Assembly: GCA_035515235.1 (NCBI GenBank)
Contig: DATJBS010000031.1
Coordinates: forward strand, 53,523-117,522
Reading direction: 5' to 3'
Source of the DNA: Chitinophagales bacterium
GTDB lineage: Bacteria > Bacteroidota > Bacteroidia > Chitinophagales > JADIYW01
DNA length: 64,000 nt
Below, piece by piece: positions 1 through 64,000 of this stretch. A model generated the notes under the pieces. That model did no database searches. It saw nothing but the letters and a program-made list of their open reading frames with translations, and was not told where the DNA came from. The position numbers were made by a program, and so were the translations under genes. Numbering within the stretch: position 1 is the stretch's first letter; each line of letters begins with the position of its first letter.

Positions 1-1
1 T

Positions 2-535
2 GATTATCCTTATAGAAGCAATCCAGTTAAAATACCGCTGCTTGAAGAAGTTTTTCAATCCTTTTCTGATAAGCTGATGATAGTAGAAATAAAATCTCAA
101 GGTGAATTAGGCAAACAATGCGTCCCTGAATTACTTCGCCTAATTGAAAAGTATAACATGCAAAAAAAGGTTTCAGTATTCTCTTTTGAAAAGAATGTTA
201 TAGATCATTTTGTATCATTAAATAAAATTGATGCTTATACAGGTGGATCTGCAAATGATATTCTAGATTTCATTGTAAATGCTGCCAACGGAACTTCAGA
301 CAAACTCATAATAAAGTACGATATGCTAGTAACACCCACCACTGTATCAGACTTTAATTTGAATTTAGATCACCCTTCTATTATTAATACAGCTAAAAAT
401 AAAAAGGTTTCACTTTGCTACTGGACCGTCAATGATGAGCCTTTAATGCGAAGACTAATTGAGAGTGGCGCTGATGGAATTATTACTGATAGAGCTGAAT
501 TATTACAAGTTGTTTTAGAAGATATGGGGTTTTAA
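2..535 (+). CDS. glycerophosphodiester phosphodiesterase (GDPD family), 5'-truncated by the window edge
   Basis: The frame is open from base 2 (DYPYRSNPVKIPLLEEVFQSF...). The C-terminal WTVNDEPLMRRLIESGADGIITDRAELL is GDPD-like. Confidence 0.7.
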   Translation, partial: DYPYRSNPVKIPLLEEVFQSFSDKLMIVEIKSQGELGKQCVPELLRLIEKYNMQKKVSVFSFEKNVIDHFVSLNKIDAYTGGSANDILDFIVNAANGTSDKLIIKYDMLVTPTTVSDFNLNLDHPSIINTAKNKKVSLCYWTVNDEPLMRRLIESGADGIITDRAELLQVVLEDMGF

Positions 536-825
536 TATTCTATTGATGGTAATCTGTTATTAATTACTATTTCATTGATTTTAAAATAGAATCAATAATA
601 CCATTTAATGCATTATTTGTCGATACTATTGAGTTTTAGCTAATGAATACTATTAAAAGTGCATTATAATACATTTCTGAAATAAAGGATTAATTGTTAT
701 AAATCTATGTGATGTAAAATTGCTCTCTTAATAACATTTTAGATTTTTGATTACAAAATAAATATTTACTATATTTATAATAAGCTATTTATGAAAACAA
801 TTTAACTTCTCAAATAATTTAAATA

Positions 826-1863
826 ATGTTAGAAACCAACCATATCCAATTTGTTCAGGAAATAAAAACTCAAATAAAAAATGCACAATATCGTGCTTTG
901 CAAAAAGTAAATAAAGAGCAAATTCATTTGTATTGGAATATCGGTAAGACAATTCTTGAAAAACAAAAGGAACATGGTTGGGGAAAAGGAATTGTAGAAA
1001 TATTAGCTACTGAATTGCAAAAAGAATTTGTAGGAATAAATGGTTTTTCTGCTCGTAATCTATGGTATATGCGAAACTTATATGAGCAATACTACAATAG
1101 TAATCTAATTCTGCAACCATTGGTTGCAGAAATTCCTTGGACACACAACATTCTGATTTTAGAGAAATGTAAAGACGAGCACGAAAGGTTTTATTATATA
1201 AATATGACTAAAAAATTTCAATGGTCAAAAACTATGCTTGTTAATGCTATTGAAAATAAACATTACCAAAATACCCTATTGAGTCAAAATAATTTTGTTA
1301 ATACTTTAGATAAAAATGTTGCAAAGGATGCGAATTTGATTGTTAAAGATGAATATACATTTGATTTTTTAAACTTATCCGAGCCATACTCTGAAGCGCA
1401 ATTAGAGCAAGCTATCCTTTCGAATATTAGAAATTTTCTTGTAGAATTAGGAGGCGACTTCTCGTTTATTGGTAATCAATATCCTTTAAAATATGAAGAT
1501 AAAACATTCGAAATAGATTTATTACTTTTTCACAGAGAACTACAATGCTTAGTTGCTATTGATTTAAAAATTGATGAATTCAATCCAGAAATGGCAGGTA
1601 AAATGAATTTTTATCTTTCGACTATCAATAAATTAGTCAAGAAAAAGCACGAAAACCCAAGTATTGGAGTGATTATTTGCAAGTCTAAAAATAGAACTAC
1701 AGTTGAATTTGCGTTGCAAGATATTAACAAGCCTATAGGTATAGCAACCTATACATTAAGCAAAGAGCTACCAAAAAATATACGTGTTTTTTTTCCATCC
1801 AACCAAGAATTTGTTGATAAAGTAGAAAGCATTACCAACTATATAAAAACTCATAAAAAATAA
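826..1863 (+). CDS. YhcG/DUF1016-type PD-(D/E)XK nuclease domain protein
   Basis: ELGGDFSFIGNQYPLKYEDKTFEIDLLLFHRELQCLVAIDLKIDEFNPEMAGKMNFYL matches the DUF1016 C-terminal nuclease core (D ... D-L-K). The upstream region 536-825 is very AT-rich. Confidence 0.75.
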   Translation: MLETNHIQFVQEIKTQIKNAQYRALQKVNKEQIHLYWNIGKTILEKQKEHGWGKGIVEILATELQKEFVGINGFSARNLWYMRNLYEQYYNSNLILQPLVAEIPWTHNILILEKCKDEHERFYYINMTKKFQWSKTMLVNAIENKHYQNTLLSQNNFVNTLDKNVAKDANLIVKDEYTFDFLNLSEPYSEAQLEQAILSNIRNFLVELGGDFSFIGNQYPLKYEDKTFEIDLLLFHRELQCLVAIDLKIDEFNPEMAGKMNFYLSTINKLVKKKHENPSIGVIICKSKNRTTVEFALQDINKPIGIATYTLSKELPKNIRVFFPSNQEFVDKVESITNYIKTHKK

Positions 1864-1868
1864 ATCCC

Positions 1869-2990
1869 CTAATTAATATGATATCCTTGACTACTCAATT
1901 CTAACGAACAAAAATACTGATAAGCTTGTGGGTCTAATGGATAGTCCCAACAACCAATACCATGAAATAATTCACCACCAAAACCGATTTTGAATTTATA
2001 AAGTCCATACATAGGATGAGAAGGGGTAGGATTAGGAGCTACGCCGAACATGTCATACTCTGTACAACCTTTGGATTTTGCTATTTGCATAGCTTCCCAT
2101 TGTAAAGCGTAAGTAGCCATGAAGTTTCTATTTGTACTTGAAGAAGCTCCGTATAAATATGAAGCTCTATTCTTACTAATAATTAAAAACATCGCTGCCA
2201 AAGGCATAGCATCGACTTCTGCAATCATCAATAAAACTTCCGTAGTGTCGCTTTCATTAGTTAATTGAGCATTTAAGACAGCTTGGAAGTATTTGATATC
2301 GTTGATGTTTAAGTTATTCCTCATTGCAGTTTCTTGATACAGTTGGTACCACACGTCAATATTTTCGATGCCAATAGTTTTTACTTGTACACCCTTTCTC
2401 TCAGACAAACCTATATTATACCTTGTTTTAGGTTTCATATTTTGGAGCAATTGCTGATTGTCTTTTTGCAAATCGACATAGATGGTATTAGAAGGCAATA
2501 AATTACTCGGAGCTTTTCTGAAATTCCAATTTTGTGTGCTGAAATTAAATCGAAGTTCTTGCATACGATTTTCTGGTGGACCTTTCCATATGCCATTTTC
2601 ATCGAAGTCTTCTTCATTTTTTGCCCAATAGGAGAGCCAGTTTAAATCATAACGAATCAAAATGCAATTTGAAGGAAGATAAGGACGGATACATTCCGAC
2701 AATTCCTCTAAAAATTCTCCTTGTAATTCTTCTGAAGGTTCAAGCTCAGGACCATAAGGGATATAAGCAACTGTATGCTTGGAATCGATTTGTTGTAGGA
2801 TGATTAGAATATCTGAATCGATAAAACCCTCACTGTCATTATTAAAAAGCTCAGACTTTTTGATTTTAAAATTGATAGCTATGCTTTTATAGCCCAATTG
2901 ATTTTTTACTTGAGACCAAAAAGCAGTTTGCTGCATAATCGGAGTGTGGAATAATTCAAATGTTTCCTTTGGATGAATATCAGTAAGCAT
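1869..2990 (-). CDS. FemAB-family aminoacyltransferase-like protein (peptidoglycan bridge formation family)
   Basis: KPKTRYNIGLSERKGVQV and ATYALQWEAMQIAKSKGCTEYDMFGV resemble FemAB/GNAT-fold family motifs. Size is about 370 aa. Confidence 0.55.
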   Translation of the reverse strand: MLTDIHPKETFELFHTPIMQQTAFWSQVKNQLGYKSIAINFKIKKSELFNNDSEGFIDSDILIILQQIDSKHTVAYIPYGPELEPSEELQGEFLEELSECIRPYLPSNCILIRYDLNWLSYWAKNEEDFDENGIWKGPPENRMQELRFNFSTQNWNFRKAPSNLLPSNTIYVDLQKDNQQLLQNMKPKTRYNIGLSERKGVQVKTIGIENIDVWYQLYQETAMRNNLNINDIKYFQAVLNAQLTNESDTTEVLLMIAEVDAMPLAAMFLIISKNRASYLYGASSSTNRNFMATYALQWEAMQIAKSKGCTEYDMFGVAPNPTPSHPMYGLYKFKIGFGGELFHGIGCWDYPLDPQAYQYFCSLELSSQGYHIN

Positions 2991-3273
2991 GAGATACGAT
3001 TCTAACCACGATTCTAATGAATTTAGTCTTATATAATAAATTTTATACGTTAAGAATTAATAACTATCTGTAAAGGACTCAAAGTTTAATATCTATTCAA
3101 CAAAACGATGAAGTTTTATTATTAGAATAGACAAGTAATGACCAAAAGAATCTAGTATTTGTATCTTTGCCGACATCTCCTTATATTTTTAAGAAAATAC
3201 TTCTACAAATGTTTATAACTCGCTTTGAAACAAGATGTAGAGTTGATTAATTTTATCGGGACCAATAAATTAT

Positions 3274-5958
3274 ATGGAAGAATTGGACAATAACTCTTTA
3301 AATGAAGACTTGACAGGTCAGGAATCAATTATTTCTATTAGTGGAATGTACAAAAATTGGTTTCTGGATTATGCATCGTATGTAATATTAGAACGTGCAG
3401 TTCCAGCTGTATTAGATGGCTTCAAGCCTGTGCAGCGTAGGATATTGCATGCTATGAAGGAAATGGATGATGGCCGATTCAATAAGGTGGCAAACATCAT
3501 CGGTAGCACTATGCAATATCATCCGCATGGTGATGCTTCTATTGGTGATGCTATTGTCAATATCGGACAAAAGGATTTATTGATAGACTGTCAAGGAAAC
3601 TGGGGCGATATTCGTACCGGAGATAGAGCTGCAGCAGGTAGATATATTGAAGCAAGATTGTCCAAATTTGCTTTAGATGTAGCTTTTAATGCCGAAACCA
3701 CAGAATGGCAAATGTCATATGACGGCAGAAAAAGAGAGCCTGTTCATCTTCCAGTAAAATTCCCATTATTATTAGCTCAAGGTGCTGAAGGAATTGCAGT
3801 AGGATTGTCTACTAAAATTATCCCGCACAACTTCATTGAACTTATAGATGCGTCTATAGCTCATTTAAGAAAAAAGCCATTTGAATTAATGCCAGATTTT
3901 CTCACAGGAGGAATGGCAGATTGCCGGAATTATAATGATGGCAGACGAGGCGGTAAAATAAGAGTAAGAGCTAAAATTGAAGTTAGAGATAAGAAGACTT
4001 TAGCGATTACTGAGATTCCATTTAGTACGACTACTTCTAGCTTGATTGATTCTATTATCAAAGCAAATGATAAAGGGAAAATCAAAATCAAAAAAGTTAT
4101 TGATAACACGGCAAGAGATGTAGAAGTTCTTATAGAATTACATCCGAATGTTTCTACAAGTGTCACCGTAGATGCTTTATATGCATTTTCAGACTGTGAG
4201 GTTTCTGTTTCGCCCAATACTTGTGTGATTGTAGGCGACAAACCTATGTTTTTAGGAGCGTCAGATGTTTTGAGAATCTGTACAGATAGTACCGTTTATT
4301 TACTCAAGAGAGAATTAGAAATCAAACTAGGTCATCTTCAAGATAAATGGCATTTCTCTTCATTAGAAAAAATCTTCATTGAAAATAGAATTTATCGTGA
4401 CATAGAAGAGTGTGAGACTTGGGAAGCTGTCATCGAAGCAATTGATTTAGGATTAGAACCATTTAAGAAATTATTTTTTAGAGAAATTACAACAGATGAT
4501 ATTGTAAGATTGACAGAAATTAAAATCAAAAGGATATCAAAATTTGACACTTTTAAAGCAGATGAATACATTCTCCAACTAGAGAAAGATATAGAAGAAG
4601 TCAAACATCATTTAGAGCATTTGGTAACATATGCGATTGATTATTACAAGCGACTTAGAGAAAAATACGGTAAAGGAAGAGAGCGAAAAACATTGTTGAG
4701 TAGTTTCGACCAAGTTGAAGTCAAACAAGTAGCTGCCAATAATGAGAAACTGTATGTAAATAGAACAGAAGGTTTCGTTGGTTATGGAAAAGATATGAGA
4801 AAAGAAGAGTTCGTCATGGACTGTTCAGATATAGATGATGTCATCGTATTTCTCAAAAGTGGTGGATATAAAGTAGTTTCTATAAGTGATAAAGTCTTTG
4901 TAGGGAAAGATATTCTGTATGTGAATATTTGGAACAAAGGAGATGAAAGAATGACTTATAACGCCATTTATTTAGATGGCAAATCAGGTACCACTTATGC
5001 TAAAAGATTCAATGTCACTGGTGTAACTAGAGATAAAGAATACAATATCACAAAGGAAACACCACGCTCTAAATTATTATACTTCTCAGCAAATCCTAAC
5101 GGTGAAGCAGAGATTGTAAGCATACAATTATCTCAAGGTTGTTCAGCTAAAAAGAAAACTTTTGAATTCGGATTTTCAGATATTACCATAAAAGGAAAAA
5201 GCTCTCAAGGAAATCAAGTCACCAAATACCCTGTGAGAAAAGTGGAACAAAAATCTGTAGGGATTTCTACTTTGGGCGGTCTAGATATGTATATGGACGA
5301 AGAGGTAGGAAGATTGAATAAAGATAAAAGAGGTCGATTCCTAGGGAATTTTATCGGAGATGATAAGATACTCGTAGTTTTCAAAACTGGTGAATATATG
5401 TTGACCAATATTGAATTAACGAATAGATATGAATTGAAAGACATCTTAATTCTAGAGAAGTTTCAACCTAAAAAACCTCTATCTGTCATACATTATTACC
5501 CTTCTAAAAAGTGCTATTATGTCAAAAGATTTTTGATTGAAACCACTACTTTAGACCAGAAATATAGCTTTATAGCCGATGAGGCAGGAGCAGAGTTGAC
5601 CTTTATAACTTTAGTGAAAAATCCAATAGTCAAATACACTTTAGACTTAGGCAAAAAACAAATTAGCGAAGAAGAAGTAGCTCTAGCTGAATTAATTGAC
5701 GTGAAAGGTTGGAAAGCTATCGGTAATAAATTAGTAGCAGGAAAAATCAAAGAAGTCGTTCTGATTCCACCCGCTGAGGATGAAGAAGAGGACGATAGCG
5801 ATGATGATTCTAATGACCCGGACGGTGGTTCTGATAATGAACCTAATAGTGGAGGTGACAATAATCCTGCGAATGAAGAGGAAGAGCAAGCGTCAAGCTA
5901 TAATGTCGAATTAGAAATCACTAATTTTCAACAAGGAGAGCAAGGAAGTCTATTTTAA
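3274..5958 (+). CDS. parC: DNA topoisomerase IV subunit A (type IIA topoisomerase A subunit)
   Basis: YASYVILERAVPAVLDGFKPVQRRILHAM plus QYHPHGDASIGDAIV are type IIA A-subunit signatures. At 894 aa the length is Bacteroidota ParC-like. The C-terminal tail is acidic and low-complexity. Confidence 0.8.
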   Translation: MEELDNNSLNEDLTGQESIISISGMYKNWFLDYASYVILERAVPAVLDGFKPVQRRILHAMKEMDDGRFNKVANIIGSTMQYHPHGDASIGDAIVNIGQKDLLIDCQGNWGDIRTGDRAAAGRYIEARLSKFALDVAFNAETTEWQMSYDGRKREPVHLPVKFPLLLAQGAEGIAVGLSTKIIPHNFIELIDASIAHLRKKPFELMPDFLTGGMADCRNYNDGRRGGKIRVRAKIEVRDKKTLAITEIPFSTTTSSLIDSIIKANDKGKIKIKKVIDNTARDVEVLIELHPNVSTSVTVDALYAFSDCEVSVSPNTCVIVGDKPMFLGASDVLRICTDSTVYLLKRELEIKLGHLQDKWHFSSLEKIFIENRIYRDIEECETWEAVIEAIDLGLEPFKKLFFREITTDDIVRLTEIKIKRISKFDTFKADEYILQLEKDIEEVKHHLEHLVTYAIDYYKRLREKYGKGRERKTLLSSFDQVEVKQVAANNEKLYVNRTEGFVGYGKDMRKEEFVMDCSDIDDVIVFLKSGGYKVVSISDKVFVGKDILYVNIWNKGDERMTYNAIYLDGKSGTTYAKRFNVTGVTRDKEYNITKETPRSKLLYFSANPNGEAEIVSIQLSQGCSAKKKTFEFGFSDITIKGKSSQGNQVTKYPVRKVEQKSVGISTLGGLDMYMDEEVGRLNKDKRGRFLGNFIGDDKILVVFKTGEYMLTNIELTNRYELKDILILEKFQPKKPLSVIHYYPSKKCYYVKRFLIETTTLDQKYSFIADEAGAELTFITLVKNPIVKYTLDLGKKQISEEEVALAELIDVKGWKAIGNKLVAGKIKEVVLIPPAEDEEEDDSDDDSNDPDGGSDNEPNSGGDNNPANEEEEQASSYNVELEITNFQQGEQGSLF

Positions 5959-5975
5959 GCTATTTTTTTCAAATC

Positions 5976-6093
5976 ATCCCGAAGGGATTAAATATTTATA
6001 GAAGTTGGTTGGTTAATTAAATGTTCGACCCTGAAAGGGTCGTATCCTTTATTTGTATTGGTTTATTATAAATATATGAACCACTTTGGGTTC
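5976..6093. repeat. three short stem-loops downstream of parC (atcccGAAgggat 5976-5988, cgacccTGAAAgggtcg 6026-6042, tgaaccACTTTGggttca about 6077-6094 followed by a T-run)
   Basis: The inverted repeats were read directly. The first module plus its flank recurs at 9539-9567 (25/29 identical). Confidence 0.6.
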
Positions 6094-6299
6094 AATTTTT
6101 TGTATTCCATAAAAACTTGATTTTTTTGATTTTTCTTTATGTTGGAATAATTTAATATCTTCTTGTTAATTTTAAGTTATAGCTAAGTAGTGTTAAAAAT
6201 TTATGTTTATTAAGAATAGTTTTAAATAAGCTTTCGATTTTTATTTATTTTATTTATCTTAAGTCTATTATTTAACTAGACTATTAAAAAGCATATATT

Positions 6300-6935
6300 A
6301 TGTCATTAAGATTAGGCGATATCGCACCGAATTTCCAAGCAGAAACTACTCAAGGAAACATTGATTTTTACGAGTTTATGGGTGATGGTTGGACAGTATT
6401 ATTTTCTCATCCAGCAGATTACACACCAGTTTGTACTACAGAATTAGGTTTTACTGCAAAGTTGAAAAGTGAGTTTGACAAAAGAAATGCAAAAGCAATC
6501 GCTATCAGCGTAGACCCTTTAGATTCTCACATGGGTTGGATTAAAGACATTGAGGAAACTCAAAGTACTACCATGAATTTCCCAATTATAGCTGATCCAG
6601 AGAAGAAAGTTTCTGAGTTGTATGATATGATTCATCCTAATGCAAGTGCAAGCTTTACGGTTCGTTCTGTATTCATTATCGGCCCAGATAAAAAAATCAA
6701 ATTGATGATTACTTATCCAGCTTCTACAGGTAGAAATTTCCACGAAATTCTTAGAGTAATTGATTCATTACAATTGACAGCAGATTACAGCGTAGCTACC
6801 CCTGCAAACTGGGAAGATGGTCAAGATGTAGTAATTGCACCACATATTTCTGATGAAGATGCTACAGTAAAATTTCCAAAAGGATATAATAAATTGAAAT
6901 CTTACTTGAGATTAACTCCTCAACCGAATAAATAA
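6300..6935 (+). CDS. peroxiredoxin, 1-Cys (Prx6-like) type
   Basis: FSHPADYTPVCTTELG is the peroxidatic Cys motif. Length is 211 aa. Confidence 0.9.
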   Translation: MSLRLGDIAPNFQAETTQGNIDFYEFMGDGWTVLFSHPADYTPVCTTELGFTAKLKSEFDKRNAKAIAISVDPLDSHMGWIKDIEETQSTTMNFPIIADPEKKVSELYDMIHPNASASFTVRSVFIIGPDKKIKLMITYPASTGRNFHEILRVIDSLQLTADYSVATPANWEDGQDVVIAPHISDEDATVKFPKGYNKLKSYLRLTPQPNK

Positions 6936-6960
6936 TTTCAAACTCAAATAGAAATTTACG

Positions 6961-6990
6961 AGGCTACTGATTTCAGTGGCCTTTTTTTAT
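6961..6990 (+). terminator. intrinsic terminator after the peroxiredoxin gene
   Basis: Hairpin aggctactga/tcagtggcct followed by T7. Confidence 0.7.
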
Positions 6991-6996
6991 TGTAGA

Positions 6997-7085
6997 TTTT
7001 TGGGCAGCATTTCCGGCTTTCGTTTCATCTTCCTTCTTTTTCCAAAAAAGAAGGTGATATTCCACTCTATCCGGGCTGCGCGATT
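6997..7085. repeat. GC-richer intergenic element, copy A (TTTTTGGGCAGC ... GCTGCGCGATT with an internal hairpin)
   Basis: It shares both termini with copy B at 11689-11791. The internal stem is ccttcttttt/aaaaagaagg. Confidence 0.55.
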
Positions 7086-7192
7086 CTACTTAAATTTCAG
7101 CTGATATTTTCATTTTAAATTGAACAATTTCTGCTTTTTTCTATTAATACTATGTTCAACATTCGACTAATTTTCCAAATAAAAATATATTT

Positions 7193-8257
7193 ATGATAGC
7201 TACTAAAGCTTATGCCGCTCATCACTCCAAAGATGATTTAAAACCATTCCAACTAGATAGAAGAAACCTAAAAGAACAAGATGTTTTAATTGATATTGAA
7301 TTTTGTGGTATTTGCCATTCAGATATCCATACAGTGAATAGTGATTGGGGACCAGCAAATTATCCTGTAGTTCCAGGCCATGAAATAGTAGGAAGAGTAC
7401 TTGAGATTGGCAGTCAAGTTTCCAAATTTAAAGTTGGAGATTTCGTAGGAGTGGGGTGTTTAGTAGATTCTTGTCAAAAATGTGAATCTTGTTCTGATGG
7501 ATTAGAGCAATATTGCACAGGCGGTTCGACTGCCACATATAATTCAAAAGATAGAGTCTCTGGAGGATTTACTTACGGAGGATATTCTGATAAGATTGTA
7601 GTTACTGAAAATTTTGTTGTAAAAGTTCCTGAGAATATTGACCCAGCAGGTGCAGCTCCTTTATTATGTGCAGGAATTACGACTTGGTCACCACTTCAAA
7701 AATGGAATGTAAAAGCAGGAGATAAAGTTGGAGTTATTGGTCTTGGAGGATTAGGACACATGGGAGTGAAATTTGCTCATGCTTTGGGTGCTTATGTGGT
7801 GATGATTACAACATCTCCCGATAAAGGAGCAGATGCAAAAAAGCTTGGAGCTGATGAAGTATTGATTTCTACAGATGAAGAAGCTATGGCTAAAAGTGCA
7901 ATGAGTTTTGATTTTTTATTGAATACTATTCCTGTAAAACACAATGCAAATCCATACATCAATCTCTTAAAAAGAGATGCAACTATGGTTTTTGTTGGAG
8001 CTATTGAGCCTATCGAACCTATTCACATGGGTTTAATGGTTTTAAAAAGAAAAAACATTGCAGGTTCATTAATTGGTGGTATAAAAGAAACCCAGGAAAT
8101 GATGGACTTTTGCGGAGAACATAATATCACTTCAGATGTGGAGGTGATTCCTATCCAAGAAGTCAATAATGCATATACTCGTGTTCTTAAGAATGACATT
8201 AAGTACAGATTTGTTATAGATATGAAGTCCTTAAAAGACGAAAAAGTGGAGGATTAA
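7193..8257 (+). CDS. zinc-dependent NAD(P)-alcohol dehydrogenase (MDR family, YahK/cinnamyl-ADH-like)
   Basis: GICHSDIH and PGHEIVG are zinc-ligand motifs. The structural-zinc Cys cluster is CQKCESCSDGLEQYC and the GLGGLGH motif is the Rossmann site. Confidence 0.9.
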   Translation: MIATKAYAAHHSKDDLKPFQLDRRNLKEQDVLIDIEFCGICHSDIHTVNSDWGPANYPVVPGHEIVGRVLEIGSQVSKFKVGDFVGVGCLVDSCQKCESCSDGLEQYCTGGSTATYNSKDRVSGGFTYGGYSDKIVVTENFVVKVPENIDPAGAAPLLCAGITTWSPLQKWNVKAGDKVGVIGLGGLGHMGVKFAHALGAYVVMITTSPDKGADAKKLGADEVLISTDEEAMAKSAMSFDFLLNTIPVKHNANPYINLLKRDATMVFVGAIEPIEPIHMGLMVLKRKNIAGSLIGGIKETQEMMDFCGEHNITSDVEVIPIQEVNNAYTRVLKNDIKYRFVIDMKSLKDEKVED

Positions 8258-8259
8258 TT

Positions 8260-9255
8260 ATGAAATTATCAGAGATTCCTATTTCATTATTAGAATTAGC
8301 ATTAGTAACAAAAGGTAGTGATTTTAGCGAAACATTTGAAAAAACAGTAGCAATTGCTCAAAAAGCTGATGAACTTAACTATAAGAGAATCTGGTTTGCT
8401 GAACATCACAATATGGCACATGTAGCTAGTAGTGCGACAGTCGTTTTGATTGGTCATGTTGCTGGCAAAACAAAAAATATTAGAGTAGGGTCAGGTGGTA
8501 TTATGCTTCCTAATCATTCACCATTAGTAGTTGCAGAGCAGTTCGGAACATTAGAAGCTTTGTATCCTCATAGAATTGATTTGGGTTTAGGTAGAGCTCC
8601 CGGTACTGACCAATTGACAGCTCAGGCACTCAATAAAGATTTTTATCAAGCAGCACAAAGATTTCCAGAACATGTCACTCAGCTGCTTCAGTACTTTTCT
8701 TCAGATAACTCTAAGTCATCTGTAAGAGCTTATCCTGGAGAAAATGCAAATGTGCCTATTTGGATATTGGGAAGTAGCATGGACAGTGCAGTTTTAGCAG
8801 CACGTATGGGTTTACCTTATGCATTTGCAAGTCATTTTGCACCGACTTATTTAACAAGAGCTTTTGCATATTATCGAGAAAATTTTAAACCTTCTCCATA
8901 TTTAGACCAGCCTAAAACTATGGCTTGTGTGAATGTCATAATTGATGATACCAATGAAGCCGCAGAATTTCAAGCTTCAAGTATGTACAAGATGTTCTTG
9001 AATATCATCCGTGGTACTAGAGAGCCGTTGAGTCCACCATTCGAAAATTTGAATTCTATTTGGAGTCCAGAAGAAGAGAGCTATGTAAGAAATATGTTGG
9101 CTTGTTCATTTGTTGGAGATGCATCTACAGTCGAAAGAAGGTTACTAGAATTTCAAAAACTCGTTAATATGGATGAATTAATTATTGCTATTCCTCAATA
9201 CAATCATTCTGCCAAAATCAAAACCATAGAATTAGCTAGAAGTATTTTTAGTTAA
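8260..9255 (+). CDS. LLM-class (luciferase-like) flavin-dependent oxidoreductase
   Basis: RIWFAEHHNM, GSGGIMLPNHSPL and DLGLGRAPGTD are motifs typical of the YhbW/luciferase-like family. Confidence 0.85.
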   Translation: MKLSEIPISLLELALVTKGSDFSETFEKTVAIAQKADELNYKRIWFAEHHNMAHVASSATVVLIGHVAGKTKNIRVGSGGIMLPNHSPLVVAEQFGTLEALYPHRIDLGLGRAPGTDQLTAQALNKDFYQAAQRFPEHVTQLLQYFSSDNSKSSVRAYPGENANVPIWILGSSMDSAVLAARMGLPYAFASHFAPTYLTRAFAYYRENFKPSPYLDQPKTMACVNVIIDDTNEAAEFQASSMYKMFLNIIRGTREPLSPPFENLNSIWSPEEESYVRNMLACSFVGDASTVERRLLEFQKLVNMDELIIAIPQYNHSAKIKTIELARSIFS

Positions 9256-9299
9256 TTGTATTTAATGTGGCAATGAGATAATGCGGTAATGTGTTAATA

Positions 9300-10084
9300 A
9301 GATAATGATTGCTGGCATGTTCCTCGTTATTGTGGATTTAGTCGGCAATCTTCTAATACATTGCTTAAGAGATTCTGAAACGATTCTGAACTAAATTCAG
9401 AATGACAAGGTTCAGAATGACTGTGTAGTTAACCATAACCATAATGTCATTGCTGGCTTGACCCGCAATCTATAGTATTACTTATAGATTCTGAAACAAG
9501 TTCAGAATGACAAATCGGTAATAATTAAGAATCATGAAATCCCGTAGGGATGACATGTTTATAGAAGATGCATGTTTCTAGATGATATGTTTCTAGCAAA
9601 ACGCCGCGAGAGGGATAGAATGGAGTATCACCCGAAATATCATGGAGGGAAGACGTAATGATAGCCCGACCCGAAGGGGCTCGCCCAAATTATGGTATTG
9701 GGAATAGATTCTGAAACAGAATGACTGCGTGTTTTGTTTTACAATTCGTGTAGAGATCCTTTCAGGATGACATAAGAATAGTTTGCTTCGTTCCTCGCAA
9801 TGACGTATTACAATTCCGTCATTGCGGGCTTGAACCGTAATCTCTATCGTATTATTTATGGATTCTGAAACAAGTTCAGAATGACTGTGTAGTTAACCAT
9901 AACCATAATGTCATTGCGGGCTTGACCCGTAATCTAATGCGTATTTCACAATAGATTCCCAACCAAGTTCAGAATGACAAGTTCAAAATGTTTGTTTCAG
10001 CTAATGAATATAAACGGTCAAACTCTTTTAGGATAAACTATTTTCTTTGGTCTGTCGTCTACTGTCTATTGTCTACCGTAAAAA
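9300..10084. repeat. intergenic field of mosaic hairpin modules
   Basis: The gattctgaaacaagttcagaatgac module occurs at 9487-9511 and 9861-9885, with degenerate copies at 9371-9421, 9707-9725 and 9954-9990. The gtcattgcNggcttgaMccgNaatc module occurs at 9446-9470, 9818-9842 and 9910-9934. A direct repeat of about 100 bp spans 9411-9511 and 9875-9977. Confidence 0.85.
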
Positions 10085-10489
10085 TCACGTAAGCCAATCC
10101 CAAGTGCTCTTCTCATTCTTCTTCATCTTCAAGACCATATATAAAATAGCGATTTGCATCAAACCGAAAAAGGTAGATTCCACTCCAGAGCCCATTAAAT
10201 TACTGACATACATATTGACAATATTAGAAATCACTAAGCCATGAAAACCAATCTTCTTCCAATTAAGCAGAAGAATCACTGATATAGCATTCATCACACC
10301 TAAGCCCATGAGATAATAAGCGACTTCGTCACTGATTTCAATCTTCAATATTTTTTGAATCTCTTCTCTAAATATAGTATAAGCTAGTAAAGTCGAAAGA
10401 CCATTCATTAGGATATACACTAACCAAAATGTTACAAATCCGTGTCTTTTTCTAACCGGCTCTTTCTTTTCTAGTTCTTGAATATCCAT
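10085..10489 (-). CDS. small integral membrane protein, function unknown
   Basis: Several hydrophobic helices. It lies 6 nt downstream of ychF on the same strand. Confidence 0.4.
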   Translation of the reverse strand: MDIQELEKKEPVRKRHGFVTFWLVYILMNGLSTLLAYTIFREEIQKILKIEISDEVAYYLMGLGVMNAISVILLLNWKKIGFHGLVISNIVNMYVSNLMGSGVESTFFGLMQIAILYMVLKMKKNEKSTWDWLT

Positions 10490-10495
10490 GTTGGT

Positions 10496-11593
10496 CTATA
10501 CGTTAAATCTAAAATGCATCACATCGCCATCTTTCACGATGTATTCTTTTCCTTCTATTCGTAATCTGCCGCTATCTCTACAAGCAGATTCCGAACCGTA
10601 ATGAGTAAAGTCTTCATAAGAAATTACTTCCGCTTTGATAAATCCTTTTTCAAAGTCTGTATGAATTACACTTGCTGCTTGAGGAGCTTTCCAACCATTC
10701 TGAATCGTCCAAGCTCTTACCTCTTGTACACCAGCTGTGAAATAAGTGATTAATTGTAATAATTTGTAAGTCGATTGAATCAATCTATTTAAACCAGGTT
10801 CAGTCAAACCATATTCATCTAAGAACATTTGCTTGTCTTCAGGGTCTTCCAGCTCAGTGATTTGAGCTTCGATAGAGTTGTTGAGAACGATTAATTGTGC
10901 ACCTTCTGCTTCTACAGCTACTCTAAGAGCTTCAGAATATTTATTGCCAGTAGTAATAGATTGCTCATCCACATTGGCTACATATAAAATTGGCTTCTCA
11001 GTCAATAAAAATAAATCTGCAACAGCTACTTTTTCTTCTTTAGTCAATCCTAGTGATAAAACATTTTTACCTTCTAAAAGATGATTTTGAACTCTAGCTA
11101 AAATATCATATTCAGCTTTGATTTTAGTATCAGATTTAGATTGTTTCTCTGTCTTTTTCATTTTCTTCTCGACACTTTCCAAATCTTTAAACTGTAATTC
11201 AGTTTCTATGATTTCTTTGTCGCTGACAGGATTGATTTCACCTTCTTCACGCAAGATATTTTCATCTTCAAAGCATCTAATCACATGAATGATAGCATCT
11301 ACCTCACGAATATTCCCTAGAAATTTATTCCCCAAACCTTCACCTTTACTTGCACCTTTTACAAGACCTGCGATATCTACTAATTCGATTTGAGTAGGAA
11401 CAGTACGATTTGGGTTGACCAATTCAGCTAATTTGTCCATTCTCTCGTCCGGCACATCCACCAAACCTACGTTTGGCTCGATAGTACAAAAACGATAGTT
11501 CGAAGCTTGTGCCTTAGCACTATTGCTGACCGCATTGAACAAAGTGGATTTTCCTACATTGGGTAGCCCTACAATTCCCGCACGTAATGCCAT
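10496..11593 (-). CDS. ychF: redox-regulated ribosome-binding ATPase YchF
   Basis: GIVGLPNVGKSTLFNA P-loop, the C-terminal TGS-like RAWTI..G..APQAA motif, and a length of 365 aa. Confidence 0.95.
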   Translation of the reverse strand: MALRAGIVGLPNVGKSTLFNAVSNSAKAQASNYRFCTIEPNVGLVDVPDERMDKLAELVNPNRTVPTQIELVDIAGLVKGASKGEGLGNKFLGNIREVDAIIHVIRCFEDENILREEGEINPVSDKEIIETELQFKDLESVEKKMKKTEKQSKSDTKIKAEYDILARVQNHLLEGKNVLSLGLTKEEKVAVADLFLLTEKPILYVANVDEQSITTGNKYSEALRVAVEAEGAQLIVLNNSIEAQITELEDPEDKQMFLDEYGLTEPGLNRLIQSTYKLLQLITYFTAGVQEVRAWTIQNGWKAPQAASVIHTDFEKGFIKAEVISYEDFTHYGSESACRDSGRLRIEGKEYIVKDGDVMHFRFNV

Positions 11594-11688
11594 ATTCTTA
11601 GAGTTTATTTTGGGCGCAAAGATACAATTTTATAACCGCTATCCGATACGATATCAGTTATTTAAGATAGAATTGATATGAAAATTTA

Positions 11689-11791
11689 TTTTTGAGCAGC
11701 CGGGCGGGTCTTCACTCATAGTCCTCGTTCCATCTCGAAAGGATTCGAGCTGTTACTGTGGGCTATCCGTTCACCCCCTGCTGCGGCGATT
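11689..11791. repeat. GC-richer intergenic element, copy B (TTTTTGAGCAGC ... GCTGCGGCGATT)
   Basis: Its termini match copy A at 6997-7085. The interior differs but is again self-complementary (tcgaaAGGAttcga). Confidence 0.55.
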
Positions 11792-11850
11792 ATCTCGAAC
11801 TCAACTAGAACCTTTCTAGCATTTTACTTACAACTTTTTCTATTTCGAAC

Positions 11851-11890
11851 TTTTCCATCCATCTACAAACTTTTTCATCCATCTACAAAC
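11851..11890. repeat. 20-bp tandem duplication (ttttYcatccatctacaaac x2)
   Basis: Read directly; one mismatch between the two units. Confidence 0.8.
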
Positions 11891-11949
11891 TTTGGAAAAG
11901 TTAGACTCGTTTGTAAAGTTGAATTCTATTCTCATTCTACAAAAAAGAT

Positions 11950-12150
11950 GGTATGCCGTCGCTGAGCTTGTCGAAGTGTGGTCTGTCGTATATAGTCTTT
12001 CTACAAATTCGACGGTCTATTCACTGTCGTCTTTCTACATATACAGTGGTCTATGGCCTGTCGACCGTCGTCTATCAATCGTGGACTTTCTACAAATTCG
12101 ACTTCTATCGTCTATTGTCTTCGGTCTATCGTCTTCGGTCTGTCGTCTCC
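11950..12150. repeat. degenerate gtct-rich repeat field (ggtctatcgtct / gtctgtcgtct / ctttctacaaattcgac units)
   Basis: Units were read directly. The same word family occurs at 10049-10079. ORFs 11892..12182 and 11953..12261 look like artefacts of this repeat. Confidence 0.7.
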
Positions 12151-12852
12151 TTACATCTGCTTCGCTACAAAATCCCAGTTGATAATCTCAAACCAATTCT
12201 TGATATAATCACCTCTTCTGTTTTGATAATGAAGATAATATGCGTGTTCCCAGACATCTAATCCTAATAATGGTTTTCCCTTAAATTCAGAAACATTCAT
12301 CAAAGGATTATCTTGGTTAGGAGTGGAGCCGATTTTTAGAGAGTTGCCATCTTTGACTAACCATGCCCATCCTGAACCAAATCTAGTAGCTGCAGCTTTG
12401 CTAAAGTTTTCTTTGAAAACTTCCATCGAACCAAAATTCGAAAGGATAGCATCTGAAACTTTAGAAGGCATCTCAGAACCTCCAGGAGTCATACAGTCCC
12501 AAAAGAAATTATGATTCCAAGCACCTCCAGCATTGTTTCGTACTTTTGTGCTGTATTTATCAATGTTATGCATTAATGAAAGTGCACTTTTTTCTTTTAT
12601 ATCTTCTGCGGCAATCGCTTCATTGACATTCTTTACATATGCAGCGTGATGCTTCGTATAATGAATGTTCATAGTTTCTTTATCTATCTGAGGCTCTAGT
12701 GCATCAAATGCATAAGGAAGCTTATTTTGCTCAAACTCAAAAGCTTTCTTGCATTCTGTAGAAGCAAATACTTCATTAGTTATAAATGGAACTGTTATCA
12801 GTGTGGCAGCGGATGCTTTTGTAGTATTAACGAGAAAGTTACGACGGTTCAT
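12151..12852 (-). CDS. Fe/Mn-family superoxide dismutase with a twin-arginine (Tat) signal peptide
   Basis: MNRRNFLVNTTKASAATL is a Tat motif. HHAAYV, WNHNFFW and DVWEHAYY are SOD metal-ligand motifs. Confidence 0.9.
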   Translation of the reverse strand: MNRRNFLVNTTKASAATLITVPFITNEVFASTECKKAFEFEQNKLPYAFDALEPQIDKETMNIHYTKHHAAYVKNVNEAIAAEDIKEKSALSLMHNIDKYSTKVRNNAGGAWNHNFFWDCMTPGGSEMPSKVSDAILSNFGSMEVFKENFSKAAATRFGSGWAWLVKDGNSLKIGSTPNQDNPLMNVSEFKGKPLLGLDVWEHAYYLHYQNRRGDYIKNWFEIINWDFVAKQM

Positions 12853-12915
12853 TTAGATTGATTTTATGTGATTACACTAACTAGCTAAATTTATAAATTT
12901 TTCATGAGAATTGTC

Positions 12916-14412
12916 TTATTTCATAGAGTTTTTTATCAGCTCCAACATATAAATTGCATGCAAACGATTAAAGTTTCTATCTTTTTTGGGAAGTCTGAAT
13001 TTCTGACTTTCTAATTTCATGTACAGTAATTCATAGAGCGAATTTAAATTACAAGGGTCTGCTTGACTAGACTTGCCAGTATATTTTTGAATTGTTTGGA
13101 CTAATGCTTGAGGCAAGATTTTTTTCAAGATTTCCTTAGGAGTGATTTCTGCATGAACACTATCTCCTCCAGATTTCACAAAATCTATTTCCATCGGTTC
13201 GAAATAACTCTCAAAAATAACTGTCGTGTAGAATTTTTGATTGAATTTCTCTTGGGTTTCTAATTCGTAAAAAAGTTCAAGGAAGTCCCTGTGCCACATA
13301 GGCAACATCCATTTTCCCCCAAAATATTCATATACTCTTACGCTATTCACTATAAATTTACTCAGCCTGTTCTCTGTGAGCCATTGTTGGAATGAATCCC
13401 AAGGTTCAATATTGTCCACGAGATTTTTAGCATGGACTTGGTATTGGTCTTGAATATAATTTTCAGTATTGATTTCTATATTTTTCAAGTAGCTACCAGT
13501 AGGAATATCTCCACAAAATCCAGGAACTATCACAAAATCTTCTTGTAATACTCCTTGAGATTTTAAAGCTAGTAAAGCAAAAAAATCTTGTTCGTGTGGT
13601 AAAGATTGAAAATGATGATTACCCAAGGCGTATTGATTCCAAATATCAGAAAAGAAATACTGAAACGCCTGTTCATTATAGGGAATAAAATGCCAGTCTA
13701 CTTCCAATTGCTTAGCTACTTTATGAGCATTGACTACTTCTACACTCAAACTTTTGCCATAAGTGTAGGCATGAAGATTTGGTGCTTTTTCTTTGACTAA
13801 TGCGCTCAAAATTAATCTAGAATCATATCCTCCAGATAGCGGAATCCAAATCGGTCGTTGGTCAGCAAATTGAATAATCTGTTTAGCCCAATTTTCAATA
13901 ATTTCTATCAAATTACTTTTAGTAGCAGTATCACTAGGTGCTTTATCCGTAACATAGTGATTAAAATATCTTTTAAGTATAATCTTAGAGTTGGCTATAT
14001 CTACTTTTAATTGATGTCCAGCAGGAATACTTTTCCAATCTGTCAGTAGAGTATCTTGAAATTGAGTGCAAAATACTTTTTCATAATCTTTTACAGCAGC
14101 TTCATTTAGTGAATCATGAATATCAAAATGAGGCGTACTGCTAATTGTAATTTCATTTCTCTTAATCCTATAAAATAATGGAAAAGAAGCTATTGTGTCA
14201 GTTGTGATAAGTAATTGTTGATGGCTAAGTTGTATTATAGAAAACGCCCCATTCAATTCATTGATGATGTTCTGTACATCTACAGCGTCGAAATCTTGAG
14301 CATTTTGATATAGTTTTCTTTCATTATCAAAAGCATAACCAATGAAATATAAGTTTTCATTTTTAGACCATTGGAATTTTCCAGGATAGGAAAGGTTTAA
14401 ATCAATTTTCAT
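12916..14412 (-). CDS. asparagine synthase-like (AsnB-type PP-loop) protein lacking the N-terminal catalytic Cys
   Basis: WIPLSGGYDSRLILSAL is an SGGxDS PP-loop. The N-terminus is MKIDLN with no Cys2 nucleophile. It overlaps the upstream flippase gene by 11 nt. Confidence 0.6.
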   Translation of the reverse strand: MKIDLNLSYPGKFQWSKNENLYFIGYAFDNERKLYQNAQDFDAVDVQNIINELNGAFSIIQLSHQQLLITTDTIASFPLFYRIKRNEITISSTPHFDIHDSLNEAAVKDYEKVFCTQFQDTLLTDWKSIPAGHQLKVDIANSKIILKRYFNHYVTDKAPSDTATKSNLIEIIENWAKQIIQFADQRPIWIPLSGGYDSRLILSALVKEKAPNLHAYTYGKSLSVEVVNAHKVAKQLEVDWHFIPYNEQAFQYFFSDIWNQYALGNHHFQSLPHEQDFFALLALKSQGVLQEDFVIVPGFCGDIPTGSYLKNIEINTENYIQDQYQVHAKNLVDNIEPWDSFQQWLTENRLSKFIVNSVRVYEYFGGKWMLPMWHRDFLELFYELETQEKFNQKFYTTVIFESYFEPMEIDFVKSGGDSVHAEITPKEILKKILPQALVQTIQKYTGKSSQADPCNLNSLYELLYMKLESQKFRLPKKDRNFNRLHAIYMLELIKNSMK

Positions 14413-15628
14413 GTTGGACTTGCTGTCTAATAAAAAGTAAAAGATATAAATTGAATATTACACTCACTGTACTGAATAAAATCATTGTTAGCTTGAAGTC
14501 TCCCCACCATCCACCGATGATTAAAACGCCGATTCTGAAAAATGCAAAGATGAAATTATAACCTAATTCCCATTTTAAATGACCTTTTACATCTATTAAC
14601 ATGCTTAAAGGTGTAACAATTAGAGATGTTCCATACCATAAGGCTAAGTATCTTGCAATTTCCCCCGCGCCGCGCCATTCTGCACCAAATAAAAACTCAA
14701 AGATTTGTGGGCCGAATAAAAGAGCAATGCTCACTGGAAGTACTGCAATGATTGCTAAAATGCGTTCAATACTAAATGTAAGTTTTTTTAATTCGTAAGG
14801 ACTTTCTGCTCTACTTGCATCTCTGAAATATACTTGTCCAATAGAACTAGTGACTAATCCTATCGGAGCCTGGACTAATCTATTAGTGAATGTATAGAGT
14901 CCAACTAAATATGGTGTAAAGAAAAAGTTGAGAATATAAATCACCGAATTTCTTGAAATAGTATTTAAAAGAGAAGAGAAAGTGCCGTACTTAGGGAATT
15001 TTATATAAGGTTCTATGCTTAGATGTTTACTTTTAACTTCTGTTTCTAGTAGCTTGTATATCAATGGTATAAGTAATATCAGACTTATAAGTTGACCTGC
15101 GACATAACCTTCGATTAAAAATATCTTTTTGGTGAAGATGATAAAGGGCATGCAGCTCACTAAACCCATTACTATAGCTTGAGCAATTCTGCTGGTATTG
15201 ATTTTTTTATATAGTTGAGATCTATTGCAATAACTTAAAGTCGGTTGTATCCATCCTTGTAGAATAATACTCAATGGAATCCAAAGCAAACTAGAATATT
15301 CAGAATTATACGAAGAACTCCAATAATATAATCCAACACAAATGCTGACAATAAAGCTGATAATTGTAGCGCTATTTACTGCCTTTCTATAAATGAAGAT
15401 ACTTTCTTCTTCATTTTCAGGAATCATCAATGCTTGATCTAATCTCAGATTAATGATTTCAGATAAGATGAGTATAGTAGAAATGAAAATTCCAAAAATA
15501 GAAAAACTTTGAGGCGAATAGATTTTTGGAAGTAATAGTGCAAAAATTATATTGATGACTTGTACCAAGAATAAACCTGAAAATAACCAGGTCACTTTTT
15601 GCAAAAAACTATTTTTCTGTGGCACCAA
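14402..15628 (-). CDS. Wzx-like oligosaccharide/polysaccharide flippase (MOP superfamily)
   Basis: 408 aa with about 12 hydrophobic helices and polysaccharide-biosynthesis-protein-like topology. This is a family-level call only. Confidence 0.6.
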   Translation of the reverse strand: MVPQKNSFLQKVTWLFSGLFLVQVINIIFALLLPKIYSPQSFSIFGIFISTILILSEIINLRLDQALMIPENEEESIFIYRKAVNSATIISFIVSICVGLYYWSSSYNSEYSSLLWIPLSIILQGWIQPTLSYCNRSQLYKKINTSRIAQAIVMGLVSCMPFIIFTKKIFLIEGYVAGQLISLILLIPLIYKLLETEVKSKHLSIEPYIKFPKYGTFSSLLNTISRNSVIYILNFFFTPYLVGLYTFTNRLVQAPIGLVTSSIGQVYFRDASRAESPYELKKLTFSIERILAIIAVLPVSIALLFGPQIFEFLFGAEWRGAGEIARYLALWYGTSLIVTPLSMLIDVKGHLKWELGYNFIFAFFRIGVLIIGGWWGDFKLTMILFSTVSVIFNLYLLLFIRQQVQHEN

Positions 15629-15795
15629 TGAATTTTGTTAAAGATGAAATTAAGCAATTTTTAATAGCTATAAATTATATTTCAGCTTATATGCAATTCA
15701 TCAAAGTCTAATTTTGAGAATTTACTTGAACATTGAATTCAAATATTTTGTAAAAATAGAACTTAAGAGGAACGTTTTTTTTCAAAAGGTGTCGT

Positions 15796-17067
15796 TTACT
15801 TAGTATATATTTTATGCCAAACATCAGTATAGCCCATCATAACTACTCCTAAAGCATGAGCTTTGGAGAATAAGAAGGGTTGACTGGAGATTAATTCAGA
15901 CATCACTTGCTGAATGATAGTATCTTGAATTCCTCTTGACTTGCATTGCTCTATAAATTGCATAGTATGTTTTTGAGGGTCATCCTCTAAAAGATATCTA
16001 TACATCATATCTGCAAAGTCATAGCCTAAACCTGACATTTTTACAATAATTTCTAGAAACTGCTCTTTATATACGATATATCCATATGTGGATTCTAAAG
16101 GCTCGTATAGGCTTTCGTGTAGAAATCTCGCTTCTTTTTCCTTTAAATGTATGGATTTGATGCCATCTACATACTCCATTAGTGAAGGTCTGCTTAATGC
16201 ATATGCTAGCGCTAAACTTTCTAAAGTATTGGTATCAAATTCAAACATGATTTCTCTCATATTATCCTTATGAAAAGGAAATATTTCGGAACTATTCTCT
16301 GATAGAATATATTCAAATACTTTAGGATCATCCCATGTTTCAGGATAAATCTGGACTTTGTTTTTAGAGTAGATGTCTTGAAGGTGATCTAATTGCTTTA
16401 AGCCAAAAATATCAAATTTGAAATACCCTAGACTCTGTAAATATTTCACAGGAAAGTCTACTACTAAATTGTCAGAATTGCACTCAATTTCTAAAGTAGG
16501 AGCAGTTGGTTCAAGTGCTTTGTCAGAAATAACTACACCACTTCCTGCTGGCGAAAAGTACATAGTAGCATCGGATGTATCGCTTTCGTCGTCATTACTT
16601 CCAGCTAAAACACCAATATGTGCTTCTCCAAATAAATCTTTAAGGTATTGAATCACTCGCTCTCTATTGTCAAATGAAACATCTAATGAGAAAGAAGGTA
16701 AAAATCCTGCTCTAGGATTGAAGAATCTCTGATATGGAAGCCCTCTTACTAAAGCATTCACTTGAGTAAGACCTAAACATTTTGCTACCAAGCTGGAGTT
16801 GATTACTCCTCTTCCTGGTCCTACGCAAATTTGATTGGATTTGCAAAAATCAATAATGGATTTCCACAGCAAAAAATAGTCTTTTAAACCAGATTTTTCA
16901 ATGTGGTTCAATTCTTCATTAATTCTGTCTAAAATGGAATCGTCGATGTGACTGATGTGAATTTTTCCTCCTTCGTAAACCATGCTTTTGAATTCTGAGA
17001 ATTCAATATTTGCATACTTATAGTCGATATCTGAAACTATAGAAGGCAATTCTGGAAAGTTGCTCAT
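15796..17067 (-). CDS. stand-alone DnaE (DNA polymerase III alpha) core-like protein, probably catalytically inactive
   Basis: Colinear motifs were found by eye: [62 protein letters not shown] and [10 protein letters not shown]. There are no PHP, beta-clamp or OB regions. Confidence 0.6.
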   Translation of the reverse strand: [423 protein letters not shown]

Positions 17068-17265
17068 GGCTACAAAAGTATAGAAAATAATATTTGCATG
17101 GGTAAAATAATAGTTAAAAATATATTAATCAAGACAAAAACTGATAGTTATATAATGCGAAATAGTTGAATATTTAAAATATAAACACATCATTGTCATG
17201 TTTTTAAACGAAATGATGGAATCAATTATTCTTTATATTATATTCGAGAACCTAATAAAAAAAAC

Positions 17266-18057
17266 ATGTCATTTAAAGAAAAGTATGGCCAATGGGCACT
17301 GATAACTGGAGCCTCAAGTGGCTTAGGGGTTGAGTTTGCTGACCAATTAGCTAAAAAAGGTTTGAATCTTATATTAGTCGCAAGGAGAGAAGAGTTGATG
17401 AAAGAATTAGCTGAGAAGATTCAAAGTCAATATGCTGTAGAGGTTAAAATTTTAGCTATAGATTTGTCTAAAGAAGGATTTTATGCTGAATTGTCAGAGA
17501 AAACTGCTGATTTAGATATTGGATTGATTGTCAATAATGCAGGAATGAATAGCGAAGGACATTTCTATAGAGCTGATTTGGCTAGAAATATTCAAATGAT
17601 TCGTTTAAATATGGAAGCTCCTTTTATAATTGCTTATGAAATGGGCAAGAAGTTTATAGAGAAAGGAAGAGGTGGTATAATTTTCACTGCATCCTCGAGC
17701 TCTTTTCAAGCAACTCCATATTTATCTCATTATGGCGCTACAAAAGCATATTTACTTTCATTGGCAGAGAGCATGAATTATGAATTTAAAGACAAAGGAG
17801 TAGATGTAATAGCATTATGTCCAGGCATGACTGAGTCTGAAATGACAAAATCTATGAAAGGCAGTCCATTAGTAATGAAAGCTGCTCCTGTGGTTAAATC
17901 AGCAATCGATAATCTAGGAAAACAAGCTTATATCGTTACAGGTCTTGGAAATAAAATTCAAGCTTTTATGACTCAAAGAGTTTTAGGGAGAGATTTGTCT
18001 AGAAATATTGCTGGTTCTTTAATGAAAAGAGTGCTTCCTGGAGCAAGAAAGAAGTAA
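17266..18057 (+). CDS. SDR-family oxidoreductase
   Basis: ITGASSGLG cofactor motif, NNAG, and YGATKAY catalytic YxxxK. Confidence 0.85.
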   Translation: MSFKEKYGQWALITGASSGLGVEFADQLAKKGLNLILVARREELMKELAEKIQSQYAVEVKILAIDLSKEGFYAELSEKTADLDIGLIVNNAGMNSEGHFYRADLARNIQMIRLNMEAPFIIAYEMGKKFIEKGRGGIIFTASSSSFQATPYLSHYGATKAYLLSLAESMNYEFKDKGVDVIALCPGMTESEMTKSMKGSPLVMKAAPVVKSAIDNLGKQAYIVTGLGNKIQAFMTQRVLGRDLSRNIAGSLMKRVLPGARKK

Positions 18058-18147
18058 TCCAAAACAAAGTCCATTCAATTATTTAAGATTTCATGGAATT
18101 ATTTAGATTAAACCTTACTTTTGTTAAATTATAAAAATAAAGTAGAG

Positions 18148-18600
18148 ATGTTACAAAATATCATAGACAAAGTGGAGGCTGCCATCAATCAGCAAGTAAA
18201 AGATAAATTTGGTTTGACAGACGAGCAAACACAAAAGACTTCTCATGCTTTTAGAGAGGAAATACAAAACTTTTTCTCTAATGGTGGAATGAAGAATCCT
18301 CAGTTTATTCAATCAGCTATGAAAAACGTATCTTCTTTAGAGGATAATGAAGTAGTAGTTAAATTGAAACAGAATCTTGTCAATGCCTTACAAGACAAAG
18401 TAGGATTAAGTCCAGAAAAAGCTGCAGCGGTAAGAGATTTCTCTATCACTGAATTTTTCAAAACATTTTCTGAAGAACTTACAGACGAAAATGGAAATGT
18501 CAATATCCAAAAAATCCTTTCCAAATTCAATATGTCTGATTTTGAGCAAACAGCTAAAGACCTTTTGGGTAATTTTGGCGGATTGTTTGGTAAGAAATAA
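18148..18600 (+). CDS. hypothetical helical protein
   Basis: Open frame. The ATG at 18148 is preferred over the tracked TTG at 18121. No family was recognised. Confidence 0.4.
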   Translation: MLQNIIDKVEAAINQQVKDKFGLTDEQTQKTSHAFREEIQNFFSNGGMKNPQFIQSAMKNVSSLEDNEVVVKLKQNLVNALQDKVGLSPEKAAAVRDFSITEFFKTFSEELTDENGNVNIQKILSKFNMSDFEQTAKDLLGNFGGLFGKK

Positions 18601-18624
18601 TTTTATTTTAAATTTTAATATAAA

Positions 18625-18656
18625 GCATTCAAGGTGAAAATCTTGGATGCTTTTTT
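18625..18656. terminator. hairpin plus T-run between convergent genes
   Basis: gcattcaag/cttggatgc stem followed by T6. Confidence 0.6.
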
Positions 18657-18658
18657 AT

Positions 18659-19885
18659 TTAGTCGTATCGGATAGCTTTGAGTGGCGATATCCTGGAAAT
18701 GATCATGGTGGGAATCAATAATACTGCTAAAGTTATAATTGTAGTTAATGCATTAATTCCTATAACTGCTGGCCAATCAAATATCACAGGCACTTGTTTG
18801 AAATAGTAGGAACTTTCGTCTAATTGTATAATACCAAATGTTTTTTGTAGCCAACAAATTCCTAAGCCTACAGCATTTCCAATCAATAGGCCATAACCCA
18901 AAATAATAAAAGCATTGTACAGAAATATTTTTCTTATTTGTGCATTTGTGGCCCCTAATGCTTTCAAAATACCTATCATTTTAGTACGATCCAGTATCAA
19001 AATCATTAAAGCAGTGGTCATGTTTAAAATGGCGACAATCAGCATAAGAATTAGTGCGAAAAATTCATTCTTTACTAATAAATCCAGCCAATCAAAGATA
19101 TTATGTTGAGTTTCTTTAATGCTCTCTGCATTCAAGTCTGGTGGTAGATTTTGATATATTTCGTTTTTCGTTTCGTCTATCTTGTCTAGGTTTTTCAATT
19201 TAATTTCATAACCACTATACTGATTTGGTTCCCACTGATTAATGTTCTGTATGACTTGTATATCACCTAATGCAAATTTGGAATCATACTCTTCCAAACC
19301 TGTATGATACAAACCCGAAATTTGATATTTTCTTCCGATAGGACGACCTCCTTCTTTGGGTAAGAAATAAACAATCAAAGCGTCTCCAGTTTTTACACCG
19401 ATTCTTTGTGAAGTCGTAGTAGATATTAAAATATCCCTAGAAGTGCTATCTTTTTGGATGAAAGGTATTTTTCCTTCTTTAAGATATTTTTGGATAAAAT
19501 TCCAATCAAACCGCTCATCTACTCCTTTTAAAACAATTCCTTCAATGGCTGTTTTTGTTTTAATTATTCCGGCTTTATTGATAAAAGGTGCAATATTGTT
19601 GACTTCTTGAATAGAATAGATGGTTTCTATAAGTTTGGCATTTTCTGTGATAGGTGTTTCTTCGTAAGAATTATTATTTTGAAAATTCTGAATTTGAACA
19701 TGACCCCAAAAGCCAAAAACTTTCTCTCGGATTTCTTTAGTAAAACCATTCACCATGCAAATAGCTACTACCATCACAGCAATACTCAAAGCATTCGCTC
19801 CAATAGCTATATTTACTATGAATCTGGAAAATGAATTTTTGTCGCCTCCAGAGATCTGTTTTGCTATTTGCCAAGAAGTATTCAA
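18659..19885 (-). CDS. FtsX/LolE-family ABC transporter permease
   Basis: N-terminal IAKQISGGDKNSFSRFIVNIAIG, a large periplasmic loop, and the C-terminal FtsX domain (IGILKALGA). Confidence 0.8.
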   Translation of the reverse strand: MNTSWQIAKQISGGDKNSFSRFIVNIAIGANALSIAVMVVAICMVNGFTKEIREKVFGFWGHVQIQNFQNNNSYEETPITENAKLIETIYSIQEVNNIAPFINKAGIIKTKTAIEGIVLKGVDERFDWNFIQKYLKEGKIPFIQKDSTSRDILISTTTSQRIGVKTGDALIVYFLPKEGGRPIGRKYQISGLYHTGLEEYDSKFALGDIQVIQNINQWEPNQYSGYEIKLKNLDKIDETKNEIYQNLPPDLNAESIKETQHNIFDWLDLLVKNEFFALILMLIVAILNMTTALMILILDRTKMIGILKALGATNAQIRKIFLYNAFIILGYGLLIGNAVGLGICWLQKTFGIIQLDESSYYFKQVPVIFDWPAVIGINALTTIITLAVLLIPTMIISRISPLKAIRYD

Positions 19886-19919
19886 AAAATCCTATTTTTA
19901 AACGATAAAACCATCATAA

Positions 19920-21116
19920 ATGCGCTGCAAGATAAATATTTTCATTCCTCTTTTTTGTTTGATTTTCGGACTACCTACACTTCATGCTAAAATCATGTGT
20001 GCAAATCATGTCGAAGAGCTTCAAGTGGGTGCTCAAAAGTTAGACGAGCTTTTGCCAAAATTGAAAAATAAACGAGTAGGATTGGTCATCAACCAAACTT
20101 CTACTGTGGAGCAAACTTTACTCATAGATACTTTAAAGCAATTAGGTGTAAATATTACCGCTGCATTTGCTCCTGAACATGGAGTAAGAGGAGAGGCGGA
20201 TGCTGGAGCAAAAGTCAATAATGAAAGAGATGCTAAAACAGGTGTTTTAGTTTATTCTATTTATGGTAGTAATAAAAAACCTACAGCAGAGCAATTGAAA
20301 AATATAGATGTTATAATTTTTGACATTCAGGATGTGGGCGCAAGATTTTATACGTATATCTCCACCTTGCATTATGTGATGGAAGCCGCTGCAGAAAACA
20401 ATAAAACTGTAATAGTCTTAGACCGTCCTAATCCAAATGGTCATTATGTAGATGGTCCAATTCTTGAAAAAGCTTATACTTCTTTTGTAGGAATGCATCC
20501 TATACCTACAGTGCATGGGATGACCGTGGGAGAATACGCAAAAATGATCAATGGCGAGAAATGGTTGAAAAATGGAGTGCAATGTAAATTAGAAGTGATT
20601 AAAGTGGATGAATATGATCATACATATTTTTATAATCTTCCCGTAGCTCCATCTCCTAATTTGCCCAATATACGTTCGATTTATTTATATCCTTCATTAT
20701 GTTTCTTTGAAGGAACACCTTACAGCGTAGGAAGAGGAACTAGTCAGCAATTTCAAATTTGGGGACATCCCTTATCATCTATAAAAGACACGAGCTTTAC
20801 ACCAGAAAGTCGTCCGGGAGCAACATCTCCACCATTATTAGGAAAGAAATCATTTGGAAAGTCCTATTTATCATTAAGTAATAGTGAATTGAAAAACTTT
20901 GGCTTGTCTTTACAACCGATTCTCGAAGCTTACCATTCGTATAAGGGAGATAGTTTCTTCAATAATTTTTTTGTGAAATTGGCAGGAACTAAAGAATTAG
21001 AAGAGCAAATAAAAGCTGGTTTAACTGAGGAAGAGATTAAACAAACTTGGCAGGAAGGATTAATGAATTTTAAGAAAATTAGAAAGAAATATTTACTCTA
21101 TAATGATTTTGAATAA
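19920..21116 (+). CDS. namZ: DUF1343 family exo-beta-N-acetylmuramidase (NamZ-like)
   Basis: IFDIQDVGARFYTYISTLHYVMEAAAENNKTVIVLDRPNP is a DUF1343 signature. A signal peptide is present. Confidence 0.8.
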   Translation: MRCKINIFIPLFCLIFGLPTLHAKIMCANHVEELQVGAQKLDELLPKLKNKRVGLVINQTSTVEQTLLIDTLKQLGVNITAAFAPEHGVRGEADAGAKVNNERDAKTGVLVYSIYGSNKKPTAEQLKNIDVIIFDIQDVGARFYTYISTLHYVMEAAAENNKTVIVLDRPNPNGHYVDGPILEKAYTSFVGMHPIPTVHGMTVGEYAKMINGEKWLKNGVQCKLEVIKVDEYDHTYFYNLPVAPSPNLPNIRSIYLYPSLCFFEGTPYSVGRGTSQQFQIWGHPLSSIKDTSFTPESRPGATSPPLLGKKSFGKSYLSLSNSELKNFGLSLQPILEAYHSYKGDSFFNNFFVKLAGTKELEEQIKAGLTEEEIKQTWQEGLMNFKKIRKKYLLYNDFE

Positions 21117-21122
21117 TTAGAA

Positions 21123-22325
21123 ATGTCTCAAAAGAACATTGCAGTTATTGGTGGAGGATTGGTGGGTTTGGCTACAGCTTATCAAATTCATCAGAAATTT
21201 CCTGCTGCACATATTATTTTGATAGAGAAAGAGAAAACTCCTGCACAGCATCAGAGTAGTCATAATAGTGGAGTCATTCATTCTGGTATTTACTACTTAC
21301 CCCATAGTTTGAAAGCTAAAAATTGTATAGCAGGTTATCGATATCTATTAGATTTTTGTAATGAAAATCAAGTTCCCTATAAAATCACGGGGAAATTAAT
21401 TGTTGCAGTTCGACCAGAAGAAGAACAAGCTCTAAGAGTATTGGAAAAAAGAGCAATAGAGAACGGATTAGAAGGTGTACAATTTTTAAGTGGGAGTGAA
21501 GCTAATTTGATTGAACCAGCAATAAAAGTTCATAGTGCTCTATGGGTTCCACAAACAGGTATCATTGACTTTAAAGTTCTTGCTACTAAATTTGTAGAAA
21601 TTCTATCTGCTAAGGGAGTTGAATTAAAATTTGGTCAAAAGGTTTCTGCTATTACTCAAAATGAAGGACAACTTATTATTCATACAAATCAAGAAAATGT
21701 AGAAGTAGATTTTGCCGTGAATTGCGCAGGGCTTTATTCTGATAAGATAGCACGAATGGCTGGAGCAGAAATTCAACATCAAATTATTCCATTTCGTGGA
21801 GAGTATTTTATGATCAATGAAAGAATTGCTCAGAAAATTAACGGACTAGTTTATCCTGTACCTCAACAAGGACTTCCTTTTTTAGGAGTACATCTCACTA
21901 GAATGATCAACGGTCAAGTAGAAGCCGGTCCAAATGCTATTTTAGCTTTTAGGCGAGAAGGATACCAAAGAGGTGCTTTTTCATTCAAAGACACTTGGGA
22001 GATTTTGAAATTTGTAGGATTTTGGAAAATGATTTTCAACTTTCGTCAAATAGGATTTACAGAGTGGAAGAAATCGATGTCTAAAAAAGCTTTTACTAAA
22101 ACTGTCCAACAGCTACTACCTGAAATAAAAGAAGAAGATTTGACTCCTGCAACTTCTGGAGTAAGAGCTCAAGCAATTCATGAAAATGGTAGCTTAATAG
22201 ATGACTTTTTATTAATCACTTCTCCAAAAATGATACATGTATGCAATGCACCTTCGCCAGCTGCAACGTCCTGCTTAGCTATCGGTGAAACAATTGCCAA
22301 TGAATTGAAAGTTCAATTAAAATAA
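21123..22325 (+). CDS. lhgO: FAD-dependent L-2-hydroxyglutarate oxidase-like
   Basis: IAVIGGGLVGLATA is a dinucleotide fold and HQSSHNSGVIHSGIYY is an LhgO-type motif. Confidence 0.75.
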   Translation: MSQKNIAVIGGGLVGLATAYQIHQKFPAAHIILIEKEKTPAQHQSSHNSGVIHSGIYYLPHSLKAKNCIAGYRYLLDFCNENQVPYKITGKLIVAVRPEEEQALRVLEKRAIENGLEGVQFLSGSEANLIEPAIKVHSALWVPQTGIIDFKVLATKFVEILSAKGVELKFGQKVSAITQNEGQLIIHTNQENVEVDFAVNCAGLYSDKIARMAGAEIQHQIIPFRGEYFMINERIAQKINGLVYPVPQQGLPFLGVHLTRMINGQVEAGPNAILAFRREGYQRGAFSFKDTWEILKFVGFWKMIFNFRQIGFTEWKKSMSKKAFTKTVQQLLPEIKEEDLTPATSGVRAQAIHENGSLIDDFLLITSPKMIHVCNAPSPAATSCLAIGETIANELKVQLK

Positions 22326-22331
22326 ACGATT

Positions 22332-23279
22332 CTAAATTAAATTTTTGGGTGTACCATTCAAAAAACTTTTAATATTGTCAGCAGCCATGTTTAAAAGTCT
22401 TTGTCTAGTATCTTTAGCCGACCAAGCATTGTGTGGAGTGACAATGCATTTAGGATGATGTATCAGAGGATTGATTTCTTTGGGTGGCTCTGCAGATAAA
22501 ACATCCAATCCTGCACCAGCAATCTGATGATTATCTAAGGCATTCAGCAATGCTTTTTCATCTATTAAATCTCCTCTAGAAGTATTAATTATGATAGAGT
22601 GTGAACGGAATAATTTTAAAGATTCTTGATTAATAAGATGTTTTGTGGCATCATTTAACGTACAATGCAAGCTTACAATATCGCATTGCTTAAAAATTTC
22701 ATGAGGATTGCTGACGAAATTCATTCCTTCGATGTGTTTGTCGGTTCTACTGTGATAATAAACCTCCATTCCAAATGCTTTAGCGATATAAGCTGTTTGG
22801 AGACCGATATTTCCTAAGCCAATAATTCCTATTTTCTTATTGAACAGTTCAGCCATCGGTTGACTCCAAAAACAAAAGTCAGGAGATTGATTCCATTTAC
22901 CTTCTTTGCAATCTTGATGATGACGGGCTACATGATTGGTCAATTCTAAAATCAAAGCAAATGTATGTTGCGCTACTGCATGAGATCCATAATTAGAAAC
23001 GTTAGAAGCGAGAATATTTTTCTGATGTAAATATTCAATATCTAAATTATTATAGCCAGTTGCAGTCAGTGAAATATATTTTAGATGGGGTAGAGTGTCA
23101 ATTAAATCTTGATCAAATACAACTTTGTTAACCACAGCAATATCTACATCTTTTAATCTTTCAACCACTTGGTCTTTAGAGCTTCTATCATAAACTGTCA
23201 ATTCTCCTAATACTTGAAGTGGACTCAAGTCTAAGTCACCTGGATTTAGTGTATATCCATCTATTACAACAATATTCAT
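22332..23279 (-). CDS. D-isomer-specific 2-hydroxyacid dehydrogenase (glycerate dehydrogenase-like)
   Basis: GIIGLGNIGLQTA NAD site, with the catalytic R/E/H context (NTSRGDLIDE, TPHNAW). Confidence 0.85.
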   Translation of the reverse strand: MNIVVIDGYTLNPGDLDLSPLQVLGELTVYDRSSKDQVVERLKDVDIAVVNKVVFDQDLIDTLPHLKYISLTATGYNNLDIEYLHQKNILASNVSNYGSHAVAQHTFALILELTNHVARHHQDCKEGKWNQSPDFCFWSQPMAELFNKKIGIIGLGNIGLQTAYIAKAFGMEVYYHSRTDKHIEGMNFVSNPHEIFKQCDIVSLHCTLNDATKHLINQESLKLFRSHSIIINTSRGDLIDEKALLNALDNHQIAGAGLDVLSAEPPKEINPLIHHPKCIVTPHNAWSAKDTRQRLLNMAADNIKSFLNGTPKNLI

Positions 23280-23547
23280 TGATGAAAAGTAATAAATTAT
23301 GATTGAAATCCTTAAAAAGTTACTTTTTTTAAATAAAATCGATACACTTGATATAACAATTTAAGTATTTTTTATAATGCTATAGTTTAGTAATCAATAG
23401 CTTATGTTATTTATATTTTTGATAACCTTTGTTTTACCATGTCACAAAATGTGTGAAAGTGATTTTTATGTTAGTTCAGTTTATCTTATTTTTGATGTAT
23501 CAATAACAATTAAAACAAATCACTAACCCAAACCCTCTTTTAGATTT

Positions 23548-23579
<32 letters not shown>

Positions 23580-23591
23580 ACCCAAACAAGT

Positions 23592-23629
23592 AAGCCTGCT
23601 ACGAGGGGTGCAGGCTTGCTATTTTTTTT
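23592..23629 (+). terminator. intrinsic terminator with no plus-strand ORF upstream
   Basis: Stem aagcctgc/gcaggctt (8 bp, 10-nt loop), then gcta plus T8. Confidence 0.65.
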
Positions 23630-23657
23630 AATAATTTGTTGTGTTAATGTGGGTTAA

Positions 23658-23798
23658 TTATGCTCCTGTATCGTCTGTGATAATAGGTTTAATGATTTTG
23701 CTAGTTGGAGATGATATCTTGTTGGATTCTTGATAGTTATTGTTGTCTGAGGAAAATAAACCTAAGAAAAGTGATAAGATTAATGCAAGAGTAGTCAT
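23658..23798 (-). CDS. possible small secreted peptide (46 aa, not in the ORF track)
   Basis: Manual translation gives MTTLALILSLFLGLFSSDNNNYQESNKISSPTSKIIKPIITDDTGA, with a hydrophobic N-terminus. There is no homology support. Confidence 0.2.
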   Translation of the reverse strand: MTTLALILSLFLGLFSSDNNNYQESNKISSPTSKIIKPIITDDTGA

Positions 23799-23988
23799 AG
23801 TGGTGTGTTTAAGCTTTTATCCTAATTGAATAAGTAAAGTTATATTTTGAATTTATGGACACGAAATCGTTTTTGACTTTTTTGTGACATAGTTAATTGG
23901 TCATTTTTATAATGGGATTTTTTTGTATAATACTATTGAGATTGCTTATTGTTCCATTTAGTTTTTGTTATTTTAGCAAGTTCGTGAT

Positions 23989-25491
23989 ATGGAAAGCCTC
24001 AAGGAGATTATAAAATTATTAGTTAAAAAGCGATTAGACAAGATTGAATTGATCGATGAAAACTTAATTAGTAATAGCGATTCCCTTTTAACGAAATATT
24101 ATTTAGGCTTAAAAAACGAAGAGATTTCTACTGATGATGAAGCTTTATTATACCTATATGGTGAAAATAATGCATTGAGTCAACAGAATTATAGAGCTTT
24201 AAAGTCTCGATTCAAAAATAGAATTTTTAATACTTTATATTTTCTAGATCTTAATCAGTCAAATATTCAGAATAGTTACCAAAAGGTTTTGTTTGAGCAA
24301 AATAAAGCCGTTCAAACTATTAATATTTTGAGAAGAAATGGTGCAGTAAAAAGTACAATTAGTATCATTAAAAATAATTTTAATATTGCTGTCATTTATC
24401 ATTTATATGACATTGCTAAGATTTATGCTTTCGAGCTAGCCAAACATTATGCTATGGCTGGTAAGCATAATAAGTACAAATTATACAGAGAGCATTTTGA
24501 TGATTTTGCCATTAAAGAAAATGCTATTCAGAATGCTACTCTAGCTTATTATCAAATTCAGTTTATTATTCATCATTCCCAAGGCAGAGCTAAAACAGTA
24601 AAACAGCAAGAGTCACTAGAGCAATTAATGTCTGAATTGAAAATCTATAGAGATCTAGTATACAGTTATGAAACAGAATATTTCTTTCTAAGATCAAAGC
24701 TTTTTCTATTTGAATATTCTGGATCATTGGATAATATTTTAGAGGTCTGTCAAGAGATTGAAAGGTTGAGCACTCAAGTTCAATTTCGTCAACCTGTTTG
24801 GCAGGGAGTAGCTGCGCTCTATAGGGCAAAAGCGCTTTTGTCTATGCAGAAATATCAAGAAGGAATCGAGTGTTTAAATGAGGATATTCATCTATTTAAT
24901 GAAGGTGGGCTCAATTGGTTCACTGCTAAAGAGTATAAATTGAAATTATATATGCATCAATTAGATGTTTTAAATTCAGAAAGAATTATCCAAGAAATTA
25001 CAAAGCACAAATCGTACAAACACCTACCTGAACATTATAAATATAGATTTTCGATTTATAAAATTTATGGACAATTATTGAAAGATGAATTATTGACGAA
25101 GGAGAATAAAAGGCTTAGGATTGCTAAACTTTTAAATAATGCACAAAGCAATGTCAATGATAAATATGGATTTTTATTGTCAATCAAAATAATAGAATTA
25201 GTAGAATCATTAAGAAATGAACGTTTTGATATTTTTTATGAGAAATGTATTTTACTCAAACGTTATTCTAGGCAGTACTTATCTAAAAGCAATACACAAA
25301 GAGAGCACATGCTCATCGAAATGCTTTCTAAAACACATCAGTATAAAAACAAAAAAGAGCTTGTGATAGAAGTTAATAAAGAAATCTTTCAGAGTTTAAA
25401 TTCTAACAGCGATTTACTTTTATTGAATGATTACGAGATTTTGCCTTATCAATTCATCTGGCAAATTATTTTAAAATACTTGCAAGATTAG
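23989..25491 (+). CDS. hypothetical alpha-helical (TPR-like?) protein
   Basis: Long uninterrupted 500-aa ORF with helical-repeat-like composition. No family was recognised. Confidence 0.5.
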   Translation: MESLKEIIKLLVKKRLDKIELIDENLISNSDSLLTKYYLGLKNEEISTDDEALLYLYGENNALSQQNYRALKSRFKNRIFNTLYFLDLNQSNIQNSYQKVLFEQNKAVQTINILRRNGAVKSTISIIKNNFNIAVIYHLYDIAKIYAFELAKHYAMAGKHNKYKLYREHFDDFAIKENAIQNATLAYYQIQFIIHHSQGRAKTVKQQESLEQLMSELKIYRDLVYSYETEYFFLRSKLFLFEYSGSLDNILEVCQEIERLSTQVQFRQPVWQGVAALYRAKALLSMQKYQEGIECLNEDIHLFNEGGLNWFTAKEYKLKLYMHQLDVLNSERIIQEITKHKSYKHLPEHYKYRFSIYKIYGQLLKDELLTKENKRLRIAKLLNNAQSNVNDKYGFLLSIKIIELVESLRNERFDIFYEKCILLKRYSRQYLSKSNTQREHMLIEMLSKTHQYKNKKELVIEVNKEIFQSLNSNSDLLLLNDYEILPYQFIWQIILKYLQD

Positions 25492-25518
25492 TGTATTTTA
25501 GACTTCAAAATTTCTGAG

Positions 25519-26529
25519 TTGAAAAAGATATTTTCTGTTTTATTGATATTGACAATAGCATTCTGTGGTATACTTTATCTATTGGTAATTCCTAGTGCAG
25601 TAAAAGGAGATAAAGAGGTGCTGATTAAAATTAGAAATACAGATCAGTGGGAACAAGTTCAAGAGCAATTATCTCAAAATGAAGATATTCGATATCCCGT
25701 ATTATTAATTTATTTAGCTAAAATATTAGATTACGATCAGAATGTACGACCTGGTAGATATGTGATTGATCAGAAACGTTCAATTTTAGATGTTGTAAGA
25801 AAATTAAGAAACGGACAGCAAGATCCTGTGAATTTTGTCATTAATAATATTACATATCCAGAACACTTAGCGAGCAGAGTCGCGCAGAAATTAGATATTG
25901 ATTCTTCAGCATTTATGAATTATATCTCTCAAACTGAAAATGCAGAGAAGTACGGTTTAGATACCAATAATTTTATTGGAATGTTTCTGTGTAATACCTA
26001 TCAAATTTATTGGAACATCAGTCTAGAAAGTTTTGTAGATAAGATGCATCAAGAATATCAGAGATTTTGGAATGATGAAAGAATGCAAAAAGCTGCTCAA
26101 ATTGGATTAAAGCCAGAAGAAGTGATTGTTTTAGCATCTATTGTTCAGAAAGAAACTAATTATCAACCTGAATTTGGAACTGTCGCTGCTGTTTATCTTA
26201 ATCGGATTCGAATTGGAATGCCATTGCAAGCAGACCCTACTGTGAAATATGCATTAAAGGACATGTCGATTAAAAGAATACTGAATAAAGATTTGCAAAC
26301 TGACTCTCCTTATAACACTTATAAAAACACAGGATTACCTCCTGGACCTATTGGTCTGCCGGAGTCTAATGTGATAAATGGAGTTTTAACTGCTCCTCTA
26401 AATAATTATCTCTACTTTTGTGCAGTCTTCGGTAGTGGCAAGCATGTTTTTTCTACTTCATATTCCGAACACTTAAATAATGCACGAGCATATCAGAAAG
26501 CACTGAATGAAGAAAAAATTTACAGATAA
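25519..26529 (+). CDS. mltG: endolytic murein transglycosylase MltG (YceG family)
   Basis: N-terminal TM helix; ASIVQKET, LQADPTVKY and YNTYKNTGLPPGPI are YceG motifs. Confidence 0.9.
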   Translation: MKKIFSVLLILTIAFCGILYLLVIPSAVKGDKEVLIKIRNTDQWEQVQEQLSQNEDIRYPVLLIYLAKILDYDQNVRPGRYVIDQKRSILDVVRKLRNGQQDPVNFVINNITYPEHLASRVAQKLDIDSSAFMNYISQTENAEKYGLDTNNFIGMFLCNTYQIYWNISLESFVDKMHQEYQRFWNDERMQKAAQIGLKPEEVIVLASIVQKETNYQPEFGTVAAVYLNRIRIGMPLQADPTVKYALKDMSIKRILNKDLQTDSPYNTYKNTGLPPGPIGLPESNVINGVLTAPLNNYLYFCAVFGSGKHVFSTSYSEHLNNARAYQKALNEEKIYR

Positions 26530-27412
26530 AGCAAAATCAATTCAGTTAAGCATTCTGAATAAAACTTACCCAGGATTTGAAGGAGTTTCCTTAAAAGTGG
26601 CATTATTAGGAGTAAGAGAAGAATTAAGAAACGATAATTTGATCATTAGAGCTTCGTCGATGTCTTTCTTTTTCTTTTTAGCGATTTTTCCAGCTATCAT
26701 CTTCTTTTTCTCGCTGATACCATACTTGCCAGTGGAGAATTATAACATAGTGCTGATGGGCTATTTGAGGGATGTTCTTCCAAGTGGCATCTTCGGAATG
26801 CTCAGAACGACTATCTCAGATATTCTAAGTATACAAAGGGGCGGAGTGACCTCTTTGAACTTTACGATGGCTTTGATATTTTCTAGTAATGGAGTCACGT
26901 CTATGTTGACTGCTTTTGACAAAACTCATGATAACTATCTTAAACGAAAGTTTCTGCAAAAACAATTAGCGTCATTCAAATTGGTGATTTTAGTAAGTTT
27001 TATGTTTTTGGTCTCTATTACCTTGATTATACTAGGAGAGCGGACCATCAAGAATATTTTAATCTATTTTGATTTCTATAATTTTTGGACATATGCAGTG
27101 ATTGTATTTCTTAAATATGTAATTGTATTCTTTGCTTTTTTCAATGTGGTGGCTTCAATTTATTATTATGGTCCATCTGTGAAAGAGAAGTTCAAATACT
27201 ATTCTGTGGGAGCGATTTTTACTACATTTTCTCTTGTTGTGCTATCTACCTTGCTGAAGTTCTATTTCAAGCTGTTTTCTAACTTTAATCAGCTCTATGG
27301 TTCTCTTGGAATCATCATTGTGTCCATGTTGTTTGTTTATTTAAACAGTTGTATTCTACTGATTGGCTACGAAATCAACAACAGTATTGCCAATAACAAG
27401 GTAAAAGAATAA
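26507..27412 (+). CDS. YihY/BrkB-family membrane protein
   Basis: RASSMSFFFFLAIFPAIIF and multiple TM helices. It overlaps mltG by 23 nt. Confidence 0.8.
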   Translation: MKKKFTDKAKSIQLSILNKTYPGFEGVSLKVALLGVREELRNDNLIIRASSMSFFFFLAIFPAIIFFFSLIPYLPVENYNIVLMGYLRDVLPSGIFGMLRTTISDILSIQRGGVTSLNFTMALIFSSNGVTSMLTAFDKTHDNYLKRKFLQKQLASFKLVILVSFMFLVSITLIILGERTIKNILIYFDFYNFWTYAVIVFLKYVIVFFAFFNVVASIYYYGPSVKEKFKYYSVGAIFTTFSLVVLSTLLKFYFKLFSNFNQLYGSLGIIIVSMLFVYLNSCILLIGYEINNSIANNKVKE

Positions 27413-27438
27413 TTTTTAAAATTTATTTCGCCAGACTA

Positions 27439-27470
27439 TTGTTTTTATAGTTTAGTTTTTACTACCTTTG
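27439..27470 (+). promoter_or_regulatory. Bacteroidota-type promoter for tRNA-Ser (TTG near -35, TACCTTTG -7 box)
   Basis: TAnnTTTG at 27463-27470 ends 6 nt before the tRNA 5' end, and TTG lies at 27439-27441. This matches the published Bacteroides consensus TTTG/TAnnTTTG. Confidence 0.5.
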
Positions 27471-27475
27471 CCCCC

Positions 27476-27563
27476 GGAGAAATGGCAGAGCGGTTTAATG
27501 CGGCAGTCTTGAAAACTGTTGACTGTTACAGGTCCGGGGGTTCGAATCCCTCTTTCTCCGCCA
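27476..27563 (+). tRNA. tRNA-Ser (anticodon UGA), CCA-encoded
   Basis: Acceptor stem ggagaaa/tttctcc, anticodon loop cTTGAaa, a long variable arm (tgactgttacaggtc), the T-arm ggGGTTCGAATCCcc context, and a terminal gCCA. Confidence 0.9.
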
Positions 27564-27566
27564 AAA

Positions 27567-27601
27567 AGTCCCTAGACATTAACGTTTAGGGACTTTTTTT
27601 A
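27567..27601 (+). terminator. intrinsic terminator after tRNA-Ser
   Basis: agtcccta/tagggact stem followed by T7. Confidence 0.75.
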
Positions 27602-27726
27602 TTTAGAATACTATTCAGATTTTTTCATTAATAAAAGATTAATTCATATTATAAGTTATAAATTAGCTAACATGAATGAAAATTATATATTTTCAGTTTC
27701 AGAAGTCGTAACGAATTAACTATACA

Positions 27727-30700
27727 ATGAATTTCAACGAAGACTCCCGAGTTAAAATACCATCTATATTACATTTGATTCAGTTAGGGTATACCTATCT
27801 TTCTTTGAAGGATATTATTTGGGATGAAAATACTAATATTTTCTCTTCGATTTTTAAGGAACAACTCCAAAAAATTAATATAGGTTTATCTGATAAGGAT
27901 ATTCAAAACACATATGATGATATTTCAATCTCATTAGAGAACGAAGATCTAGGTAGAGCATTTTATAAAAAGTTGATAGATCAATCTGGAGTAAAATTAA
28001 TTGACTTTGAGAATTTTGATAACAACTCTTTTCATGTGGTTACAGAGCTGCCATATAAAAAAGATGATGAAAGTTTCAGACCAGATATTATTCTGTTAAT
28101 CAACGGAATGCCATTAGTTTTTATTGAAGTCAAAAAACCTAATAATAGAAATGGTGTAAGAGATGAGCATACTAGAATGCAAAGACGTTTTCAGAACAAG
28201 AAGTTTCGAAAGTTCATCAACTTGACCCAGCTCATGGTGTTTTCTAATAACATGGAGTATAGTGAAGAAGATACTCAAATGTTAGAAGGAGCATTTTATA
28301 GTACTACAAACTACAAAAAACCAATATTCAACTATTTCAGAGAGGAAGAAAACTTTGACCTTTCAAAGATTTTAAAGCCAATTTCAGAAGAGGAAGAAAA
28401 TTTTGTATTACAAGACACCAATCTCTTAAGTATTAAAAATTCTCAAGAGTATTTATCAAATAAAAATCCAACTAAAGCTACAAATTCGATTTCTACATCT
28501 TTATTTCAGAGAGACCGCTTAAAATTCATTTTACGTTACGCTTTTGCATATGTGGAGGAAGAGCAAGGTTTGGAAAAGCATGTCATGCGATATCCTCAGA
28601 TATTTGCAACGAAGGCAATAGAAACTAAATTAGAAAGTGGAATCAAAAAAGGTATTATTTGGCATACTCAAGGTTCTGGAAAAACTGCTTTAGCTTATTT
28701 TAATGTAAAACATCTCACGCATTACTATCAGAGAAAAAATATTATCCCAAAATTTTACTTTATAGTAGATCGCTTGGATTTATTAATTCAAGCTGCTAAG
28801 GAGTTTACAGCTCGAGGATTGTTAGTTCACAAAATAGATTCTAGGGAAGACTTTAGTAGAGATATTAAGTCCACTCAAGTGATTCATAATGATTCCGGTC
28901 TAGCTGAAATAACGGTGGTAAATATTCAAAAGTTTAAAGATGATCCTGATGTAATAAAAAACAACGATTACAACTTAAGTGTTCAGCGTGTATTTTTTCT
29001 AGATGAAGTACATAGAAGTTATAATCCTAAAGGAAGTTTTTTAGCTAATTTAGAATTGGCAGATAAGAATTCTATAAAAATTGGCTTAACAGGTACTCCG
29101 TTACTGGGGTCAGAATATAATTCTAAAACAATTTTTGGTGATTATATCCATAAATATTACTACAATCTTTCTATTAAAGATGGTTATACTTTAAGACTTA
29201 TTAGAGAAGAAATTGAAACTAATTACAAGTTAGCATTACAAGAAGCTCTTGAAAATATTAAAGTTTTACAAGGGAATATTGATAAAAAGAAACTCTATGC
29301 TGATGACCGTTTTGTAGAGCCTATGCTAGATTATATTGTAAAAGATATGGAGCAAGCTAGAATCTCGATGAATGATAATACTATTGGAGGAATGGTAGTT
29401 TGTGATTCGTCGGAACAAGCAAAAATGATGTTTGAAATTTTCAAAGATAATTATGCAATTCAATCTATGCCTTATTATGCTCAAGCAGCTGAAGAACAAG
29501 CAAGCTATGGCGAAAAGAAAAGAGGATCTAGTAAAGTAAAGACAGCACAGGTAATCTTACACGACGTAGGTACTCCGAAAGAAAGAAAAGATTGGGTGTC
29601 TGACTTTAAAGCTGGAAATATTGATTTGCTATTTGTATATAATATGTTGTTAACTGGTTTTGATGCCAAGCGATTGAAAAAACTGTATATCGGTAGGCAA
29701 ATTAAAGCTCATAATTTATTACAAACGCTTACTCGTGTAAATCGAACTTATAACTCACACAGATATGGTTATGTAGTCGATTTTGCTGATATTCAAAAGG
29801 AATTTGACAGAACCAATCAAGATTATTTTAACGAATTGCAAAGTGAGCTAGGAGATGAGATAGAACACTATTCTAAATTATTTAAATCTCCAGAAGAAAT
29901 ACAAGAAGAGATTGAAGAAATAAAGGACATTCTTTTTAGATACAATACTAAAAATGCGACAGTCTTTGGAGATCAAATTTCAGAAATAAACGACCTGAAA
30001 GAAATACGACTAATCGCAAAAGCTTTAAACAACTCTAAAGAACTGTATAACCTCATTCGTCTGTCTGGTAATTTTGAATTATTAGAGAAATTAGATTTTA
30101 GAAAACTATCTATTCTATCTAGATTAACTAATGACAGACTTGCACTTATTAATACTAGAATTGCATTAGAAAATAATGTAAATACAGATAGTATTTTAAA
30201 TACAGCTTTAGAAGATGTGATTTTTGCTTTCACAAAAGTGAAAGAAGAAGAAATGGTTTTGGCGGATGAGCTAAAAGATGTTTTGGGTAAAACTCGTGAA
30301 ATATTAGCAGGCAATTTTGACCAAAGAGATCCAATATTCATTTCGCTTAAAGAAGAATTAGAACGCTTATTTAAAAAGAAGAATCTAACCGAAGTGACTA
30401 AGGAAGAAATGGAAGCTAATATTAAAGCTTTAGATGCCATTTACGATAAAGCAAAAAAACTTGAACGGGAAAACGAATTGCTGAAAGCTAAATACGATTA
30501 TGACGCCAAATATGCACGAATTCATAAGCGATTAATGGAAAAAAATCCATTGACAGAAAGTGAACGCAAGCTATTTGAAGCTTTAAAAGGTTTGAAAACT
30601 GCAGTAGATAAAGAAATCATGCAAAACTCGAAGTTGTTAGAAAATGAGAGTTATGTAGAAAAAATGATGATGAGATTAGTTGTGAATCAATTTAAAAATG

Positions 30701-30795
30701 AACAAAAAATTGACATCAATACTACTGATGTAAGACGTATTAATAGTTTGATAGTAAAAGAATATATGAACGAATACAATGGCTATGTTGCTTAA
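27727..30795 (+). CDS. hsdR: Type I restriction enzyme R subunit
   Basis: N-terminal nuclease region (RPDIILLINGMPLVFIEVKKP, a PD..ExK motif). SF2 helicase motifs are HTQGSGKT, FLDEVHRS and LTGTP, and the length is 1022 aa. Confidence 0.9.
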   Translation: MNFNEDSRVKIPSILHLIQLGYTYLSLKDIIWDENTNIFSSIFKEQLQKINIGLSDKDIQNTYDDISISLENEDLGRAFYKKLIDQSGVKLIDFENFDNNSFHVVTELPYKKDDESFRPDIILLINGMPLVFIEVKKPNNRNGVRDEHTRMQRRFQNKKFRKFINLTQLMVFSNNMEYSEEDTQMLEGAFYSTTNYKKPIFNYFREEENFDLSKILKPISEEEENFVLQDTNLLSIKNSQEYLSNKNPTKATNSISTSLFQRDRLKFILRYAFAYVEEEQGLEKHVMRYPQIFATKAIETKLESGIKKGIIWHTQGSGKTALAYFNVKHLTHYYQRKNIIPKFYFIVDRLDLLIQAAKEFTARGLLVHKIDSREDFSRDIKSTQVIHNDSGLAEITVVNIQKFKDDPDVIKNNDYNLSVQRVFFLDEVHRSYNPKGSFLANLELADKNSIKIGLTGTPLLGSEYNSKTIFGDYIHKYYYNLSIKDGYTLRLIREEIETNYKLALQEALENIKVLQGNIDKKKLYADDRFVEPMLDYIVKDMEQARISMNDNTIGGMVVCDSSEQAKMMFEIFKDNYAIQSMPYYAQAAEEQASYGEKKRGSSKVKTAQVILHDVGTPKERKDWVSDFKAGNIDLLFVYNMLLTGFDAKRLKKLYIGRQIKAHNLLQTLTRVNRTYNSHRYGYVVDFADIQKEFDRTNQDYFNELQSELGDEIEHYSKLFKSPEEIQEEIEEIKDILFRYNTKNATVFGDQISEINDLKEIRLIAKALNNSKELYNLIRLSGNFELLEKLDFRKLSILSRLTNDRLALINTRIALENNVNTDSILNTALEDVIFAFTKVKEEEMVLADELKDVLGKTREILAGNFDQRDPIFISLKEELERLFKKKNLTEVTKEEMEANIKALDAIYDKAKKLERENELLKAKYDYDAKYARIHKRLMEKNPLTESERKLFEALKGLKTAVDKEIMQNSKLLENESYVEKMMMRLVVNQFKNEQKIDINTTDVRRINSLIVKEYMNEYNGYVA

Positions 30796-30845
30796 TGGGA
30801 ACTGATAAAGCAACTATCACAAAACAACAGAAGTTATAAAGTAAA

Positions 30846-31823
30846 ATGAAAGAACAAAACCAAATTGAAATATATAAATCTGATGATGGAGTAACCCAGC
30901 TAAAGGTTAATCTTCAAGATGAAACTGTTTGGTTAAATAGAAATCAACTTGCAGAATTATTTGATAGAGATGTAAAAACTATAGGTAAACATTTAACTAA
31001 TGTTTTTAAAGAAGGCGAATTAAGAAAAGAAGCAACTGTCGCAAAATATGCGACAGTTCAAAAAGAAGGAGATAGAGAAGTTACTAGAGATGTAGATCAT
31101 TATAATTTAGACGCTATTATATCAGTAGGTTATAGAGTTAAATCTCAAAGAGGAACACAATTTAGAATATGGGCAAATAAAGTATTAAAAGACTATTTAG
31201 TACAAGGTTATGCTATCAACCAAAAACGTTTAGAGCAAAAAGAACAAGAAGTAAAAATATTAAAAAGTGGTATTCAAATTTTAAGTAGAGCCATTGAAGA
31301 AAAAACTCAGGACAATCAATGGTTAGAAGTTTTTGCTAAAGGCTTAAGTTTGTTAGATGATTATGACCATGAGAGATTAGATGCAAAAGGTTTAACTACA
31401 AGAAAGGTCTATTATCCTAGTTTAGAAGATTATCAAGAATTAATAAATCAAATGTTGATTGAGTTCGATTCTGAAATTTTCGGAAAAGAAAAAGATAAAA
31501 GTTTTCAAAGTTCTATTGCTCAAATTGAAAAAGGATTTGATGAAAAGGATTTTTACCCAACTTTAGAAGAAAAAGCAACTATGCTTTTATATTTTGTGGT
31601 GAAAAACCATTCGTTTGTAGATGGAAATAAAAGAATAGCAGCAGCTTGTTTCCTTAAGTTTTTACAACAAAACAACATGCTTTTTAATAGTCTACAAGAA
31701 CCAATAATTAGTAACGATACATTAGCAAGTTTGACGCTTTTTATAGCCTCAAGCAAACCAGAAGAAATGCAAACCGTAACGCGATTAGTAATTAGCGTAT
31801 TAAACAGAAACAACAAAAATTAA
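30846..31823 (+). CDS. RhuM-like N-terminal domain fused to a Fic/Doc-family domain (Doc-type motif HSFVDGNKR)
   Basis: N-terminus DGVTQLKVNLQDETVWLNRNQLAELFDRDVKTIGKHLTNVF...ISVGYRVKSQRGTQFRIWANKVLKDYL is RhuM-like. The motif cat tcg ttt gta gat gga aat aaa aga lies at 31608-31634. Confidence 0.75.
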   Translation: MKEQNQIEIYKSDDGVTQLKVNLQDETVWLNRNQLAELFDRDVKTIGKHLTNVFKEGELRKEATVAKYATVQKEGDREVTRDVDHYNLDAIISVGYRVKSQRGTQFRIWANKVLKDYLVQGYAINQKRLEQKEQEVKILKSGIQILSRAIEEKTQDNQWLEVFAKGLSLLDDYDHERLDAKGLTTRKVYYPSLEDYQELINQMLIEFDSEIFGKEKDKSFQSSIAQIEKGFDEKDFYPTLEEKATMLLYFVVKNHSFVDGNKRIAAACFLKFLQQNNMLFNSLQEPIISNDTLASLTLFIASSKPEEMQTVTRLVISVLNRNNKN

Positions 31824-31842
31824 TGTAAAGGAATTCTAAATA

Positions 31843-33468
31843 ATGACAAGTACAGCACAATTTGAAACTCAAACCAAAGCACTGATAGACGATCTCAAAA
31901 GTGTCTGTGCTAATTACGGCTTGGGAAATGACGGGAACGAGTTTAAGATAATCACTCAAGTATTTTTATATAAATTCCTAAATGATAAATACGTTTATGA
32001 ATTAAAACAACTAGAACCAGATTTAGCAAAAGCAGAAAATTTTGATGAAGCACTTCTGAGCTATTCCGACGACGATTTGGAAATGCTAACCATGCAAATC
32101 AGTGAAAACACCGCTTATATTGCTCCCAAAAACTTACTATCTCGTTTATTCGAGCAACAAAACAAATCTAATTTTGCAGATATTTTTGATGAAACCTTAG
32201 TCAGTGTAGCCAAAGACAATATCGATATTTTCTCTGTGCTCACGCAAGGAGGCGAAAAAGTTGTTTTATTTGAAAACCTAAGCAAATACGTCACCGATAA
32301 TAAAGATGCATTTTGTAAAGCTTTAGTGAATAAGCTCGTAGGTTTTAGCTTTGAGCAAATATTTACACAGAAGTTTGATTTTTTTGCCACCATTTTTGAA
32401 TATTTAATCAAAGATTATAATACCAACTCAGGCGGTAAATATGCAGAGTATTTTACACCTCACGCCGTAGCTAAAATTATGGCTGCTTGTTTGGTAACGA
32501 GTGATGATGTGAATAATGTAACCTGCTATGATCCAAGTGCGGGATCCGGAACTTTATTGATGAACCTTGCACATGCTATCGGAGAAGATAAGTGTACGAT
32601 TTACTCACAAGATATTTCTCAAAAATCTTCTTCTTTATTGCGTTTAAACCTGATTTTAAACAATCTCGTACATTCTATACAAAACATCATACAAGGCAAT
32701 ACTATCTTAAATCCATATCACAAACAAGAAGATGGACAGCTAGAAAAGTTTGATTATATCGTATCAAATCCACCGTTTAAGCTAGATTTTTCTGATTACA
32801 GTGCAGATTTAGATTCTAAGGCGAATAAAGACCGCTTTTTTGCAGGAATACCTAATGTGCCGAAAGCCAAGAAAGATTCCATGGCGATTTACTTGCTGTT
32901 TATTCAGCATATCATGTTCAGCTTGACAGACAAGGGGAAAGCGGCTATCGTAGTGCCTACAGGATTTATCACCGCACAATCGGGTATCGATAAATCTATT
33001 AGAGAGAAATTAGTAGAACATAAAATGCTTGCAGGCGTAGTCAGTATGCCTTCTAATATATTTGCTACTACAGGAACGAATGTCAGCATTTTGTTTTTGG
33101 ATAAAACCAATAAGAAAGACGTGGTCTTGGTAGATGCTTCTAATTTGGGCACCAAAGTAAAAGACGGTAAAAATCAAAAAACGGTATTGAGTGCAGATGA
33201 AGAACAACAAATAATTGATGTCTTCAATGCTAAAACAGCCCAAGAGGATTTCTCTGTGGTGGTGACTTATGAGGAACTCAAAGCGAAAAATTACAGCCTA
33301 AGTGCAGGACAGTATTTTGACGTAAAAATCGAATATGTAGATATTACACCTGAAGAGTTTACAGAGAAAATGAAAGCTTTTGAAAGTAATTTAGAAAATC
33401 TTTTTGCAGAGTCTAAGAGTTTAGAAAATGAAATTCAAGAAAATTTGAAAAGTTTGAGGTATGTCTGA
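31843..33468 (+). CDS. hsdM: Type I R-M N6-adenine DNA methyltransferase M subunit
   Basis: DPSAGSGTLL is the SAM motif I and IVSNPPFKL is the NPPF catalytic motif IV. It overlaps hsdS by 8 nt (ATGTCTGA). Confidence 0.9.
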   Translation: MTSTAQFETQTKALIDDLKSVCANYGLGNDGNEFKIITQVFLYKFLNDKYVYELKQLEPDLAKAENFDEALLSYSDDDLEMLTMQISENTAYIAPKNLLSRLFEQQNKSNFADIFDETLVSVAKDNIDIFSVLTQGGEKVVLFENLSKYVTDNKDAFCKALVNKLVGFSFEQIFTQKFDFFATIFEYLIKDYNTNSGGKYAEYFTPHAVAKIMAACLVTSDDVNNVTCYDPSAGSGTLLMNLAHAIGEDKCTIYSQDISQKSSSLLRLNLILNNLVHSIQNIIQGNTILNPYHKQEDGQLEKFDYIVSNPPFKLDFSDYSADLDSKANKDRFFAGIPNVPKAKKDSMAIYLLFIQHIMFSLTDKGKAAIVVPTGFITAQSGIDKSIREKLVEHKMLAGVVSMPSNIFATTGTNVSILFLDKTNKKDVVLVDASNLGTKVKDGKNQKTVLSADEEQQIIDVFNAKTAQEDFSVVVTYEELKAKNYSLSAGQYFDVKIEYVDITPEEFTEKMKAFESNLENLFAESKSLENEIQENLKSLRYV

Positions 33469-34766
33469 ATTCATTAATATTGAAATTGGTGACTTAGGTC
33501 TTACCATAACTGGAAAAACACCTTCATCAAAGTTTCCTCAAGATTTTGGTAAAAAATATATGTTTATAACGCCAAGTGATGATTTTGATAATAAAACGAT
33601 ATTTCAAACGAACAGATATTTATCTGAAATAGGTCTTAAAAAATTAAAAAACAAAATACTCCCCTCGAAAAGTGTTCTTGTTTCATGTATAGGCTCAGCA
33701 ATGGGAAAAATTACAATGAATAATAGCACAGCTATTACAAATCAACAGATAAATTCGATTGTTGTTAATTCTGAATATTATGATGCAGATTATATTTATT
33801 ATCAATTAAAAAATAATTATAAATTATTAAGGACAGCTGCATTAGGAAGTACTGCGTTGCCAATGTTAAATAAAACTGAATTTGATAGATTAAAATTAAC
33901 CATACACAAAAACCTTCAAACCCAAAAACAAATCGCCAAAGTTCTTTCTGATTTAGATGCTAAAATAGAAGTCAATAATAAAATCAACCAAGAGCTAGAA
34001 TCGATGGCAAAAACGTTGTATGATTATTGGTTTGTGCAGTTTGATTTACCCTTCGATTTTGTTCAAAATAAACCAGATATCAATGGTCAACCTTATAAAT
34101 CCTCTGGCGGTAAAATGGTTTATAATGAGGAATTGAAACGAGAGATTCCTGAGGGTTGGAATTGCGGAACAATATTAGATTGCGCAGATCTATTTGGAGG
34201 AGGAACTCCAAAAAAAGAAATAAATGCATATTGGAATGGTAAAATACCATTTTTTACTCCAACAGATATAGAAAATAACGTTTTCTGTCTTGAGACAATT
34301 CTATATACTAATAAATTAGGAATAAGTAAGAGATAAAGGAACTATTTTAATAACAGCAAGAGGAACCGTTGGTAAAATTAATATTACAGGAAAGCCAATG
34401 GCTATGAACCAATCTTGTTATGCATTAAAACCAAAGAATGAATTTAGTTCAGAGTTTATATACTTTCATACAGATCAAATTGTAAAATTTTTAAAAGCTA
34501 AATCTAGTGGTTCTATATTTAAAGCAATAGTTACAAATGATTTTAAATTTACTCCAACTGTTATTCCTTATGTTCAAATAGTAAAGTTATATACTCAAAA
34601 CACTTTTGCAAATTTTGAAAAAATTTTAAATAATAAGAATCAAAACCAAAAACTCGTTGAACTCCGCGATTGGTTATTGCCGATGTTAATGAATGGTCAA
34701 GTAACTATCAAAGAAGCAGAAGAGCAAATCAGAATCGCAGCTGAGCCGAGAGCATCTTATGGATAA
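33461..34766 (+). pseudogene. hsdS: Type I R-M specificity subunit, interrupted by a +1 frame change near 34326-34334
   Basis: The first frame ends ...TNKLGISKR-TAA at 34334-34336. The next frame, open from 34326, reads VRDKGTILITARGTVGKINITGKPMAMNQSCYAL, the conserved TRD2 core. The tracked ORFs 33461..34336 and 34398..34766 are two pieces of one gene. Confidence 0.8.
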
Positions 34767-34802
34767 TAATGTGAAGTGTTAAATTGATAAATTGAGTAAT
34801 TT

Positions 34803-34960
34803 GTCATTTTGACGAAGTGAAGAATCTCTGATAATGATGAAATCGCAGTATCAAAAGCATTGTAATTAAGAGATCCTTTAATCCACTAACGTTACTTTCA
34901 GGATGACAACAGTGCTTAGCTTAACGTCATTAGTCATTGAGCCTGTGGTCGAAGTGTAGA
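34803..34960. repeat. mosaic hairpin-module field, left copy
   Basis: Positions 34858-34909 are the reverse complement of 41614-41665 (50/52). Positions 34803-34828 are the reverse complement of about 41741-41756. Confidence 0.85.
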
Positions 34961-35105
34961 GTTTCTGAATTAAATTCTCCAAAAACCATTTTTAACAATA
35001 CTCAGGAGTTCTAATCCCCAAATATGCATCTTTTCAGGGATTGTAATCCCCAAAAATAGAATTTCAATGCTTTGTTAAAAGAATAATTGAGCGTATAATG
35101 ATCTC

Positions 35106-35672
35106 TTACTCCTCACTATCATTACCTCTTTTGAAGAAACCTTTGATTTTTCCTAAAGTATTAGAGTCTGCTTTCGTAGTATCTTGAATATCTTCTTTAT
35201 TGACTAAAGATCCATTTTCATAAGTTTCAACAGTTTGCAGTTTACCAGATTCATTGTAATAGTTCCAAAAACCTTCACGCATGCTGCACAGTCCTCTTAA
35301 TCTCAAATTAGAATAGTCATTACTTGGATTGGATTTGAAATTGCCTTCGACTTTGATTTTACCATCAGAATAATATTCTTTGAAAGGTCCTAAAAGACAG
35401 CCTTCATATTGAACGACGACATGCTTGAGTTGCTCGTTTGCATTATAGGTATATACTTCACACGGTTGACAGTTTTGAGCTTTCTTCCAGCTTTCTTTAT
35501 AGAAGTCATGTTTGTCTTTAGAGATAGCTTGACCATTCGCTAAATATACTTTCCCTGTTGTCGTCATATAATCAGAAAGATTGACATCATATGTGGATAC
35601 GGTATCCATCTGTTGAGCTTTGGCAATCCATACAAATAGCAATAAGGCGAAAGTAGTAAAGAGTTTTCTCAT
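35106..35672 (-). CDS. secreted MORN-variant repeat protein (YwqK-like)
   Basis: The signal peptide MRKLFTTFALLLFVWIAKAQ supports the ATG at 35672. YYSDGKIKVEGNFK and WNYYNESGKLQTVETYENG are MORN-like repeats. Confidence 0.55.
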   Translation of the reverse strand: MRKLFTTFALLLFVWIAKAQQMDTVSTYDVNLSDYMTTTGKVYLANGQAISKDKHDFYKESWKKAQNCQPCEVYTYNANEQLKHVVVQYEGCLLGPFKEYYSDGKIKVEGNFKSNPSNDYSNLRLRGLCSMREGFWNYYNESGKLQTVETYENGSLVNKEDIQDTTKADSNTLGKIKGFFKRGNDSEE

Positions 35673-35794
35673 GATTAAATATAAATTTTTATTGTGTTTT
35701 GATTCAAAATTATTGTCCACTCTTGTTGAAAAAGTGAAATGTGCAGCACTGATGAACTCAAAGATTGTTCCAAGTCAGAGTAGAAGAAGCTATA

Positions 35795-35827
35795 AATAAA
35801 AAATAGGATACTAAAAAGCATCCTATT
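35795..35827 (-). terminator. intrinsic terminator after the TPM gene
   Basis: On the minus strand: aataggatgc/gtatcctatt stem followed by a T-run. Confidence 0.6.
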
Positions 35828-35864
35828 CCTGTATATAATATGATAAAGGTTAAATTCTTATAGC

Positions 35865-36659
35865 TTACCAGCCGCCACTTGCGCCGCCGCCGCCGAATCC
35901 GCCGCCTCCGAATCCACCAAATCCACCTCCACCACTGCTTCCTCCGCCGAATCCACCTCCTCCTCCAAGACCTCCACCAAATCCACCGCCCCAAATCGGA
36001 GGGATATTTCTTTGATGTCCAGTACTTGTGTAGGTGGAGTTGCCGTCATTTTTATTAGAAAACATTAATATGAAGAAGATAATCATTACTATAATAATGA
36101 CGATTGCTCCTAAAGGTAAACTATCTGACTCTGCATCAGGTAAAAATCCTCCATTGAGTAATAGAATCATTTTGTCAGTAGCCTCATCAAGACCAGCATA
36201 ATAGTTGCCATCTTTGAAATTAGGCGTGACGATTTCTCTAAGAATTCTATTGGCATCAATATCAGAAACATATTGACCCACTCTATAGCCGGTTTCAATA
36301 TCAAATTTGCGTTCGTCTTTGGCGATTAGAATAAGTATTCCATTATCTTTTTCTTTATTTCCAATACCCCATTTTCTAGCTAATCGAATACCATATTCTT
36401 CCACTGGGTAGTTCCCTATTGTAGTCACTGTGACTATTGCTATCTGAGTAGATGTAGTATCGTTATAGTTATTGAGTTTTGTTTCCAATAAACTCACTTC
36501 CTGTTCAGAAAGCATACCTGCAAAGTCATTGACTAATCTAGGAACTTTTGGAACTGATACGATATCATCATCTCTGAATTTCGCTTGTCCATAGCTGAAT
36601 TGATACGTGACCAGCGTTAATATAAGAAGAAGTAGATATTTTTTAAATTGATTAACCAT
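35865..36659 (-). CDS. TPM-domain protein (YgcG-like) with TM segment and Gly-rich C-terminal tail
   Basis: VNDFAGMLSEQEVSLLETKLNNYNDTTSTQIAIVTV is the TPM signature. The C-terminal tail is a GGGFGGG repeat. Confidence 0.8.
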   Translation of the reverse strand: MVNQFKKYLLLLILTLVTYQFSYGQAKFRDDDIVSVPKVPRLVNDFAGMLSEQEVSLLETKLNNYNDTTSTQIAIVTVTTIGNYPVEEYGIRLARKWGIGNKEKDNGILILIAKDERKFDIETGYRVGQYVSDIDANRILREIVTPNFKDGNYYAGLDEATDKMILLLNGGFLPDAESDSLPLGAIVIIIVMIIFFILMFSNKNDGNSTYTSTGHQRNIPPIWGGGFGGGLGGGGGFGGGSSGGGGFGGFGGGGFGGGGASGGW

Positions 36660-37086
36660 AAGAGATATCATCATTTAAATCGTTATTGTCTGTTGTAGAA
36701 TCAAATGGGAAATAATCTTGAAGCTTTCTGCCTATTTCTAAAACAGCTGTTATAACTCCTTCGTCATAAAAACCATTTTTGAAGGATTCTGATAAATGAA
36801 AGACGGTTTCGTTCCAAAATTCTAATCCAGTTTTCAAGTCAATATTCTTATCTCCAAGAATACAGATTTTCTTATCCTCTACCGAGAGGTAAATCAATAC
36901 TCCATTCTGATAAGGCAATTGATCCATTTTTAAAGAATGAAATACACCTTTCGCTTGTTCCATGACCTCTTTTGGGCAATGCGCTTCTATATGTACTTTA
37001 ATTTCACCAGAAGTTTTCAGCTCAGCTTTTTTAATAGCTTGAACGATGGCATCTGGATTTTTAAAGAAATCTTTGACTTTGGACAT
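36652..37086 (-). CDS. TPM-domain protein (second copy)
   Basis: ELKTSGEIKVHIE and NGVLIYLSVEDKKICILGD are TPM-like. The ATG at 37086 lies directly after the lemA stop. Confidence 0.7.
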   Translation of the reverse strand: MSKVKDFFKNPDAIVQAIKKAELKTSGEIKVHIEAHCPKEVMEQAKGVFHSLKMDQLPYQNGVLIYLSVEDKKICILGDKNIDLKTGLEFWNETVFHLSESFKNGFYDEGVITAVLEIGRKLQDYFPFDSTTDNNDLNDDISYG

Positions 37087-37087
37087 A

Positions 37088-37669
37088 TTAGAATTGTACT
37101 TTAGGTGCTTTTTCTGCTCCTGCTTCTGACTTAAATCCTTCTTTTTCATTAAATCCGAAAATTCTTGCAGTTACTACCGCTGGGAATGTTCTGATAGAAG
37201 TATTATAAGTTTTGATAGTAGCATTAAAATCTCTTCTTGAAATATTGATTTTTTGCTCTAGTCTAGCTAATTGAGCTTGAAGATCCATGAAGTTAGCATT
37301 TGCTTTTAAGTCAGGATATCTCTCTACAGTAACTAATAATCTGCTTAAAGATCCACTCAATGCAGCTTGTGCTTGTTCGAATTTCTCAATGTTTGCTGGA
37401 GTGATTTCGTCCGCTTTGATAGTGACGCCTGATGCATTAGCACGCGCCTGTATGACTTCTGTCAATGTGCCTCTTTCGAATTCAGCATATCCTTTTACGG
37501 TAGATACTAAATTGTCTACTAAATCAAACCTTTCTTGATATGCAGCTTCTACATTCGCCCATGATTCTTTGACATTTTCATCATTACTGACAATTTTGTT
37601 GTAAGAACAACTTGAAAATAGGGTAGCTGCAGAGAATGCTACAAAAGCTAATAAGAAGAATCTTTTCAT
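37088..37669 (-). CDS. lemA: LemA family protein
   Basis: SWANVEAAYQERFDLVDNLV and YPDLKANANFMDLQAQL..E..I...R..FN are LemA signatures. Confidence 0.9.
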   Translation of the reverse strand: MKRFFLLAFVAFSAATLFSSCSYNKIVSNDENVKESWANVEAAYQERFDLVDNLVSTVKGYAEFERGTLTEVIQARANASGVTIKADEITPANIEKFEQAQAALSGSLSRLLVTVERYPDLKANANFMDLQAQLARLEQKINISRRDFNATIKTYNTSIRTFPAVVTARIFGFNEKEGFKSEAGAEKAPKVQF

Positions 37670-37798
37670 TTTAAATAATTTATAAGTGTTATAACGTGGG
37701 TTAATTTATAAAAAGTTCCACTAAAAATGAGATACCTAAAGTTTTTTTAATCTAATTACAATATAAATAGATGATTTAACCTCTAACTTTACCGTACA

Positions 37799-38473
37799 AT
37801 GGAATACCAAACTTTAGTTCATCAGACTAGACTTAAAATTAATCAATATAAAGAAGAAGGTAAAACTTTATTTGCCAGCTCTTCTTTTCAGACGCATTCT
37901 ATTCCGATGTTGCATATTATCTCTCAAATAGATCCAAGTATACCAATTGTATTTTTGAATACTGGATTTTTATTTCCTGAAACGCTCAGTTATAAAGATT
38001 TAATCTGTGATTTATACGGTCTGACTTCTATAGATGTATCTTCTGAAACACCTAGAAGTATGCAGAAGGATCCAAGCGGAAGATTTTTATTTGCTAGCGA
38101 TCCTGATTATTGTTGTCATTTGAATAAAGTAGTTCCTATGGAACCTATCTTGCATCGATATGATATTTGGATCAATGGGGTACGTGCAGATCAAAATGCC
38201 AATAGAAGAAATATGAAGGAAGAACAAATGACTCCTCAAGGTGCGATGAGATATCATCCTATGCTTCATTGGACCAATAAAATGATTTGGGCGTATATCA
38301 AAGAATTTGATATTCCGAGACAGCCTTTAGAAAGTCAAGGTTATTCATCTAGTATAGGTTGTGAACCATGTACTCGTAAGGTAGATCCTACAGCATATTC
38401 TGATGATAGAATGGCGAGATGGTTTGGTATGAACAAAACCGAATGCGGACTTCATACAGAATTGATCAAATAA
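37799..38473 (+). CDS. cysH: PAPS/APS reductase family protein (CysH-like, with CC...CxxC motif)
   Basis: C-terminal ECGLH motif, plus DYCCHLNKV and GCEPCTRK Cys pairs as seen in Fe-S-containing APS reductases. Confidence 0.8.
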   Translation: MEYQTLVHQTRLKINQYKEEGKTLFASSSFQTHSIPMLHIISQIDPSIPIVFLNTGFLFPETLSYKDLICDLYGLTSIDVSSETPRSMQKDPSGRFLFASDPDYCCHLNKVVPMEPILHRYDIWINGVRADQNANRRNMKEEQMTPQGAMRYHPMLHWTNKMIWAYIKEFDIPRQPLESQGYSSSIGCEPCTRKVDPTAYSDDRMARWFGMNKTECGLHTELIK

Positions 38474-38515
38474 TTTTAAGAAACATACCCCTCTATTAAT
38501 TTAGTAGCAAATAAT

Positions 38516-39457
38516 ATGAAAATTCTCATCACCGGTGGAGCCGGATATATTGGAACTGAACTTGTAAAAAAGTTAGTCGATCATCCTGAAGTTGAAGAAA
38601 TTATCATCTATGATAATCTGACAAGAGGTTCTTATAGTTTTTTCTTGACACATGGAATCGGAGGAGATCATATTAGATTTGTTCAAGCGGATTTACTCAA
38701 CACTAGAAAAATTAAAAAAATCGTTCAAGAAGTAGATGTCGTCTATCATCTTGCAGCGAGAATTCAAACTCCTTTTGCTGAAACAGACCCACATCTATTT
38801 GAGCAAGTGAATCATTGGGGAACTGCAGAATTGTCCTATGCATTAGAAGAAGCGACTAATATCAAAGCTTTTATACACATCAGCAGTATTTCAGTGTATG
38901 GAGCGTCAACTAAAGGGAAGTTTTTAAATGACCAATCTAAAGTCAATCCAAGAACGAATTACGGTATTAGTAAGATGCGTGGAGAAGGATTTGTCGAAAG
39001 ATTAATGAAGCTCAATAAATTTCCAGTCTATTTATTAAGAGTGGGGAATGTATACGGCCATAGTAATAGTATGAGATTTGATGCAGTGATCAATAAATTT
39101 GCATTTGAAGCTAATTTTTTAAATAGAATCAATATCCATGGCGATGGTCAGCAAACTAGAGCTTTCATTCATGTGAATCAATTGTCTAGCAATTTAGCCC
39201 AAATTCCATTTAAGAATATCCCATCAGGAACATACAATATGATCGACAATAATCATTCTATTATGGATATTGCGATGCTTTTGAAAGATTTAATACCAGA
39301 CTTAGAAATGTTATTCATCAATCAGCATTTGAAATTAAAAGATATGTTGGTCGATGAAAATTGTGAAATCTATAAATATTTAGAAAAAGAACCGAGTAGT
39401 TTAAAATTGGATATGATAGAAATGATCAACCAATTTGCATTTCACCCAAATTTCTAA
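38516..39457 (+). CDS. NAD-dependent epimerase/dehydratase (extended SDR)
   Basis: ILITGGAGYIGTEL and YGISKMRGE (YxxxK). Confidence 0.85.
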   Translation: MKILITGGAGYIGTELVKKLVDHPEVEEIIIYDNLTRGSYSFFLTHGIGGDHIRFVQADLLNTRKIKKIVQEVDVVYHLAARIQTPFAETDPHLFEQVNHWGTAELSYALEEATNIKAFIHISSISVYGASTKGKFLNDQSKVNPRTNYGISKMRGEGFVERLMKLNKFPVYLLRVGNVYGHSNSMRFDAVINKFAFEANFLNRINIHGDGQQTRAFIHVNQLSSNLAQIPFKNIPSGTYNMIDNNHSIMDIAMLLKDLIPDLEMLFINQHLKLKDMLVDENCEIYKYLEKEPSSLKLDMIEMINQFAFHPNF

Positions 39458-39538
39458 AAAACTGAATAAATCTATTTTTTATAATTAGATTGTAATCAAA
39501 TAGTTTTTATTGATTAATTTTATAGAGATAGTATACCA

Positions 39539-40252
39539 ATGAAATATATTAAATTACTTTTTTTATTGACCATTTTAGTCATTGTTTCTTGTAAAAAAGA
39601 TTCTAATGATGTTGATGTGGATTTCGGTTATGAATATATAGCTGATCAAAAAGGGGCTTATGTCATCTATCATGTTGACTCTACGATATATAATGACTTT
39701 ACTCAAGAAGTGACTCGTACTTCGTTGGAAATTAAAGAATTCATCGTTGAAGACTTTACAGATAATTTAGGTAGAAGCGCCCAAAGAGTCGAAAGATATA
39801 AAAGAGCAATTGGAGATACTGAATGGGAACTTTTTCGTACTTATTATATAGTAAAAGGTAAAAGAAATGCAGAGAGAATAGACGAAAATTTAAGATATGT
39901 CAATTTTGTTTTTCCTCCTAAAGAAAATATTACTTGGAAAGGAAATAGATTTATCGATGCAAAAGACAATAATAAGTTTTTGGATAAATGGGAATATAGA
40001 TTTACCTCAGTAGATGTACCTCAAACTATCAAAGGAATAGATTATCCAGAAACTGCAACTATTCTCTTGAGAGATAATGAAACGGTTATTGAAAAAGTTT
40101 TTGCTAAAGAAACTTATGCAAAGGGTATAGGAATGGTCTACAAAGAATGGTGGCATCTCGAAACTCAGAAAAATTTTGATAAGCCTTGGGAAGAGAAAGC
40201 TGAAAAAGGTTTTATCTTAAAAATGTATGCCATTGAACATGGTATGGAATAA
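39539..40252 (+). CDS. hypothetical lipoprotein
   Basis: Lipobox LVIVSC. No family was recognised. Confidence 0.5.
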   Translation: MKYIKLLFLLTILVIVSCKKDSNDVDVDFGYEYIADQKGAYVIYHVDSTIYNDFTQEVTRTSLEIKEFIVEDFTDNLGRSAQRVERYKRAIGDTEWELFRTYYIVKGKRNAERIDENLRYVNFVFPPKENITWKGNRFIDAKDNNKFLDKWEYRFTSVDVPQTIKGIDYPETATILLRDNETVIEKVFAKETYAKGIGMVYKEWWHLETQKNFDKPWEEKAEKGFILKMYAIEHGME

Positions 40253-41603
40253 GAACTTCTTAGTATTTACACTTTTATTTTGTTTTGCTTTTCTATCTTA
40301 TGCTAATGATAGTCAGTATGTTATTGTTAGTTTTAAGGATAAAGATTTAAGTAAGATTGTTTGGGAAGATTACTATTCTTCAAAATCTTTAGAAAGAAGA
40401 TTAAGACAAGGTCTAGATTTTAATTATCACGATTATCCCATCCAAACTTCCTACATCACTAGTTTAATAAATGCTGGATATCAAGTTGTAGATTCTTCGA
40501 GATGGCTGAACGCTGCATTAGTTCTTTTGTCTTCTCCACATGATAGTTGTTTTGATTCGCTCTCCGATTTTAGCTTTGTAAATAGCGTAGAGTATTTGGG
40601 AGGAAGAATGAAACAAGAGCAATATCATCTTTCTCAAGATTCAACTTATAATGAAGAAGAAGGAATTTTAAGCTCCGTTGCCATAAAATCTATCGGTTTA
40701 GATACTTTACATCAAGAAGGATATTTAGGAAAAGATATTACAATTGCTATAATTGACGCAGGATTCAAAGAGCTTCAACATCTTCAAAGATTCCAACATT
40801 TATATGAAGATCAAATTTTAGGCGAAAGAAATTTTATTGATTCTTCATTTTCAGTGTATTCAGAAACAATGCACGGTACTAAAATCATGAGTCTTTTTTC
40901 TTGTAAGAATGGACAAGAATTGATTGGAGGTTCACCAAAAGCTAATTTTTGGTTATTAGTTTCTGAAGCAGCATATGATGAATACCCTTTAGAGGAATTC
41001 TATTATGTAAAAGCTTTAGAGTTTTGTGATAGTGTAGGAGTGGATATTGTCAATGCTTCTATTGGTTACAATAGATTTGATTCCGTTGAGGATAGTTATC
41101 AAATTCATGATTTGTACACCAAACGATCTATTTCAAGTCGTGCATCTTCGATAGCTGCAAGCAAAGGAATACTCTTAGTCACGAGTGCCGGGAATGAAGG
41201 CACTTCATCTTGGAAAGAAGTCACCATACCAGCAGATGCAGATAGTATTATAGCTGTTGGTGCGACTAACTTTAAAGGAGAACCAGCTTATTTCGCTTCT
41301 TATGGAAGAGAAGGCGCGCAACTTGTCAGACCTAATCTGTCCGCCCCAGGAGATAAGGTTTATACATTGAATGAAAACGGAAGATTTACATTATCCTACG
41401 GATCGTCGTATGCTGCTCCATTAATAAGTGCTGCAATTGCTTGCTTATGGGAAAAATACCCAAGCATCAAAGCTTATGATATGATTCAATATTTAGAACA
41501 AACAGCTACTCATCACTCAAACCCAGAATTGCAAACAGGTTACGGATTTCCAGATTTGAAGAAACTATTGAGATTCTTGGATACGATTGATCAAAGTCGT
41601 TAA
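40227..41603 (+). CDS. S8-family (subtilisin-like) serine peptidase
   Basis: Catalytic triad contexts are IAIIDAGF (Asp), HGTKIMS (His) and GSSYAAPLISA (Ser). Confidence 0.85.
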   Translation: MPLNMVWNKNFLVFTLLFCFAFLSYANDSQYVIVSFKDKDLSKIVWEDYYSSKSLERRLRQGLDFNYHDYPIQTSYITSLINAGYQVVDSSRWLNAALVLLSSPHDSCFDSLSDFSFVNSVEYLGGRMKQEQYHLSQDSTYNEEEGILSSVAIKSIGLDTLHQEGYLGKDITIAIIDAGFKELQHLQRFQHLYEDQILGERNFIDSSFSVYSETMHGTKIMSLFSCKNGQELIGGSPKANFWLLVSEAAYDEYPLEEFYYVKALEFCDSVGVDIVNASIGYNRFDSVEDSYQIHDLYTKRSISSRASSIAASKGILLVTSAGNEGTSSWKEVTIPADADSIIAVGATNFKGEPAYFASYGREGAQLVRPNLSAPGDKVYTLNENGRFTLSYGSSYAAPLISAAIACLWEKYPSIKAYDMIQYLEQTATHHSNPELQTGYGFPDLKKLLRFLDTIDQSR

Positions 41604-41613
41604 GTTAAAACGT

Positions 41614-41850
41614 TTGTCATCCTGAAAGTAACGTTAGTGGATTGAAGGGTCTCTTAATTACAATGTTTTTGATACTTCGAGTGCAGTTCGACATTTCGGC
41701 AGGCTCAATGACCTCATGATCACTGTAAGCCTCAATATCCGAGATTCTTCACTTCGACATTTCGACACTTCGACAGGCTCAGTGACCTCAGGCTCAATGA
41801 CCACGTTGCTCAGTGACCACCTTCGTCAGACTGACATCTACCACTAACTT
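41614..41850. repeat. mosaic hairpin-module field, right copy
   Basis: It is inverted relative to 34803-34960. Internal direct repeats include ttcgacatttcgRca..ggctcaRtgacctca at 41687-41717 and 41753-41790. Confidence 0.85.
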
Positions 41851-41888
41851 AAAAACATTTTACGGTTGAACTTGAAAAGAAATAGCTT

Positions 41889-43214
41889 TTACGAAGCTCT
41901 CATTTTTGAAGGCCAGCTTTTCGTGATTCCAAATTGTTTCAGTAAAACTTTAAAGAAGGAGAATAATGGCATTTCATTAGGTTGTGGACTTTTGCCCTGA
42001 CCAATTCTTTTGAGTTGTCCAGTATAAAATGACACTTCCATTATAGCCATTTTATCTATCATAGGAATTCCTGTTTTGATTGGTCTTATTGGGAATTGTG
42101 CTTCTTGACCATTCAAAAATTTATTAGGTAAATCAGGTTCCACTGCTAATGATCGTGCTATCCCTGCAAAATCTGTTGCATTTGAACGGATAGCATCGGC
42201 AATACCTACTGCAGATTTAAAACCACCTGTTACTGCTAAAGGTACAGAGCTGATCTTTCTAGCTTTATCAGCAAAATCTAAGAAATAGGCTTCTCTCACT
42301 TTAGTGCTTTCTTTCATTTTTACGCCAGTCATAGCCGGAGCTTCGTATGTACCGCCCGAGATTTCTATCAAATCAATTCCTGCATTAGATAATTCACGGA
42401 TCGTATCTAATGATTCTTCTTCTGTAAATCCTCCTTTTTGAAAATCAGCAGAGTTGAGTTTTATGCTAATAGGGAAGTCTGGGGAAGTGTTTTTTCTCAT
42501 GGCTTTGTAAACCTCTAAGACAAATCTTCTTCTGTTTTCTGGAGAACCGCCCCATTGGTCTGTTCTGATATTATGATGTGGTGATAAAAATTGACTCACC
42601 AAATATCCATGTGCCCCATGTATTTGTACTCCTGTAAAACCTGCTTCTTGAACAATAGCTGCTGATTTACCAAATCTTTCGATAATGTCCCAGATTTCAT
42701 CTTCTGTCAATGCTCTTGGCGTAGCAAAGAATGTTTGCATTTCTGATCTAAAAGGAACTGCCGAAGGAGAGACATTTTCTTTATTCAGTCCTTTTGGGGA
42801 TTGTTTGCCAGGGTGATTCAGTTGAACCCAACAATGGGTATTATTTTGCGTTGCAGCTTTTGCCCAAGATTTTAAAGCACTTATATTGCTCTTGTCTTCG
42901 ATGACGACATTACCCGGTTCGCCTAATGCTCTTTTGTCTATCATGACATTGCCAGTGATGCAGATGCCTATGCCTCCATTTGCCCAAGTTTGATAAAGCG
43001 TTTTTAATTCTTCAGTGGGTGCGTGATTTCTGTCACCTAAAGCTTCACTCATGGCAGATTTTAATAATCTATTTTTTACTATAACGCCATTATTGAATGT
43101 AAATGATTGATTGATAATGTCTTTGGCTTTCAATTGCTTAGTTTTTATATGGTATATATGGAGTGAATATAAATCAATTAAAGTGAAATAATTCTTAATT
43201 AATTTAATCTTCAA
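41889..43214 (-). CDS. Old Yellow Enzyme-family NADH:flavin oxidoreductase
   Basis: VKNRLLKSAMSE, QLNHPGKQ, GVQIHGAHGYLVSQFLSP and RTDQWGGS are OYE motifs. The start is uncertain: the tracked start is TTG and there is no ATG near the expected N-terminus. Confidence 0.85.
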   Translation of the reverse strand: MKIKLIKNYFTLIDLYSLHIYHIKTKQLKAKDIINQSFTFNNGVIVKNRLLKSAMSEALGDRNHAPTEELKTLYQTWANGGIGICITGNVMIDKRALGEPGNVVIEDKSNISALKSWAKAATQNNTHCWVQLNHPGKQSPKGLNKENVSPSAVPFRSEMQTFFATPRALTEDEIWDIIERFGKSAAIVQEAGFTGVQIHGAHGYLVSQFLSPHHNIRTDQWGGSPENRRRFVLEVYKAMRKNTSPDFPISIKLNSADFQKGGFTEEESLDTIRELSNAGIDLIEISGGTYEAPAMTGVKMKESTKVREAYFLDFADKARKISSVPLAVTGGFKSAVGIADAIRSNATDFAGIARSLAVEPDLPNKFLNGQEAQFPIRPIKTGIPMIDKMAIMEVSFYTGQLKRIGQGKSPQPNEMPLFSFFKVLLKQFGITKSWPSKMRAS

Positions 43215-43369
43215 CGAAAGCTCAAGTAGAATTGTTTAGTTTTATTGAATAATAATTAAACAAAAATAATTAAGGTGATGTTTGTCAATATTATTTTAAT
43301 TAGAACATTTTGTATAGTGAATTTGCTTCTCAATTTAATTCATCATTTTTGTAATAACTCTTTGCTTTT

Positions 43370-45733
43370 ATGAAATTTAAACATCTTTTACTTTTTGGAA
43401 TCATTAGTTGGATTTCTGTGCTACATACTTTTGCTCAAAATTCAAAATATACCATAAGTGGATATATCACCGATGAACAAAATGGCGAATCGCTTATAGG
43501 TGCAAGTGTTTTTGTGGAATTAAAAGATGGAAGAAAAGTAGGAGCAACTGCGAATGTTTATGGGTTTTATTCTTTAGAGCTACCAGAAGGGAAATATAAA
43601 ATCAATTACGCTTATGTAGGTTTTGGGACAATTGTCAAGGAAATTAATCTTGAATCCAGTACTAAAATCAATATTTCTTTGACAGAAGGTCAGCAGCTTG
43701 CAGAAATTGTGGTGACTTCTGAACGTAAGAATGAGAATGTTCAAAGCACCGACATGGGCAGAGTAGAGCTAGGTATCGAAGCCATCAAATCAATTCCGGC
43801 TCTTATGGGAGAAGTAGATGTAATCAAAGCAATACAATTATTGCCAGGAGTACAGGCAGCAGGAGAGGGCAATTCGGGAATTTATGTAAGAGGTGGAGGT
43901 CCAGATCAAAACTTAGTGCTATTAGATGATGCGATAGTTTATAATCCTGGCCACTTATTTGGATTTTTCTCAGTATTCAATCCTGATGCAGTCAAAGGAG
44001 CTACTTTGATAAAAGGTGGGATGCCATCTTCCTACGGTGGTAGAATTTCATCTGTGATAGATGTGAGCATGAAAGAAGGGAATAATAAGAGATTTCAAAT
44101 GGATGGCGGTATAGGTTTGATCAGTTCTCGTCTGACTTTGCAAGGGCCTATCCAAAAAAACAAAAGTTCTTTCTTGATTGGTGCGCGTAGAACATATGCT
44201 TTTGACGTTGCTCAACCAATATTGAATAAATCAGACTTTAAAGGAACGAATTATAATTTTTATGATTTAAATCTAAAAGCTAATTATATATTTTCGGATA
44301 AAGACAGGTTGTTTTTAAGTGGATATTTTGGTCGTGATGTATTTGTTTATAATAATAAAGAGAATCAATCCAATGTAAGAATGCCGTGGGGAAATGCGAC
44401 TGCAACACTGAGATGGAACCATTTATTCTCTAATAAATTATTCATGAATACTACTTTAGTATTCAATGATTACAAATTTGCTTTCAATTTTAAACAAAGA
44501 GATTTTTCCATAGGAGCTCAATCAGGAGTAAGAGATTACAATGCTAAAATTGACTTGGATCATTATGTCTCTAATAGAAATAAATTAAAATACGGTTTCA
44601 ATTATACCTATCATATTTTCACTCCTAACTCGGGAACCGCTGTAACTGGCGACGTGGAATTTAAAACTACAGAAGGCAAGAAGTACGCGCATGAGCTAGC
44701 TTGGTATGTACAAGATGATTGGGATATTAGTGATAGATTCAAATTGACGACAGGTTTTAGATTGAGCATGTTTCAGCAAACTGGACCTTATACTTATTTG
44801 CCTAATGGTGTCTATGCTGGAGATACCGTTTTGTACAAAAAAGGTGAAGCAGTTAAAACTTGGTGGGGACCAGAGCCTAGAGTGGCTATGAGATATGCTA
44901 TCGATGGAGAGCAATCTATTAAAGCTGGATTTTCAATGAATTATCAATATGTACATCTAGTATCTAGTTCGAATAGTACATTACCTACGGATTTGTGGGT
45001 GCCAAGCTCTAAACTAGTAGAGCCTCAATGGGGCCTGCAATATTCTCTAGGATACTTTAGAAACTTCAAAGATAATGCTTACGAGTTTTCTGCTGAGATT
45101 TACTACAAAGACATGAGAAATCAAATCGAGTTTTCAGAAGACTTTATACAAGAATTGAATCAGGAAATTGAGACAGGATACGTTTTCGGAAAAGGAAATT
45201 CTTATGGATTGGAACTTTTTGCAAAAAAATCTAAAGGAAAATTAAATGGTTGGCTAGGATATACCTTATCCTATACTTGGAGAAAATTTGAAGAGTTGAA
45301 TAATGGAAACAAATTTCCTGCTAGATATGATAGAAGACATGATATTTCTGTCAATTTAGTTTATGAAATCAATGATAAACTGAGCTTAGGCGCAACTTGG
45401 GTGTATGCCACAGGAAATGCTTTTACTTTACCAATAGAGAAATATATTATTAATTTTATTCCTATTACAGGATATGGAGATAGGAATGCGTATAGAATTC
45501 CAGCATTCCACAGAATGGACTTCTCGATGACTTACGCACCTAATAGAAAGCCTGAAAAACGCTTTAAATCCGAGTACAATCTTTCCATCTATAATGTCTA
45601 TAATAGAAAAAACACCTATTTCATTTATTACAAAACAGAAGGAGATTTGATTGCAGGAAACTTGAAGACTAAAGCAGTAAGTGTGTCCCTTTTTCCAATC
45701 ATTCCATCTATTACTTGGAATTTTAAATTTTAG
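43370..45733 (+). CDS. TonB-dependent receptor with N-terminal CarboxypepD_reg-like domain
   Basis: Signal peptide, YTISGYITDEQNGESLIGASV (carboxypeptidase-regulatory-like fold), a plug region (IKAIQLLPGV), and a C-terminal beta-barrel ending in F. Confidence 0.9.
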   Translation: MKFKHLLLFGIISWISVLHTFAQNSKYTISGYITDEQNGESLIGASVFVELKDGRKVGATANVYGFYSLELPEGKYKINYAYVGFGTIVKEINLESSTKINISLTEGQQLAEIVVTSERKNENVQSTDMGRVELGIEAIKSIPALMGEVDVIKAIQLLPGVQAAGEGNSGIYVRGGGPDQNLVLLDDAIVYNPGHLFGFFSVFNPDAVKGATLIKGGMPSSYGGRISSVIDVSMKEGNNKRFQMDGGIGLISSRLTLQGPIQKNKSSFLIGARRTYAFDVAQPILNKSDFKGTNYNFYDLNLKANYIFSDKDRLFLSGYFGRDVFVYNNKENQSNVRMPWGNATATLRWNHLFSNKLFMNTTLVFNDYKFAFNFKQRDFSIGAQSGVRDYNAKIDLDHYVSNRNKLKYGFNYTYHIFTPNSGTAVTGDVEFKTTEGKKYAHELAWYVQDDWDISDRFKLTTGFRLSMFQQTGPYTYLPNGVYAGDTVLYKKGEAVKTWWGPEPRVAMRYAIDGEQSIKAGFSMNYQYVHLVSSSNSTLPTDLWVPSSKLVEPQWGLQYSLGYFRNFKDNAYEFSAEIYYKDMRNQIEFSEDFIQELNQEIETGYVFGKGNSYGLELFAKKSKGKLNGWLGYTLSYTWRKFEELNNGNKFPARYDRRHDISVNLVYEINDKLSLGATWVYATGNAFTLPIEKYIINFIPITGYGDRNAYRIPAFHRMDFSMTYAPNRKPEKRFKSEYNLSIYNVYNRKNTYFIYYKTEGDLIAGNLKTKAVSVSLFPIIPSITWNFKF

Positions 45734-45736
45734 ATT

Positions 45737-46684
45737 ATGTTTCGTAAATTCTTATTAATCTTATTCATATTCACAGTTATTATTTCTTGCGAAAAAGAAA
45801 TTTCAGTGGATCTGCCTTTGCCCAAAGACCAAATAGTAGTTGAAGGCTTTATAGAAAACGATGTTCCTCCATATGTATTTTTGACTAAAAACTCTCCATA
45901 TTTTGGAGAAGTTGATATCAATGATTTAGACCAGTATTTTGTAAAAGGAGCAAAGATTATAGTGAGTACAGGTACTGATTCTGTAGAATTGATGGAGTAC
46001 TCTGCTGATATTATTAATCTATTACCAGAAGAAGAAAAACAAATGCTTTCCGAAGTGTTTGGAGTACCATTAGATACGAGCATGAATTTTCCTAATATTT
46101 CTATTTATACTGTTCCTTTAGGAGTAGATTTCGTAGGAGTAATAGGCAAAACTTATGATTTAAGAATAGAAGCAGAAGGTAAATTATTGACTGCCACTAC
46201 ATATATTCCTCATGGAATTGCATTTTCAAAACTTTGGGTGGAGCCACATCCAAATCCTATTTATGATACTTTAGTACAGTTAAGAGGCATATTGAAAGAT
46301 CCTGATACCTTAGGTAATTTCTATAGATATTTTACGAAAAAAAATAGTCAACCTTATACCTTAATTAATCAATCCGTTTTTGACGACTTAATTTATAATG
46401 GAAAAGAATTTCCTATAGATATTCCCTACGGATTTGAAAGGAATTCTGATGTAGATTTTGACTTCAAAACTTTTGGATATTGGAATATAAAAGACACGTG
46501 TTATATTAAATTATGCATGATCGATAGAGCGCATTATAATTTTTGGAGAACACTCGAAAATGAATTAGCCAATCAAGGGAGTCCTTTCGGTTCATTTACT
46601 AGAATACGTTCTAATATTAATGGAGGAATCGGGATTTGGGGTGGATATTCTAGTTCAATGGGTATTTATTATCCTGAGGAATAA
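45737..46684 (+). CDS. DUF4249-family lipoprotein (partner of the upstream TonB-dependent receptor)
   Basis: Lipobox VIISC and a 3-nt gap after the receptor gene. The C-terminal GGIGIWGGYS motif is typical of DUF4249. Confidence 0.7.
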   Translation: MFRKFLLILFIFTVIISCEKEISVDLPLPKDQIVVEGFIENDVPPYVFLTKNSPYFGEVDINDLDQYFVKGAKIIVSTGTDSVELMEYSADIINLLPEEEKQMLSEVFGVPLDTSMNFPNISIYTVPLGVDFVGVIGKTYDLRIEAEGKLLTATTYIPHGIAFSKLWVEPHPNPIYDTLVQLRGILKDPDTLGNFYRYFTKKNSQPYTLINQSVFDDLIYNGKEFPIDIPYGFERNSDVDFDFKTFGYWNIKDTCYIKLCMIDRAHYNFWRTLENELANQGSPFGSFTRIRSNINGGIGIWGGYSSSMGIYYPEE

Positions 46685-46905
46685 AGCTTTAAAATCACCT
46701 CCAATCAACAAAAGTATTCTACTATTAGTGTTATGATAATATTATGATGTGATACTAATTTTGAAAAAAGTGGGCAAATGACCTATTAATTATGAATTTA
46801 TTATTAGTATATGCTAAATCTAAGTTATATCGAAACTGTTTTTTCCATAGACTGTTTTTTTTAATGTAACTTTGTAGCAAATTAATTTATTTAGTGATAG
46901 AAACC

Positions 46906-48666
46906 ATGGAAGGGTTTAAAGCACTGGGCTTATCAGAGGAAACGCTCGCTGCTTTAGAAAAAAAAGGCTTTACAAAGCCATCGCCTATACAGGAACTGAC
47001 CATTCCTCTTTTACTCAACGGAGAAAAAGACATAGTAGGACACGCGCAAACGGGATCTGGTAAAACAGCTGCTTTCGGAATTCCGATTATCGAGAAGTTT
47101 AATAGTAATGTTAGAGGTATTCAAGCATTAGTTTTGACACCAACAAGAGAATTAGCGTTACAAGTTACAGACGAGTTATTAAGTTACAAAGGGAACCGTA
47201 GAATGTGGTTCACTACAGTCTATGGAGGAGCTCCAATAGGTCGCCAAATCAGCGATTTAGAGAAAGGCACAAGCGTAGTAGTAGGTACTCCTGGTAGAGT
47301 AATTGACTTGCTGAACAGAGGGAAATTAAAACTTGACGAAGTCAAATTTGTAGTTTTAGACGAAGCTGACGAAATGCTTAATATGGGCTTTTTGGAAGAT
47401 GTAGAAACTATTCTTGCAAAATGTAATGTGGACAGAAGAATGCTTTTGTTCTCTGCAACAATGCCTGATAGAATCTTATCTCTTGCGAAAAGGTATATGG
47501 GTAATTTTGATTTAATATCTGTCAAAAGTAAAGAGTTGACAACTGAATCTATTGCACAATCTTATTTTGAGGTGCCAGCAAGAAATCGGTTTGACGCTTT
47601 ATGTAGAGTATTAGATATTGAAGAAGATTTCTACGGAATTATTTTCTGTAATACAAAAGCAGAAGTCATCGAAATCACGAACCACTTGAACGAAAAAGGA
47701 TATACAGCTGATTCATTACATGGAGATATAGCTCAAAACCTTAGAGAGAAAGTTGTTAGACAGTTTAAATCTAATAAATACGGTTTGCTAGTCGCTACTG
47801 ATGTGGCTGCTAGAGGTATCGACATTCAAGATTTGACACACGTTGTAAACTACGGTTTACCTCAAGACCCAGAATCTTATGTGCACAGAATTGGTAGAAC
47901 AGGAAGAGCTGGTAAAACAGGGAAAGCCATTGCAATTATCGATTCTAACGAACGTAGAAAATTACAATTTATCCAAAGAATTACTAAAGCAGTAGTAGAG
48001 AAAGGTAAATTACCTGATGCTTCAGAAATGGTCGCTATTAAAAAGCGTCGTTTGAAAGAGCAGGTTGAAGCTGCAATCGCTACTGAACAAATACATCCAT
48101 TCGTAGAGTATACTCAAGAACTAGTTGCTGAAAACGAACCTGAAGTTGTAATTGCTGCATTATTGAAAATTTTCCAAGGAGATGATTTAGATATTCAAGC
48201 ATACAAAGTCATTAAGGACGCTATCGAAAGACCTTACTCTCGTGATGATCGTGGATCAGACCGTGGAAGAGATAGAGATCGAGGAGACCGTGGAAGAGAC
48301 AGGGATCGTGGAGACCGTGGAGGAAGAGATAGAGATCGTGGATCTGATCGCGGAGACCGTGGAAGAGATAGAGATCGTGGAGACCGTGGTGGACGTGAAA
48401 GAAATTCTAGAGATGCAGGTTCTACAATGAGATTATTTGTTGCTAAAGGAAGACATGATAGTGTTTCTCCACAAGAAATTTTGAAAATCATTGCTGATGA
48501 GACCAATATCCCAGGAAGAAAAATTGACGACATTAAGATTTTAGATGCATTCTCATTCTTTACTACTAATAATGAAGACGGTGAATATATCTTAGATACG
48601 TTCAAGAAAATAGCAAGAAAAAATGATGAAAAACCTTTGATCGAAAGAGCAAGAGTTAGAGACTAA
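46906..48666 (+). CDS. DEAD-box ATP-dependent RNA helicase (DeaD/CsdA-like) with an RD/RG repeat linker and DbpA-like C-terminal domain
   Basis: Q-motif GFTKPSPIQ, then AQTGSGKT, DEAD, SAT and HRIGRTGRAG. ATG 46906 is preferred over the tracked GTG 46894. Confidence 0.9.
   Translation: MEGFKALGLSEETLAALEKKGFTKPSPIQELTIPLLLNGEKDIVGHAQTGSGKTAAFGIPIIEKFNSNVRGIQALVLTPTRELALQVTDELLSYKGNRRMWFTTVYGGAPIGRQISDLEKGTSVVVGTPGRVIDLLNRGKLKLDEVKFVVLDEADEMLNMGFLEDVETILAKCNVDRRMLLFSATMPDRILSLAKRYMGNFDLISVKSKELTTESIAQSYFEVPARNRFDALCRVLDIEEDFYGIIFCNTKAEVIEITNHLNEKGYTADSLHGDIAQNLREKVVRQFKSNKYGLLVATDVAARGIDIQDLTHVVNYGLPQDPESYVHRIGRTGRAGKTGKAIAIIDSNERRKLQFIQRITKAVVEKGKLPDASEMVAIKKRRLKEQVEAAIATEQIHPFVEYTQELVAENEPEVVIAALLKIFQGDDLDIQAYKVIKDAIERPYSRDDRGSDRGRDRDRGDRGRDRDRGDRGGRDRDRGSDRGDRGRDRDRGDRGGRERNSRDAGSTMRLFVAKGRHDSVSPQEILKIIADETNIPGRKIDDIKILDAFSFFTTNNEDGEYILDTFKKIARKNDEKPLIERARVRD
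48241..48405 (+). repeat. in-frame 27-nt tandem repeats encoding (G)DRGRDRDR units
   Basis: Units of gaccgtggaagagatagagatcgtgga start at 48259, 48286, 48313 (with a 3-nt insertion) and 48355. Confidence 0.85.
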
Positions 48667-48689
48667 TTCATCTTCATATTAAATAGGAA

Positions 48690-48715
48690 AAGGTCTTTGT
48701 TTCAAAGGCCTTTTT
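48690..48715 (+). terminator. intrinsic terminator after the helicase gene
   Basis: ggtctttg/caaaggcc stem followed by T5. Confidence 0.6.
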
Positions 48716-48859
48716 CTGTTATAAGCGGTTCATATCAGATAAATTTATATTTTGAAATTATATTGAGCCGTTTTTGAGATAAATGATGCTAAAAATCAAT
48801 AGAATAGATAATTTAATGCTTGCAACTCCAATACTTTATATAACTTTGCACCCATTCTT

Positions 48860-50791
48860 ATGAATCAGATTAAAATTACATTTCCTGATGGTGCAGTGCG
48901 TGAATATGCACAAGGGGTAACTGCAATTGAAATTGCAAAATCCATCAGTAATTCATTAGCAAAGAAAGTATTGTCTGCTAAGGTGAATGAAGAAGTTTGG
49001 GATGCCAATAGACCTATTAATAACCATAGCGCAGTACAATTACTGACGTGGGATAATACGGAAGGCAAATCGACTTTTTGGCACTCATCAGCACACTTAC
49101 TTGCAGAAGCATTAGAAGCTACTTTTGAAGGAGTGAAGTTGGGCATTGGTCCACCGATTGAAAATGGTTTTTACTATGATGTAGATTTTGGTGATACTGT
49201 TTTCTCTTCTAAAGACTTCGAAGCATTAGAGAAGAAAATGCAACAATTAGCTGATAAAAAAAGCGAATTTGTAAGAGAAGAAGTCTCTAAGGCAGATGCT
49301 ATCACTTATTTTAGAGAAAAAGGCGATCAGTATAAATTAGAATTGATAGGCGGATTAGAAGACGGTCAAATTACTTTTTACAAACAAGGTAATTTTACAG
49401 ACTTATGTAGAGGTCCACATATTCCCAATACAGGTTTTATCAAAGCCATCAAGCTGACGAAAGTTGCTGGTGCGTATTGGAGAGGAGATGAGACTCGTCC
49501 ACAATTGACAAGAATCTACGGTATCACTTTTCCTAAGCAAGAAGAACTTGAAGCCTATAATAAACTTATAGAAGAAGCTTTAAAAAGAGATCATAGAAAA
49601 TTAGGTAGAGAGCTAGAATTGTTTGCTTTCTCTGACAAAGTCGGTATGGGATTACCATTATGGTTGCCTAATGGTACTATTGTAAGAGAGAAATTAGTAG
49701 ATTTCTTAAAGAACGAACAAATCAAAAGAGGCTATCAACCAGTGGTAACTCCGCATATAGGTAAAAAAGATTTGTACGTGACTTCTGGTCATTATGAGAA
49801 ATATGGTAAAGATGCATTTCAACCTATTTTGACACCAGAGGAAAATGAAGAGTTCTACCTCAAACCGATGAACTGCCCTCATCATTGTGAAATCTATAAA
49901 TTTGTTCCTAAGTCATATAAAGAACTGCCTTATAGAATAGCAGAGTTTGGAACAGTATATCGTTATGAGCAAAGTGGTGAATTACATGGATTGACAAGAG
50001 TAAGAGGATTTACTCAAGACGATGCACATATTTTTTGTACTGCAGATCAATTAAAAAACGAGTTTAAAGAAGTGATTTCACTCACCAAATTTGTATTCAA
50101 TAAATTAGGTTTTGAAAACTATACAGCTCAAATATCTTTAAGAGATCCAGAGAATAAAGCCAAGTATATTGGTTCTGATGAGAATTGGGAAAAAGCAGAG
50201 TCTGCTATTATAGAAGCTACAGAAGAGATGGGTTTAGAAACCGTCACTGAATATGGAGAAGCTGCATTTTATGGTCCGAAATTGGACTTTATGGTGAAAG
50301 ATGCCATTGGACGTTCTTGGCAGCTAGGAACTATCCAAGTAGATTATAATTTACCCGAAAGATTCGAATTAGAATATATCGGTTCTGACAATGAAAAGCA
50401 TAGGCCAATTATGATTCATAGAGCGCCATTTGGTTCTTTAGAACGTTTTATGGCTATCTTAATAGAGCATTGTGCAGGAAATTTCCCTGTGTGGCTAGCT
50501 CCTAAACAAGTTAACATTTTACCTATAAGTGATAAATTCTTGCCATATTGTGAAGAGATCTTGAAAGATTTACAAGCATTAGACATTAGAGCAAGTATTG
50601 ATACAAGAACAGAAAAAATTGGAAGAAAAATTCGAGATGCGGAAGTTTCTAAAACTCCTTATATGTTGATTATTGGCGAAAAAGAAGTAGAGCAAAATGT
50701 ACTTTCAGTTCGTCGTCACGGTCAAGGTGACAAAGGTCAATTAAGTAAGGAAGAATTTAAGAAACTGCTATTAGATGAAATCTCTCAATAA
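48860..50791 (+). CDS. thrS: threonine--tRNA ligase
   Basis: TGS N-terminus, the editing-domain [10 protein letters not shown], class II motifs ([21 protein letters not shown]) and an anticodon-binding C-terminus. Confidence 0.97.
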
Positions 50792-50823
50792 TTTATTATT
50801 TTTGCAAAAAAACTAGATATAAT

Positions 50824-51369
50824 TTGATCCCAAGAAGAAGAATGGCTCCACCAGCCAAAAAAGTAAACGAACACCGACTTAACAGAGAAATTACTGCTCC
50901 TGAAATTAGATTAGTAGGGGATAACGTTGAGCCAGTGGTCATGAATACCATGGCAGCTATAGCTATGGCTGAAGAACAAGAGTTAGACTTAGTAGAAATA
51001 TCTCCTAAAGCTGTTCCTCCTGTTTGTAAAATCATGGACTATAAAAAATTCCTTTACGAAAAGAAAAGAAAAGAAAAGGAATTAAAAGCGAAAGCTCATA
51101 AAACTGAAATTAAAGAAATTAGATTTTCACCTAATACGGATGATCATGATTTAGATTTCAAGAAAAAACATGCTATTAAATTTTTGGGCGAAGGTGCTAA
51201 AGTAAAAATTTATGTGCAGTTCAAAGGTCGTGCAATCATGTTTAAAGACAGAGGTGAATTGTTACTTTTACAATTTGCTCAAAGTTTAGATGAATATGGT
51301 TCATTAGAAAGCATGCCTAACTTGGAAGGAAAAAGAATGATTGCATTTATTGCTCCTAAGAAGAAATAG
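50824..51369 (+). CDS. infC: translation initiation factor IF-3
   Basis: HRLNREITAPEIRLVGDNVEP and LDLVEISPKAVPPVCKIMDYKKFLYE. The start is ambiguous (TTG 50824 or ATG 50842). Confidence 0.95.
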   Translation: MIPRRRMAPPAKKVNEHRLNREITAPEIRLVGDNVEPVVMNTMAAIAMAEEQELDLVEISPKAVPPVCKIMDYKKFLYEKKRKEKELKAKAHKTEIKEIRFSPNTDDHDLDFKKKHAIKFLGEGAKVKIYVQFKGRAIMFKDRGELLLLQFAQSLDEYGSLESMPNLEGKRMIAFIAPKKK

Positions 51370-51394
51370 ATATTTCATATCTGTAATAATAGAA

Positions 51395-51430
51395 AGTTAA
51401 TTGGGTCTTTGGATTCAATTAACTTTTTTG
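51395..51430 (+). terminator. intrinsic terminator after infC
   Basis: agttaattg/caattaact stem followed by T6. Confidence 0.7.
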
Positions 51431-51452
51431 TTTAGAGCATTCAGTTATAATT

Positions 51453-51641
51453 CTATTGGAAAATAAAGAATATCCAAAGCAATCCTTTAAACTCGCCTAC
51501 AAGTGGACCGATAATTATCGAACTCCAAAACCCATGAGTTTGTGCCCATTCCCACCAAAAGTATAAGGTCATGAATTGACTGATGATGAGATAGATATAT
51601 GCTAATATCACAAGAATTCCTGTTCCATTATTATTACTCAT
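51453..51641 (-). CDS. small two-helix membrane protein, hypothetical
   Basis: 62-aa hydrophobic ORF with no homology recognised. Confidence 0.3.
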   Translation of the reverse strand: MSNNNGTGILVILAYIYLIISQFMTLYFWWEWAQTHGFWSSIIIGPLVGEFKGLLWIFFIFQ

Positions 51642-51784
51642 ACAGCTTTATTTTAGAAATTAGATTTGCTTGAAATTATATCTTTAAATGTAGAAATAAA
51701 TAATCTTAAAATAGTTTGTATTAATGAATATTACTGAGAAAATAATTATGAAATAAGAGGATGATATATTGATGAAGAGTTTTA

Positions 51785-52087
51785 TTATGTTAATTTACTA
51801 CTGTCTGGATTTTTACGATTAGAAAAGAATGAAAGAATTTCAATAAAACCTTCTTTTTCTCTATAATATAAAGAGTTGTACTTTTTAATTACTATTCTTC
51901 TAATTCCGTTAGTTTCGGAAAAGGGAAATAGTTTTGGGTTTCTAGAAATAATTTTTAAAATATTATCAATTTCAGAAGAAAGTTTCCGGAGTTCTTTAGA
52001 TGTAAAGTTGTCTTCAAGATATTTATAGGTTTCTTCTAGTTCAACAAGTGCATAGTCAGTCCAATATATTTTATAGCCACTTTCCAT
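51785..52087 (-). CDS. type II toxin-antitoxin system RelE/ParE-family toxin
   Basis: 100 aa; YKIYWTDYALVELEETYKYL...NPKLFP...RRIVIKKYNSLYYR follows the ParE/RelE pattern. It overlaps the upstream small gene by 17 nt. Confidence 0.65.
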   Translation of the reverse strand: MESGYKIYWTDYALVELEETYKYLEDNFTSKELRKLSSEIDNILKIISRNPKLFPFSETNGIRRIVIKKYNSLYYREKEGFIEILSFFSNRKNPDSSKLT

Positions 52088-52304
52088 ATATTTTTTGAGC
52101 TTCTGAGTTTGATTTTATTTTTCCTTCATTAGCATCAGAAATTCCTTTTTCTATAGATTGCTTTTCTGTATCAGATATTTTATTCCACCAATCGTCTGTT
52201 TCGTTTTTCTTTAAGTCAAGAATTTTTTGAATAAGAGTTGTGTCTTCCAAAGTGGTTAACCATTGAATTAATTCCATTTTCTTATTTTGAATATCAATTT
52301 CCAT
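52071..52304 (-). CDS. putative cognate antitoxin
   Basis: 77-aa ORF upstream of and overlapping the toxin gene. The call rests on position only. Confidence 0.5.
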   Translation of the reverse strand: MEIDIQNKKMELIQWLTTLEDTTLIQKILDLKKNETDDWWNKISDTEKQSIEKGISDANEGKIKSNSEAQKIYGKWL

Positions 52305-52376
52305 ATCCTCTAATTAATCTTCTCTAATTAATCTGTCCATTATATTAATAGCTTATTTAAAATTACTAATAATAAA

Positions 52377-52937
52377 CTAAATATTCGATCTGTGGTTTTG
52401 ACTCATTTTAATAATCTTCGTACAAATATCTTCAGCTATTGCTCTTTTTTGATACATGTTATGATTTTCATTTTCATAAATATGTCTTTTGATGTCCATT
52501 TTTAGAAACCAATCTTCATCAGGTTGGTAGGTGTCATTTGCTCCATAAAACAATTCTATTATTCCTAAAGGTTGATTTGTTTCAATTCTCAATCGGGTAG
52601 AGGATATAGCGAAGATACTTTTGGTTTTCAAACCAGAAATTGCTGCTTTCCAAGCAATAGTTCCACCTATGCTAAATCCTAAAACATGAACTTTCTCTTG
52701 CTCTTTTTGAAGAATATTTTCTACTGCTTTTTGTATTCCAATAGTGATGAACTGCTGATGTAGCTGCTTTTCAGAATATTCGCTTTTGTCAATATTTCCT
52801 AAGTCACAACAATCATAATAATGAATGTCAAAATGATTTTCTAAAAGTGAAGTATAGTATGAAATCCATTCAGATTTTTCTTTACCCCATAAATCTGAAA
52901 GAATAATGAGTCTTTCTTTTTTTAATTGGTTATTCAT
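52377..52937 (-). CDS. small alpha/beta-hydrolase-fold protein
   Basis: HVLGFSIGG is a GxSxG nucleophile elbow. Confidence 0.55.
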   Translation of the reverse strand: MNNQLKKERLIILSDLWGKEKSEWISYYTSLLENHFDIHYYDCCDLGNIDKSEYSEKQLHQQFITIGIQKAVENILQKEQEKVHVLGFSIGGTIAWKAAISGLKTKSIFAISSTRLRIETNQPLGIIELFYGANDTYQPDEDWFLKMDIKRHIYENENHNMYQKRAIAEDICTKIIKMSQNHRSNI

Positions 52938-52957
52938 GGGGAGCTTTTGGTATATAC

Positions 52958-53638
52958 TTATGCTTCGGTTGTAAGGTCTAGTTTCTTATTTGATAATCCT
53001 ATGAAGCCTCTAAGAACACCAAGAATAAGTGCAATAGGAAGTATTAGAATGCCGCCGATGATCATGCTCAACTCATAAAATATTGAACTTTCTTTAAACA
53101 CTATACCTTTACGTCTAGAGCTAAATGCGCTATATGGAATTCCATAAATATTTCCTGTAAGCATCACTTGACATGCAGAAAAAATAATCTCTGCTTGCTC
53201 TTCACCATATTCATTAATAATCGAGTCAAAAGCATATTTTTTAGGAAAGCCTCTAGCATCTGCAAAATGTTGAGCGAAAATTATTGCTTTTGCTTCTTCA
53301 GGACGAATAAAATCATCACCACCACTTAAAAAGCTACTGATTTCTTCATTGCTCATGCCCATTTGTAATGCCATTTTAGTATGCTGATACGAGCAAGCAG
53401 GACAACCGTTCACCTCAGTAATTGCCAATTGTAAACGTTCTATAAATTTTTTGTCTACTAAGTTGCTTTTTTTATTCGATATTAATTTTGACATTGCTCT
53501 TGGTGTATACATTAGAGCACGATACAGTTCACCAAAACTAAATTTGCGTTTATATTCTGTTCTAGAAATAATTGGATCCGATAATATTATTTGCTTTTCC
53601 ATTTTAATATTTATGTATTCATTTATCAATCTGAACAC
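52958..53638 (-). CDS. AhpD-like / carboxymuconolactone decarboxylase family protein with a C-terminal TM helix
   Basis: VNGCPACSYQHTKMAL is a CxxC-containing AhpD-like motif. Confidence 0.65.
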   Translation of the reverse strand: MFRLINEYINIKMEKQIILSDPIISRTEYKRKFSFGELYRALMYTPRAMSKLISNKKSNLVDKKFIERLQLAITEVNGCPACSYQHTKMALQMGMSNEEISSFLSGGDDFIRPEEAKAIIFAQHFADARGFPKKYAFDSIINEYGEEQAEIIFSACQVMLTGNIYGIPYSAFSSRRKGIVFKESSIFYELSMIIGGILILPIALILGVLRGFIGLSNKKLDLTTEA

Positions 53639-53713
53639 ATCTCTATCTATTATGTTTTATTGTGAAGCCACACTTGTCCCTTTCATAACATTGGTTTTGG
53701 GCACATCGTAGAA

Positions 53714-55177
53714 TTATCGCAAATCCAAATCCTTAATTTCAATACCTAATGCTTGAGCAACACCTTCTCCGTAGGCAGCATCTGCCTTGTAGCAATTGGT
53801 AATATGTCTTTCTTGAATAAATCTTTCAGCTCCACCAACTTCGCAAGCAGTGTTTTCAAACAAGATTTGTTGTTGCTTCTTATTCATTAACCTAAATAAG
53901 TTGCCCGGTTGGGTATAGTAATCTTCATCTTCTCTATGGTCATAATGAAAAGCAGCACCTTGAAGTTCTAAGGCAGGTTCAGCAAACTCTTTTTGTTCTT
54001 GCCACTGTCCATAGCTATTTGGCTCATAGTGGATTGTAGCGCCTTCGTTGCCATCTACACGCATTGCGCCGTCACGATGTGGATTGTGAAAAGGACACTT
54101 AGGTTTGTTTACAGGAATTTGATAGTGATTGACACCTAATCTATATCGCTGTGCATCGCCATAAGAAAATAGACGCCCTTGTAGCATTCTGTCTGGAGAA
54201 AATCCTATTCCTGGGACTACATTTGCAGGATTAAAAGCAGCTTGCTCTACATCTGCAAAATAATTTTCAGGATTTCTATTGAGTTCCATAATTCCTACAT
54301 CTATCAAAGGATAATCTGCATGTGGCCAAACTTTTGTCAAGTCAAATGGATCAAAGCGGTAGGTGTGTGCGTCTGCTTCAGGCATAATTTGAACTTTTAG
54401 TTTCCATTGAGGGAAATCGCCTTTTTCAATAGCCGTAAATAAGTCTCTTTGATTACTTTCTCTATCATGACTTATAATTGCTGCTGCTTCGTCATTGGTT
54501 AAGTTTTGAATTCCTTGTTGACATACAAAATGAAATTTCACCCAATGTCTTTCATTATTAGCATTGATAAAACTAAAAGTATGACTGCCAAAGCCGTGCA
54601 TATGTCGATAAGATTTTGGAATACCTCTGTCGCTCATGACGATAGTCACTTGATGAAGAGCTTCGGGTAAAAGTGTCCAAAAGTCCCAGTTATTATTTGC
54701 ACTTCGAAGATTGGTTTGTGGATCGCGTTTAACGGCTTTATTGAGATCTGGAAATTTATACGGATCTTTTAAAAAGAAAACAGGAGTATTGTTACCTGCT
54801 AAGTCCCAATTACCTTCTTCTGTATAAAATTTGAGAGCAAAACCTCGGATATCTCTTTCGGCATCTGCTGCACCTCTTTCTCCGGCTACTGTGGAGAAAC
54901 GAGCAAACATTTCAGTTTTCTTCCCAATTTGAGAAAATATTTTTGCTTTTGTGTACTGTGAAATATCGTGCGTCACTGTAAATGTTCCAAATGCTCCCGA
55001 ACCTTTGGCGTGCATTCTTCTTTCAGGAATGACTTCTCTGTCAAAGTGTGCTAGTTTTTCTAGAAACCAAAAGTCTTCTAAAAGCATTGGACCTCTTATT
55101 CCGGCAGTTTTTACATTTTGATTTTCAGCAATCGGTCTTCCAGAAACCGAATTTAGTTTTTTCTTTTCTTCAGACAT
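53714..55177 (-). CDS. monofunctional heme catalase (small-subunit type)
   Basis: [33 protein letters not shown] and [14 protein letters not shown]. Length is 487 aa. Confidence 0.97.
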
Positions 55178-55448
55178 TTTATATCGTTTTATGTATTTAG
55201 ATGGATTTTAGCAATGCAGTAAATGAGCATATATTCAATTTACGCATATAAAATCACACTTAATAACTTTGTAACAACGAATTTACATAAAATGTAAATA
55301 TTTTAGAATCACATCAACAGATTATAAAGGAAATTCACTGTTGCTGAACACTAAATGTTGGATATCTAAGAGTGCAAAAAGCTATAGTTTTCTATTTGAA
55401 ATCAATTTTTTGATTAGAAATAAAATGTTTTATGTTCTATTTCTAATT

Positions 55449-56210
55449 TTAGATTTCAATATCATTATTCTCTAAAAGTTCAATGATCCTTCTTAAATCT
55501 TGATTCATATTTCTGATGATTTTATTTTCTTCATCACAATCGAAAATAGAATAAGAAATTTCAATGAGCTGCTTTCCATTTTTTGGCAGAACAATTCTCT
55601 TACGTTCGTCATAGATTTTACGCTGTTCATATCTATTGACTCCACTTACAGTTTTCACAAATTGGTTACTAGAAAAGTGCTGAGCTGAATTTTGTTGTGA
55701 TTCTTTGTATTCAATCACTAAATTCAAATCTTCATAATAGGCATCTACTGGTAATTCTGTGGTCGTTTTTCCATCTTTATGTAAATCTCCAACTAGGAAA
55801 TCAAATCTATATTGACGTTGAGCTGTTCGGTTAAGCAAGTTATCACACAAGTCAATAACATAAGATTCATCACTTAACTGTCTAACTTTTTTAGCTTCTA
55901 TCTTTTTACTTGAAACTTCTTCTTGTTTATAAGAAGTGCTAGGTTTTTCTGCATTTTCGGGAATAAAATACCAATAAATATCTTTCTCCTTTCGATCAGC
56001 ATGTATGTATGGGATTAAACCTAATTGGTTGTTTTTATCTAAAGCTCTTAAAATATCTCTAATTGGCTTACCATTTTTGTTGTCTTTCATAAAAACACCG
56101 GCTTTGATAAGTGCTGGCATTAAATCTTTTGCAGGTATAATTTTGATGCTCGGATTTTCTGTAAAAAACGCTTCGATGACGCTATTGATAGTATTGATTT
56201 GTGAGTTCAT
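55449..56210 (-). CDS. hypothetical protein with a C-terminal PD-(D/E)XK-like motif
   Basis: LPVDAYYEDLNLVIEYKE gives D-x10-E-x-K spacing, followed by RYEQRKIYDERKRIVL (Vsr/DUF559-like flavour). The call rests on this motif alone. Confidence 0.45.
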   Translation of the reverse strand: MNSQINTINSVIEAFFTENPSIKIIPAKDLMPALIKAGVFMKDNKNGKPIRDILRALDKNNQLGLIPYIHADRKEKDIYWYFIPENAEKPSTSYKQEEVSSKKIEAKKVRQLSDESYVIDLCDNLLNRTAQRQYRFDFLVGDLHKDGKTTTELPVDAYYEDLNLVIEYKESQQNSAQHFSSNQFVKTVSGVNRYEQRKIYDERKRIVLPKNGKQLIEISYSIFDCDEENKIIRNMNQDLRRIIELLENNDIEI

Positions 56211-56490
56211 AATTTTTAAATTTGTTTTATCAAAAAACGGATTTTAATCGTCCAAGATTTTTGATAAAAAGAGTGGAAGGTTTGTTAATCTTATGAAGTC
56301 ATTTCAAGAATTCTGCTCCTGAAAAGATACTATCATTTGATACACTCAAAAATATGAAAAACAAAGGTATTTAACTGTTTTATTCGTACAACTGTACTGA
56401 ATTATAATACAGTTTGGGTGATAATAAAGAAAAATGCCTCATTCTTAAATAATAAAAGAAATGAAGCCTAATTATTTAATCATAGGTTAT

Positions 56491-56838
56491 TTAATGCTTA
56501 CGGCAGCAGCCATCCAATTTAGCAACTGATTCTGCAGGAGCTTTCATATCATCAGCATCGTAACCTGCATTGTTTATTGTTTTTCTGATAGCATCAGGAT
56601 GAATTTTATTGGCATCATAATCCACTGTAATAGTGTTCGCTTTAGCATCAATTTTCACTTTTTTTATTCCTTTGTTGGATCTCACATTGATATTAATATT
56701 GTTTCCACAACTACCGCATTGAAGACAATGGTCACAATAAATTTGTGTTTCTATTACAATAGTTTGAATGTTTGAGTTTTTTGCAAACACGCTACTAGAA
56801 AGTGCAGTTAATAATAAAGTGAATATGATTTTTTTCAT
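56491..56838 (-). CDS. secreted heavy-metal-associated (HMA)-like domain protein
   Basis: Signal peptide, a YCDHCLQCGSCGNN Cys cluster, an HMA-like core (ITVDYDANKIHPDAIRKTINNAGYDA), and a C-terminal GCCRKH. Confidence 0.65.
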   Translation of the reverse strand: MKKIIFTLLLTALSSSVFAKNSNIQTIVIETQIYCDHCLQCGSCGNNININVRSNKGIKKVKIDAKANTITVDYDANKIHPDAIRKTINNAGYDADDMKAPAESVAKLDGCCRKH

Positions 56839-56909
56839 AGTTTGTTATTGTTAATTATTTAGATTTTGAATCCAAAAGCCAAAATACTTTTGTTCTTAAA
56901 ATTTTGAAA

Positions 56910-57281
56910 TTATATGGACATTTCTTGAAATTTCTTTCTGAATTCTAGTGGGCTTTTAATGTTAGGAAATACTTCTTTTGTTCCACCTGAACCTACAATA
57001 CTTAGAGATCCGTAGCCAAGAATTCTACCTAAAATACTTTGATCTACATTAACGCTTTCAATTTTTGAATGGTTCATTTCAAATGTTTTCCTGCTAATTA
57101 ATCCAGTTTTAATGATCACTCGTTTATTAGTGACTGCAAATTCGTCTGTATATCTAGCAATTAATGGTATTGTGAATAACGAAAAAATGGCTTTAAAGCT
57201 ACAGAAGATGATCCAATGATAGGAGGTTTCTAACTCTACGTGTTCGTTTTTAACTAGATTGCTATTGATGTAATGGCCCAT
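56910..57281 (-). CDS. bPH_2 (YdbT/DUF304-like) membrane PH-domain protein
   Basis: Two N-terminal TM segments, then TNKRVIIKTGLISRKTFEMNHSKIESVNVDQSILGRILGYGSL. Confidence 0.7.
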   Translation of the reverse strand: MGHYINSNLVKNEHVELETSYHWIIFCSFKAIFSLFTIPLIARYTDEFAVTNKRVIIKTGLISRKTFEMNHSKIESVNVDQSILGRILGYGSLSIVGSGGTKEVFPNIKSPLEFRKKFQEMSI

Positions 57282-57352
57282 TTTTTAAGATATAATTCCT
57301 TGAATTTACGATGTAATATTGTTTTATTCTATTTTAATTTATTGATGAGCTT

Positions 57353-57882
57353 TTACTTTTCACAAATAGAGCAATTGGATTCTCCAGTTAAATGTCCATT
57401 TTTATCAAATTCATATTTACAACATTCGTTGAATCTTTTCTTTAAAATTTCTTTTACTCTTCTAATTCTTACTTTTACATTTTCAAGACTGATGTCTAAT
57501 GTGGCTGCTACCTCTTTTTGTTTTAGGCCTTTTATATAAACTAGTTCAATCACTTCTTTGTAAATCTCGGGCAGTTCATTGATGAATTTATCAAAACAGC
57601 AGATATGTTGATATTGTTGAAGAGCGATCTCTTGATTGCTGTCTATTTCGTCTGTATATACAGTTTCATTATTGAAATAATTGATGATTTCATTTCTTGC
57701 AATTTGAAAACCCAAGCTCTCACTTTTTCTTCATTTTTAAGACTAGAAAGATTTAAATGAATTTTCAAAAAAGTATTTTGGAAAACATCATTTGCAGCAT
57801 TTTTACTCTTTACCTTTTTAAGGATAAAAAAGTAAAGTTCTTGATTGTAATTATTCCAAATCGTTTGCGTTTCCATCTTCAA
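57353..57882 (-). pseudogene. ECF-type sigma-70 factor with a Cys-rich C-terminal extension, split by a 1-nt frameshift in an A4/T4 run (57707-57710)
   Basis: The region-2-like N-terminal ORF (57643..57882) ends ...EEKVRAWVF. The region-4-like C-terminal ORF (57353..57715) starts GFQIARNEIINYF. One extra T restores W-V-F-Q-I-A-R-N. The tail reads CCKYEFDKNGHLTGESNCSIC. Confidence 0.75.
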
Positions 57883-57916
57883 AAATAAATAAAGCTTAGC
57901 CCTCAGACTAAGCTTT
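57881..57916 (-). terminator. hairpin plus T-rich tract between the Cys-rich small ORF and the sigma gene
   Basis: aaagcttag/ctaagcttt 9-bp stem (57891-57899 and 57908-57916). The minus-strand continuation is atttattttt. Confidence 0.5.
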
Positions 57917-57925
57917 TAGAAATTA

Positions 57926-58036
57926 TCAACATTCACATTTTGTACATTCGCATTTATCACAAGGACATTCGCTTTCTTTACAATTTTTGCAATTACATTT
58001 TGTGCAATCACAATCGGTACATTTACATTTTCCCAT
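57926..58036 (-). CDS. untracked 36-aa cysteine-rich (13 Cys) metallothionein-like small ORF
   Basis: Manual translation of the minus strand gives MGKCKCTDCDCTKCNCKNCKESECPCDKCECTKCEC-stop. It has a regular CxC/CxxC pattern, lies in the same orientation as the sigma gene, and is followed by a hairpin. Confidence 0.45.
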   Translation of the reverse strand: MGKCKCTDCDCTKCNCKNCKESECPCDKCECTKCEC

Positions 58037-58115
58037 AACAGTAGTTTTTTATTGTTCATTAAGGAGACAGTAGAAGACTAGAAAAGATACATTATTTTTG
58101 ATTTTGTCTTGCTTT

Positions 58116-58137
58116 CATCCAAAATATAATTTGGATG
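58116..58137. promoter_or_regulatory. perfect palindrome catccaaa-N6-tttggatg upstream of the Cys-rich ORF (candidate operator)
   Basis: Read directly. It lies 80-100 nt upstream of the ATG at 58036. The function is inferred only. Confidence 0.25.
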
Positions 58138-58160
58138 GTCGTTATGCTTATAAACAGTTT

Positions 58161-58335
58161 GCTCCTACGGAGCTAGTTTGATGATGATTCTTTTTGGTTT
58201 ACAAACGGTTGGGCTTCTACGGAGCTAGATTGGTGGTGTTTTTCGTTTGCAAAAAAGTATGGTTCCTACGGAGCAGAATTGAGTTTTCACTTTTAAAAGG
58301 CTTTGTTTAAGTTTTTTTATTACTCTGTAGGAGCT
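58161..58335. repeat. REP-like hairpin cluster, 3' side of the RAYT gene
   Basis: gctcCTACggagc at 58161-58173, gcttCTACggagc at 58213-58225, gttcCTACggagc at 58262-58274 and an inverted ctctGTAGgag at 58324-58335. Most carry a (t)tacaaacNgt flank. Confidence 0.85.
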
Positions 58336-58351
58336 AACTGTTTGTTCTGCT

Positions 58352-58813
58352 TTATTCAATCCATTCAAAGAGATATTTTTCATTGTATTCAATTTCATAT
58401 CTTTCTAACATGTCAATATATTCTTTCTTGAATGTTTTGGCTTTATGGTGTTCTTCTTGATTCAATATATACTTGACCACATAATCTATTTGGCTTTTAG
58501 CATATGAAAAAGCGCCATAACCTTCTTGCCAATTGAATTTACCCATTATCCAATTATTGTCATTAATGTATTTGGAGGAGCCTGCCTTAATATCTCTTAC
58601 TAAATTAGAAATTGAAATGTCTGGTTTCATACCCAACAAAATATGAACGTGGTCAGGCATTGCAAAAATTGCTAACATTTTCTGATCTCTATTTTGGACT
58701 ATACCTGTAATGTATTTATGTAATTCTTCTCTCTTGTTTTTTGAAATAAAATTTTGTCTTCCTTTTACGGCAAATACAATTTGGATATAGATTTGGGTGT
58801 AGGTGTTAGGCAT
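58352..58813 (-). mobile_element. IS200-like Y1 (HUH) transposase of the REP-associated (RAYT) type
   Basis: HUH motif in MPDHVHILLG. The conserved C-terminal region YILNQEEHH is present. The gene is 153 aa, a single gene with no tnpB, and is flanked by hairpin repeats. Confidence 0.8.
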
Positions 58814-58834
58814 ATTTGTTGATTTTAATAGGTC

Positions 58835-59090
58835 GCTCCTCCGGAGCTAGATTGGTGGTGGATGCTTTTTGGTTACAAACCGTATGCTCCTACGGAGCAT
58901 AATCGAATTGATAATTTTAAATGTGCAAATCTTATAATTCTAATTTACAAACAAAATTTCATTTTTATCAATAAACGGCATCAGACATACGGGGCTGAAT
59001 TGATTGTATTTTTTGTTTTTATGTATTGTTTGAATAGGTGTTCTTCATTATTGCTCCGTAGGAGCACACCGTTTGTAGCTCCGTAGGAGC
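58835..59090. repeat. REP-like hairpin cluster, 5' side of the RAYT gene
   Basis: gctcctCCggagc at 58835-58847, gctcCTACggagc at 58886-58898, and gctccGTAGgagc at 59053-59065 and 59078-59090. The string ggagctagattggtggtg recurs at 58221-58238 and 58843-58860. Confidence 0.85.
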
Positions 59091-59163
59091 GATCCAAATT
59101 CAAAGACATTTTATCCCAATCCAAATTTATTTATGAATCTGATGATATCATTAAATGCAACAA

Positions 59164-59577
59164 TTATTTTTGTTGACGTTTGATTTCTTTACCTAATCTT
59201 ACGAATTGCCAAAAACCCTTTGCATCTTCTGGATAAGGGATTCCAATAGAATCTATATTTTTAAATTCTTTGTTTTGCTCTCCGTAAATACGAGCGTGCA
59301 AAACGGCAGAGATATAATCTAATAAATCAATTGATGTAAAGATGAGTTTGAAATCATCTTGTAGCTCGTCATTATTTGTAGCAAAACAAAGATTTCCATG
59401 TTTGTTAGCAGGCACAAATGTTAAACCTGTTTTTTGAACGATTTGGTTGATGGTAGTTCTATCGAGATTGATTAATGTCTCTATATCATTTCTATCAATA
59501 AAATCCGATTGGCAGATGTACTTGGTTTCAGTAATCTGCTTGAATAGATCTTGTGTGATTAGAAATTCTTGGTTCAT
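59164..59577 (-). CDS. 137-aa ORF resembling the extreme C-terminus of Type ISP/IIG restriction-modification enzymes (possible gene remnant)
   Basis: FTSIDLLDYISAVLHARIYGEQNKEFKNIDSIGIPYPEDAKGFWQFVRLGKEI resembles the conserved tail of those enzymes (recalled pattern ..DYiYavLhs..Yr..y.efLk.dfPRiP...d...F..l..lG..L). Confidence 0.35.
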   Translation of the reverse strand: MNQEFLITQDLFKQITETKYICQSDFIDRNDIETLINLDRTTINQIVQKTGLTFVPANKHGNLCFATNNDELQDDFKLIFTSIDLLDYISAVLHARIYGEQNKEFKNIDSIGIPYPEDAKGFWQFVRLGKEIKRQQK

Positions 59578-59616
59578 TAAAGAATTTGAAAAATGATTTA
59601 TGATAGAATTAAATTC

Positions 59617-59847
59617 TTAAAATTTTTCTTTCCCATTTGTAATAAGTGTATATCCTTTATGATTATGAATACGATGTTCAAATACATGCTGCTCTTCACA
59701 TTCAAAGCTTAAAATAACTTCAAGTCTGTTTTCCTTATTTAAATTGGTTTTGACTTCTTTCAAATGAGTATATTCAAAATTACATATTGGACAATGTAAT
59801 TGTAACTCATTGGTACCTTTAACATATTCCGTTTCTTTTAAATTCAT
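59617..59847 (-). CDS. hypothetical small protein with a CPIC...ECEEQH motif
   Basis: 76-aa ORF, possibly a partial zinc ribbon. No family was recognised. Confidence 0.3.
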   Translation of the reverse strand: MNLKETEYVKGTNELQLHCPICNFEYTHLKEVKTNLNKENRLEVILSFECEEQHVFEHRIHNHKGYTLITNGKEKF

Positions 59848-59914
59848 ATTTATATTTTTAAAATTTGTTTTGTAATCTTGTTTGTAAGATATTTCTAAGG
59901 TTTTTTAGTTTTAT

Positions 59915-61822
59915 CTAAACCTTCTTCTTCCTATTTTTAAACTTTCTACCACCAATAATTATCAATAATAGCAATACAATCAATCCTGTGATTGTCCAAA
60001 CTTTTAATGGAATACCTTCTTCTTTGGTGATACGTTTTTGAGTTTCTTTGTAGATAGTAGGCATTTGTTTTAATTCTTGAGCATACATAGATAATGCTTG
60101 CCACACTTTAAATTCTTTGCCATCCTCTTGATGAACTACGCATTCATCTAAAGTCTTTTTGTTGCGATTTTTATCTTTAAAAGAGATTTCCAATTTCGGC
60201 AAAACTTCTCCCACCATCGGAAGGAATTTTGCTAAGTAATAATCAGTAACTACGTGGAAGAGTCGGTCGCCATCTCTTTGTAGTTTTATATAATTTTCAG
60301 AATCATCTTGCAAACCATTTCCTGTGTATAGAAATACAGATTTTACAGCCATAGTCGCTGGAATAGGTGTGCCGAGAAAAGGTATTTTTCCCCATAAAGA
60401 TTTCCCTGGGTCGTAAGTATATTTTAATCCTGAAACTTGCAGGAAGAAATTGTCTCCATAAACTTGTGACATCATCGCAGTCACTTCTAGCACATTGAAG
60501 ATTTCTTTTTCAGTCAAATAGCAAGACACCATTGGATAGCCTGCGGATTGGTCAGGACCTGCACCTAAACCAGTTAATGTCAACATGTCAAATAAAGAAA
60601 ACTTACCTTTTGTGCTGTCTAATTTACCCGTGAGGATATCTCCTCTAATGACTCCATTTCCTTGTATCGCTATATCTATTCTATCTCCAATAATTTTAGA
60701 ACCTTCTAATCTCATAGCATCCGCAACGAAATTACCGATAGTAGTTTCTTTATACTCTTCTTCTTTGACCACATCAAAATTAGATTCGATAACAGTAGAA
60801 TCTATGAAGTTAAATCGACCATTGGTATAAGTAGTTAAGAATGCATTTAATTCATCGGTAGCTGTTTGAATGATGGCCGCAATAGTTGAATCTTCTGGAA
60901 TATCTGAATTTAATGGTTGTAATGCTTCTGTGCCATTGCGCTCATTGATGAGTTGTGTTTTTTTAGTTTCTGTATTGTAAGCAAATTCTAATTGACCGAA
61001 ATGTCTTAAATAATAGTCAGGATGAAAGATGATAGTATTATTGACTTTTAATGGTTGAGGAGTATTGATATGATCGTGACCGCCCAAAATGATATCTATA
61101 CCTTTTATTTTTTTAGCCATAATTTTGTCTTCATCAATACCTGAGTGGGACAACATTACAATGACATCTGCACCTTGCTTTTTAAGTGCTTCTACTGTTT
61201 TATTTCCAATTTCATATTGATCAAAAATAGTCACATCTCCAGCAGCAGGTGCTAAACTAAAAGCTGATTTTCCTTGAATTCCAAATATGCCAATTTTAAC
61301 TCCATTACCAAGAGTATAGATTTTTGAAGGAAGTAAATTGATTTTTTTAAGTGCTAATGTATCTGGAATATTTAAGTTGGAAATGATAATCGACAACTCG
61401 GGTTGACCATCTGCATAACCTGCACGTGCAAGATATTCTGCCAAGATATTAGGTCCATAATCAAATTCATGGTTTCCAATAGTCATCGCTTGATAACCAA
61501 TCTTTTGCATGATTTCTATTTCGTGAGATTTCTTCTCTAAAATCAACCATGCAAATGGTGAACCGCCCATGATATCACCTGAGGAAAGTAGCAAAACAGG
61601 TTCGTCACCTTTTTGAGCTCTGATTTCTTTCACTTTGGTCGCCCATCTCGCAAAACCTCCTAAAGTAGAATTGCTTTGATCTTTTTTATAATCCGTCAAA
61701 GGGATAGGAGATAGGGTAGAATGTTCATCACTAGTATGTAAAATGGTGAACTTCTTCTCTTCTCCAAAAACTATAGAATATACAAAAAAGAAGAGCAGAA
61801 ATGGAAGGGAAAGTTTTCTCAT
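59915..61822 (-). CDS. bifunctional metallophosphatase/5'-nucleotidase (UshA-like) with a C-terminal membrane anchor
   Basis: ILHTSDEHS, GDIMGG, GNHEFD and GGHDH metallophosphoesterase motifs, a 5'-nucleotidase C-domain, and a C-terminal TM helix followed by a KKK tail. Confidence 0.85.
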   Translation of the reverse strand: MRKLSLPFLLFFFVYSIVFGEEKKFTILHTSDEHSTLSPIPLTDYKKDQSNSTLGGFARWATKVKEIRAQKGDEPVLLLSSGDIMGGSPFAWLILEKKSHEIEIMQKIGYQAMTIGNHEFDYGPNILAEYLARAGYADGQPELSIIISNLNIPDTLALKKINLLPSKIYTLGNGVKIGIFGIQGKSAFSLAPAAGDVTIFDQYEIGNKTVEALKKQGADVIVMLSHSGIDEDKIMAKKIKGIDIILGGHDHINTPQPLKVNNTIIFHPDYYLRHFGQLEFAYNTETKKTQLINERNGTEALQPLNSDIPEDSTIAAIIQTATDELNAFLTTYTNGRFNFIDSTVIESNFDVVKEEEYKETTIGNFVADAMRLEGSKIIGDRIDIAIQGNGVIRGDILTGKLDSTKGKFSLFDMLTLTGLGAGPDQSAGYPMVSCYLTEKEIFNVLEVTAMMSQVYGDNFFLQVSGLKYTYDPGKSLWGKIPFLGTPIPATMAVKSVFLYTGNGLQDDSENYIKLQRDGDRLFHVVTDYYLAKFLPMVGEVLPKLEISFKDKNRNKKTLDECVVHQEDGKEFKVWQALSMYAQELKQMPTIYKETQKRITKEEGIPLKVWTITGLIVLLLLIIIGGRKFKNRKKKV

Positions 61823-61921
61823 GAGACGTGTTTTGCAAAATTGAAGTGTCTACCACTACAATTCATTTATTAAAAGTAGTGGTAAGATCAATGTAAATAT
61901 AAAAATTAGTTGAACGTATTG

Positions 61922-63826
61922 TTATAGTCTGCCTTCAATGATTTCATCAACTACTGTCGGATCCAATAAAGTAGAAGTATCTCCTAAACTGCTCAATTCA
62001 TTTTCTGCAATTTTTCTTAATATTCTTCGCATGATTTTACCTGATCTAGTTTTAGGTAATCCACTGACAATCTGTATTTTATCTGGTTTAGCGATTCTGC
62101 CTATTTCTGCGACTATAGTTTCTACAATTTTAGCTCTTACATAATCTTCAGCTTCGTTTTTTGCATCGTCTAATAATATGACAAATGCATAAATTCCTTG
62201 ACCTTTGATGTCATGAGGATATCCTACAACTGCTGATTCTACAACTTTTGGATTTTGATTGATTGCATTTTCTATTTCTGCTGTTCCAAATCTATGTCCT
62301 GAAACATTGATGACATCATCCACTCGACCTATGATTCTGTACAGTCCATTTTCATCTCTGCGTGCACCATCTCCTGTGAAATAATATCCTTTATAATTAG
62401 AGAAATAGGTTTGTTTACATCGCTCATGATCTCCATAAGTAGTTCTTAAAATACTTGGCCATGGAAATTTCATACATAAATATCCTTCGACATTATTTCC
62501 CTCTAAAACATTTCCTTCATTATCCAAAAGTACCGGTTGAATTCCTGGAATTGGATATGCTGCAAATGTAGGTTTTGTAGGTGTGACTCCAGCTAAAGAT
62601 GAAATCATAATTCCACCAGTCTCTGTTTGCCACCAAGTATCAATTAATGGACATTTTTCTTTACCTACGTGTAAATTATACCAATGCCACGCTTCTTCAT
62701 TAATAGGTTCGCCCACTGAGCCAATCACTTTTAATGAATCTAAACTGTATGATAATACATGATCTTCGCCTGAAGCCATCAAAGCTCTAATAGCGGTAGG
62801 TGCAGTATAGAAATGTGTAATTCCAAATTTATCTACAACTTGCCAAAATCTTCCTGGATCTGGAAAGGTTGGAACTCCTTCAAAAATAGTCGTGGTAGCA
62901 CCTGACATCAGCGGTCCATAAACCGAATAGCTATGTCCTGTTACCCAACCAATATCAGCAGTACACCAATAGATATCACTTTCGTCCATTTGGAAGACGT
63001 TCCTAAAAGTATAATCTACAAACACCGCATAACCACCTACAGTATGCACGACTCCTTTAGGTTTGCCTGTCGAGCCAGAAGTGTAAAGAATAAATAAAGT
63101 ATCTTCTGCATCCATTTGTTCGGCAGGACAATCTTTATCTACCTGTGTTAATTCATCATGCAAATAGACATCTCTACCTTCTTTCATGTCTACAGCCCAG
63201 CCTAATCGATCGACCACTATGACTCTTTCCACCGTTGGGCAATGAGAAATAGCTTCATCAACTACTCTTTTTACTGGAATTTGTTTGGTACCTCTATTGA
63301 GTCCATCACTTGTCAAAATAACTTTTGCTTCTGCATCATTGATTCTATCTGCTAAAGCTGAAGAGGAGAATCCTGCAAATATGATGGAATGTATTGCTCC
63401 AACTCTTGCGCATGCCAATATTGAAATTGCCAACTCAGGAATCATAGGCATATAAATGCACACTCTATCTCCTTTTTTAACGCCGTTTCTTTTCAAGACA
63501 TTCGCCATTAGACACACTCTTTCGTGTAATTCTTTATAAGTCAATCTTAAAAACCGCTCCTTTGGATCATTCGGCTCCCAAATCAAAGCGATTTTATTTC
63601 CTCTTTTAGCTAAATGTCTATCTAGACAATTCTCAGTAATATTCATTTTACCACCTGCAAACCATTCAATTTTAGGTTCTTCAAAATTCCAGTCTAAAAC
63701 TTTGTCCCATTTTTTACTCCAAACTAGTTTCTCAGCTTGTTCTTCCCAAAACTTTTCAGGTTGATCTACAGAATATTGATAGGCTTTTTGGTACTCTTCG
63801 AAGGATTGTATGTCGGATAATTTCAT
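61922..63826 (-). CDS. acs: acetate--CoA ligase (acetyl-CoA synthetase)
   Basis: YTSGSTGKPKGV, WWQTETGG, YFTGDGARRDENGLYRIIGRVDDVINVSGHR and PKTRSGKIMRR. ATG 63826 (MKLSDIQSFEEY) is preferred over the tracked upstream start. Confidence 0.95.
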   Translation of the reverse strand: MKLSDIQSFEEYQKAYQYSVDQPEKFWEEQAEKLVWSKKWDKVLDWNFEEPKIEWFAGGKMNITENCLDRHLAKRGNKIALIWEPNDPKERFLRLTYKELHERVCLMANVLKRNGVKKGDRVCIYMPMIPELAISILACARVGAIHSIIFAGFSSSALADRINDAEAKVILTSDGLNRGTKQIPVKRVVDEAISHCPTVERVIVVDRLGWAVDMKEGRDVYLHDELTQVDKDCPAEQMDAEDTLFILYTSGSTGKPKGVVHTVGGYAVFVDYTFRNVFQMDESDIYWCTADIGWVTGHSYSVYGPLMSGATTTIFEGVPTFPDPGRFWQVVDKFGITHFYTAPTAIRALMASGEDHVLSYSLDSLKVIGSVGEPINEEAWHWYNLHVGKEKCPLIDTWWQTETGGIMISSLAGVTPTKPTFAAYPIPGIQPVLLDNEGNVLEGNNVEGYLCMKFPWPSILRTTYGDHERCKQTYFSNYKGYYFTGDGARRDENGLYRIIGRVDDVINVSGHRFGTAEIENAINQNPKVVESAVVGYPHDIKGQGIYAFVILLDDAKNEAEDYVRAKIVETIVAEIGRIAKPDKIQIVSGLPKTRSGKIMRRILRKIAENELSSLGDTSTLLDPTVVDEIIEGRL

Positions 63827-64000
63827 AATAATTGAATTATAGAATAGATGTTTAAAGAATAACTTCAATTTTAACAAATTGTTATCGAAGTGAAAAATAA
63901 AAAACCATCAAAATTTAAAAAAAATAAATGCAGACTTTTGTAACTCCATGAAAAAAGAGCGAATTGAGTTTCCAGATACAGTATTATGGAGCTCTAAAAG

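Follow-up and report, generated by a model that had tools for sequence, protein, structure and literature searches.

C-family DNA polymerases are the essential bacterial replicases and are described as four groups, DnaE1, DnaE2, DnaE3 and PolC. The PHP domain is held to be "universally present" in the C family (2026 survey), and two systematic surveys, both of which discarded truncated or inactive fragments, describe no inactive family C homolog, although the Y, X and B families each have known inactive members. ImuB, the Y-family member of the ImuA-ImuB-DnaE2 mutasome, has a polymerase fold without catalytic carboxylates and acts as an adaptor (PMC12926913). The C-terminal half of Pol epsilon and the inactivated archaeal PolBs are inactivated polymerase modules (PMC2669801), and some prokaryotic PolX proteins lack polymerase activity (PMC9226535). 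Domain reduction has also been reported within the C family: the DnaE2 (ImuC) proteins of Bacteroidetes have a reduced PHP domain and thumb, so such reduction occurs in this phylum (Timinskas 2014). Literature searches on C-family proteins that are PHP-less, truncated, minimal or inactive yielded nothing beyond general surveys and the full-size 'DnaE-like' polymerases of phages.

Here we analysed a 64,000-nucleotide stretch of DNA (the window) encoding a 423-aa protein that is a one-third-size copy of DnaE, reduced to the palm and a portion of the fingers. An earlier note on this DNA, made from the sequence alone, recognised no described family like it, and neither of the two C-family surveys describes one. 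We refer to the protein and its orthologs as family 1. Like ImuB, it would be an inactive, selected, non-catalytic adaptor, but the likeness is one of logic only, since ImuB belongs to the Y and not the C family, carries a clamp-binding motif and has conserved operon partners. No imuA, imuB, dnaE2 (or PolY/RecA) neighbours occur in the window or in the readable flanks of family 1. The B- and X-family cases likewise show that a polymerase core can be retained after catalysis is lost, whether for structure, for binding or for a different activity; they are parts of larger proteins or accompany another active domain, such as the PolX PHP exonuclease, whereas the 423-aa protein consists of the core and nothing else. 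DnaE2, at about 1000 aa, keeps its active site and C-terminal domains, unlike the 423-aa protein, which scores 95 bits on the DnaE2 model NF004225 (cut-off 939), below its scores on DnaE1 models and outside DnaE2/ImuC membership.

Homology and architecture of the 423-aa protein

The ORF is complete (423 aa plus stop), and its product is identical in sequence to P0001, which carries the label 'hypothetical protein [Chitinophagales bacterium]'. Two Pfam families match above their gathering scores, the palm PF07733 (3.2e-33, 115.9 bits against a cut-off of 23.9) and the finger PF17657 (residues 225-378; 1.5e-18, 67.2 bits against 22). In phmmer comparisons with the Pol III alpha structures of Taq, E. 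coli and M. tuberculosis, E-values ranged from 1.7e-37 (Taq) to 9e-26, and the AlphaFold model (pLDDT 81, pTM 0.83) superposed on Pol III alpha structures in Foldseek, a check called for earlier, with TM scores of 0.74-0.79 normalised to the query. NCBIfam DnaE models match at 1e-53 to 1e-56, far under their equivalog cut-offs (TIGR00594, 183 bits against 434), and the top-scoring model, NF005298, illustrates scores that fall 5-7 times under the cut-offs (189 bits against 1260). None of the DnaE1, DnaE3 or PolC equivalog cut-offs is reached, and the best-scoring models are of DnaE1 type rather than DnaE2 or PolC. Identity to canonical DnaE is 20-25%. The protein is genuinely homologous to the core of Pol III alpha (DnaE) and belongs to the C-family superfamily. 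Pfam, NCBIfam, phmmer and Foldseek agree on this with the earlier note, which had proposed a stand-alone homolog of the DnaE core; its five motif pairs all reappear in HMMER alignments with the real E. coli sequence, and the two Pfam matches remove the objection that no DnaE profile might recognise the protein significantly.

With DnaE1-type Pol III alpha (E. coli DnaE and Taq; PDB 2HNH, 2HPI, 3E0D) the protein shares the Pol-beta-like palm and index-finger fold and the motifs GPGRG, KFD-x-x-GL, RP, TYG-x-x-x-Y-x-EQ and F-x-KSHA. In contrast to these enzymes, it is one third the size and lacks the PHP, thumb, remaining fingers, (HhH)2/clamp-binding, OB and tau-binding domains. It begins at about E. 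coli residue 300 and has no match to PF02811 (PHP), and the complete fingers, (HhH)2/beta-clamp-binding domain and OB fold are absent, with no match to PF14579 or PF01336; the Pfam results and the alignment ends thus bear out the reported absence of the PHP domain, beta-clamp/tau region and OB fold. The second of two HMMER blocks extends to E. coli 776-779 (Taq 832-835) and the helices of the model run to residues 402-421, so that the protein stops, as had been noted, within what counts as the fingers domain in E. coli. Between the blocks, the thumb (E. coli 431-509, Taq 493-573) is unmatched, and pLDDT falls below 50 at residues 156-175; family 2, a larger class of mini-DnaE proteins described below, has a linker of similar length at this position. 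The description of a palm/thumb/fingers core therefore stands for the palm and part of the fingers but not for the thumb, which is replaced by low-pLDDT residues (Table 1).

The N-terminus follows a family 1 motif, M-x-x-[FL]-P-x-[LIV]-P, in which M1, P5 and P8 are invariant. This segment is missing from family 2. With pLDDT values of 48-62 over residues 1-20 in the model, it is probably disordered, and we regard the peptide as a candidate short linear interaction motif.

Table 1. Positions of the gene, its domains and motifs, and its flanking regions, in window numbering
Feature	Coordinates	Strand	Basis
Minimal DnaE-like protein, family 1	15796..17067	-	ORF list; Pfam PF07733 + PF17657
N-terminal peptide MSNFPELP	17044..17067	-	Family alignment, pLDDT, hhalign start
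Palm, first part, residues 29-154 (E. coli ~305-430, Taq 381-492)	16606..16983	-	HMMER alignments
Degenerate Gly-Ser nucleotide-binding motif	16792..16821	-	Sequence, column counts
Former catalytic strand P124-S125-F126-S127-L128-D129 (E. coli P400-D401-F402-D403-V404-D405)	16681..16698	-	Profile alignment
Acidic ~20-residue linker, residues 155-174, in place of ~80-residue thumb	16546..16605	-	Gap between HMMER blocks
Palm, second part, residues 175-223	16399..16545	-	HMMER alignments, sequence
K217-F218-D219 (E. coli K553-F554-D555)	16411..16419	-	Sequence, column counts
C-terminal segment up to E. coli ~779	15805..16398	-	PF17657 match; HMMER block 2; model helices
Charge-reversed finger loop L360-E361-D362-D363 in place of E. 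coli G-K714-K715-K	15979..15990	-	Column counts
Helix-loop-helix pocket F398-L-F400-S401-K-A-H404 (E. coli Y754, F756, N757, H760)	15856..15876	-	Alignment
198-bp AT-rich intergenic region, gene to divergent SDR gene (17266-18057, +)	17068..17265	.	No DnaE coding remnant
167-bp downstream intergenic region, then unrelated polysaccharide-flippase-like gene	15629..15795	.	No C-terminal-domain remnant

Losses and retentions in the active site

We compared the pocket columns of 17 family 1 members with those of 45 full-length DnaEs, using the numbering of the real E. coli DnaE, in which PDFDVDF is P400-D401-F402-D403-V404-D405-F406, D555 is the Asp of VKFDFLGL and the Asp of QFD is D542. In the profile alignment D401, D403, D405 and D555 correspond to S125, S127, D129 and D219. 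Both metal-binding aspartates of the DxD pair are substituted throughout family 1 (column D401: seven Ser, seven Ala and one each of Thr, Val and Pro; column D403: 15 Ser and two Thr), and the equivalent of the non-catalytic D405 is present in all 17 members. The third catalytic aspartate and the primer-phosphate lysine are kept (D555 as Asp and K553 as Lys, each 17/17). The earlier note was right that two of the three catalytic aspartates are lost, but its pattern of S, D, P is ruled out: in E. coli numbering it is S, S, D, the lost pair being the DxD and the third aspartate invariant. A proper alignment thus restores one of the three acids, D219, and not S125 or S127.

Further losses lie around the triphosphate. 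The Gly-Ser motif keeps R86 (R362) and G87 (G363), with Val in place of S364 and Ile-Asn in place of G365-A366; across the family the S364 column holds Val, Thr, Ile or Pro, with Thr in 5/17 and no Ser. In the finger loop, K714 has become Glu in 15/17 and K715 Asp in 16/17, positions at which 43 of the 45 full-length DnaEs have Lys. Just upstream of this loop R709 is lost (Y356) and R710 kept (R357), and R396 is Ala in the 423-aa protein, leaving only R390 and R710 from the triphosphate-holding basic set R390, R396, R709, R710, K714 and K715. The helix-loop-helix pocket has an invariant steric-gate His (H760) and a nearly constant roof Phe (column F756: 16 Phe, one Tyr), with Y754 changed to Phe and N757 to Ser. 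Compared with DnaE1-type enzymes, the 423-aa protein is substituted at D401, D403, S364, R396, R709, K714 and K715, and family 1 as a whole has lost these residues together with N757 relative to the 45 DnaEs. Its invariant residues are R362, G363, R390, D405, K553, D555, R639, P640, R710 and H760.

In the ternary complex of the E. coli enzyme, D401 and D403 coordinate metal B with the beta and gamma phosphates, and S364 hydrogen-bonds the dNTP phosphates. K553, D555 and R362 contact the primer 3' end, R639-P640 the templating nucleotide, and H760, F756 and Y754 the sugar and base; the R362A and K553A mutants are dead (bioRxiv 10.64898/2026.06.29.735100). Of the features that mark a functional C-family polymerase, the 423-aa protein has the catalytic Asp triad and the Gly-Ser/basic set in incomplete form and lacks the PHP, thumb and C-terminal domains. 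The loss of the Gly-Ser serine, R396 and R709 and the change of K714/K715 to Glu/Asp strengthen the earlier call of inactivation and reveal a far broader dismantling of the triphosphate/metal site than that note had recognised; judged from its residues, the protein is very probably a non-catalytic 'pseudo-polymerase' and not a DNA polymerase. The retained R362, K553, D555 and steric-gate His would also be expected if some nucleotide chemistry survived.

A rare conserved family and its mini-DnaE relatives

Family 1 comprises 17 members from independent assemblies, 46-100% identical and 421-446 aa long, all with intact ORFs, and was detected in one of about 185,000 species genomes. Chitinophagales is its sole taxonomic label, and its members come from uncultured bacteria in metagenome assemblies. 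About 90 alignment columns are invariant. The dN/dS ratio is 0.067 between the window protein and P0002 and 0.055-0.071 between P0014 and P0015, the two closest pairs and the only informative ones, synonymous sites being saturated in distant pairs. Family 1 is held by purifying selection, and because all 17 members lack both aspartates, the loss predates divergence to 46% identity. The ortholog survey and dN/dS analysis that had been suggested thus revealed a rare 17-member family at a ratio of about 0.06, and the intact orthologs, reaching down to 46% identity at 0.055-0.07, uphold the view of a retained module rather than a fresh pseudogene.

A tblastn search of the whole window with eight full-length DnaEs gave significant matches only within the ORF. 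This rules out a decayed dnaE with neighbouring remnants, a possibility raised at the outset: outside the ORF no frame retains traces of the PHP, thumb or C-terminal domains, and the window has no other DnaE-like sequence. The 1022-aa ORF of the window was considered as a dnaE and rejected, as it encodes a type I restriction R subunit. A canonical dnaE is expected in the host genome, because every surveyed bacterial genome has at least one full-length Pol III alpha (PMC3919608).

Housekeeping genes such as SDR, HisRS, DAP epimerase and galactokinase surround the gene in the window and at the other family 1 loci; close to one of the family 1 genes, at locus L007, lie a RES-Xre toxin-antitoxin pair and an IS66 fragment. 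Conservation of the neighbourhood, which the earlier note had asked about, was not found: the flanking genes, readable at eight family 1 loci, differ from locus to locus, and no operon is shared. When ORFs within 6 kb of 29 loci of families 1 and 2 were clustered by all-versus-all BLASTP, no cluster recurred in more than three of the 29. GC content at the gene resembles the rest of the window. No upstream regulatory motif is common to family 1 beyond the closest pair, and a sigma-70 promoter scan, inappropriate for Bacteroidota, did not exceed shuffled expectation. Family 1 proteins are acidic (pI about 5.0, mean net charge -19), which is a weak argument against DNA binding, since the E. coli core region is likewise at -16.

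The protein is not the isolated oddity it had seemed: it is colinear with the ~425-aa proteins of a larger class that is likewise undescribed, and the catalytic residues are intact in most of these. Family 2 comprises more than 80 clusters from metagenomic contigs (for example P0179, P0173 and P0166), two members being labelled Bacteroidota. We define a mini-DnaE by a length of about 420-445 aa, a start near E. coli 300, a short linker for the thumb and an end near E. coli 780. Family 1 has this architecture: hhalign aligned it to family 2 with 100% probability over 399 columns, residues 21-423 corresponding to family 2 residues 3-414, so that start, thumb linker and end coincide. The two families are about 27% identical. 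Family 2 appears catalytically competent, keeping D401 in 31/33, D403 in 31/33, D555 in 33/33 and S364 as Ser or Thr in 28/33, whereas family 1 departs from this GRGS / D-x-D / KFD set (D401 0/17, D403 0/17, S364 5/17, Thr only). Moreover, family 1 has the FPxLP N-terminal extension and a housekeeping context, whereas family 2 lacks the extension and lies in a defence and mobile-element context, its four loci with long flanks (4/4) sitting among RM, McrBC, AIPR, DRT, WYL, PD-(D/E)XK and prophage-like genes.

Neighbour-joining bootstraps, run with capped distances and with p-distances, grouped families 1 and 2 at 97-100%. This node unites two long branches. The p-distance of family 1 to family 2 (0.74) is no smaller than that to full-length DnaEs (0.73), and the families share as few as six derived columns against 10-11 lineage-specific ones, so that the two truncations may have arisen independently. 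Family 1 most likely arose from the family 2 class.

Proposed role, competing explanations and significance

The overall best explanation, to which we give a probability of about 0.55, is that the protein is a selected, non-catalytic binding module. With the metal/triphosphate half of its active site dismantled, it is predicted neither to bind Mg-dNTP nor to carry out nucleotidyl transfer. The half of the pocket that meets the primer end, template and sugar appears frozen (K553, D555 and R362; R639-P640; H760, F756 and Y754 changed to Phe), and this pairing of a frozen and a dismantled half is why we propose a non-enzymatic binding module. Its ligand may be a primer-template 3' end or a nucleoside-like molecule, recognised without extension. 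The thumb and (HhH)2 hold duplex DNA in Pol III alpha, and an acidic protein lacking both argues against tight DNA binding alone. The module might act through a partner recruited by the family-specific FPxLP peptide, an idea without genomic support because no partner gene is conserved nearby. Family 1 would then be a chromosomal, inactivated offshoot of the family 2 class.

A more specific version, which we offer tentatively and with considerable doubt, makes family 1 the first dead paralog to be described in the C family, derived from a minimal DnaE. The Glu-Asp-Asp finger loop may act as a triphosphate mimic, docking onto the retained R86, R114, K217 and R357 and locking the pocket. The locked core would sense a 3' end or nucleoside and signal through the N-terminal FPxLP peptide. 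On this view, an uncultured lineage (one member is labelled Chitinophagales) would have exapted family 1 into its core genome from PHP-less, thumb-less DnaE nucleotidyltransferases among defence and mobile-element genes.

The invariance of R362, K553, H760 and the third aspartate could also point to an enzyme with a rewired site, a nucleotidyltransferase or other phosphoryl-transfer enzyme using D129 (D405), D219 (D555) and the new acids D204, E361, D362 and D363, possibly on a substrate other than dNTP and primer. Two residues past S127 and on its strand, D129 should face the same side, the acids at D204 and E361-D363 are invariant or nearly so, and the sister family 2 appears competent. We nevertheless think this unlikely, because both metal-B ligands, the Gly-Ser serine, R396, R709 and two finger lysines are gone, residues conserved in 43-45 of 45 real polymerases, and because position 401 varies within the family (S/A/T/V/P), unlike a catalytic site. 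D405, moreover, is present in all canonical DnaEs, and in the 1999 work of Pritchard and McHenry it reportedly fails to compensate for mutation of D401 or D403. Alternatively, the protein might serve an anti-phage or mobile-element system, as its family 2 relatives would, whether as a component, a sensor or a decoy. It could, for instance, be a polymerase mimic titrating a phage factor aimed at the host replicase, inactive mimics of enzymes being common as decoys. The defence and prophage-like surroundings of all four long-flank family 2 loci, and the toxin-antitoxin pair and IS66 fragment near L007 in family 1, fit this idea. The housekeeping flanks of the window and other family 1 loci, the unremarkable local GC content and the lack of a conserved partner gene in either family make it improbable; there is no match to a known defence system in PADLOC-DB 2.0, and family 1 does not occur in viral contigs. 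A phage origin is rejected on this last point and on the BFVD structures, which are full-size or two-gene DnaEs; in PHROGs no family of matching architecture was hit, the matches being partial and all to DnaE families of full-length phage proteins, and family 2 patterns recovered only distant full-size relatives.

Split polymerases offer another precedent. DnaE genes are split by inteins in cyanobacteria, and a Foldseek search of viral structures found adjacent ~470- and ~570-650-aa 'DNA polymerase III alpha' proteins in phages PA5 and P1201, which we read as split DnaEs; the 423-aa protein could likewise be one piece, with PHP, thumb and C-terminal parts encoded elsewhere and assembled in trans. 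This is very improbable, as neither the catalytic DxD pair nor the GS serine is present in the piece, no adjacent DnaE-related ORF exists in the family 1 loci examined, and the thumb is an internal deletion rather than a gene boundary. Truncation at both ends and the low identity to canonical DnaE are what a decaying dnaE/dnaE2 fragment, or an assembly or annotation artefact, would also present, but that reading is effectively refuted by dN/dS and family conservation: 17 orthologs of constant length are intact in independent assemblies, some 90 columns are invariant, the AlphaFold model is confident and the flanks hold no remnants.

A non-catalytic binding module thus remains our preferred reading. 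Family 1 is rare, comes from metagenome assemblies only and has a putative function, which tempers its importance. Surveys that drop "fragments without an intact active site" can overlook real families. The minimal core exists in an apparently active form, in a defence and mobile-element context, and in a dead, selected form in the core genome. It offers a natural minimal C-family catalytic core and a pseudoenzyme in which evolution has separated the metal/triphosphate and primer/template halves of the active site, and the conserved one-third-size core shows how far the C-family fold can shrink, without PHP, thumb or C-terminal domains.

Homology and domain layout of the compact DnaE-like protein

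The 423-aa protein is homologous to DNA polymerase III's alpha subunit (Pol III alpha) far beyond chance. It matched the Pfam models of the Pol III alpha palm (PF07733, 3.2e-33) and finger (PF17657, 1.5e-18), both well over the gathering scores, as well as the solved structures of Pol III alpha from Thermus aquaticus (1.7e-37), E. coli (1.9e-31), and M. tuberculosis. NCBIfam DnaE models gave 1e-53 to 1e-56, yet the matches lay 5-7 times under the equivalog cut-offs. An AlphaFold2 model built on the alignment of its 17-member family (family 1) was confident (mean pLDDT 81, pTM 0.83). A Foldseek search with this model, a check suggested in the earlier note, placed Pol III alpha structures on top (query-normalised TM 0.74-0.79) and PolC next, with no significant match beyond these two. 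The reading frame reported in that note was borne out in position and length and lies on the minus strand, and the five DnaE motif pairs of the note were all reproduced. Homology puts the protein in the C-family superfamily; it falls short of Pol III alpha and DnaE2 polymerases in each functional attribute that defines membership among them.

The HMMER alignments fall into two blocks: the first pairs residues 43-154 with Taq 381-492 and E. coli 323-430, the second residues 173-420 with Taq 574-832 and E. coli 510-776. It begins about 30 residues inside the palm and therefore lacks the PHP domain. In the gap between the blocks, the thumb of about 80 residues is swapped for a 20-residue acidic linker, which the AlphaFold2 model left unplaced (pLDDT <50, residues 156-175). 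The C-terminal end, near E. coli residue 779, falls within the fingers, and the beta-clamp/tau region and OB fold are missing. The palm and finger homology of the previously described palm/thumb/fingers core thus stands, but the thumb does not, its deletion having been overlooked. Searching all 64 kb with eight full-length DnaEs (tblastn) gave significant matches inside the ORF only, and the flanking intergenic regions measure 198 and 167 bp; the missing parts are not encoded in other frames of the window, as they might have been in a decayed dnaE copy.

Catalytic and pocket residues

Residue numbering was checked against the retrieved E. coli dnaE gene sequence, in which PDFDVDF corresponds to P400-D401-F402-D403-V404-D405-F406, while VKFDFLGL contains D555 and QFD contains D542. 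Profile and pairwise alignments agree in pairing D401 with S125, D403 with S127, D405 with D129, and D555 with D219. By this numbering the catalytic triad reads S, S, D, with the DxD pair gone and the third Asp kept, and the S, D, P mapping proposed from the sequence alone was wrong.

All residues lining the nucleotide pocket were mapped from an E. coli ternary complex at 2.4-2.7 Å (bioRxiv 10.64898/2026.06.29.735100), and their columns were compared across 17 family 1 members, 45 full-length DnaEs, and 33 proteins of family 2, a separate group of ~425-aa mini-DnaEs from metagenomic contigs. Family 1 carries substitutions at S364 (V/T/I/P), G365-A366 (I-N), R396 (S/T/H/A/N), D401 (S/A/T/V/P), D403 (S/T), R709 (Y/C/Q/N), K714 (E), K715 (D), and N757 (S). 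These positions are conserved in 43-45 of the 45 full-length DnaEs, except G365 (34/45) and A366 (33/45), which vary among small residues. R362, G363, R390, D405, K553, D555, R639, P640, R710, and H760 are invariant in family 1, F756 is nearly so (F in 16, Y in one), and Y754 is conservatively changed to F. In the ternary complex, D401 and D403 bind metal B along with the beta and gamma phosphates, S364 makes hydrogen bonds to the phosphates, K714 and K715 form the front wall of the pocket, K553 touches the last primer phosphate, R362 the sugar O3', and R639-P640 the templating nucleotide, while H760 acts as the steric gate (bioRxiv 10.64898/2026.06.29.735100). Taken together with these roles, the pattern indicates that the metal/triphosphate half of the family 1 pocket has been dismantled, even charge-reversed, and that the half contacting primer, template and sugar has stayed fixed. 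We strongly infer that these losses abolish polymerase activity.

Selection, distribution and genomic setting of family 1

A search of 5.8 billion proteins yielded 17 family 1 clusters (421-446 aa, 46-100% identity), all with both Pfam domains and an intact ORF, and with about 90 invariant columns in their alignment. D401 and D403 are missing from every member, so their loss predates the divergence of the family. dN/dS was 0.067 between the window gene and family member P0002 and 0.055-0.071 between members P0014 and P0015, more distant pairs being saturated. The window gene is a selected gene, not debris; the 17 intact members and the values for close pairs bear out the earlier view of a retained module rather than a fresh pseudogene. 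When 1.84 billion cluster representatives were searched exhaustively by profile, one full-length family 1 representative came back with 774 bits, and the best full-length match after it scored 244 bits, a gap that sharply delimits the family; a 123-aa fragment (216 bits), covering only the C-terminal 120 profile positions, probably also belongs to it. Family 1 is rare, with one locus in 185,579 species-representative genomes and none found in viral contigs, and its sole taxonomic label, 'Chitinophagales bacterium', is that of the window's own protein.

The window gene lies among ordinary genes (see table). Neighbours differ at the seven other family 1 loci with readable flanks, local synteny is confined to close relatives (subclades), and no partner gene recurred when all flanking ORFs were clustered by BLASTP. 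The family 1 gene stands on its own within core-genome surroundings.

Several further features were observed. The divergent SDR is common to the window and locus L001, and a DUF5723 gene with an unannotated divergent gene (254-284 aa, no Pfam match) to loci L007 and L045. Upstream of the DnaE-like ORF, TACTTTTG fits the Bacteroidota -7 promoter consensus, TAnnTTTG; if it serves as a promoter element, the mRNA would be nearly leaderless. The type I restriction-modification island, directly after tRNA-Ser, looks like a tRNA-adjacent insertion; it lies about 10 kb from the DnaE-like ORF and is not linked to it. Short tandem repeats in the stretch that separates sodA from the gene of the YchF-like GTPase give rise to several spurious overlapping plus-strand ORFs.

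Coordinates of features in the window and at other loci
Feature	Location	Strand	Remark
DnaE-like ORF	15796-17067	minus	423 aa
TACTTTTG	17073-17080	minus	5 nt upstream of ATG of DnaE-like ORF
Divergent short-chain dehydrogenase (SDR)	17266-18057		adjoins DnaE-like ORF, one side
Polysaccharide-flippase-like and AsnB-like genes			other side of DnaE-like ORF
SodA, YchF, ParC/GyrA-like gene			farther from DnaE-like ORF
Tandem repeats	11848-12148		periods 20, 34 and 14 nt
Restriction-modification island	27476-34336		type I
tRNA-Ser	27476-27563		
HsdR	27727-30795		
RhuM/Fic-domain protein	30846-31823		
HsdM	31843-33468		
HsdS	33461-34336		
Divergent SDR	L001:8911-9708		
DUF5723 and unannotated gene	L007:6865-9900; L045:7757-9978		
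Family 2 loci	L009:10001-11272; L010:10001-11278; L046:10001-11266; L047:10001-11278		

Relatives and proposed role

Two matches of the exhaustive search (1.84 billion cluster representatives) were also ~425 aa and aligned in a single stretch; a search seeded with one of them brought up more than 80 further clusters, 420-432 aa long and carrying both Pfam domains, which form family 2. Its two source labels are both Bacteroidota ('Bacteroidota bacterium', 'Ignavibacteria bacterium'). Profile-profile comparison found the families colinear across 399 columns, with a common start, end and thumb-replacing linker of near-equal length. NJ trees join them (bootstrap 97-100%), a grouping we take cautiously because each family forms a long branch, the two are as far from one another (0.74) as from full-length DnaEs (0.73), and only a few columns (6) are shared-derived. 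Family 2, in contrast to family 1, retains GRGS, DIDID and KFD, with D401 and D403 each in 31/33, D555 in 33/33, R709 in 27/33, and S or T at position 364 in 28/33, and is probably an active minimal nucleotidyltransferase. Defence and mobile-element genes surround it at all four loci with long flanks: methylases, AIPR, McrBC, WYL regulators (WYL-WCX), PD-(D/E)XK nucleases, a DRT-type reverse transcriptase with DUF1848 and a helicase, phage lysozyme (GH25), and an excisionase-like HTH (HTH_17). PADLOC models did not match the mini-DnaE itself. Family 2 members may be minimal polymerases, active ones, that belong to islands or to defence systems.

Other compact forms occur outside the window. 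One short group (proteins P0248, P0250, P0253, P0254, P0258; 508-519 aa) may represent a second C-family lineage that was inactivated independently; in P0258 the DxD strand is PSFLFDF and the KFD position is EIYFMGL, all three catalytic Asp apparently being lost. P0032 (606 aa) lacks PHP and thumb and has DIDLD intact behind a degenerate second copy of the palm's first segment. P0284 (443 aa) represents a third mini form of ~443 aa with intact catalytic residues, and P0033 and P0098 (670-725 aa) keep PHP, lack the thumb, and end where the mini forms do.

On the likeliest reading, the window protein is a pseudoenzyme serving as a non-catalytic binding module. Retention of primer-end, template and sugar contacts beside a destroyed metal/triphosphate site suggests recognition, without chemistry, either of a 3' end or primer-template junction or of some ligand resembling a nucleoside. 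Two points argue against a DNA-binding role: the missing thumb and (HhH)2 domains, and a net charge of about -19 in family 1. An FPxLP peptide, invariant and family 1-specific in a probably disordered N-terminal segment, looks like a candidate short linear motif for a partner; it does not appear to match the known clamp-binding consensus. More speculatively, the E361-D362-D363 loop, in place of the lysines, might mimic a triphosphate and dock on the retained basic residues.

Among the alternatives, a rewired enzyme would be the likeliest. A defence-related decoy, suggested by analogy with family 2, would come next, ahead of a component of a trans-complemented split polymerase; a pseudogene is effectively refuted. 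The overall claim of the earlier note, a retained, inactivated and repurposed DnaE core, holds in substance and gains strength from the corrected residue map; what the note observed is real, though its description was partly mistaken.

Two systematic surveys recognise only DnaE1-3 and PolC in the C family (PMC3919608, PMC12926913); one calls the PHP domain 'universally present', and both state that, ahead of analysis, they discarded sequences that were truncated or fragments whose active site was not intact. Neither these surveys nor our literature searches yielded a described family like this one, and the searches found nothing relevant on PHP-less, truncated, minimal or inactive C-family proteins. 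Inactive homologs are documented in the Y family (ImuB; PMC12926913), the X family (PolX without polymerase activity; PMC9226535) and the B family (C-terminal half of Pol epsilon, archaeal forms; PMC2669801), and our literature searches found none described for the C family. From its residues and domain layout, the window protein is predicted to be a minimal, catalytically dead C-family polymerase core, kin to an undescribed class of minimal DnaEs.

Follow-up and report, generated by a model that had tools for sequence, protein, structure and literature searches.

The window analysed here is a stretch of 64,000 nucleotides from a Chitinophagales bacterium, and it carries a row of co-oriented elements read from the minus strand (Table 1). 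An earlier note on this DNA had described five of them, which are a perfect palindrome, a Cys-rich micro-ORF of 36 codons with 13 Cys, an ECF sigma factor gene, the gene for a bPH_2 (PH-domain) membrane protein and the gene for an HMA-domain protein with a signal-peptide-like N-terminus, the motif CDHCLQCGSCG and a terminal GCCRKH; all five lie where it had placed them. The bPH_2 domain is recovered at a Pfam E-value of 1.1e-16, and the last two intergenic gaps, taken from the coordinates, are each 71 nt long. A terminator-like hairpin (57891-57916) and a promoter-like box (58063-58091) had been overlooked.

Table 1. Features of the locus, with positions in the window.
Feature	Position	Strand	Basis or remark
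Perfect 8+8 palindrome, CATCCAAA-N6-TTTGGATG	58116..58137	.	sequence check
ECF-type promoter-like box, TGTATCTTTT-N13-GTCTCC	58063..58091	-	26 nt upstream of peptide ATG
Micro-ORF, 36 aa, 13 Cys, MGKCKCTDCDCTKCNCKNCKESECPCDKCECTKCEC	57926..58036	-	upstream of sigma in 82/82 related loci
Intrinsic-terminator-like hairpin, 11-bp stem (57891-57916), with T-rich tail ATTTATTTTT	57881..57916	-	terminator scan
Possible TAnnTTTG promoter box, TATTTTTG, within the hairpin's T-rich tail	57880-57887	-	
Sigma gene, 5' part (sigma2 region), probable start ATG 57876	57643..57876	-	ORF list, sequence, tblastn
Sigma gene, 3' part, other frame: sigma2 end, CC linker, sigma4, CC-x15-CxxC	57353..57715	-	Pfam on repaired protein
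bPH_2 (bacterial PH domain) membrane protein, 123 aa	56910..57281	-	Pfam PF03703
Exported HMA-domain protein, 115 aa	56491..56838	-	Pfam HMA, E 3.7e-10
Hairpin followed by U-run, 3' of HMA gene	56437..56467	-	fold -10.1 kcal/mol, z -2.3

Two of these elements, the micro-ORF and the sigma gene, belong together. An ORF of about 37 codons, 14 of them for Cys, precedes the sigma gene in 82 of 82 related loci from Bacteroidota (sigma factors 55-91% identical), a co-occurrence counted from the sigma homologues towards the peptide. The same cassette is found in two more distant clades, Balneolaceae among them, and has been duplicated as a pair in two genomes (L045/L053 and L029/L081); any other neighbour is common to at most 8 of 83 loci. 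The micro-ORF is protein-coding, and purifying selection acts on the peptide itself. All 966 of 966 Cys codons are retained, with exchange between TGT and TGC, the entropies by codon position are 0.46/0.45/1.02, dN/dS is approximately 0.35 on the non-Cys codons and Thr7 is encoded by four different codons. The family norm is 37 aa with 14 invariant Cys; the peptide in the window is one Cys short, its last codon being TGA where relatives have TGT.

Gene callers overlook the peptide gene, or call the wrong frame or the wrong strand, and 19 versions of the peptide are missing from a collection of 15 billion proteins. Searches of Pfam, NCBIfam and PDB returned no family match; among metallothionein families the best was Metallothio_Euk (E 6.6, in 1 of 28 members), and PDB gave no metallothionein match. 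A metagenome scan for TGY at the family spacing yielded 120 loci, which are TGY microsatellites or poly-Cys artefacts, none with a sigma gene. In composition the peptide nevertheless resembles metallothioneins (those of eukaryotes; bacterial SmtA/BmtA and MymT), being very small, with 14 Cys in 37 aa (38%, where some 30% or more is typical of the class) set in CxC/CxxC arrays and two 7-Cys halves, hydrophilic spacers and almost no aromatic residues. Apart from Cys it is built of N, K, T, D, E and S, and a single Phe occurs in 69 sequences (0.1% Phe). It departs from metallothioneins in matching none of their families, in having no His and in its obligatory linkage to an ECF sigma factor; known bacterial metallothioneins are under ArsR/SmtB- or CsoR/RicR-type repressors.

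Upstream of the peptide ORF there is a box with the consensus TGTATCYTTT-N13-GTCTMC and fixed spacing, whose core TGTATC-N17-GTCT we take to resemble ECF promoters. The box in the window is the sole exact match in 64 kb, where 0 are expected. Across the related loci the 28-nt GTATC..GTCNNC architecture is matched in 81 of 82, and at 78 of these 81 it stands 25-27 nt before the peptide ATG; L073 carries a promoter-like box too, and the distant L213 and L216 have variants of identical spacing with altered -35 and -10 letters. Neither the rest of the window nor about 650 kb of flanks gave a further site, three-mismatch matches occurring at chance level, and the one extra match, in the flanks of L041, was set aside as lying inside a gene on the other strand. 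Also rejected was a coupled uORF, because the ATG from which it would start in the 5' leader (TTAATGAAC) is often GTG, TTG or missing.

Between the peptide and sigma genes most loci have a hairpin with a T-run, which starts a few nt past the peptide stop and ends just before the sigma ATG, the usual spacer being roughly 38-64 nt. Its stem is conserved in 61 loci with compensatory changes at 10 of 10 pairs, and the copy in the window folds at -13.6 kcal/mol (z -2.8). Six loci deviate (L216, L012, L025, L046, L081 and L082): five have spacers of 160-260 nt, the hairpin of L216 being far away, and L082 has a 27-nt spacer and no predicted hairpin. L213 likewise has no hairpin, and 3 nt lie between its two genes. 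Enrichment of the TAnnTTTG box was found, and on the minus strand between 56400 and 58200 the sole such box precedes the sigma gene. Rfam returned nothing relevant in 56300-58500.

The earlier description of the sigma gene as encoding an ECF factor with sigma2 and sigma4 domains and a Cys tail is borne out, save that the gene is frameshifted and that the tail reads CC-x15-C-x2-C rather than having the x17 spacing given there. At about 57707-57711 a T-run has lost 1 nt, which leaves two ORFs, 57643-57882 and 57353-57715, in place of one, and the identical frameshifted sequence occurs in two other assemblies (L203, L204). When repaired, the protein has 174 aa and is 91% and 89% identical to the intact P0001 and P0002; for the 5' part, tblastn gave residues 1-59 at 97%. 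Programmed -1 slippage at U UUC might have restored the frame, and was rejected because the gene is intact in all relatives and no stimulatory element was seen; for the same reasons the deletion is treated as inactivating. The cassette is damaged in this genome, with the sigma gene frameshifted and the peptide lacking its last Cys.

Pfam recognises Sigma70_r2 (E 4.7e-9), Sigma70_r4_2 (4.3e-13) and Sigma70_ECF in the repaired protein, which, with sigma2 and sigma4 as its only domains and a length in the usual range of about 170-200 aa, is thereby an ECF (group 4) factor. Six Cys are invariant in 26 homologues, C93 and C94 in the linker between sigma2 and sigma4, where they form the invariant CC of the motif HICCFDKF, and C152, C153, C169 and C172 in the tail. 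By far the best NCBIfam match is SigZ (E 5e-43), although the scores fall short of the equivalog cut-offs (147.2 against 212 for NF007215 and 140.5 against 168.65 for TIGR02959), and five of the six Cys are conserved across the wider SigZ superfamily. Members of ECF238 (Casas-Pastor 2021) are described as having a short (~20 aa) Cys-rich C-terminal extension, linker Cys in some members and no anti-sigma factor (PMC7826278), and the Cys-rich extension, the linker Cys and the want of a nearby anti-sigma gene are all found here. Judged by its sequence, the factor is SigZ-like and of ECF238 type by the described features, so that, contrary to what the earlier note had supposed, it can be placed with a described system. 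The AlphaFold2 model has a mean pLDDT of 67.8, with values below 50 in the linker and tail, and no solved structure covers the Cys tail. A plasmid collection contained relatives of about 30% identity only, and the upstream peptide is missing from two relatives named SigZ, which come from Marinifilaceae and Chloroflexota.

ECF238 contains both SigZ and the metal-dependent CorE2 (PMC7826278), and in its published description the group is given neither a partner nor a conserved promoter. Direct activation by metal of CorE and CorE2 of Myxococcus xanthus (former ECF44, now in ECF238) depends both on a Cys pair in the linker and on a Cys-rich domain at the C-terminus (PMC4937300, PMC6851896). Like these, the sigma factor described here has a linker Cys pair, a Cys-rich C-terminus and no anti-sigma factor, and its CC-x15-C-x2-C, at 21 residues, falls within the 21-50 residues of CorE-like tails. 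However, CorE-like factors have a strictly conserved CxC between sigma2 and sigma4.2 (PMC6851896, PMC8999054), where the present linker has CC, and their tails are compact, C-x4-C-x2-C-x-C in CorE and CC-x3-C-x2-C-x-C in CorE2 (PMC9023288); they also belong to another phylum, and no Cys-rich peptide gene has been reported with them. SigZ of Bacillus subtilis (NF007215/TIGR02959), besides giving the best profile, shares one linker Cys and a superfamily-wide CC...CxxC and has no known anti-sigma factor, but the present factor is below its equivalog cut-offs. OrbS of Burkholderia cenocepacia is likewise under Cys-based control through an on-board Cys tail, with the difference that metal inhibits it, Fe(II) switching it off via that tail (PMC9023288).

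As the earlier note had observed, there is no classical anti-sigma gene near the sigma gene. Of the substitutes that it offered, the sigma factor's own Cys-rich tail is, by analogy, the best candidate for an on-board sensor, and the PH-domain protein as anti-sigma factor fails, being missing from all 80 other loci.

The two-gene cassette, with its anatomy, is conserved, and we favour reading it, at a probability of about one half, as a self-regulating metal- or thiol-sensing sigma factor combined with a metallothionein-like peptide; the signal, the autoregulation and the role of the peptide are what we infer. An ECF-type promoter would drive the 37-codon gene for a cytoplasmic, metallothionein-like 14-Cys peptide, followed in most lineages by a leaky terminator hairpin and then by the gene for the SigZ/ECF238-type sigma factor. 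The sensor would be on board, made up of the linker Cys pair and the C-terminal CC-x15-CxxC, whose thiolates, by analogy with CorE, CorE2 and OrbS, might be ligands of a thiophilic metal or sensors of thiol oxidation, and the state of these thiolates would switch the ability of the sigma factor to work with RNA polymerase. Active sigma would read its own promoter, and the read-out would be mostly peptide with little extra sigma because of the terminator. The peptide would take up the metal or oxidant, for which it and the sigma factor may be competitors, so that the signal falls; the net effect would be a negative-feedback buffer.

Several observations weigh against this self-regulating cassette. 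Unbroken linkage to the sigma gene at such evolutionary distances exceeds what is needed if the peptide is output only, and the arrangement in L213, with a 3-nt gap and no hairpin, is more typical of a stoichiometric partner. Furthermore, the CxC that defines CorE is replaced by CC, and autoregulation runs against the statement that ECF238 is not autoregulated (bioRxiv 10.1101/2019.12.11.873521, supplementary text).

The first two of these points belong with a second explanation, which we hold to be doubtful, in which the peptide is the cognate regulator of the sigma factor, a 37-aa metal- or redox-loaded mini anti-sigma factor or obligatory partner that would dock on the linker and tail, both rich in Cys, by sharing metal ligands with them or by forming disulfides, and so be the partner that ECF238 seemed to lack. 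Complete linkage over 82 loci and two distant clades is the usual pattern of a sigma/anti-sigma pair, the cassettes duplicate as pairs (L045/L053, L029/L081), the genes come within 3 nt of each other in Balneolaceae and there is no other conserved candidate. The published classification, which reports no anti-sigma factor, could not have seen the peptide because it is unannotated. Against a regulator of this kind, the peptide resembles no anti-sigma domain and is too short to be one, and it is encoded upstream of the sigma gene; moreover, with a terminator between the genes in most loci, the peptide should be made in large excess. ZAS anti-sigma factors of the RsrA type also place an ECF sigma factor under Cys-based metal or redox control. 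These proteins are about 100 aa long and combine an anti-sigma domain with HxxxCxxC. The peptide, by comparison, has no His and therefore no HxxxCxxC, and it matched no anti-sigma family. Direct control of the sigma factor by the peptide, whether as a mini anti-sigma factor or by giving metal to or taking it from the six-Cys site, is a tentative proposal that we think unlikely.

Less probable still is that the micro-ORF acts as a Cys-sensing leader peptide, in which the speed of the ribosome over its Cys codons would decide whether the hairpin forms and with it the expression of sigma. Such a device would account for 14 Cys codons in 37 and for a hairpin with a U-run just past the stop codon in most loci, and Cys-responsive attenuation by poly-Cys short ORFs has a precedent (bioRxiv 10.1101/834739). 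These mycobacterial leaderless ORFs are, like the peptide gene, an unannotated Cys-rich first cistron with RNA structure before the next gene, but their Cys codons are consecutive, their sequence is otherwise free and Cys-metabolism genes lie downstream. In the cassette the Cys stand at strictly constant intervals, the residues between them are conserved and selected as amino acids (the dN/dS value and the four Thr7 codons given above), and the downstream gene is a regulator, a sigma factor, and not one of Cys metabolism. Nor is the hairpin universal, since L213 has none, and L216, L012, L025, L046, L081 and L082 are without the usual spacer; no alternative antiterminator pairing was seen when the 3' end of the ORF was read by eye.

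The remaining neighbours are sound domain assignments, with 61.2 bits for bPH_2 (PF03703; gathering score 22) and 40.5 bits for HMA (PF00403; gathering score 24.8). With MerP/CopZ-type proteins the HMA protein shares the fold and, with periplasmic MerP, a signal-peptide-like N-terminus, but it lies below the MerP (33.9 against 92.55) and CopZ cut-offs, and its site is not GMxCxxC; it belongs to a subfamily in which CxHCxxCxxC is invariant in 21 homologues and the C-terminus carries LDGCC. Both genes adjoin the sigma gene only in the window and in its relatives L001 and L002 (89-91% sigma identity); they were added downstream in this lineage only and are outside the conserved system. From the sequence layout they are probably co-transcribed with sigma, and the hairpin and U-run past the HMA gene are a possible end of the sigma-bPH-HMA transcript.

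A model that follows the earlier note joins all four genes into one metal- or thiol-stress module, with the PH-domain protein or the sigma tail as anti-sigma factor and the HMA protein as output; the note had named a lack of co-conservation in relatives as grounds for refutation. Of this the pairing of micro-ORF and sigma gene stands, whereas bPH_2, HMA and the palindrome fall outside the conserved unit, and for bPH_2 and HMA the grounds that the note had named are given. The four-gene module is improbable: although the genes are co-oriented across unstructured 71-nt gaps, with no TAnnTTTG box before bPH_2 or HMA, a hairpin past HMA, an order kept in L001 and L002 and HMA homologues that elsewhere accompany metal efflux genes, neither bPH_2 nor HMA occurs within 4 kb of sigma in any of the 80 other genome loci, bPH_2 is frameshifted in L001, no promoter box of the cassette type precedes either gene and the HMA homologues (57-80% identity) stand in unrelated contexts, among them sites next to genes for RND efflux and P-type ATPases, or to DUF3703.

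The palindrome is a perfect repeat, as had been noted, but is not supported as part of the module. Neither L001 nor L002 has kept it, and about two palindromes with 8-bp arms and such a loop length are expected by chance (an estimate for 64 kb at 33% GC); it is probably incidental and outside the conserved cassette. It falls within 36 nt that match the 5' end of the adjacent IS200-like gene to 81%.

ECF238 is a large group of ECF sigma factors that includes B. subtilis SigZ, and only its myxobacterial CorE-type members are understood. The reference classification gives it no anti-sigma factor, almost no conserved context and no conserved promoter, and for the branch in Bacteroidota and Balneolaceae all three statements fail once the 37-codon gene is counted. 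The cassette defines a new family of bacterial Cys-rich micro-proteins together with a ready-made pair of promoter and sigma factor, and it illustrates how a regulator said to stand alone can have a partner concealed in an unannotated micro-ORF. It lends itself to concrete and cheap experiments in cultivable marine flavobacteria; cultivable bacteria with an intact cassette include Polaribacter irgensii 23-P, Cellulophaga baltica DSM 24729, Aequorivita nionensis and Kaistella flava. Should the peptide regulate the sigma factor directly, it would represent a new class of sigma-factor regulator and would provide the first functional handle on SigZ-type sigma factors.

The small cysteine-rich ORF and the SigZ-like ECF sigma gene downstream of it belong together, as the earlier note had supposed in placing both within a five-element metal- or thiol-stress module. 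In 82 of 82 related loci the micro-ORF stands directly upstream of sigma, with a length of 35-41 codons (and a TTG start in one locus), the pattern M-x2-CxCxxCxCxxCxCxxC-x4-CxCxxCxCxxCxCC, and a start that usually precedes that of sigma by 160-163 nt. The account previously given of the features in the window was largely accurate, and Pfam confirms the sigma2 and sigma4 domains as well as the bPH_2 and HMA domains encoded by the two genes 3' of sigma.

Features of the sigma locus in the window
Feature	Position	Strand	Remark
Palindrome	58116-58137		first in order along the minus strand
Promoter-like box	58063-58091	minus	
36-codon ORF, 13 Cys	57926-58036	minus	
11-bp hairpin and T-run	57881-57916	minus	
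ECF sigma gene	57353-57876	minus	
bPH_2 gene	56910-57281	minus	separated from sigma by a 71-nt gap
HMA gene	56491-56838	minus	separated from bPH_2 by a 71-nt gap

Across 69 distinct 37-codon versions of the peptide, cysteine codons are kept in 966 of 966 cases with TGT and TGC interchanging (585:381), third codon positions show twice the entropy of first and second positions, and the non-Cys codons have a dN/dS of about 0.35, Thr7 being encoded by four different codons. This retention of cysteine through synonymous exchange, together with codon entropy and dN/dS, indicates that the gene is translated and that its product is selected, and matters, as a protein. The peptide has no family match in Pfam, NCBIfam or PDB, and none of 19 versions occurs in a collection of 15 billion proteins. 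Gene callers annotate a false 47-aa ORF (MNNKKLLLWENVNV..., window 57916-58059, minus strand) that overlaps it in another frame; this product is present in the public protein collection as P0446 and the real peptide is absent. At the distant locus L216, the gene that callers report across the peptide is on the other strand.

Ahead of the peptide ATG, 81 of the 82 loci, and also the related locus L073, carry a promoter-like box, TGTATCYTTT-N13-GTCTMC. The distance from GTATC through GTCNNC is 28 nt in every case, 78 of the 81 boxes end 25-27 nt from the ATG, and the 64-kb window contains the box once, where none would be expected. We take its hexamers and 17-nt spacer to be ECF-promoter-like, unlike the housekeeping type of Bacteroidota. 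Right after GTCTAC most loci carry a further box, TTAATGAAC (window 58054-58062). Its ATG is often GTG, TTG or missing, so that a transcription-start or discriminator element is more probable than a uORF. The spacer separating the peptide stop from the sigma ATG contains, in 61 loci, a shared 10-bp stem with a T-run after it, and compensatory changes affect all 10 stem pairs. In 33 of 76 loci the T-rich tail reads TAnnTTTG and stops precisely 3 nt short of the sigma ATG, compared with 5.7% of other ORFs; in the window the site lies at 57880-57887 (minus). TAnnTTTG is the housekeeping -7 box of Bacteroidota, and here it could mark a second promoter, overlapping the terminator tail, that yields a basal and nearly leaderless sigma transcript. 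At L012 (3740-4001), L025, L046, L081 and L216 the spacer between peptide and sigma measures 160-260 nt and has a very stable fold (-41 to -66 kcal/mol); at L012 about 210 nt seem to have been inserted into the loop, parting the two halves of the usual terminator stem.

The best family match of sigma is SigZ (E 5e-43), yet the score falls below the equivalog cut-offs. ECF238, which merges ECF24 and ECF44, is characterised by a Cys-rich C-terminal extension of about 20 aa, a linker cysteine and no anti-sigma (PMC7826278), features that our sigma shares. Six of its cysteines are invariant (C93 and C94 in the linker; C152, C153, C169 and C172 in the tail), and C94 and the four tail cysteines are nearly universal among 150 representatives of the wider superfamily. 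CorE and CorE2, the characterised members, are activated by Cu or by Cd and Zn only if they have a linker CxC and the C-terminal Cys-rich domain (PMC4937300, PMC6851896). Fe(II) switches OrbS off through its Cys tail (PMC9023288), and according to reviewers of the field CorE signatures are missing from 85% of ECF238 (PMC8999054). Because the architecture of linker cysteines and Cys tail is parallel but CC replaces the CxC signature, the sigma probably works like a CorE-type factor without being a member of ECF44.

We favour, with a probability of about 0.5, a self-regulating sensor-buffer loop: the sigma thiolates would detect a thiophilic metal or thiol oxidation, sigma, once active, would read its own promoter, the hairpin would leave the peptide as the main product, and the peptide would sequester the signal, for which it may compete with sigma. 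It is rather unlikely that the peptide is instead a direct regulator or partner of sigma; perfect linkage, the joint duplication of the two genes and their 3-nt spacing in Balneolaceae point that way, but the size of the peptide, the position of its gene and the terminator argue against it. A Cys-sensing leader, for which mycobacteria offer a precedent (bioRxiv 10.1101/834739), is improbable given that cysteine spacing is fixed, spacer residues are under selection and some loci have no hairpin.

The bPH_2 and HMA genes, which the earlier note had included in the module, fared differently. Sigma relatives were scanned in one genome per species and 543 stretches were confirmed; the best 80 (Flavobacteriales, Cytophagales, Chitinophagales and Saprospiraceae; sigma 55-76% identical) contain no homologue of either gene within 4 kb, and all-against-all clustering of neighbouring ORFs found no family besides sigma in more than 8 of 83 loci. 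The order sigma-bPH-HMA is limited to the window and two relatives with 89-91% sigma identity, in one of which bPH is frameshifted, and HMA homologues at 57-80% identity occupy unrelated contexts, for example next to DUF3703 or flanked by RND efflux and P-type ATPase genes. Hence, neither gene is co-conserved with sigma. Since neither the promoter-like box nor TAnnTTTG precedes them in the window, both 71-nt gaps are unstructured and a hairpin lies 3' of HMA, they are probably co-transcribed with sigma in this lineage; the five-gene module survives only as a lineage-specific operon, and a real functional tie is very doubtful. The HMA protein (alignment A4) represents a distinct Bacteroidota subfamily, in which an invariant C-x-H-C-x2-C-x2-C replaces GMxCxxC and the C-terminal LDGCC is invariant.

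The palindrome exists, and we treat it as incidental rather than as an element of the module: by our estimate chance alone would give the window about two 8-bp inverted repeats with this loop length, neither of the two closest relatives (L001 and L002) conserves it, and it lies among REP-like repeats, inside a 36-nt stretch sharing 81% identity with the 5' end of the adjacent IS200-like gene. This IS200-like or REP-associated tyrosine transposase gene (window 58352-58813, minus; Pfam Y1_Tnp, E 1.4e-25) has five palindromic REP-like units (GCTCCTACGGAGC, with conserved flanks) distributed on both its sides (58153-58345 and 58827-58899), an apparent REP/RAYT arrangement; in L001, too, a unit of this kind lies directly upstream of the cassette. 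Downstream of the cassette and in its orientation, the window and L001 share an intact catalase gene (487 aa; 53714-55177, minus, in the window), which was not found near sigma in the wider locus set. Elsewhere, a run of large genes (27727-34766, plus) resembles type I restriction-modification, its specificity-subunit-like ORF being apparently split, judging from ORF starts only (33461-34336 and 34398-34766).

In this genome the sigma gene is broken by a 1-nt deletion (window TGGGTTTTCAA; closest relative TGGGTGTTTCAA), which leaves a 79-aa and a 120-aa ORF that overlap; adding one base restores a 174-aa sigma with 91% and 89% identity to the intact proteins P0001 and P0002. The deletion is very probably real, since two separate Logan assemblies (runs SRR8931197 and SRR8931198) contain 56491-58140 without a single difference, and gene callers give only the 120-aa fragment there. 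The peptide gene of the window stops at TGA where relatives carry a final TGT, and its HMA protein matches at 100% identity a protein named from a 'Chitinophagales bacterium' MAG. In the present MAG the cassette gives the appearance of decay, and its sigma is probably inactive, barring a second copy elsewhere in the genome. In L001, the closest relative, a frameshift likewise splits the bPH_2 gene (893-1260): tblastn recovers it in two pieces, and the only gene called there is 55 aa long. The lineage's accessory genes, too, look unstable.

We found no description of the peptide-sigma cassette in literature on SigZ, metallothionein, Cys-rich small ORFs and Bacteroidetes, of which coverage was incomplete, so that an earlier description is possible; the supplementary description of ECF238 confines conserved context to one subgroup, states that the members have no associated anti-sigma factors and reports no conserved promoter (bioRxiv 10.1101/2019.12.11.873521, supplementary text). 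Two complete cassettes each are carried by Aequorivita sp. CIP111184 (L045 and L053, about 16 kb apart on the same contig) and Salegentibacter sp. 24 (L029 and L081, both in one genome); the two genes are duplicated together. One Balneolaceae genome encodes a 41-aa form of the peptide whose gene, preceded by the promoter GAATCCTTT-N13-ATCTAC, stops 3 nt short of the sigma ATG with no hairpin between them, and on a metagenome contig of 49% GC the peptide lies 200 nt upstream and the box reads GCGTCTTTT-N13-GTCTCC. The terminator is a frequent but not universal feature of the cassette. Because SigZ-named genes from Marinifilaceae and Chloroflexota have no upstream Cys-rich peptide, and the Balneolaceae and metagenome loci do, the cassette defines, within the SigZ family, a subclade that extends over at least two phyla.

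Follow-up and report, generated by a model that had tools for sequence, protein, structure and literature searches.

A cysteine-lattice micro-ORF of Bacteroidota, coupled to an ECF sigma factor gene and probably encoding a metallothionein-like peptide

The micro-ORF at positions 57926..58036, on the minus strand of the window (the whole 64-kb stretch of DNA that was analysed), encodes MGKCKCTDCDCTKCNCKNCKESECPCDKCECTKCEC, a peptide of 36 aa with 13 Cys. It runs from ATG to a TGA stop at 57928..57926, and a second in-frame stop, TAA, is found directly after it at 57925..57923. By its conservation and substitution pattern the family to which it belongs is a real protein-coding gene under purifying selection in the Cys frame. 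As judged from the aligned loci, this gene is the first cistron of a conserved two-gene module in Bacteroidota, which comprises an ECF-like promoter motif, the peptide gene, a hairpin and a sigma factor gene. We hold with moderate confidence that the product is a metallothionein-like metal-binding peptide placed at the head of this sigma-coupled module.

The first-pass annotation had described an unannotated ORF of 36 aa and 13 Cys at this place, and the translation matches it exactly. The Cys lattice of the window copy is formed by CxCxxCxCxxCxCxxC, a linker of 4 residues and CxCxxCxCxxCxC, and the peptide contains no aromatic or hydrophobic residues and no His. The composition of the window is 33% G+C, the Cys content of its long ORFs is 0.85%, and Cys trinucleotides account for 2.7% of it, which gives a binomial probability of ~5e-12 that 36 codons contain 13 Cys or more. 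The number of comparably Cys-rich stretches expected by chance in 64 kb, both strands included, is ~6e-7, and stop-free stretches of 36 codons elsewhere in the window reach a maximum of 7 Cys. Only a weak periodicity of 15 and 21 nt, with 1.9-2.5 copies, was identified at the micro-ORF by Tandem Repeats Finder, so its DNA is not a simple repeat. An overlapping ORF of 47 aa is located at 57916..58059 and is the one chosen by the gene callers in the Logan assemblies L001 and L002, which are independent of each other.

The family comprises 21 distinct copies (21 nucleotide sequences, 20 distinct peptides) from four orders: Chitinophagales, Flavobacteriales, Cytophagales and Saprospirales. They were recovered from the loci of sigma homologues, from a DNA-pattern scan of metagenomes (11 copies), from a scan of genome contigs and from four named genomes. 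The contig scan was run with a Cys-only lattice pattern; the matches listed were mostly poly-Cys or periodic repeats and included at least one true copy, L089. At four loci of sigma homologues with 75-90% identity a Cys-rich ORF was identified immediately 5' in all four. The named carriers, chosen by sigma homology only, are Kaistella flava, Roseivirga echinicomitans, Portibacter lacus and Algibacter sp. L1A34, and the peptide gene is unannotated in each of them. In Kaistella flava it lies close to position 896,000 of CP040442.1, and in Algibacter sp. L1A34 close to 1,359,800 of CP047029.1.

The usual product of the family has 37 aa and 14 Cys (38%), with CC at its end, and is formed by two halves of 7 Cys and a short linker. 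Exactly 37 codons were found in 18 of the 21 copies, and the Cys core is without indels throughout. The core is the lattice CxCxxCxCxxCxCxxC-x4-CxCxxCxCxxCxCC, invariant in the family and starting at residue 4 of the peptide. Outside the Cys positions K, N, E, T and D predominate, with one Phe and a few Leu, Ile or Val among 17 copies. T7 and N18 are invariant; K13 and K28 are invariant among the metagenome copies, partly as an artefact of ascertainment, given that the metagenome pattern demanded two Lys codons, and position 28 is T in the Algibacter copy, which was found via its sigma gene. A different organisation was identified in L089, which belongs to a Flavobacteriales MAG and is a stand-alone copy of 49 aa with an N-terminal extension and its own terminator. 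Its locus contains neither the sigma gene nor the GTATC-GTCT motif, and there is no downstream gene on that strand. A copy that has a terminator and lacks the sigma gene is an argument for an independent function of the peptide.

Selection on the Cys frame was evident in the codons. Among 17 copies the differences at Cys codons are distributed 0:0:616 over codon positions 1:2:3, a pure switching between TGT and TGC, and those at non-Cys codons 594:606:1169. The median dN/dS of the Cys frame is 0.13, or 0.34 when its Cys codons are left out; that of the overlapping frame, which has gained stops at its start in two loci, L005 and L006, is 1.26. The first-pass annotation had left open a chance ORF in TGT/ACA-rich DNA; a related reading takes the overlapping 47-aa frame as the real gene, in agreement with the choice of the gene callers in L001 and L002 and with the weak periodicity of the DNA. 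Against both stand the very low chance expectation, the stops in the 47-aa frame and the contrast of 1.26 with 0.13, and both are effectively refuted by the conservation, the codon pattern and the dN/dS. As a refutation the same annotation had named a frame that is broken in related genomes; the frame was in fact kept in the 21 copies, under purifying selection and with an intact Cys core.

Protein databases contain no trace of the family. An exact-sequence look-up of ten members, the one in the window included, identified none among 15 billion predicted proteins, and with an exhaustive phmmer search no match was obtained among 1.84 billion representative proteins, a result to which the composition filters of HMMER may contribute. 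No candidates were obtained in a word-indexed homology search, whether the query was the peptide padded to 40 aa or the 49-aa variant of L089. According to the results at the DNA level, these matches are missing because the genes are simply not called. There was no family match for the peptide in Pfam or NCBIfam, and a search of the PDB with the family profile at E up to 10 returned nothing. The AlphaFold model of the peptide looks confident but is without secondary structure (pLDDT 82.8, pTM 0.40) and no structural neighbour was found with it.

The second gene of the module encodes the sigma factor, which is split in the window. Its N-terminal part (57643..57876, minus strand) contains region 2, starts by homology at the ATG in 57876..57874 and has a frame that ends early via a frameshift; it matches Pfam Sigma70_r2 and a SigZ-type model of NCBIfam. 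The C-terminal part (57353..57715, minus strand) comprises a linker with CC, region 4 and a Cys-rich extension of the form CC...CxxC, with matches to Pfam Sigma70_r4_2 (2.2e-13) and again to a SigZ-type model, SigZ being the best NCBIfam match of the protein. Homologues of this part numbered 209, the intact ones with 174-175 aa, and point to a Chitinophagales MAG as the source of the window. Six Cys are invariant among 22 of the homologues: the CC of the linker (ICCFDKF), followed by CC and CxxC in the short C-terminal extension after region 4. That the micro-ORF sits directly upstream of a sigma factor with a Cys tail, as first reported from the sequence, is thus confirmed by the domain matches and by the invariant extension.

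With these features the sigma factor can be provisionally assigned to the CorE/SigZ type (ECF238), the group of CorE and CorE2 from Myxococcus xanthus and SigZ from Bacillus subtilis, formerly ECF44 and ECF24 (PMC7826278, PMC8999054). CorE and CorE2 are activated by metal through such Cys and have no anti-sigma factor, and the characterised relatives respond to Cu, Cd and Zn (PMC7826278, PMC8999054). A difference with CorE is found in the linker: the CxC motif of the CorE-like subset (former ECF44) is absent and an invariant CC takes its place in the 22 homologues. The literature searched on the ECF238 group contains no mention of an upstream Cys-rich micro-ORF.

The pairing of the two genes is almost obligate. 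The sigma gene begins ~40-50 nt 3' of the peptide stop in 14 of the 15 loci that could be evaluated, with sigma identity down to 48%, and the peptide was present in all 8 loci picked purely by sigma homology. Upstream of the micro-ORF a promoter-like motif was identified at 58063..58090 (minus strand), formed by GTATC (58090..58086), a spacer of 17 nt and GTCTCC (58068..58063), which resembles an ECF-type -35/-10 pair. All 20 sigma-linked loci have GTATC-N17-GTCT at a fixed register, one per locus, as part of a shared upstream sequence made up of TGTATC(Y)TTT, the GTATC at 17 nt from GTCT(A/C)C, and an A-rich element ~26 nt before the ATG. This geometry fits ECF-type -35/-10 promoters in general, and by it the motif resembles a promoter of that type. 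Further copies, which could mark a regulon, were absent from the 64-kb window and from the other loci beyond the one in each, and no regulon was seen. The A-rich element, TGAACAATAAAA in the window (58047..58058, minus strand), lies in the presumed 5' leader and ends 10 nt before the ATG. Its form across the aligned loci is (T/A)(G/A)AAC..ATAAAA, and the stand-alone L089 has one like it. The phylum does not use Shine-Dalgarno sequences, and the element would serve either to initiate translation or as a part of the promoter.

Between the two genes lies a hairpin with a T-rich tail (57881..57916, minus strand), similar to an intrinsic terminator. The hairpin occupies 57916..57891, with a stem of 11 bp and a loop of 4 nt, and the tail 57890..57881; a hairpin after the ORF had been noted at first reading and is there, with its 11 pairs and a T-run. 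Of the 12 pairs in the consensus fold of 15 loci, 6 show compensatory double changes. A hairpin was identified in 18 of 18 loci, with dG from -10.6 to -21.8 kcal/mol and a start 2-11 nt past the stop codon. In most loci it is followed by a T-run that ends ~5-10 nt ahead of the sigma ATG, and there is no obvious room for a separate sigma promoter, so that the sigma gene is probably expressed by read-through. A housekeeping promoter overlapping the T-run, where some loci have a TAnnTTTG-like sequence, may also drive the sigma gene. Rfam gave no RNA family match at the module. No consistent antiterminator pairing was found between the ORF and the 5' arm of the hairpin, 9 of the 18 loci having 0 pairs.

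Downstream of the sigma gene in the window are a gene for a bPH_2 membrane protein (56910..57281, minus strand) and a gene for a secreted HMA/CopZ-like metal-binding protein (56491..56838, minus strand). Both are beside the module only in this lineage, which comprises the window with L003 and L004 as the nearest relatives. The neighbours in L005 are a multicopper oxidase, DUF305 and DUF3347, and in other loci a glyoxalase-like protein, a TonB receptor with PepSY_TM and others. Because the genes beyond the pair vary, the conserved unit is formed by the promoter motif, the peptide, the hairpin and the sigma gene. The contexts of the window and of L005 are related to metals; the genes that flank the module are mostly not.

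Metallothioneins are recognised by a low mass, a Cys content of roughly 15-35% or more, the presence of CxC, CxxC or CC motifs and a scarcity or absence of aromatic and hydrophobic core residues. The family shows the small size, the Cys content, the CxC, CxxC and CC motifs and the absence of an aromatic or hydrophobic core. The likeness extends to the arrangement in two halves with a short linker, to a content of 36-38% Cys in a very small peptide with a terminal CC, and to Lys, Asn, Asp, Glu and Thr as the residues between Cys; examples for comparison are the segment CKCKECKCTSC of the mammalian MT beta-domain and the fungal Cu-metallothioneins of 7 Cys. The peptide differs from metallothioneins in being shorter than most, in its strictly periodic lattice and in being hard-wired to a sigma gene. 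Homology to any metallothionein family was not detectable with Pfam, NCBIfam, PDB and BLASTP: with Pfam the best match was Metallothio_Euk, at E=0.72 and for a single one of 20 members, and the BLASTP comparison with human MT2A gave E=0.45. The term metallothionein-like, which the first-pass annotation had used, is thus suggested by composition, motifs and context; the family homology that the word could imply was not found, and metal binding is a prediction.

SmtA/BmtA proteins have ~55 aa, His ligands, a zinc-finger-like fold and control by a repressor, the dedicated regulator of SmtA being SmtB. The peptide was expected from the first to be of another type, which agrees with the absence of matches to Metallothio_Pro (SmtA/BmtA) in Pfam and NCBIfam at E up to 10 and with the absence of His in the window copy. 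It also differs from them in its size of 36-37 aa and in its regulator, an ECF sigma factor in the same module. It resembles both SmtA/BmtA and MymT of Mycobacterium tuberculosis, whose regulator is given as RicR in a source cited in PMC10141476, in that a small cytoplasmic Cys-rich bacterial protein is encoded by a gene under a dedicated metal-sensing regulator, a putative one here. In the searchable literature, itself incomplete, nothing was found that links a Cys-rich small ORF to an ECF238 sigma factor or that describes a metallothionein in Bacteroidota. To our knowledge very few families of bacterial metallothioneins are known, and we know of none from Bacteroidota. The present one would be new as a homology-independent metallothionein-like family hard-wired to an ECF sigma factor, a coupling that appears to be unprecedented.

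As a metal sink the module could work as follows. The sigma factor, with its six invariant Cys, would be activated by a thiophilic metal or by the redox state of a metal, as CorE and CorE2 are, and would transcribe its own operon from GTATC-N17-GTCT. Most transcripts would end at the hairpin after the peptide gene and a fraction would read through into the sigma gene, and by this partial termination the peptide would be in excess over the sigma factor. The peptide would then bind Cu(I), Zn(II) or Cd(II) in thiolate clusters and lower the free metal until the sigma factor is switched off, which would make an inducible cytoplasmic sink with negative feedback, the best supported of the models. 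In this scheme we infer translation, metal binding and its specificity, promoter recognition by the sigma factor and partial termination. The adjacency of the peptide gene to a CorE/SigZ-type sigma gene, with which it is apparently co-transcribed, is consistent with it.

A tie to a regulator as close as this is unusual for a simple storage protein, and it fits a regulatory role at least as well. The peptide might accordingly be a partner of the sigma factor, either a micro anti-sigma factor, a co-sensor or a metal relay acting on the Cys-rich extension, which sets the threshold of activation; this is a minor possibility, although not a negligible one. As a rule an ECF sigma factor and its regulator are transcribed together, and here the pairing holds in both directions with a fixed spacing, the variable flanks leave the pair as the functional unit, the ECF238 group is without an anti-sigma factor, and the sigma factor, with its six invariant Cys, has a surface that could complement the peptide. 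Non-Cys residues are also constrained, as seen in their dN/dS and in the invariant T7 and N18, beyond what generic chelation would appear to need. A narrower version, to be held more tentatively, is that the peptide is the missing regulator of this ECF group: a metal-loaded protein of 37 residues that would share an intermolecular thiolate cluster with the sigma factor through the six invariant Cys of the latter. Metal or redox state would then be sensed by the two together and not by the sigma factor alone, at a peptide dosage set by the conserved partial terminator. Anti-sigma genes are commonly 3' and not 5' of their sigma gene, and this order, together with the stand-alone L089 and with reports that CorE and CorE2 work without a partner, is against a role of this kind. 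A cis-acting leader peptide, whose translation speed at the 14 Cys codons, as a report of Cys-tRNA or thiol supply, or whose ribosome at the stop codon controls the terminator or the access to the sigma start, the product being incidental, is improbable. The layout of a short ORF, a hairpin with T-run and a regulated gene is the one of an attenuator, and in all loci the hairpin is within the ribosome footprint of the stop codon. Polycysteine leaderless sORFs are known as Cys-responsive attenuators in mycobacteria, with consecutive Cys codons ahead of genes of cysteine metabolism and a duplex that sequesters the RBS of the next gene (Canestrari et al., bioRxiv 10.1101/834739). The module shares with them an unannotated Cys-rich short ORF as first cistron, then an RNA structure and then a candidate target gene; it differs in the spaced lattice, in the selection on the peptide, in the sigma factor downstream and in having no conserved alternative pairing. 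The Cys codons are in fact non-consecutive with the exception of the terminal CC, the exact spacing of the lattice and the non-Cys codons are under selection, what follows in 14 of 15 loci is the sigma gene and not one of cysteine metabolism, L089 has an ORF and a terminator with no downstream gene on its strand, and neither an Rfam leader nor a consistent antiterminator was identified. A terminating ribosome may simply occlude the hairpin.

Two further readings carry far less weight than these. The first-pass annotation had mentioned a RiPP precursor, which the small size, the abundance of Cys and the conserved core recall purely by composition. It is disfavoured and very unlikely: no maturase, radical-SAM, cyclase, protease or exporter gene is kept near the module, where the neighbours vary, and there is no division in leader and core, the lattice being present from residue 4. 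The TGA of the window copy (codon 37) and that of L191 (codon 36), two copies independent of each other, both take the exact place of a conserved Cys and are followed within ~10-15 nt by the hairpin, which could suggest selenocysteine with the hairpin as SECIS. This is scarcely credible, since TGA is the only stop that a Cys codon reaches in a single step, the hairpin is equally present in copies without TGA, and the next Cys codon of L191 has drifted to TAT, as after a true stop. Selenocysteine use is rare in Bacteroidota, and no tRNA-Sec was identified within the window. Metallothionein-like metal binding is kept as the preferred reading.

The peptide gene is an example of a widespread and strongly selected gene that is invisible to gene callers at a length of 37 codons. 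Regulation in ECF238 is understood for only two myxobacterial proteins, and the module gives the group a conserved candidate partner that can be tested in cultured, sequenced strains. If the peptide is a metal sink, it would change the annotation of metal tolerance in marine and soil Bacteroidota and would provide a compact scaffold of 14 thiols that might serve for biosensing or bioremediation. In the case of a regulatory partner, it would represent a new way to control an ECF sigma factor.

The window copy itself is probably part of a decaying or inactive module, the family being functional elsewhere, because a TGA stands in place of its last Cys codon and one nucleotide is deleted from its sigma gene. 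The TGA is placed where 19 of 20 relatives carry TGT or TGC, directly next to the ancestral TAA, and all relatives but one end in ...C-x-C-C-stop. The deletion is located at 57707..57710 (minus strand), where the window has GGGT-TTTC and the relatives have GGGTGTTTC or GGGTATTTC, and it splits the sigma gene in ORFs of 79 and 120 aa. The split is repeated in the two independent assemblies L001 and L002, and the NCBI record calls only the 120-aa part (P0001). A programmed frameshift was considered and rejected: there is no zero-frame slippery heptamer of the form X-XXY-YYZ and the gene is uninterrupted in the relatives. The overlapping 47-aa ORF, the TGA in place of a Cys codon, the split sigma gene and the near-obligate pairing with the sigma factor are additions to the first-pass annotation. 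Just upstream of the window module there is an IS200/RAYT-like transposase with REP-like repeats.

The ECF sigma gene located downstream of the Cys-rich peptide in the window (57353-57882, minus strand) has lost 1 nt at 57707-57710, as compared with the intact homologues of 174 aa, and the deletion breaks it up into a pair of ORFs. Two independent Logan assemblies show the same split, as does the NCBI protein record, which comprises the 120-aa part only, and the gene is probably a pseudogene in the window lineage. The peptide gene itself carries a TGA (57926-57928) in place of a C-terminal Cys codon, and a second, independent case was identified in a relative from another locus, L191 (603-734, plus strand), where TGA is codon 36 and is followed by TAT TAA. 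Selenocysteine encoded at this TGA in the two copies is unlikely; it seems that the last one or two Cys are dispensable or that both copies are decaying.

Immediately upstream of the promoter of the peptide lies a region with features on both strands (58161-59090), formed by an IS200/Y1-transposase gene (58352-58813), also matched, more weakly, by REP-associated tyrosine transposases, and by eight copies of the 15-nt palindromic-type repeat TAGCTCCGTAGGAGC, present on both sides of the gene (chance expectation 0.32). This arrangement looks like a RAYT inserted at this position with its own REP elements. Beside the transposase, a 137-aa ORF (59164-59577, minus strand) resembles Type ISP restriction enzymes in their C-terminal specificity domain and has no other match; it is probably a gene fragment.

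Behind the module of the window lie genes for a bPH_2 protein (56910-57281) and a secreted HMA/CopZ-like protein (56491-56838, minus strand), an arrangement shared by the closest relatives only. The HMA/CopZ-like protein contains more Cys than the CxxC that is usual (CDHCLQCGSCG), and its C-terminus ends in a GCCRKH tail. The strongest contextual hint to copper as the relevant metal comes from one relative, L005 (3668-7515, minus strand), where the peptide-sigma module adjoins a cluster comprising a multicopper oxidase, SHOCT, DUF305 and DUF3347, which is a typical copper-resistance neighbourhood.

One family member stands alone, in the Flavobacteriales MAG CAYQNU010000001.1 (L089:546-695, plus strand). 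This peptide has a 9-residue N-terminal extension and its gene a terminator of its own. At this locus the GTATC-N17-GTCT motif is absent and no sigma gene adjoins the peptide; therefore the copy is presumably regulated differently.

The only other Cys-rich stretch of the window is found at 23503-23618 (minus strand); it translates as CVCVCV and was rejected as a gene, being a short (TG)n-type simple repeat and thus repeat noise. Further Cys-lattice ORFs, unlinked to the sigma type of the module, were identified in the metagenome scan, in L178 (1-141, oriented 3972-4112, minus strand), L137, L168, L165, L132 and L131. One of them is a 46-aa peptide with 15 Cys (MGCDKCTKCKCNCKKCTKCECNCEKCNCNCEKSDCKNCTCNK...) and others are larger proteins of 90-219 aa with CKCxxCKC-type repeat domains. 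These ORFs may represent additional unannotated metal-binding families.

Follow-up and report, generated by a model that had tools for sequence, protein, structure and literature searches.

A Y1 endonuclease gene at a single locus in Bacteroidota, bracketed by short hairpin repeats that are probably its own

Introduction

Does the Y1 gene that lies within a cluster of small hairpins in a Chitinophagales MAG encode a resident enzyme with repeats of its own, does it belong to an insertion sequence whose ends are the hairpins, or did it insert among elements of the host? The classical example of a domesticated transposase that coexists with non-autonomous repeats of its own is the REP/RAYT system, known from class 2 Y1 enzymes and chiefly in proteobacteria. 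A preliminary description of the locus took it for such an arrangement. Here, we analyse the locus within the 64-kb stretch of DNA that contains it (hereafter the window, i.e. that whole stretch) and compare it with homologous loci and with the hairpins found in other genomes.

Results

The Y1 enzyme and its class

The open reading frame at 58352-58813 on the minus strand encodes a protein of 153 aa with PDHVHILL, NWQEGY and KYILNQEEHH, as expected from the HVHILL and YILNQEEHH noted previously. It belongs to the Y1_Tnp superfamily (Pfam PF01797, E 1.4e-25, 90.2 bits for a cutoff of 23). Its catalytic motifs are intact, and DHVH and Y115-x3-Q119 are invariant across the 39 homologs compared. 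The window encodes neither tnpB nor a second Y1 copy, and homologs gave one locus per protein look-up, in line with the initial reading of a single-copy type lacking a tnpB partner. The protein falls outside every defence system catalogued in PADLOC. We rejected a phage-borne system: a search of viral contigs gave no Y1 homolog and only two matches to the repeat motif.

The placement among RAYTs, as opposed to IS200 TnpA, did not survive closer analysis. The protein failed the NCBIfam profile REP_Tyr_transpos (40 bits, cutoff 80) and passed the equivalog profile transpos_IS200 (72.3 bits, cutoff 55). Its tyrosine motif is Y-x3-Q (YILNQ), without the Y-x3-NP of RAYTs. The nearest solved relatives, both by sequence and by fold, are the TnpA of ISDra2 and IS608 (2xm3 at E 4e-5; Foldseek ranks 1-29), and the fold is that of IS200/IS605 TnpA as bound to hairpin DNA. 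The E. coli TnpA_REP (4ER8) ranks only 30th in Foldseek and is absent at E <= 0.01 from the sequence search of solved structures. Judged by its sequence and fold, the enzyme is not a RAYT/TnpA_REP, and this distinguishes it from the enzymes of REPtrons (RAYT/TnpA_REP with REP, BIME or REPIN).

We compared the motifs of the protein with the classes of Quentin et al. (2018, BMC Genomics 19:475; PMC6006769). Subclass 1.2 is characterized by DH[IV]H, WQ and Y-x3-Q-x2-HH (here DHVH, WQ and YILNQEEHH), by a C-terminal tail particular to these proteins, which measure about 148-153 aa, and by genes of low intragenomic copy number in Bacteroidetes and Cyanobacteria that do not behave as IS. At this level of comparison, the enzyme is a member of the IS200-related TnpA_Y1 subclass 1.2; accordingly, the source is a Chitinophagales MAG with one copy in the window. 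The subclass is listed with no REPs and described without terminal secondary structures, whereas hairpin arrays flank 16 out of the 16 full-length loci that we examined. This contradicts the description of the subclass, not the membership of the protein. The REP finder used in that study needed a GT[AG]G at 0-2 nt from a stem 7 bp long or longer.

Hairpins at the locus and elsewhere in the window

A search of the window for GCTCCTACGGAGC with at most two mismatches retrieved eight matches, all within 58161-59090, where 0.17 were expected by chance and none of 100 shuffles reached eight. These hairpins (GCTCC-TAC-GGAGC) flank the Y1 gene at 58161+, 58213+, 58262+, 58322-, 58835+, 58886+, 59053- and 59078-. 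This confirms the reported four per side in both orientations, the one given at 58324 being 58322-58334. The flank (t)tAcAAAC-N-GT, reported for most hairpins, accompanies five of the eight, and the 18-nt string said to be common to both sides is ggagctagattggtggtg, found at 58221-58238 and 58843-58860. The features of the window are the following.

58149..58274, plus strand: three same-orientation units, with hairpins at 58161, 58213 and 58262 (spacing 52 and 49 nt) and boxes TTATAAACAGTTT, TTACAAACGGTTGG and a degenerate third
58322..58346, minus strand: inner 3'-side hairpin, degenerate, GCTCCTACAGAGT preceded by ACAAACAGTTA (minus strand); the hairpin (58322-58334) lies 17 nt past the Y1 stop codon
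58352..58813, minus strand: Y1 HUH endonuclease gene, 153 aa, with the subclass 1.2 motifs
58835..58847, plus strand: inner hairpin (hp1) of the 5'-side doublet, GCTCC-TCC-GGAGC after AATAGGTC, 21 nt from the start codon
58848..58872, plus strand: doublet spacer, containing TAGATTGGTGGTGGAT and part of the 18-nt string common with 58221-58238
58873..58898, plus strand: outer unit (hp2) of the doublet 5' of Y1, 51 nt after hp1, with box TTACAAACCGTAT and GCTCC-TAC-GGAGC
58985..59003, plus strand: degenerate unit, cagacaTACGGGGCTGAATTGA
59053..59090, minus strand: two distal opposite-orientation units, GCTCC-TAC-GGAGC at 59053-59065 and 59078-59090, 25 nt apart, with the box CTACAAACGGTGT (minus-strand reading) between them
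5976..6057, minus strand: dispersed composite of two related hairpins, ATCCC-GAA-GGGAT with TAAATATTTATAGAAG and CGACCC-TGAAA-GGGTCG with ...TTTATTTGTA
9539..9567, minus strand: dispersed site of the family whose stem differs, ATCCC-GTA-GGGAT, then GACATGTTTATAGAAG (minus-strand box)

The two flanks of the gene are direct repeats of each other: the stretch at 58149..58274 is homologous to the array across the gene (57 nt, 75% identity). A spacer motif similar to that of 58848..58872 occurs in Persicobacter.

The sites at 5976 and 9539 had been pointed out as similar hairpins. They do have the flank box of the family (...ATGTTTATAGAA), but their stem is ATCCC...GGGAT and not that of the 13-mer, and the window has no copy of the exact type outside the Y1 locus. 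The composite at 5976..6057 resembles the units that flank the Y1 genes of another protein clade (clade B, below). Overall, the window contains seven sites with box and hairpin, for 0.6 in shuffles.

Anatomy and covariation of the repeat unit

The basic unit consists of (T)TCTACAAAC-AGGTC, a hairpin whose stem has 5 bp and whose loop has 3 nt (here GCTCC-TAC-GGAGC) and a T. The preliminary description placed GTAG at the centre of the hairpin. This is literally true (CTAC/GTAG is in the loop region, and also in a box at 5-7 nt), but the more conserved external element is the box TTCTACAAAC-AGGTC, whose TTCTACAAAC lies 5-7 nt from the foot of the hairpin. REPs have GT[AG]G at 0-2 nt 5' of an imperfect palindrome whose stem measures 7 bp or more (7-20 bp in REPtrons), whereas the stem here is of 5 bp, its foot is ACAGGTC without GTAG, and the box is 5-7 nt upstream. 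Units of the same orientation follow each other with a period of 49-51 nt, a strictness that also sets them apart from REPtrons, and form doublets, arrays or palindromic quadruplets (the latter at loci L015, L071 and L060). The unit logo and the spacing are consistent over 172 clusters, of which 20 have the orientation '--++' and 11 '++--'. Such inverted dimers and clusters of mixed orientation are typical of REPs and REPINs.

When we searched for the box only, 161 of the 222 matches were followed by a perfect 5-bp hairpin (4 in the control). Among 127 units picked without any criterion on the stem, pairing holds in 71% of cells, where shuffled units give 52.1 +/- 1.4 (0/500 shuffles reach the observed value), and the covariation score is 0.488, against 0.217 when shuffled and 0.12-0.20 when slid. 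These values indicate that compensatory changes maintain the hairpin stem. The hairpin is nonetheless of weak stability (-3.2 kcal/mol as DNA), which counts against a partnership with the enzyme. Rfam has no family that covers these hairpins (a match to MIR8562 at 22 bits is noise), a literature search for the motif as a string returned unrelated primer matches only, and the RepRanger paper does not mention the motif.

Geometry around homologous genes

The hairpin and its box flank Y1 homologs in Flavobacterium branchiophilum, in Belliella marina, in a 96%-identical relative and at another 12 loci. They do so with one unvarying geometry, hairpin(GTA)-GACCTGT..ATG ... stop..ACAGGTC-hairpin(TAC), i.e. 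the gene is the centre of a palindrome, with outward-pointing doublets that start 11-35 nt upstream of the ATG and 7-24 nt downstream of the stop codon. Hence, there is no room for separate IS ends. The flanking arrays number 2-9 units. They vary from 2 to 7 units among strains with an identical Y1 protein at one locus, and two strains of F. branchiophilum have three and five; such changes in length may reflect replication slippage and not the action of the enzyme. The Y1 family is the sole one recurrently bracketed by, or adjoining, the repeats. The other bracketed genes, one integrase and one ORF of 464 aa, are singletons.

The stem shifts with the protein clade while the box persists. Clade A has GCTCC, and clade B, with a 57%-identical protein, has ACCCC, ATCCC and GACCC. 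The stem is GTTGC in Bernardetia (protein 59.5% identical), the 46% clade has another hairpin, of 6 bp, and Persicobacter (40% identical) has other CCC/GGG stems.

A resident gene or an insertion sequence

The strongest rival explanation, which we nevertheless regard as unlikely, is an ordinary autonomous IS of the IS200 type that has tnpA only and rarely transposes, with the hairpins as its ends and the gene-less doublets and quadruplets as MITE- or PATE-like deletion derivatives. The profile and fold results above are those expected of it. IS200 itself lacks tnpB. In the IS200/IS605 elements (IS200, IS608, ISDra2), small hairpins also adjoin the gene and gene-less derivatives have the same arms; likewise, the gene-less palindromes have both arms of the gene-bearing copy and a spacer weakly similar to the ends of the gene. 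The protein tree departs from the taxonomy, with 84% identity to a member of Cyclobacteriaceae and 56% to members of Chitinophagaceae. The Y1 module of the window is also about five times less diverged from locus L002 at synonymous sites than its neighbour, which is compatible with a recent transfer.

The behaviour of the gene is that of a resident. IS occur as several near-identical copies at unrelated sites, whereas the Y1 gene is at a single locus; none of the loci and genomes looked up showed the multiple near-identical copies of subclass 1.1. Synteny extends over genus-level divergence: in four Flavobacteriaceae the gene lies between a fadB-like gene and a thiolase gene, including across Flavobacterium species, and its dS, about 1.5, matches the value for the thiolase next to it. 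A relative with 84% nucleotide identity in the backbone has the gene at the same locus, and an identical protein occupies the same locus in 96 sample blocks. Over 14 genes of the clade A type, the length is always 153 aa and dN/dS is 0.04-0.08, values that indicate strong purifying selection. The absence from viral contigs also speaks against a mobile element. Finally, in IS200/IS605 elements a single LE hairpin and a single RE hairpin both lie on the top strand, whereas Y1 loci have inverted inner hairpins within arrays of 2-9 units.

Dispersal of the repeats and host elements

The hint that the hairpins are disseminated was borne out: in 99 of the 120 matching 8-kb blocks (99 genomes), hairpin and flank occur without a Y1 homolog, and about 80% of the sites in these genomes are distant from any Y1 gene. 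Eighteen genomes matched on two or more contigs. The copy number is low, with 1-5 loci of the exact pattern per genome among the matches listed, about one far cluster per 130-180 kb, and a few to tens of repeats per genome. REPs in REPtrons are also dispersed and intergenic, but usually exceed 100 copies per genome. In a 632-kb replicon of Persicobacter, a composite palindrome of about 260 nt occurs once with a central Y1 gene and six times without, making seven composites with about five partial sites in the pattern census; most copies are at most 13 kb from the gene, and segmental duplication could account for their spread. A BLAST census of the 602-kb plasmid of Bernardetia, for which single units are too short, found the array in two places.

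These data bear on the possibility that the hairpins are structural or regulatory elements of the host (terminators, mRNA stabilisers or protein-binding sites) at which the Y1 gene merely inserts. We consider this improbable. Some IS elements do target REPs. Sites are mostly without a nearby Y1 gene and tend to lie at gene 3' ends, avoiding divergent promoters (31 convergent, 51 tandem and 7 divergent), as elements of the host might. They also occur in MAGs of Acidobacteriota, Planctomycetota and Desulfobacterota, where subclass 1.2 is unreported, an observation that also weighs against a partnership with the enzyme. Yet, the hairpins show no preferred orientation with respect to the gene upstream of them (17 co-oriented and 22 anti-oriented), which argues against a strand-specific RNA role, and a weak 5-bp stem that lacks a T-run makes a poor terminator. 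The lack of an Rfam family, the shift of the stem with the Y1 clade and the hairpins abutting the ORF, where an IS with ends of its own could not fit, all disagree with host elements. We also rejected terminator and CRISPR-like readings of the arrays, whose spacers are repeats of each other.

Cassettes and duplications

To an even lesser extent, we can envisage that hairpin doublets are single-strand recombination sites with which the HUH enzyme captures, excises or shuffles neighbouring gene cassettes, as in integrons but with Y1 chemistry in place of a tyrosine recombinase. In Belliella, doublets occupy every intergenic gap of an hsdS/hsdS/integrase/Y1/hsdR locus; in two further families the Y1 gene is within type I R-M operons; and in Persicobacter the gene-less composites separate Rhs/YD-like cassettes. 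In addition, an 87-aa gene lies between the halves of the upstream array in L002 and is absent there in the window, and the genes adjacent to Y1 differ between the two. Since only Y1 is recurrently bracketed, our search for bracketed genes does not support a general role in cassettes.

A local tandem or segmental duplication, or an artefact of chance or slippage, without wider meaning can be dismissed as the origin of the eight hairpins: the flanks are direct repeats with an identical 18-nt string and no exact copy elsewhere in the window, but the unit recurs in 99 genomes with covarying stems, and it brackets homologs from at least three orders with unchanged geometry.

Discussion

The REP/RAYT reading of this locus stands in part. 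A single-copy Y1 gene is indeed bracketed by inverted hairpins that are dispersed, as are RAYT genes by their cognate repeats, but the enzyme is not a RAYT and the repeats are not REPs. We think it probable that the locus represents a REPtron-like partnership between a resident, single-locus subclass 1.2 Y1 endonuclease of single-stranded DNA and its own family of miniature hairpin repeats. This would bring together the observed anatomy and conservation of the unit, the covariation of its stem both internally and with the protein clade, its dispersal, and the synteny and purifying selection of the gene. As in REPtrons, a vertically persistent gene lies between inverted repeats whose type co-varies with the enzyme lineage, and the repeats are also found in 3' intergenic regions, whether as single copies, as palindromic dimers or in clusters whose orientation alternates. 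Two further observations count against a partnership: copy numbers are far below those of classical REPs, and the excision model of IS608, which uses same-strand hairpins, does not explain their inversion around the gene.

A mechanism can be proposed by homology with the TnpA of IS608 and ISDra2 and with the TnpA_REP of E. coli. The enzyme, probably as a dimer, would bind the folded hairpin on single-stranded DNA, e.g. at the replication fork, read the sequence of the foot and the box, cut nearby with its tyrosine, and might then rejoin the strands. Through such cutting and rejoining, hairpin units would be gained, lost and occasionally dispersed, which would account for the variable arrays beside the gene and the few gene-less copies, and would make the enzyme the agent of the spread of the repeats.

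Among known systems, a similar position is held by class 3 enzymes (Planctomycetes and Acidobacteria; PMC6006769), described as intermediate between IS and REPtrons. They have a Y-x4-Q-type motif related to that of class 1, and several atypical short hairpins that flank the gene and also occur elsewhere (about 600 in Solibacter usitatus). Compared by description, they differ in NHVH, in a length of about 178 aa, in a CnGA foot and in a high copy number. Relative to the published account of subclass 1.2, the difference is the conserved 5-bp hairpin with its box, which brackets the gene and is dispersed.

Our results indicate that a second branch of Y1 enzymes, inside the IS200 clade, has a cognate repeat family of its own, where the 2018 description had no repeats. 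The family is unusual in its ultra-short hairpin, distal TTCTACAAAC box and strict phasing of about 50 nt, and in being conserved in different orders of Bacteroidota and apparently outside the phylum as well. Rules to find REPs that are built on GTAG and long stems overlook whole families of this kind. The unit provides a compact and defined candidate substrate (about 30 nt; TTCTACAAACAGGTC-GCTCCTACGGAGC-T) to test how a Y1 enzyme reads a hairpin and its guide or box. As a natural intermediate between IS and REPtron, the system also lets one ask how domestication happens.

The Y1 gene and its hairpins

The window encodes one Y1 gene of interest here, and related hairpin units stand well apart from it.

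58352-58813, minus strand: Y1 ORF, 153 aa, with motifs PDHVHILL, NWQEGY and KYILNQEEHH
9539-9567: single unit of the Y1-associated family, inside the 9256-10084 repeat region

The first and last motifs correspond to the HUH motif and YILNQEEHH C-terminal region named in the preliminary description, and the product matches Pfam Y1_Tnp (E 1.4e-25). An identical protein is already on record from a Chitinophagales MAG. The gene had been described as of single-copy type and lacking tnpB, and indeed neither tnpB nor a second Y1 copy was found in the 64-kb window. The hairpin arrays around it are real: scanning the window with GCTCCTACGGAGC (at most 2 mismatches) gave eight copies, all within 58161-59090, when 0.17 were expected. 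In ascending order their orientations are + + + - before the gene and + + (one degenerate +) - - after it. The tACAAAC-N-GT flank, previously assigned to most hairpins, is carried by 5/8, and the 18-nt string reported on both sides lies inside a longer direct repeat of the two arrays (57 nt, 75% identity). No exact-type hairpin occurs in the window outside the Y1 locus, only two or three relatives. Those at 5976 and 9539, first described as similar, share the flank ...ATGTTTATAGAA and differ in their stem (ATCCC/GGGAT). The 830-nt intergenic region at 9256-10084 is crowded with other repeat families, among them hairpins of the form GATTCTGAAAC...GTTCAGAATGAC (about five) and copies of GTCATTGCGGGCTTGACCCGYAATCT (about four).

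At lower coordinates than the gene, a minus-strand ORF of 36 aa with 14 cysteines (MGKCKCTDCDCTKCNCKNCKESECPCDKCECTKCEC; 57926-58036), which the mechanical ORF list gives in another frame, has no Pfam match and looks metallothionein-like. Its neighbours are the HMA-domain gene at 56491-56838 and a gene for an ECF sigma factor. The sigma factor is split over two overlapping minus-strand ORFs (57353-57882): 57643-57882 encodes its N-terminal part and 57353-57715 its region 4. A frameshift, a sequencing error or decay into a pseudogene accounts for the split.

Assignment of the enzyme

The protein passes the NCBIfam IS200 equivalog (72 bits, cutoff 55) and fails REP_Tyr_transpos (40 bits, cutoff 80). 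Its closest solved relatives by sequence are ISDra2 TnpA (E 4e-5) and IS608 TnpA, and the same search of solved structures gave no match to E. coli TnpA_REP. In a Foldseek search with the AlphaFold model (pLDDT 77), IS200/IS605 TnpA structures occupy ranks 1-29 and TnpA_REP (4ER8) is rank 30. Its motif set is an exact match to that of subclass 1.2 (DH[IV]H, WQ, Y-x3-Q-x2-HH), a low-copy group of ~148 aa proteins from Bacteroidetes and Cyanobacteria (Quentin et al. 2018, PMC6006769). Judged by these motifs, the enzyme is a predicted member of subclass 1.2, whose published description has no repeat partner: Table 1 of that study gives REP as 'no', and the REPs found by hand, collected in Table S1, include none for it. 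The detector used there required GT[AG]G at most 2 nt from a stem of 7 bp or longer, and would therefore miss hairpins of the type seen in the window. Homologs number thousands (75-85% identity), spread over orders of Bacteroidota, with 193 representatives at E <= 1e-30 after 50% clustering. About 20 proteins besides P0121, P0124 and P0129 carry two tandem Y1 domains in ~290-320 aa, two Y1_Tnp stretches being confirmed by Pfam in P0121; they look like single-chain 'dimers' of subclass 1.2.

A conserved unit that co-varies with the enzyme

We examined homolog flanks in F. branchiophilum, Belliella marina, a 96% relative and 12 other genomes. Every full-length homolog examined has a GCTCC-type hairpin with a GTA loop 11-85 nt before the ATG, and most have a second one with a TAC loop 7-24 nt past the stop codon. 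The two are inverted relative to each other, their flank motifs face the gene, and they leave no room for separate IS ends. The consensus of 211 copies is (T)TCTACAAAC-AGGTC-GCTCC-TAC-GGAGC-T. Same-orientation neighbours lie 49-51 nt apart (median 51), and in doublets it is the second hairpin that has the complete TTCTACAAAC box. Frequent arrangements are singles (40), ++ (30), --++ (20) and ++-- (11), the Y1 gene being the centre of a --++ palindrome.

A search with the box alone gave 222 matches, followed by a perfect 5-bp hairpin in 161, compared with 4 when a control offset was used. Other stems occur in about 75, such as GCCCC, ATCCC, GTCCC and GCCTC. In 127 units, leaving out sequences used for fishing, 71% of cells pair, compared with 52.1 +/- 1.4 in shuffles (0/500 reach 71%), and the covariation score is 0.488 (shuffled 0.217; slid partners 0.12-0.20). 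Stems also change with the protein. Clade B (57% identical) has ACCCC, ATCCC and GACCC with box TTCTACAAACAT, Bernardetia (59.5%) has GTTGC with TTCTACAAATAT, a 46% clade has a 6-bp GACTTC stem in tandem units of ~57 nt, and Persicobacter (40%) has several CCC/GGG stems. The hairpin is thus a real structure, co-varying with the enzyme clade.

A resident gene with fluid arrays

An ordinary IS200 would occur in many identical copies. Each protein look-up returned one locus, and one Y1 protein present in 96 sample blocks always had identical neighbours. In four Flavobacteriaceae, fadB-like and thiolase genes flank Y1, whose dS there (~1.5) equals that of the thiolase (1.7). The dN/dS of Y1 is 0.04-0.08, and 14/14 compared genes have exactly 153 codons. 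The window and the close relative L002 share the locus in a backbone of 84% nucleotide identity. In these comparisons the gene behaves like a resident rather than an active IS. In contrast, the arrays are fluid. Two F. branchiophilum strains have 3 and 5 units, and metagenomic strains with an identical Y1 protein at one locus (L130-L137, 3472-4230) have 2, 4, 5, 6 or 7 downstream units of GATACAAACATGCG-ACCCC-TYC-GGGGT; this lineage has no upstream hairpins.

The module itself (58171-58910; L002 9906-10646) is 91.6% identical, against 81-84% for its neighbours, and dS is 0.19 for Y1 and 0.94 for the adjacent 5'-nucleotidase, which suggests recent module exchange or synonymous-site constraint. 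Gene content between 5'-nucleotidase and Y1 is not alike (59164-59847, minus strand; L002 7674-9796). The window neighbour (137 aa) covers only part of the C-terminal domain of a type ISP/IIG restriction enzyme; L002 has genes of 245, 98 and 87 aa where the window has a 76-aa ORF, the 87-aa 'Septknot' gene separating the two halves of the upstream array. Type I restriction-modification operons of three families also contain subclass 1.2 genes: Belliella (L007 5361-13765), Saprospiraceae and Flammeovirgaceae (L138; L139-L141). In Belliella, every gap separating the hsdS genes, an integrase, Y1 and hsdR holds hairpin doublets. In F. branchiophilum (L003 10605-11021 and 12326-12673), Y1 is followed by a 138-aa DUF1016_N fragment absent from other Flavobacterium species, and a small 23S_rRNA_IVP/bAvd-like gene breaks up the fatty-acid oxidation operon that carries Y1. 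Two Flavo-1 RNA matches there (1214-1353 and 16621-16761; 66-68 bits) are unrelated to the hairpins.

Dispersal of the repeats

One genome per species was scanned for AAACNGNNNGCTCCTACGGAGC (18 specified bases), with ~17 chance matches calculated for the whole collection. This gave at least 120 blocks, from 99 genomes among the matches listed. The taxa listed are mostly Bacteroidota, with Acidobacteriota, Planctomycetota, Desulfobacterota, Nitrospirota and Verrucomicrobiota. Only 21/120 of the listed blocks contain a Y1 homolog, so most listed sites stand apart from the gene; 18 listed genomes matched on at least two contigs. Several non-Bacteroidota sites are multi-hairpin palindromes repeated in the same genome, and so are not chance matches. 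Listed sites lie between convergent (31) or tandem (51) genes and seldom between divergent ones (7), with no bias of hairpin orientation relative to transcription. Only ~4 further clusters (control 1) occur in 538 kb more than 1.5 kb away from primary matches: repeat copy number is low.

We surveyed a 632-kb Persicobacter replicon whole. Its one Y1 gene sits in the middle of a composite palindrome of ~260 nt. Six copies that lack the gene lie within 13 kb, and the rest of the replicon holds about five partial sites. Gene-less copies have a 48-nt spacer between the inner hairpins, exactly in the gene's place. On the Persicobacter plasmid CP012861 (positions 279-292 kb; L145 12150-25380), gene-less composites alternate with Rhs/YD-repeat-like coding cassettes, each beginning after a conserved core-end sequence.

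Comparison with REPtrons

Among papers open to text search, we found no description of the box-hairpin motif. The REP/RAYT-like reading of the preliminary description holds for the way the locus would work, but not for its parts: the enzyme is no RAYT, belonging by its motifs to subclass 1.2, and the hairpins fall outside REP definitions. What we observe is an HUH/Tyr enzyme from the IS200 clade with intact motifs and a box-plus-hairpin unit cognate to it. The units bracket the gene in inverted orientation, form arrays with a regular period, occur as palindromes lacking the gene and are dispersed at a low level. By analogy with IS608/ISDra2 and TnpA_REP biochemistry (PMC3479197, PMC3333891), the enzyme would bind the folded hairpin in single-stranded DNA, the adjoining bases would set the position of cleavage, and the enzyme would then rejoin strands. 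The 50-nt phasing might arise if new units are inserted directly 3' of an existing unit's box, or from a dimer acting as a ruler. The inverted ends pose a puzzle common to REPtrons and this locus. On balance we lean towards a predicted partnership in which the Y1 gene and its hairpins work like a REPtron.
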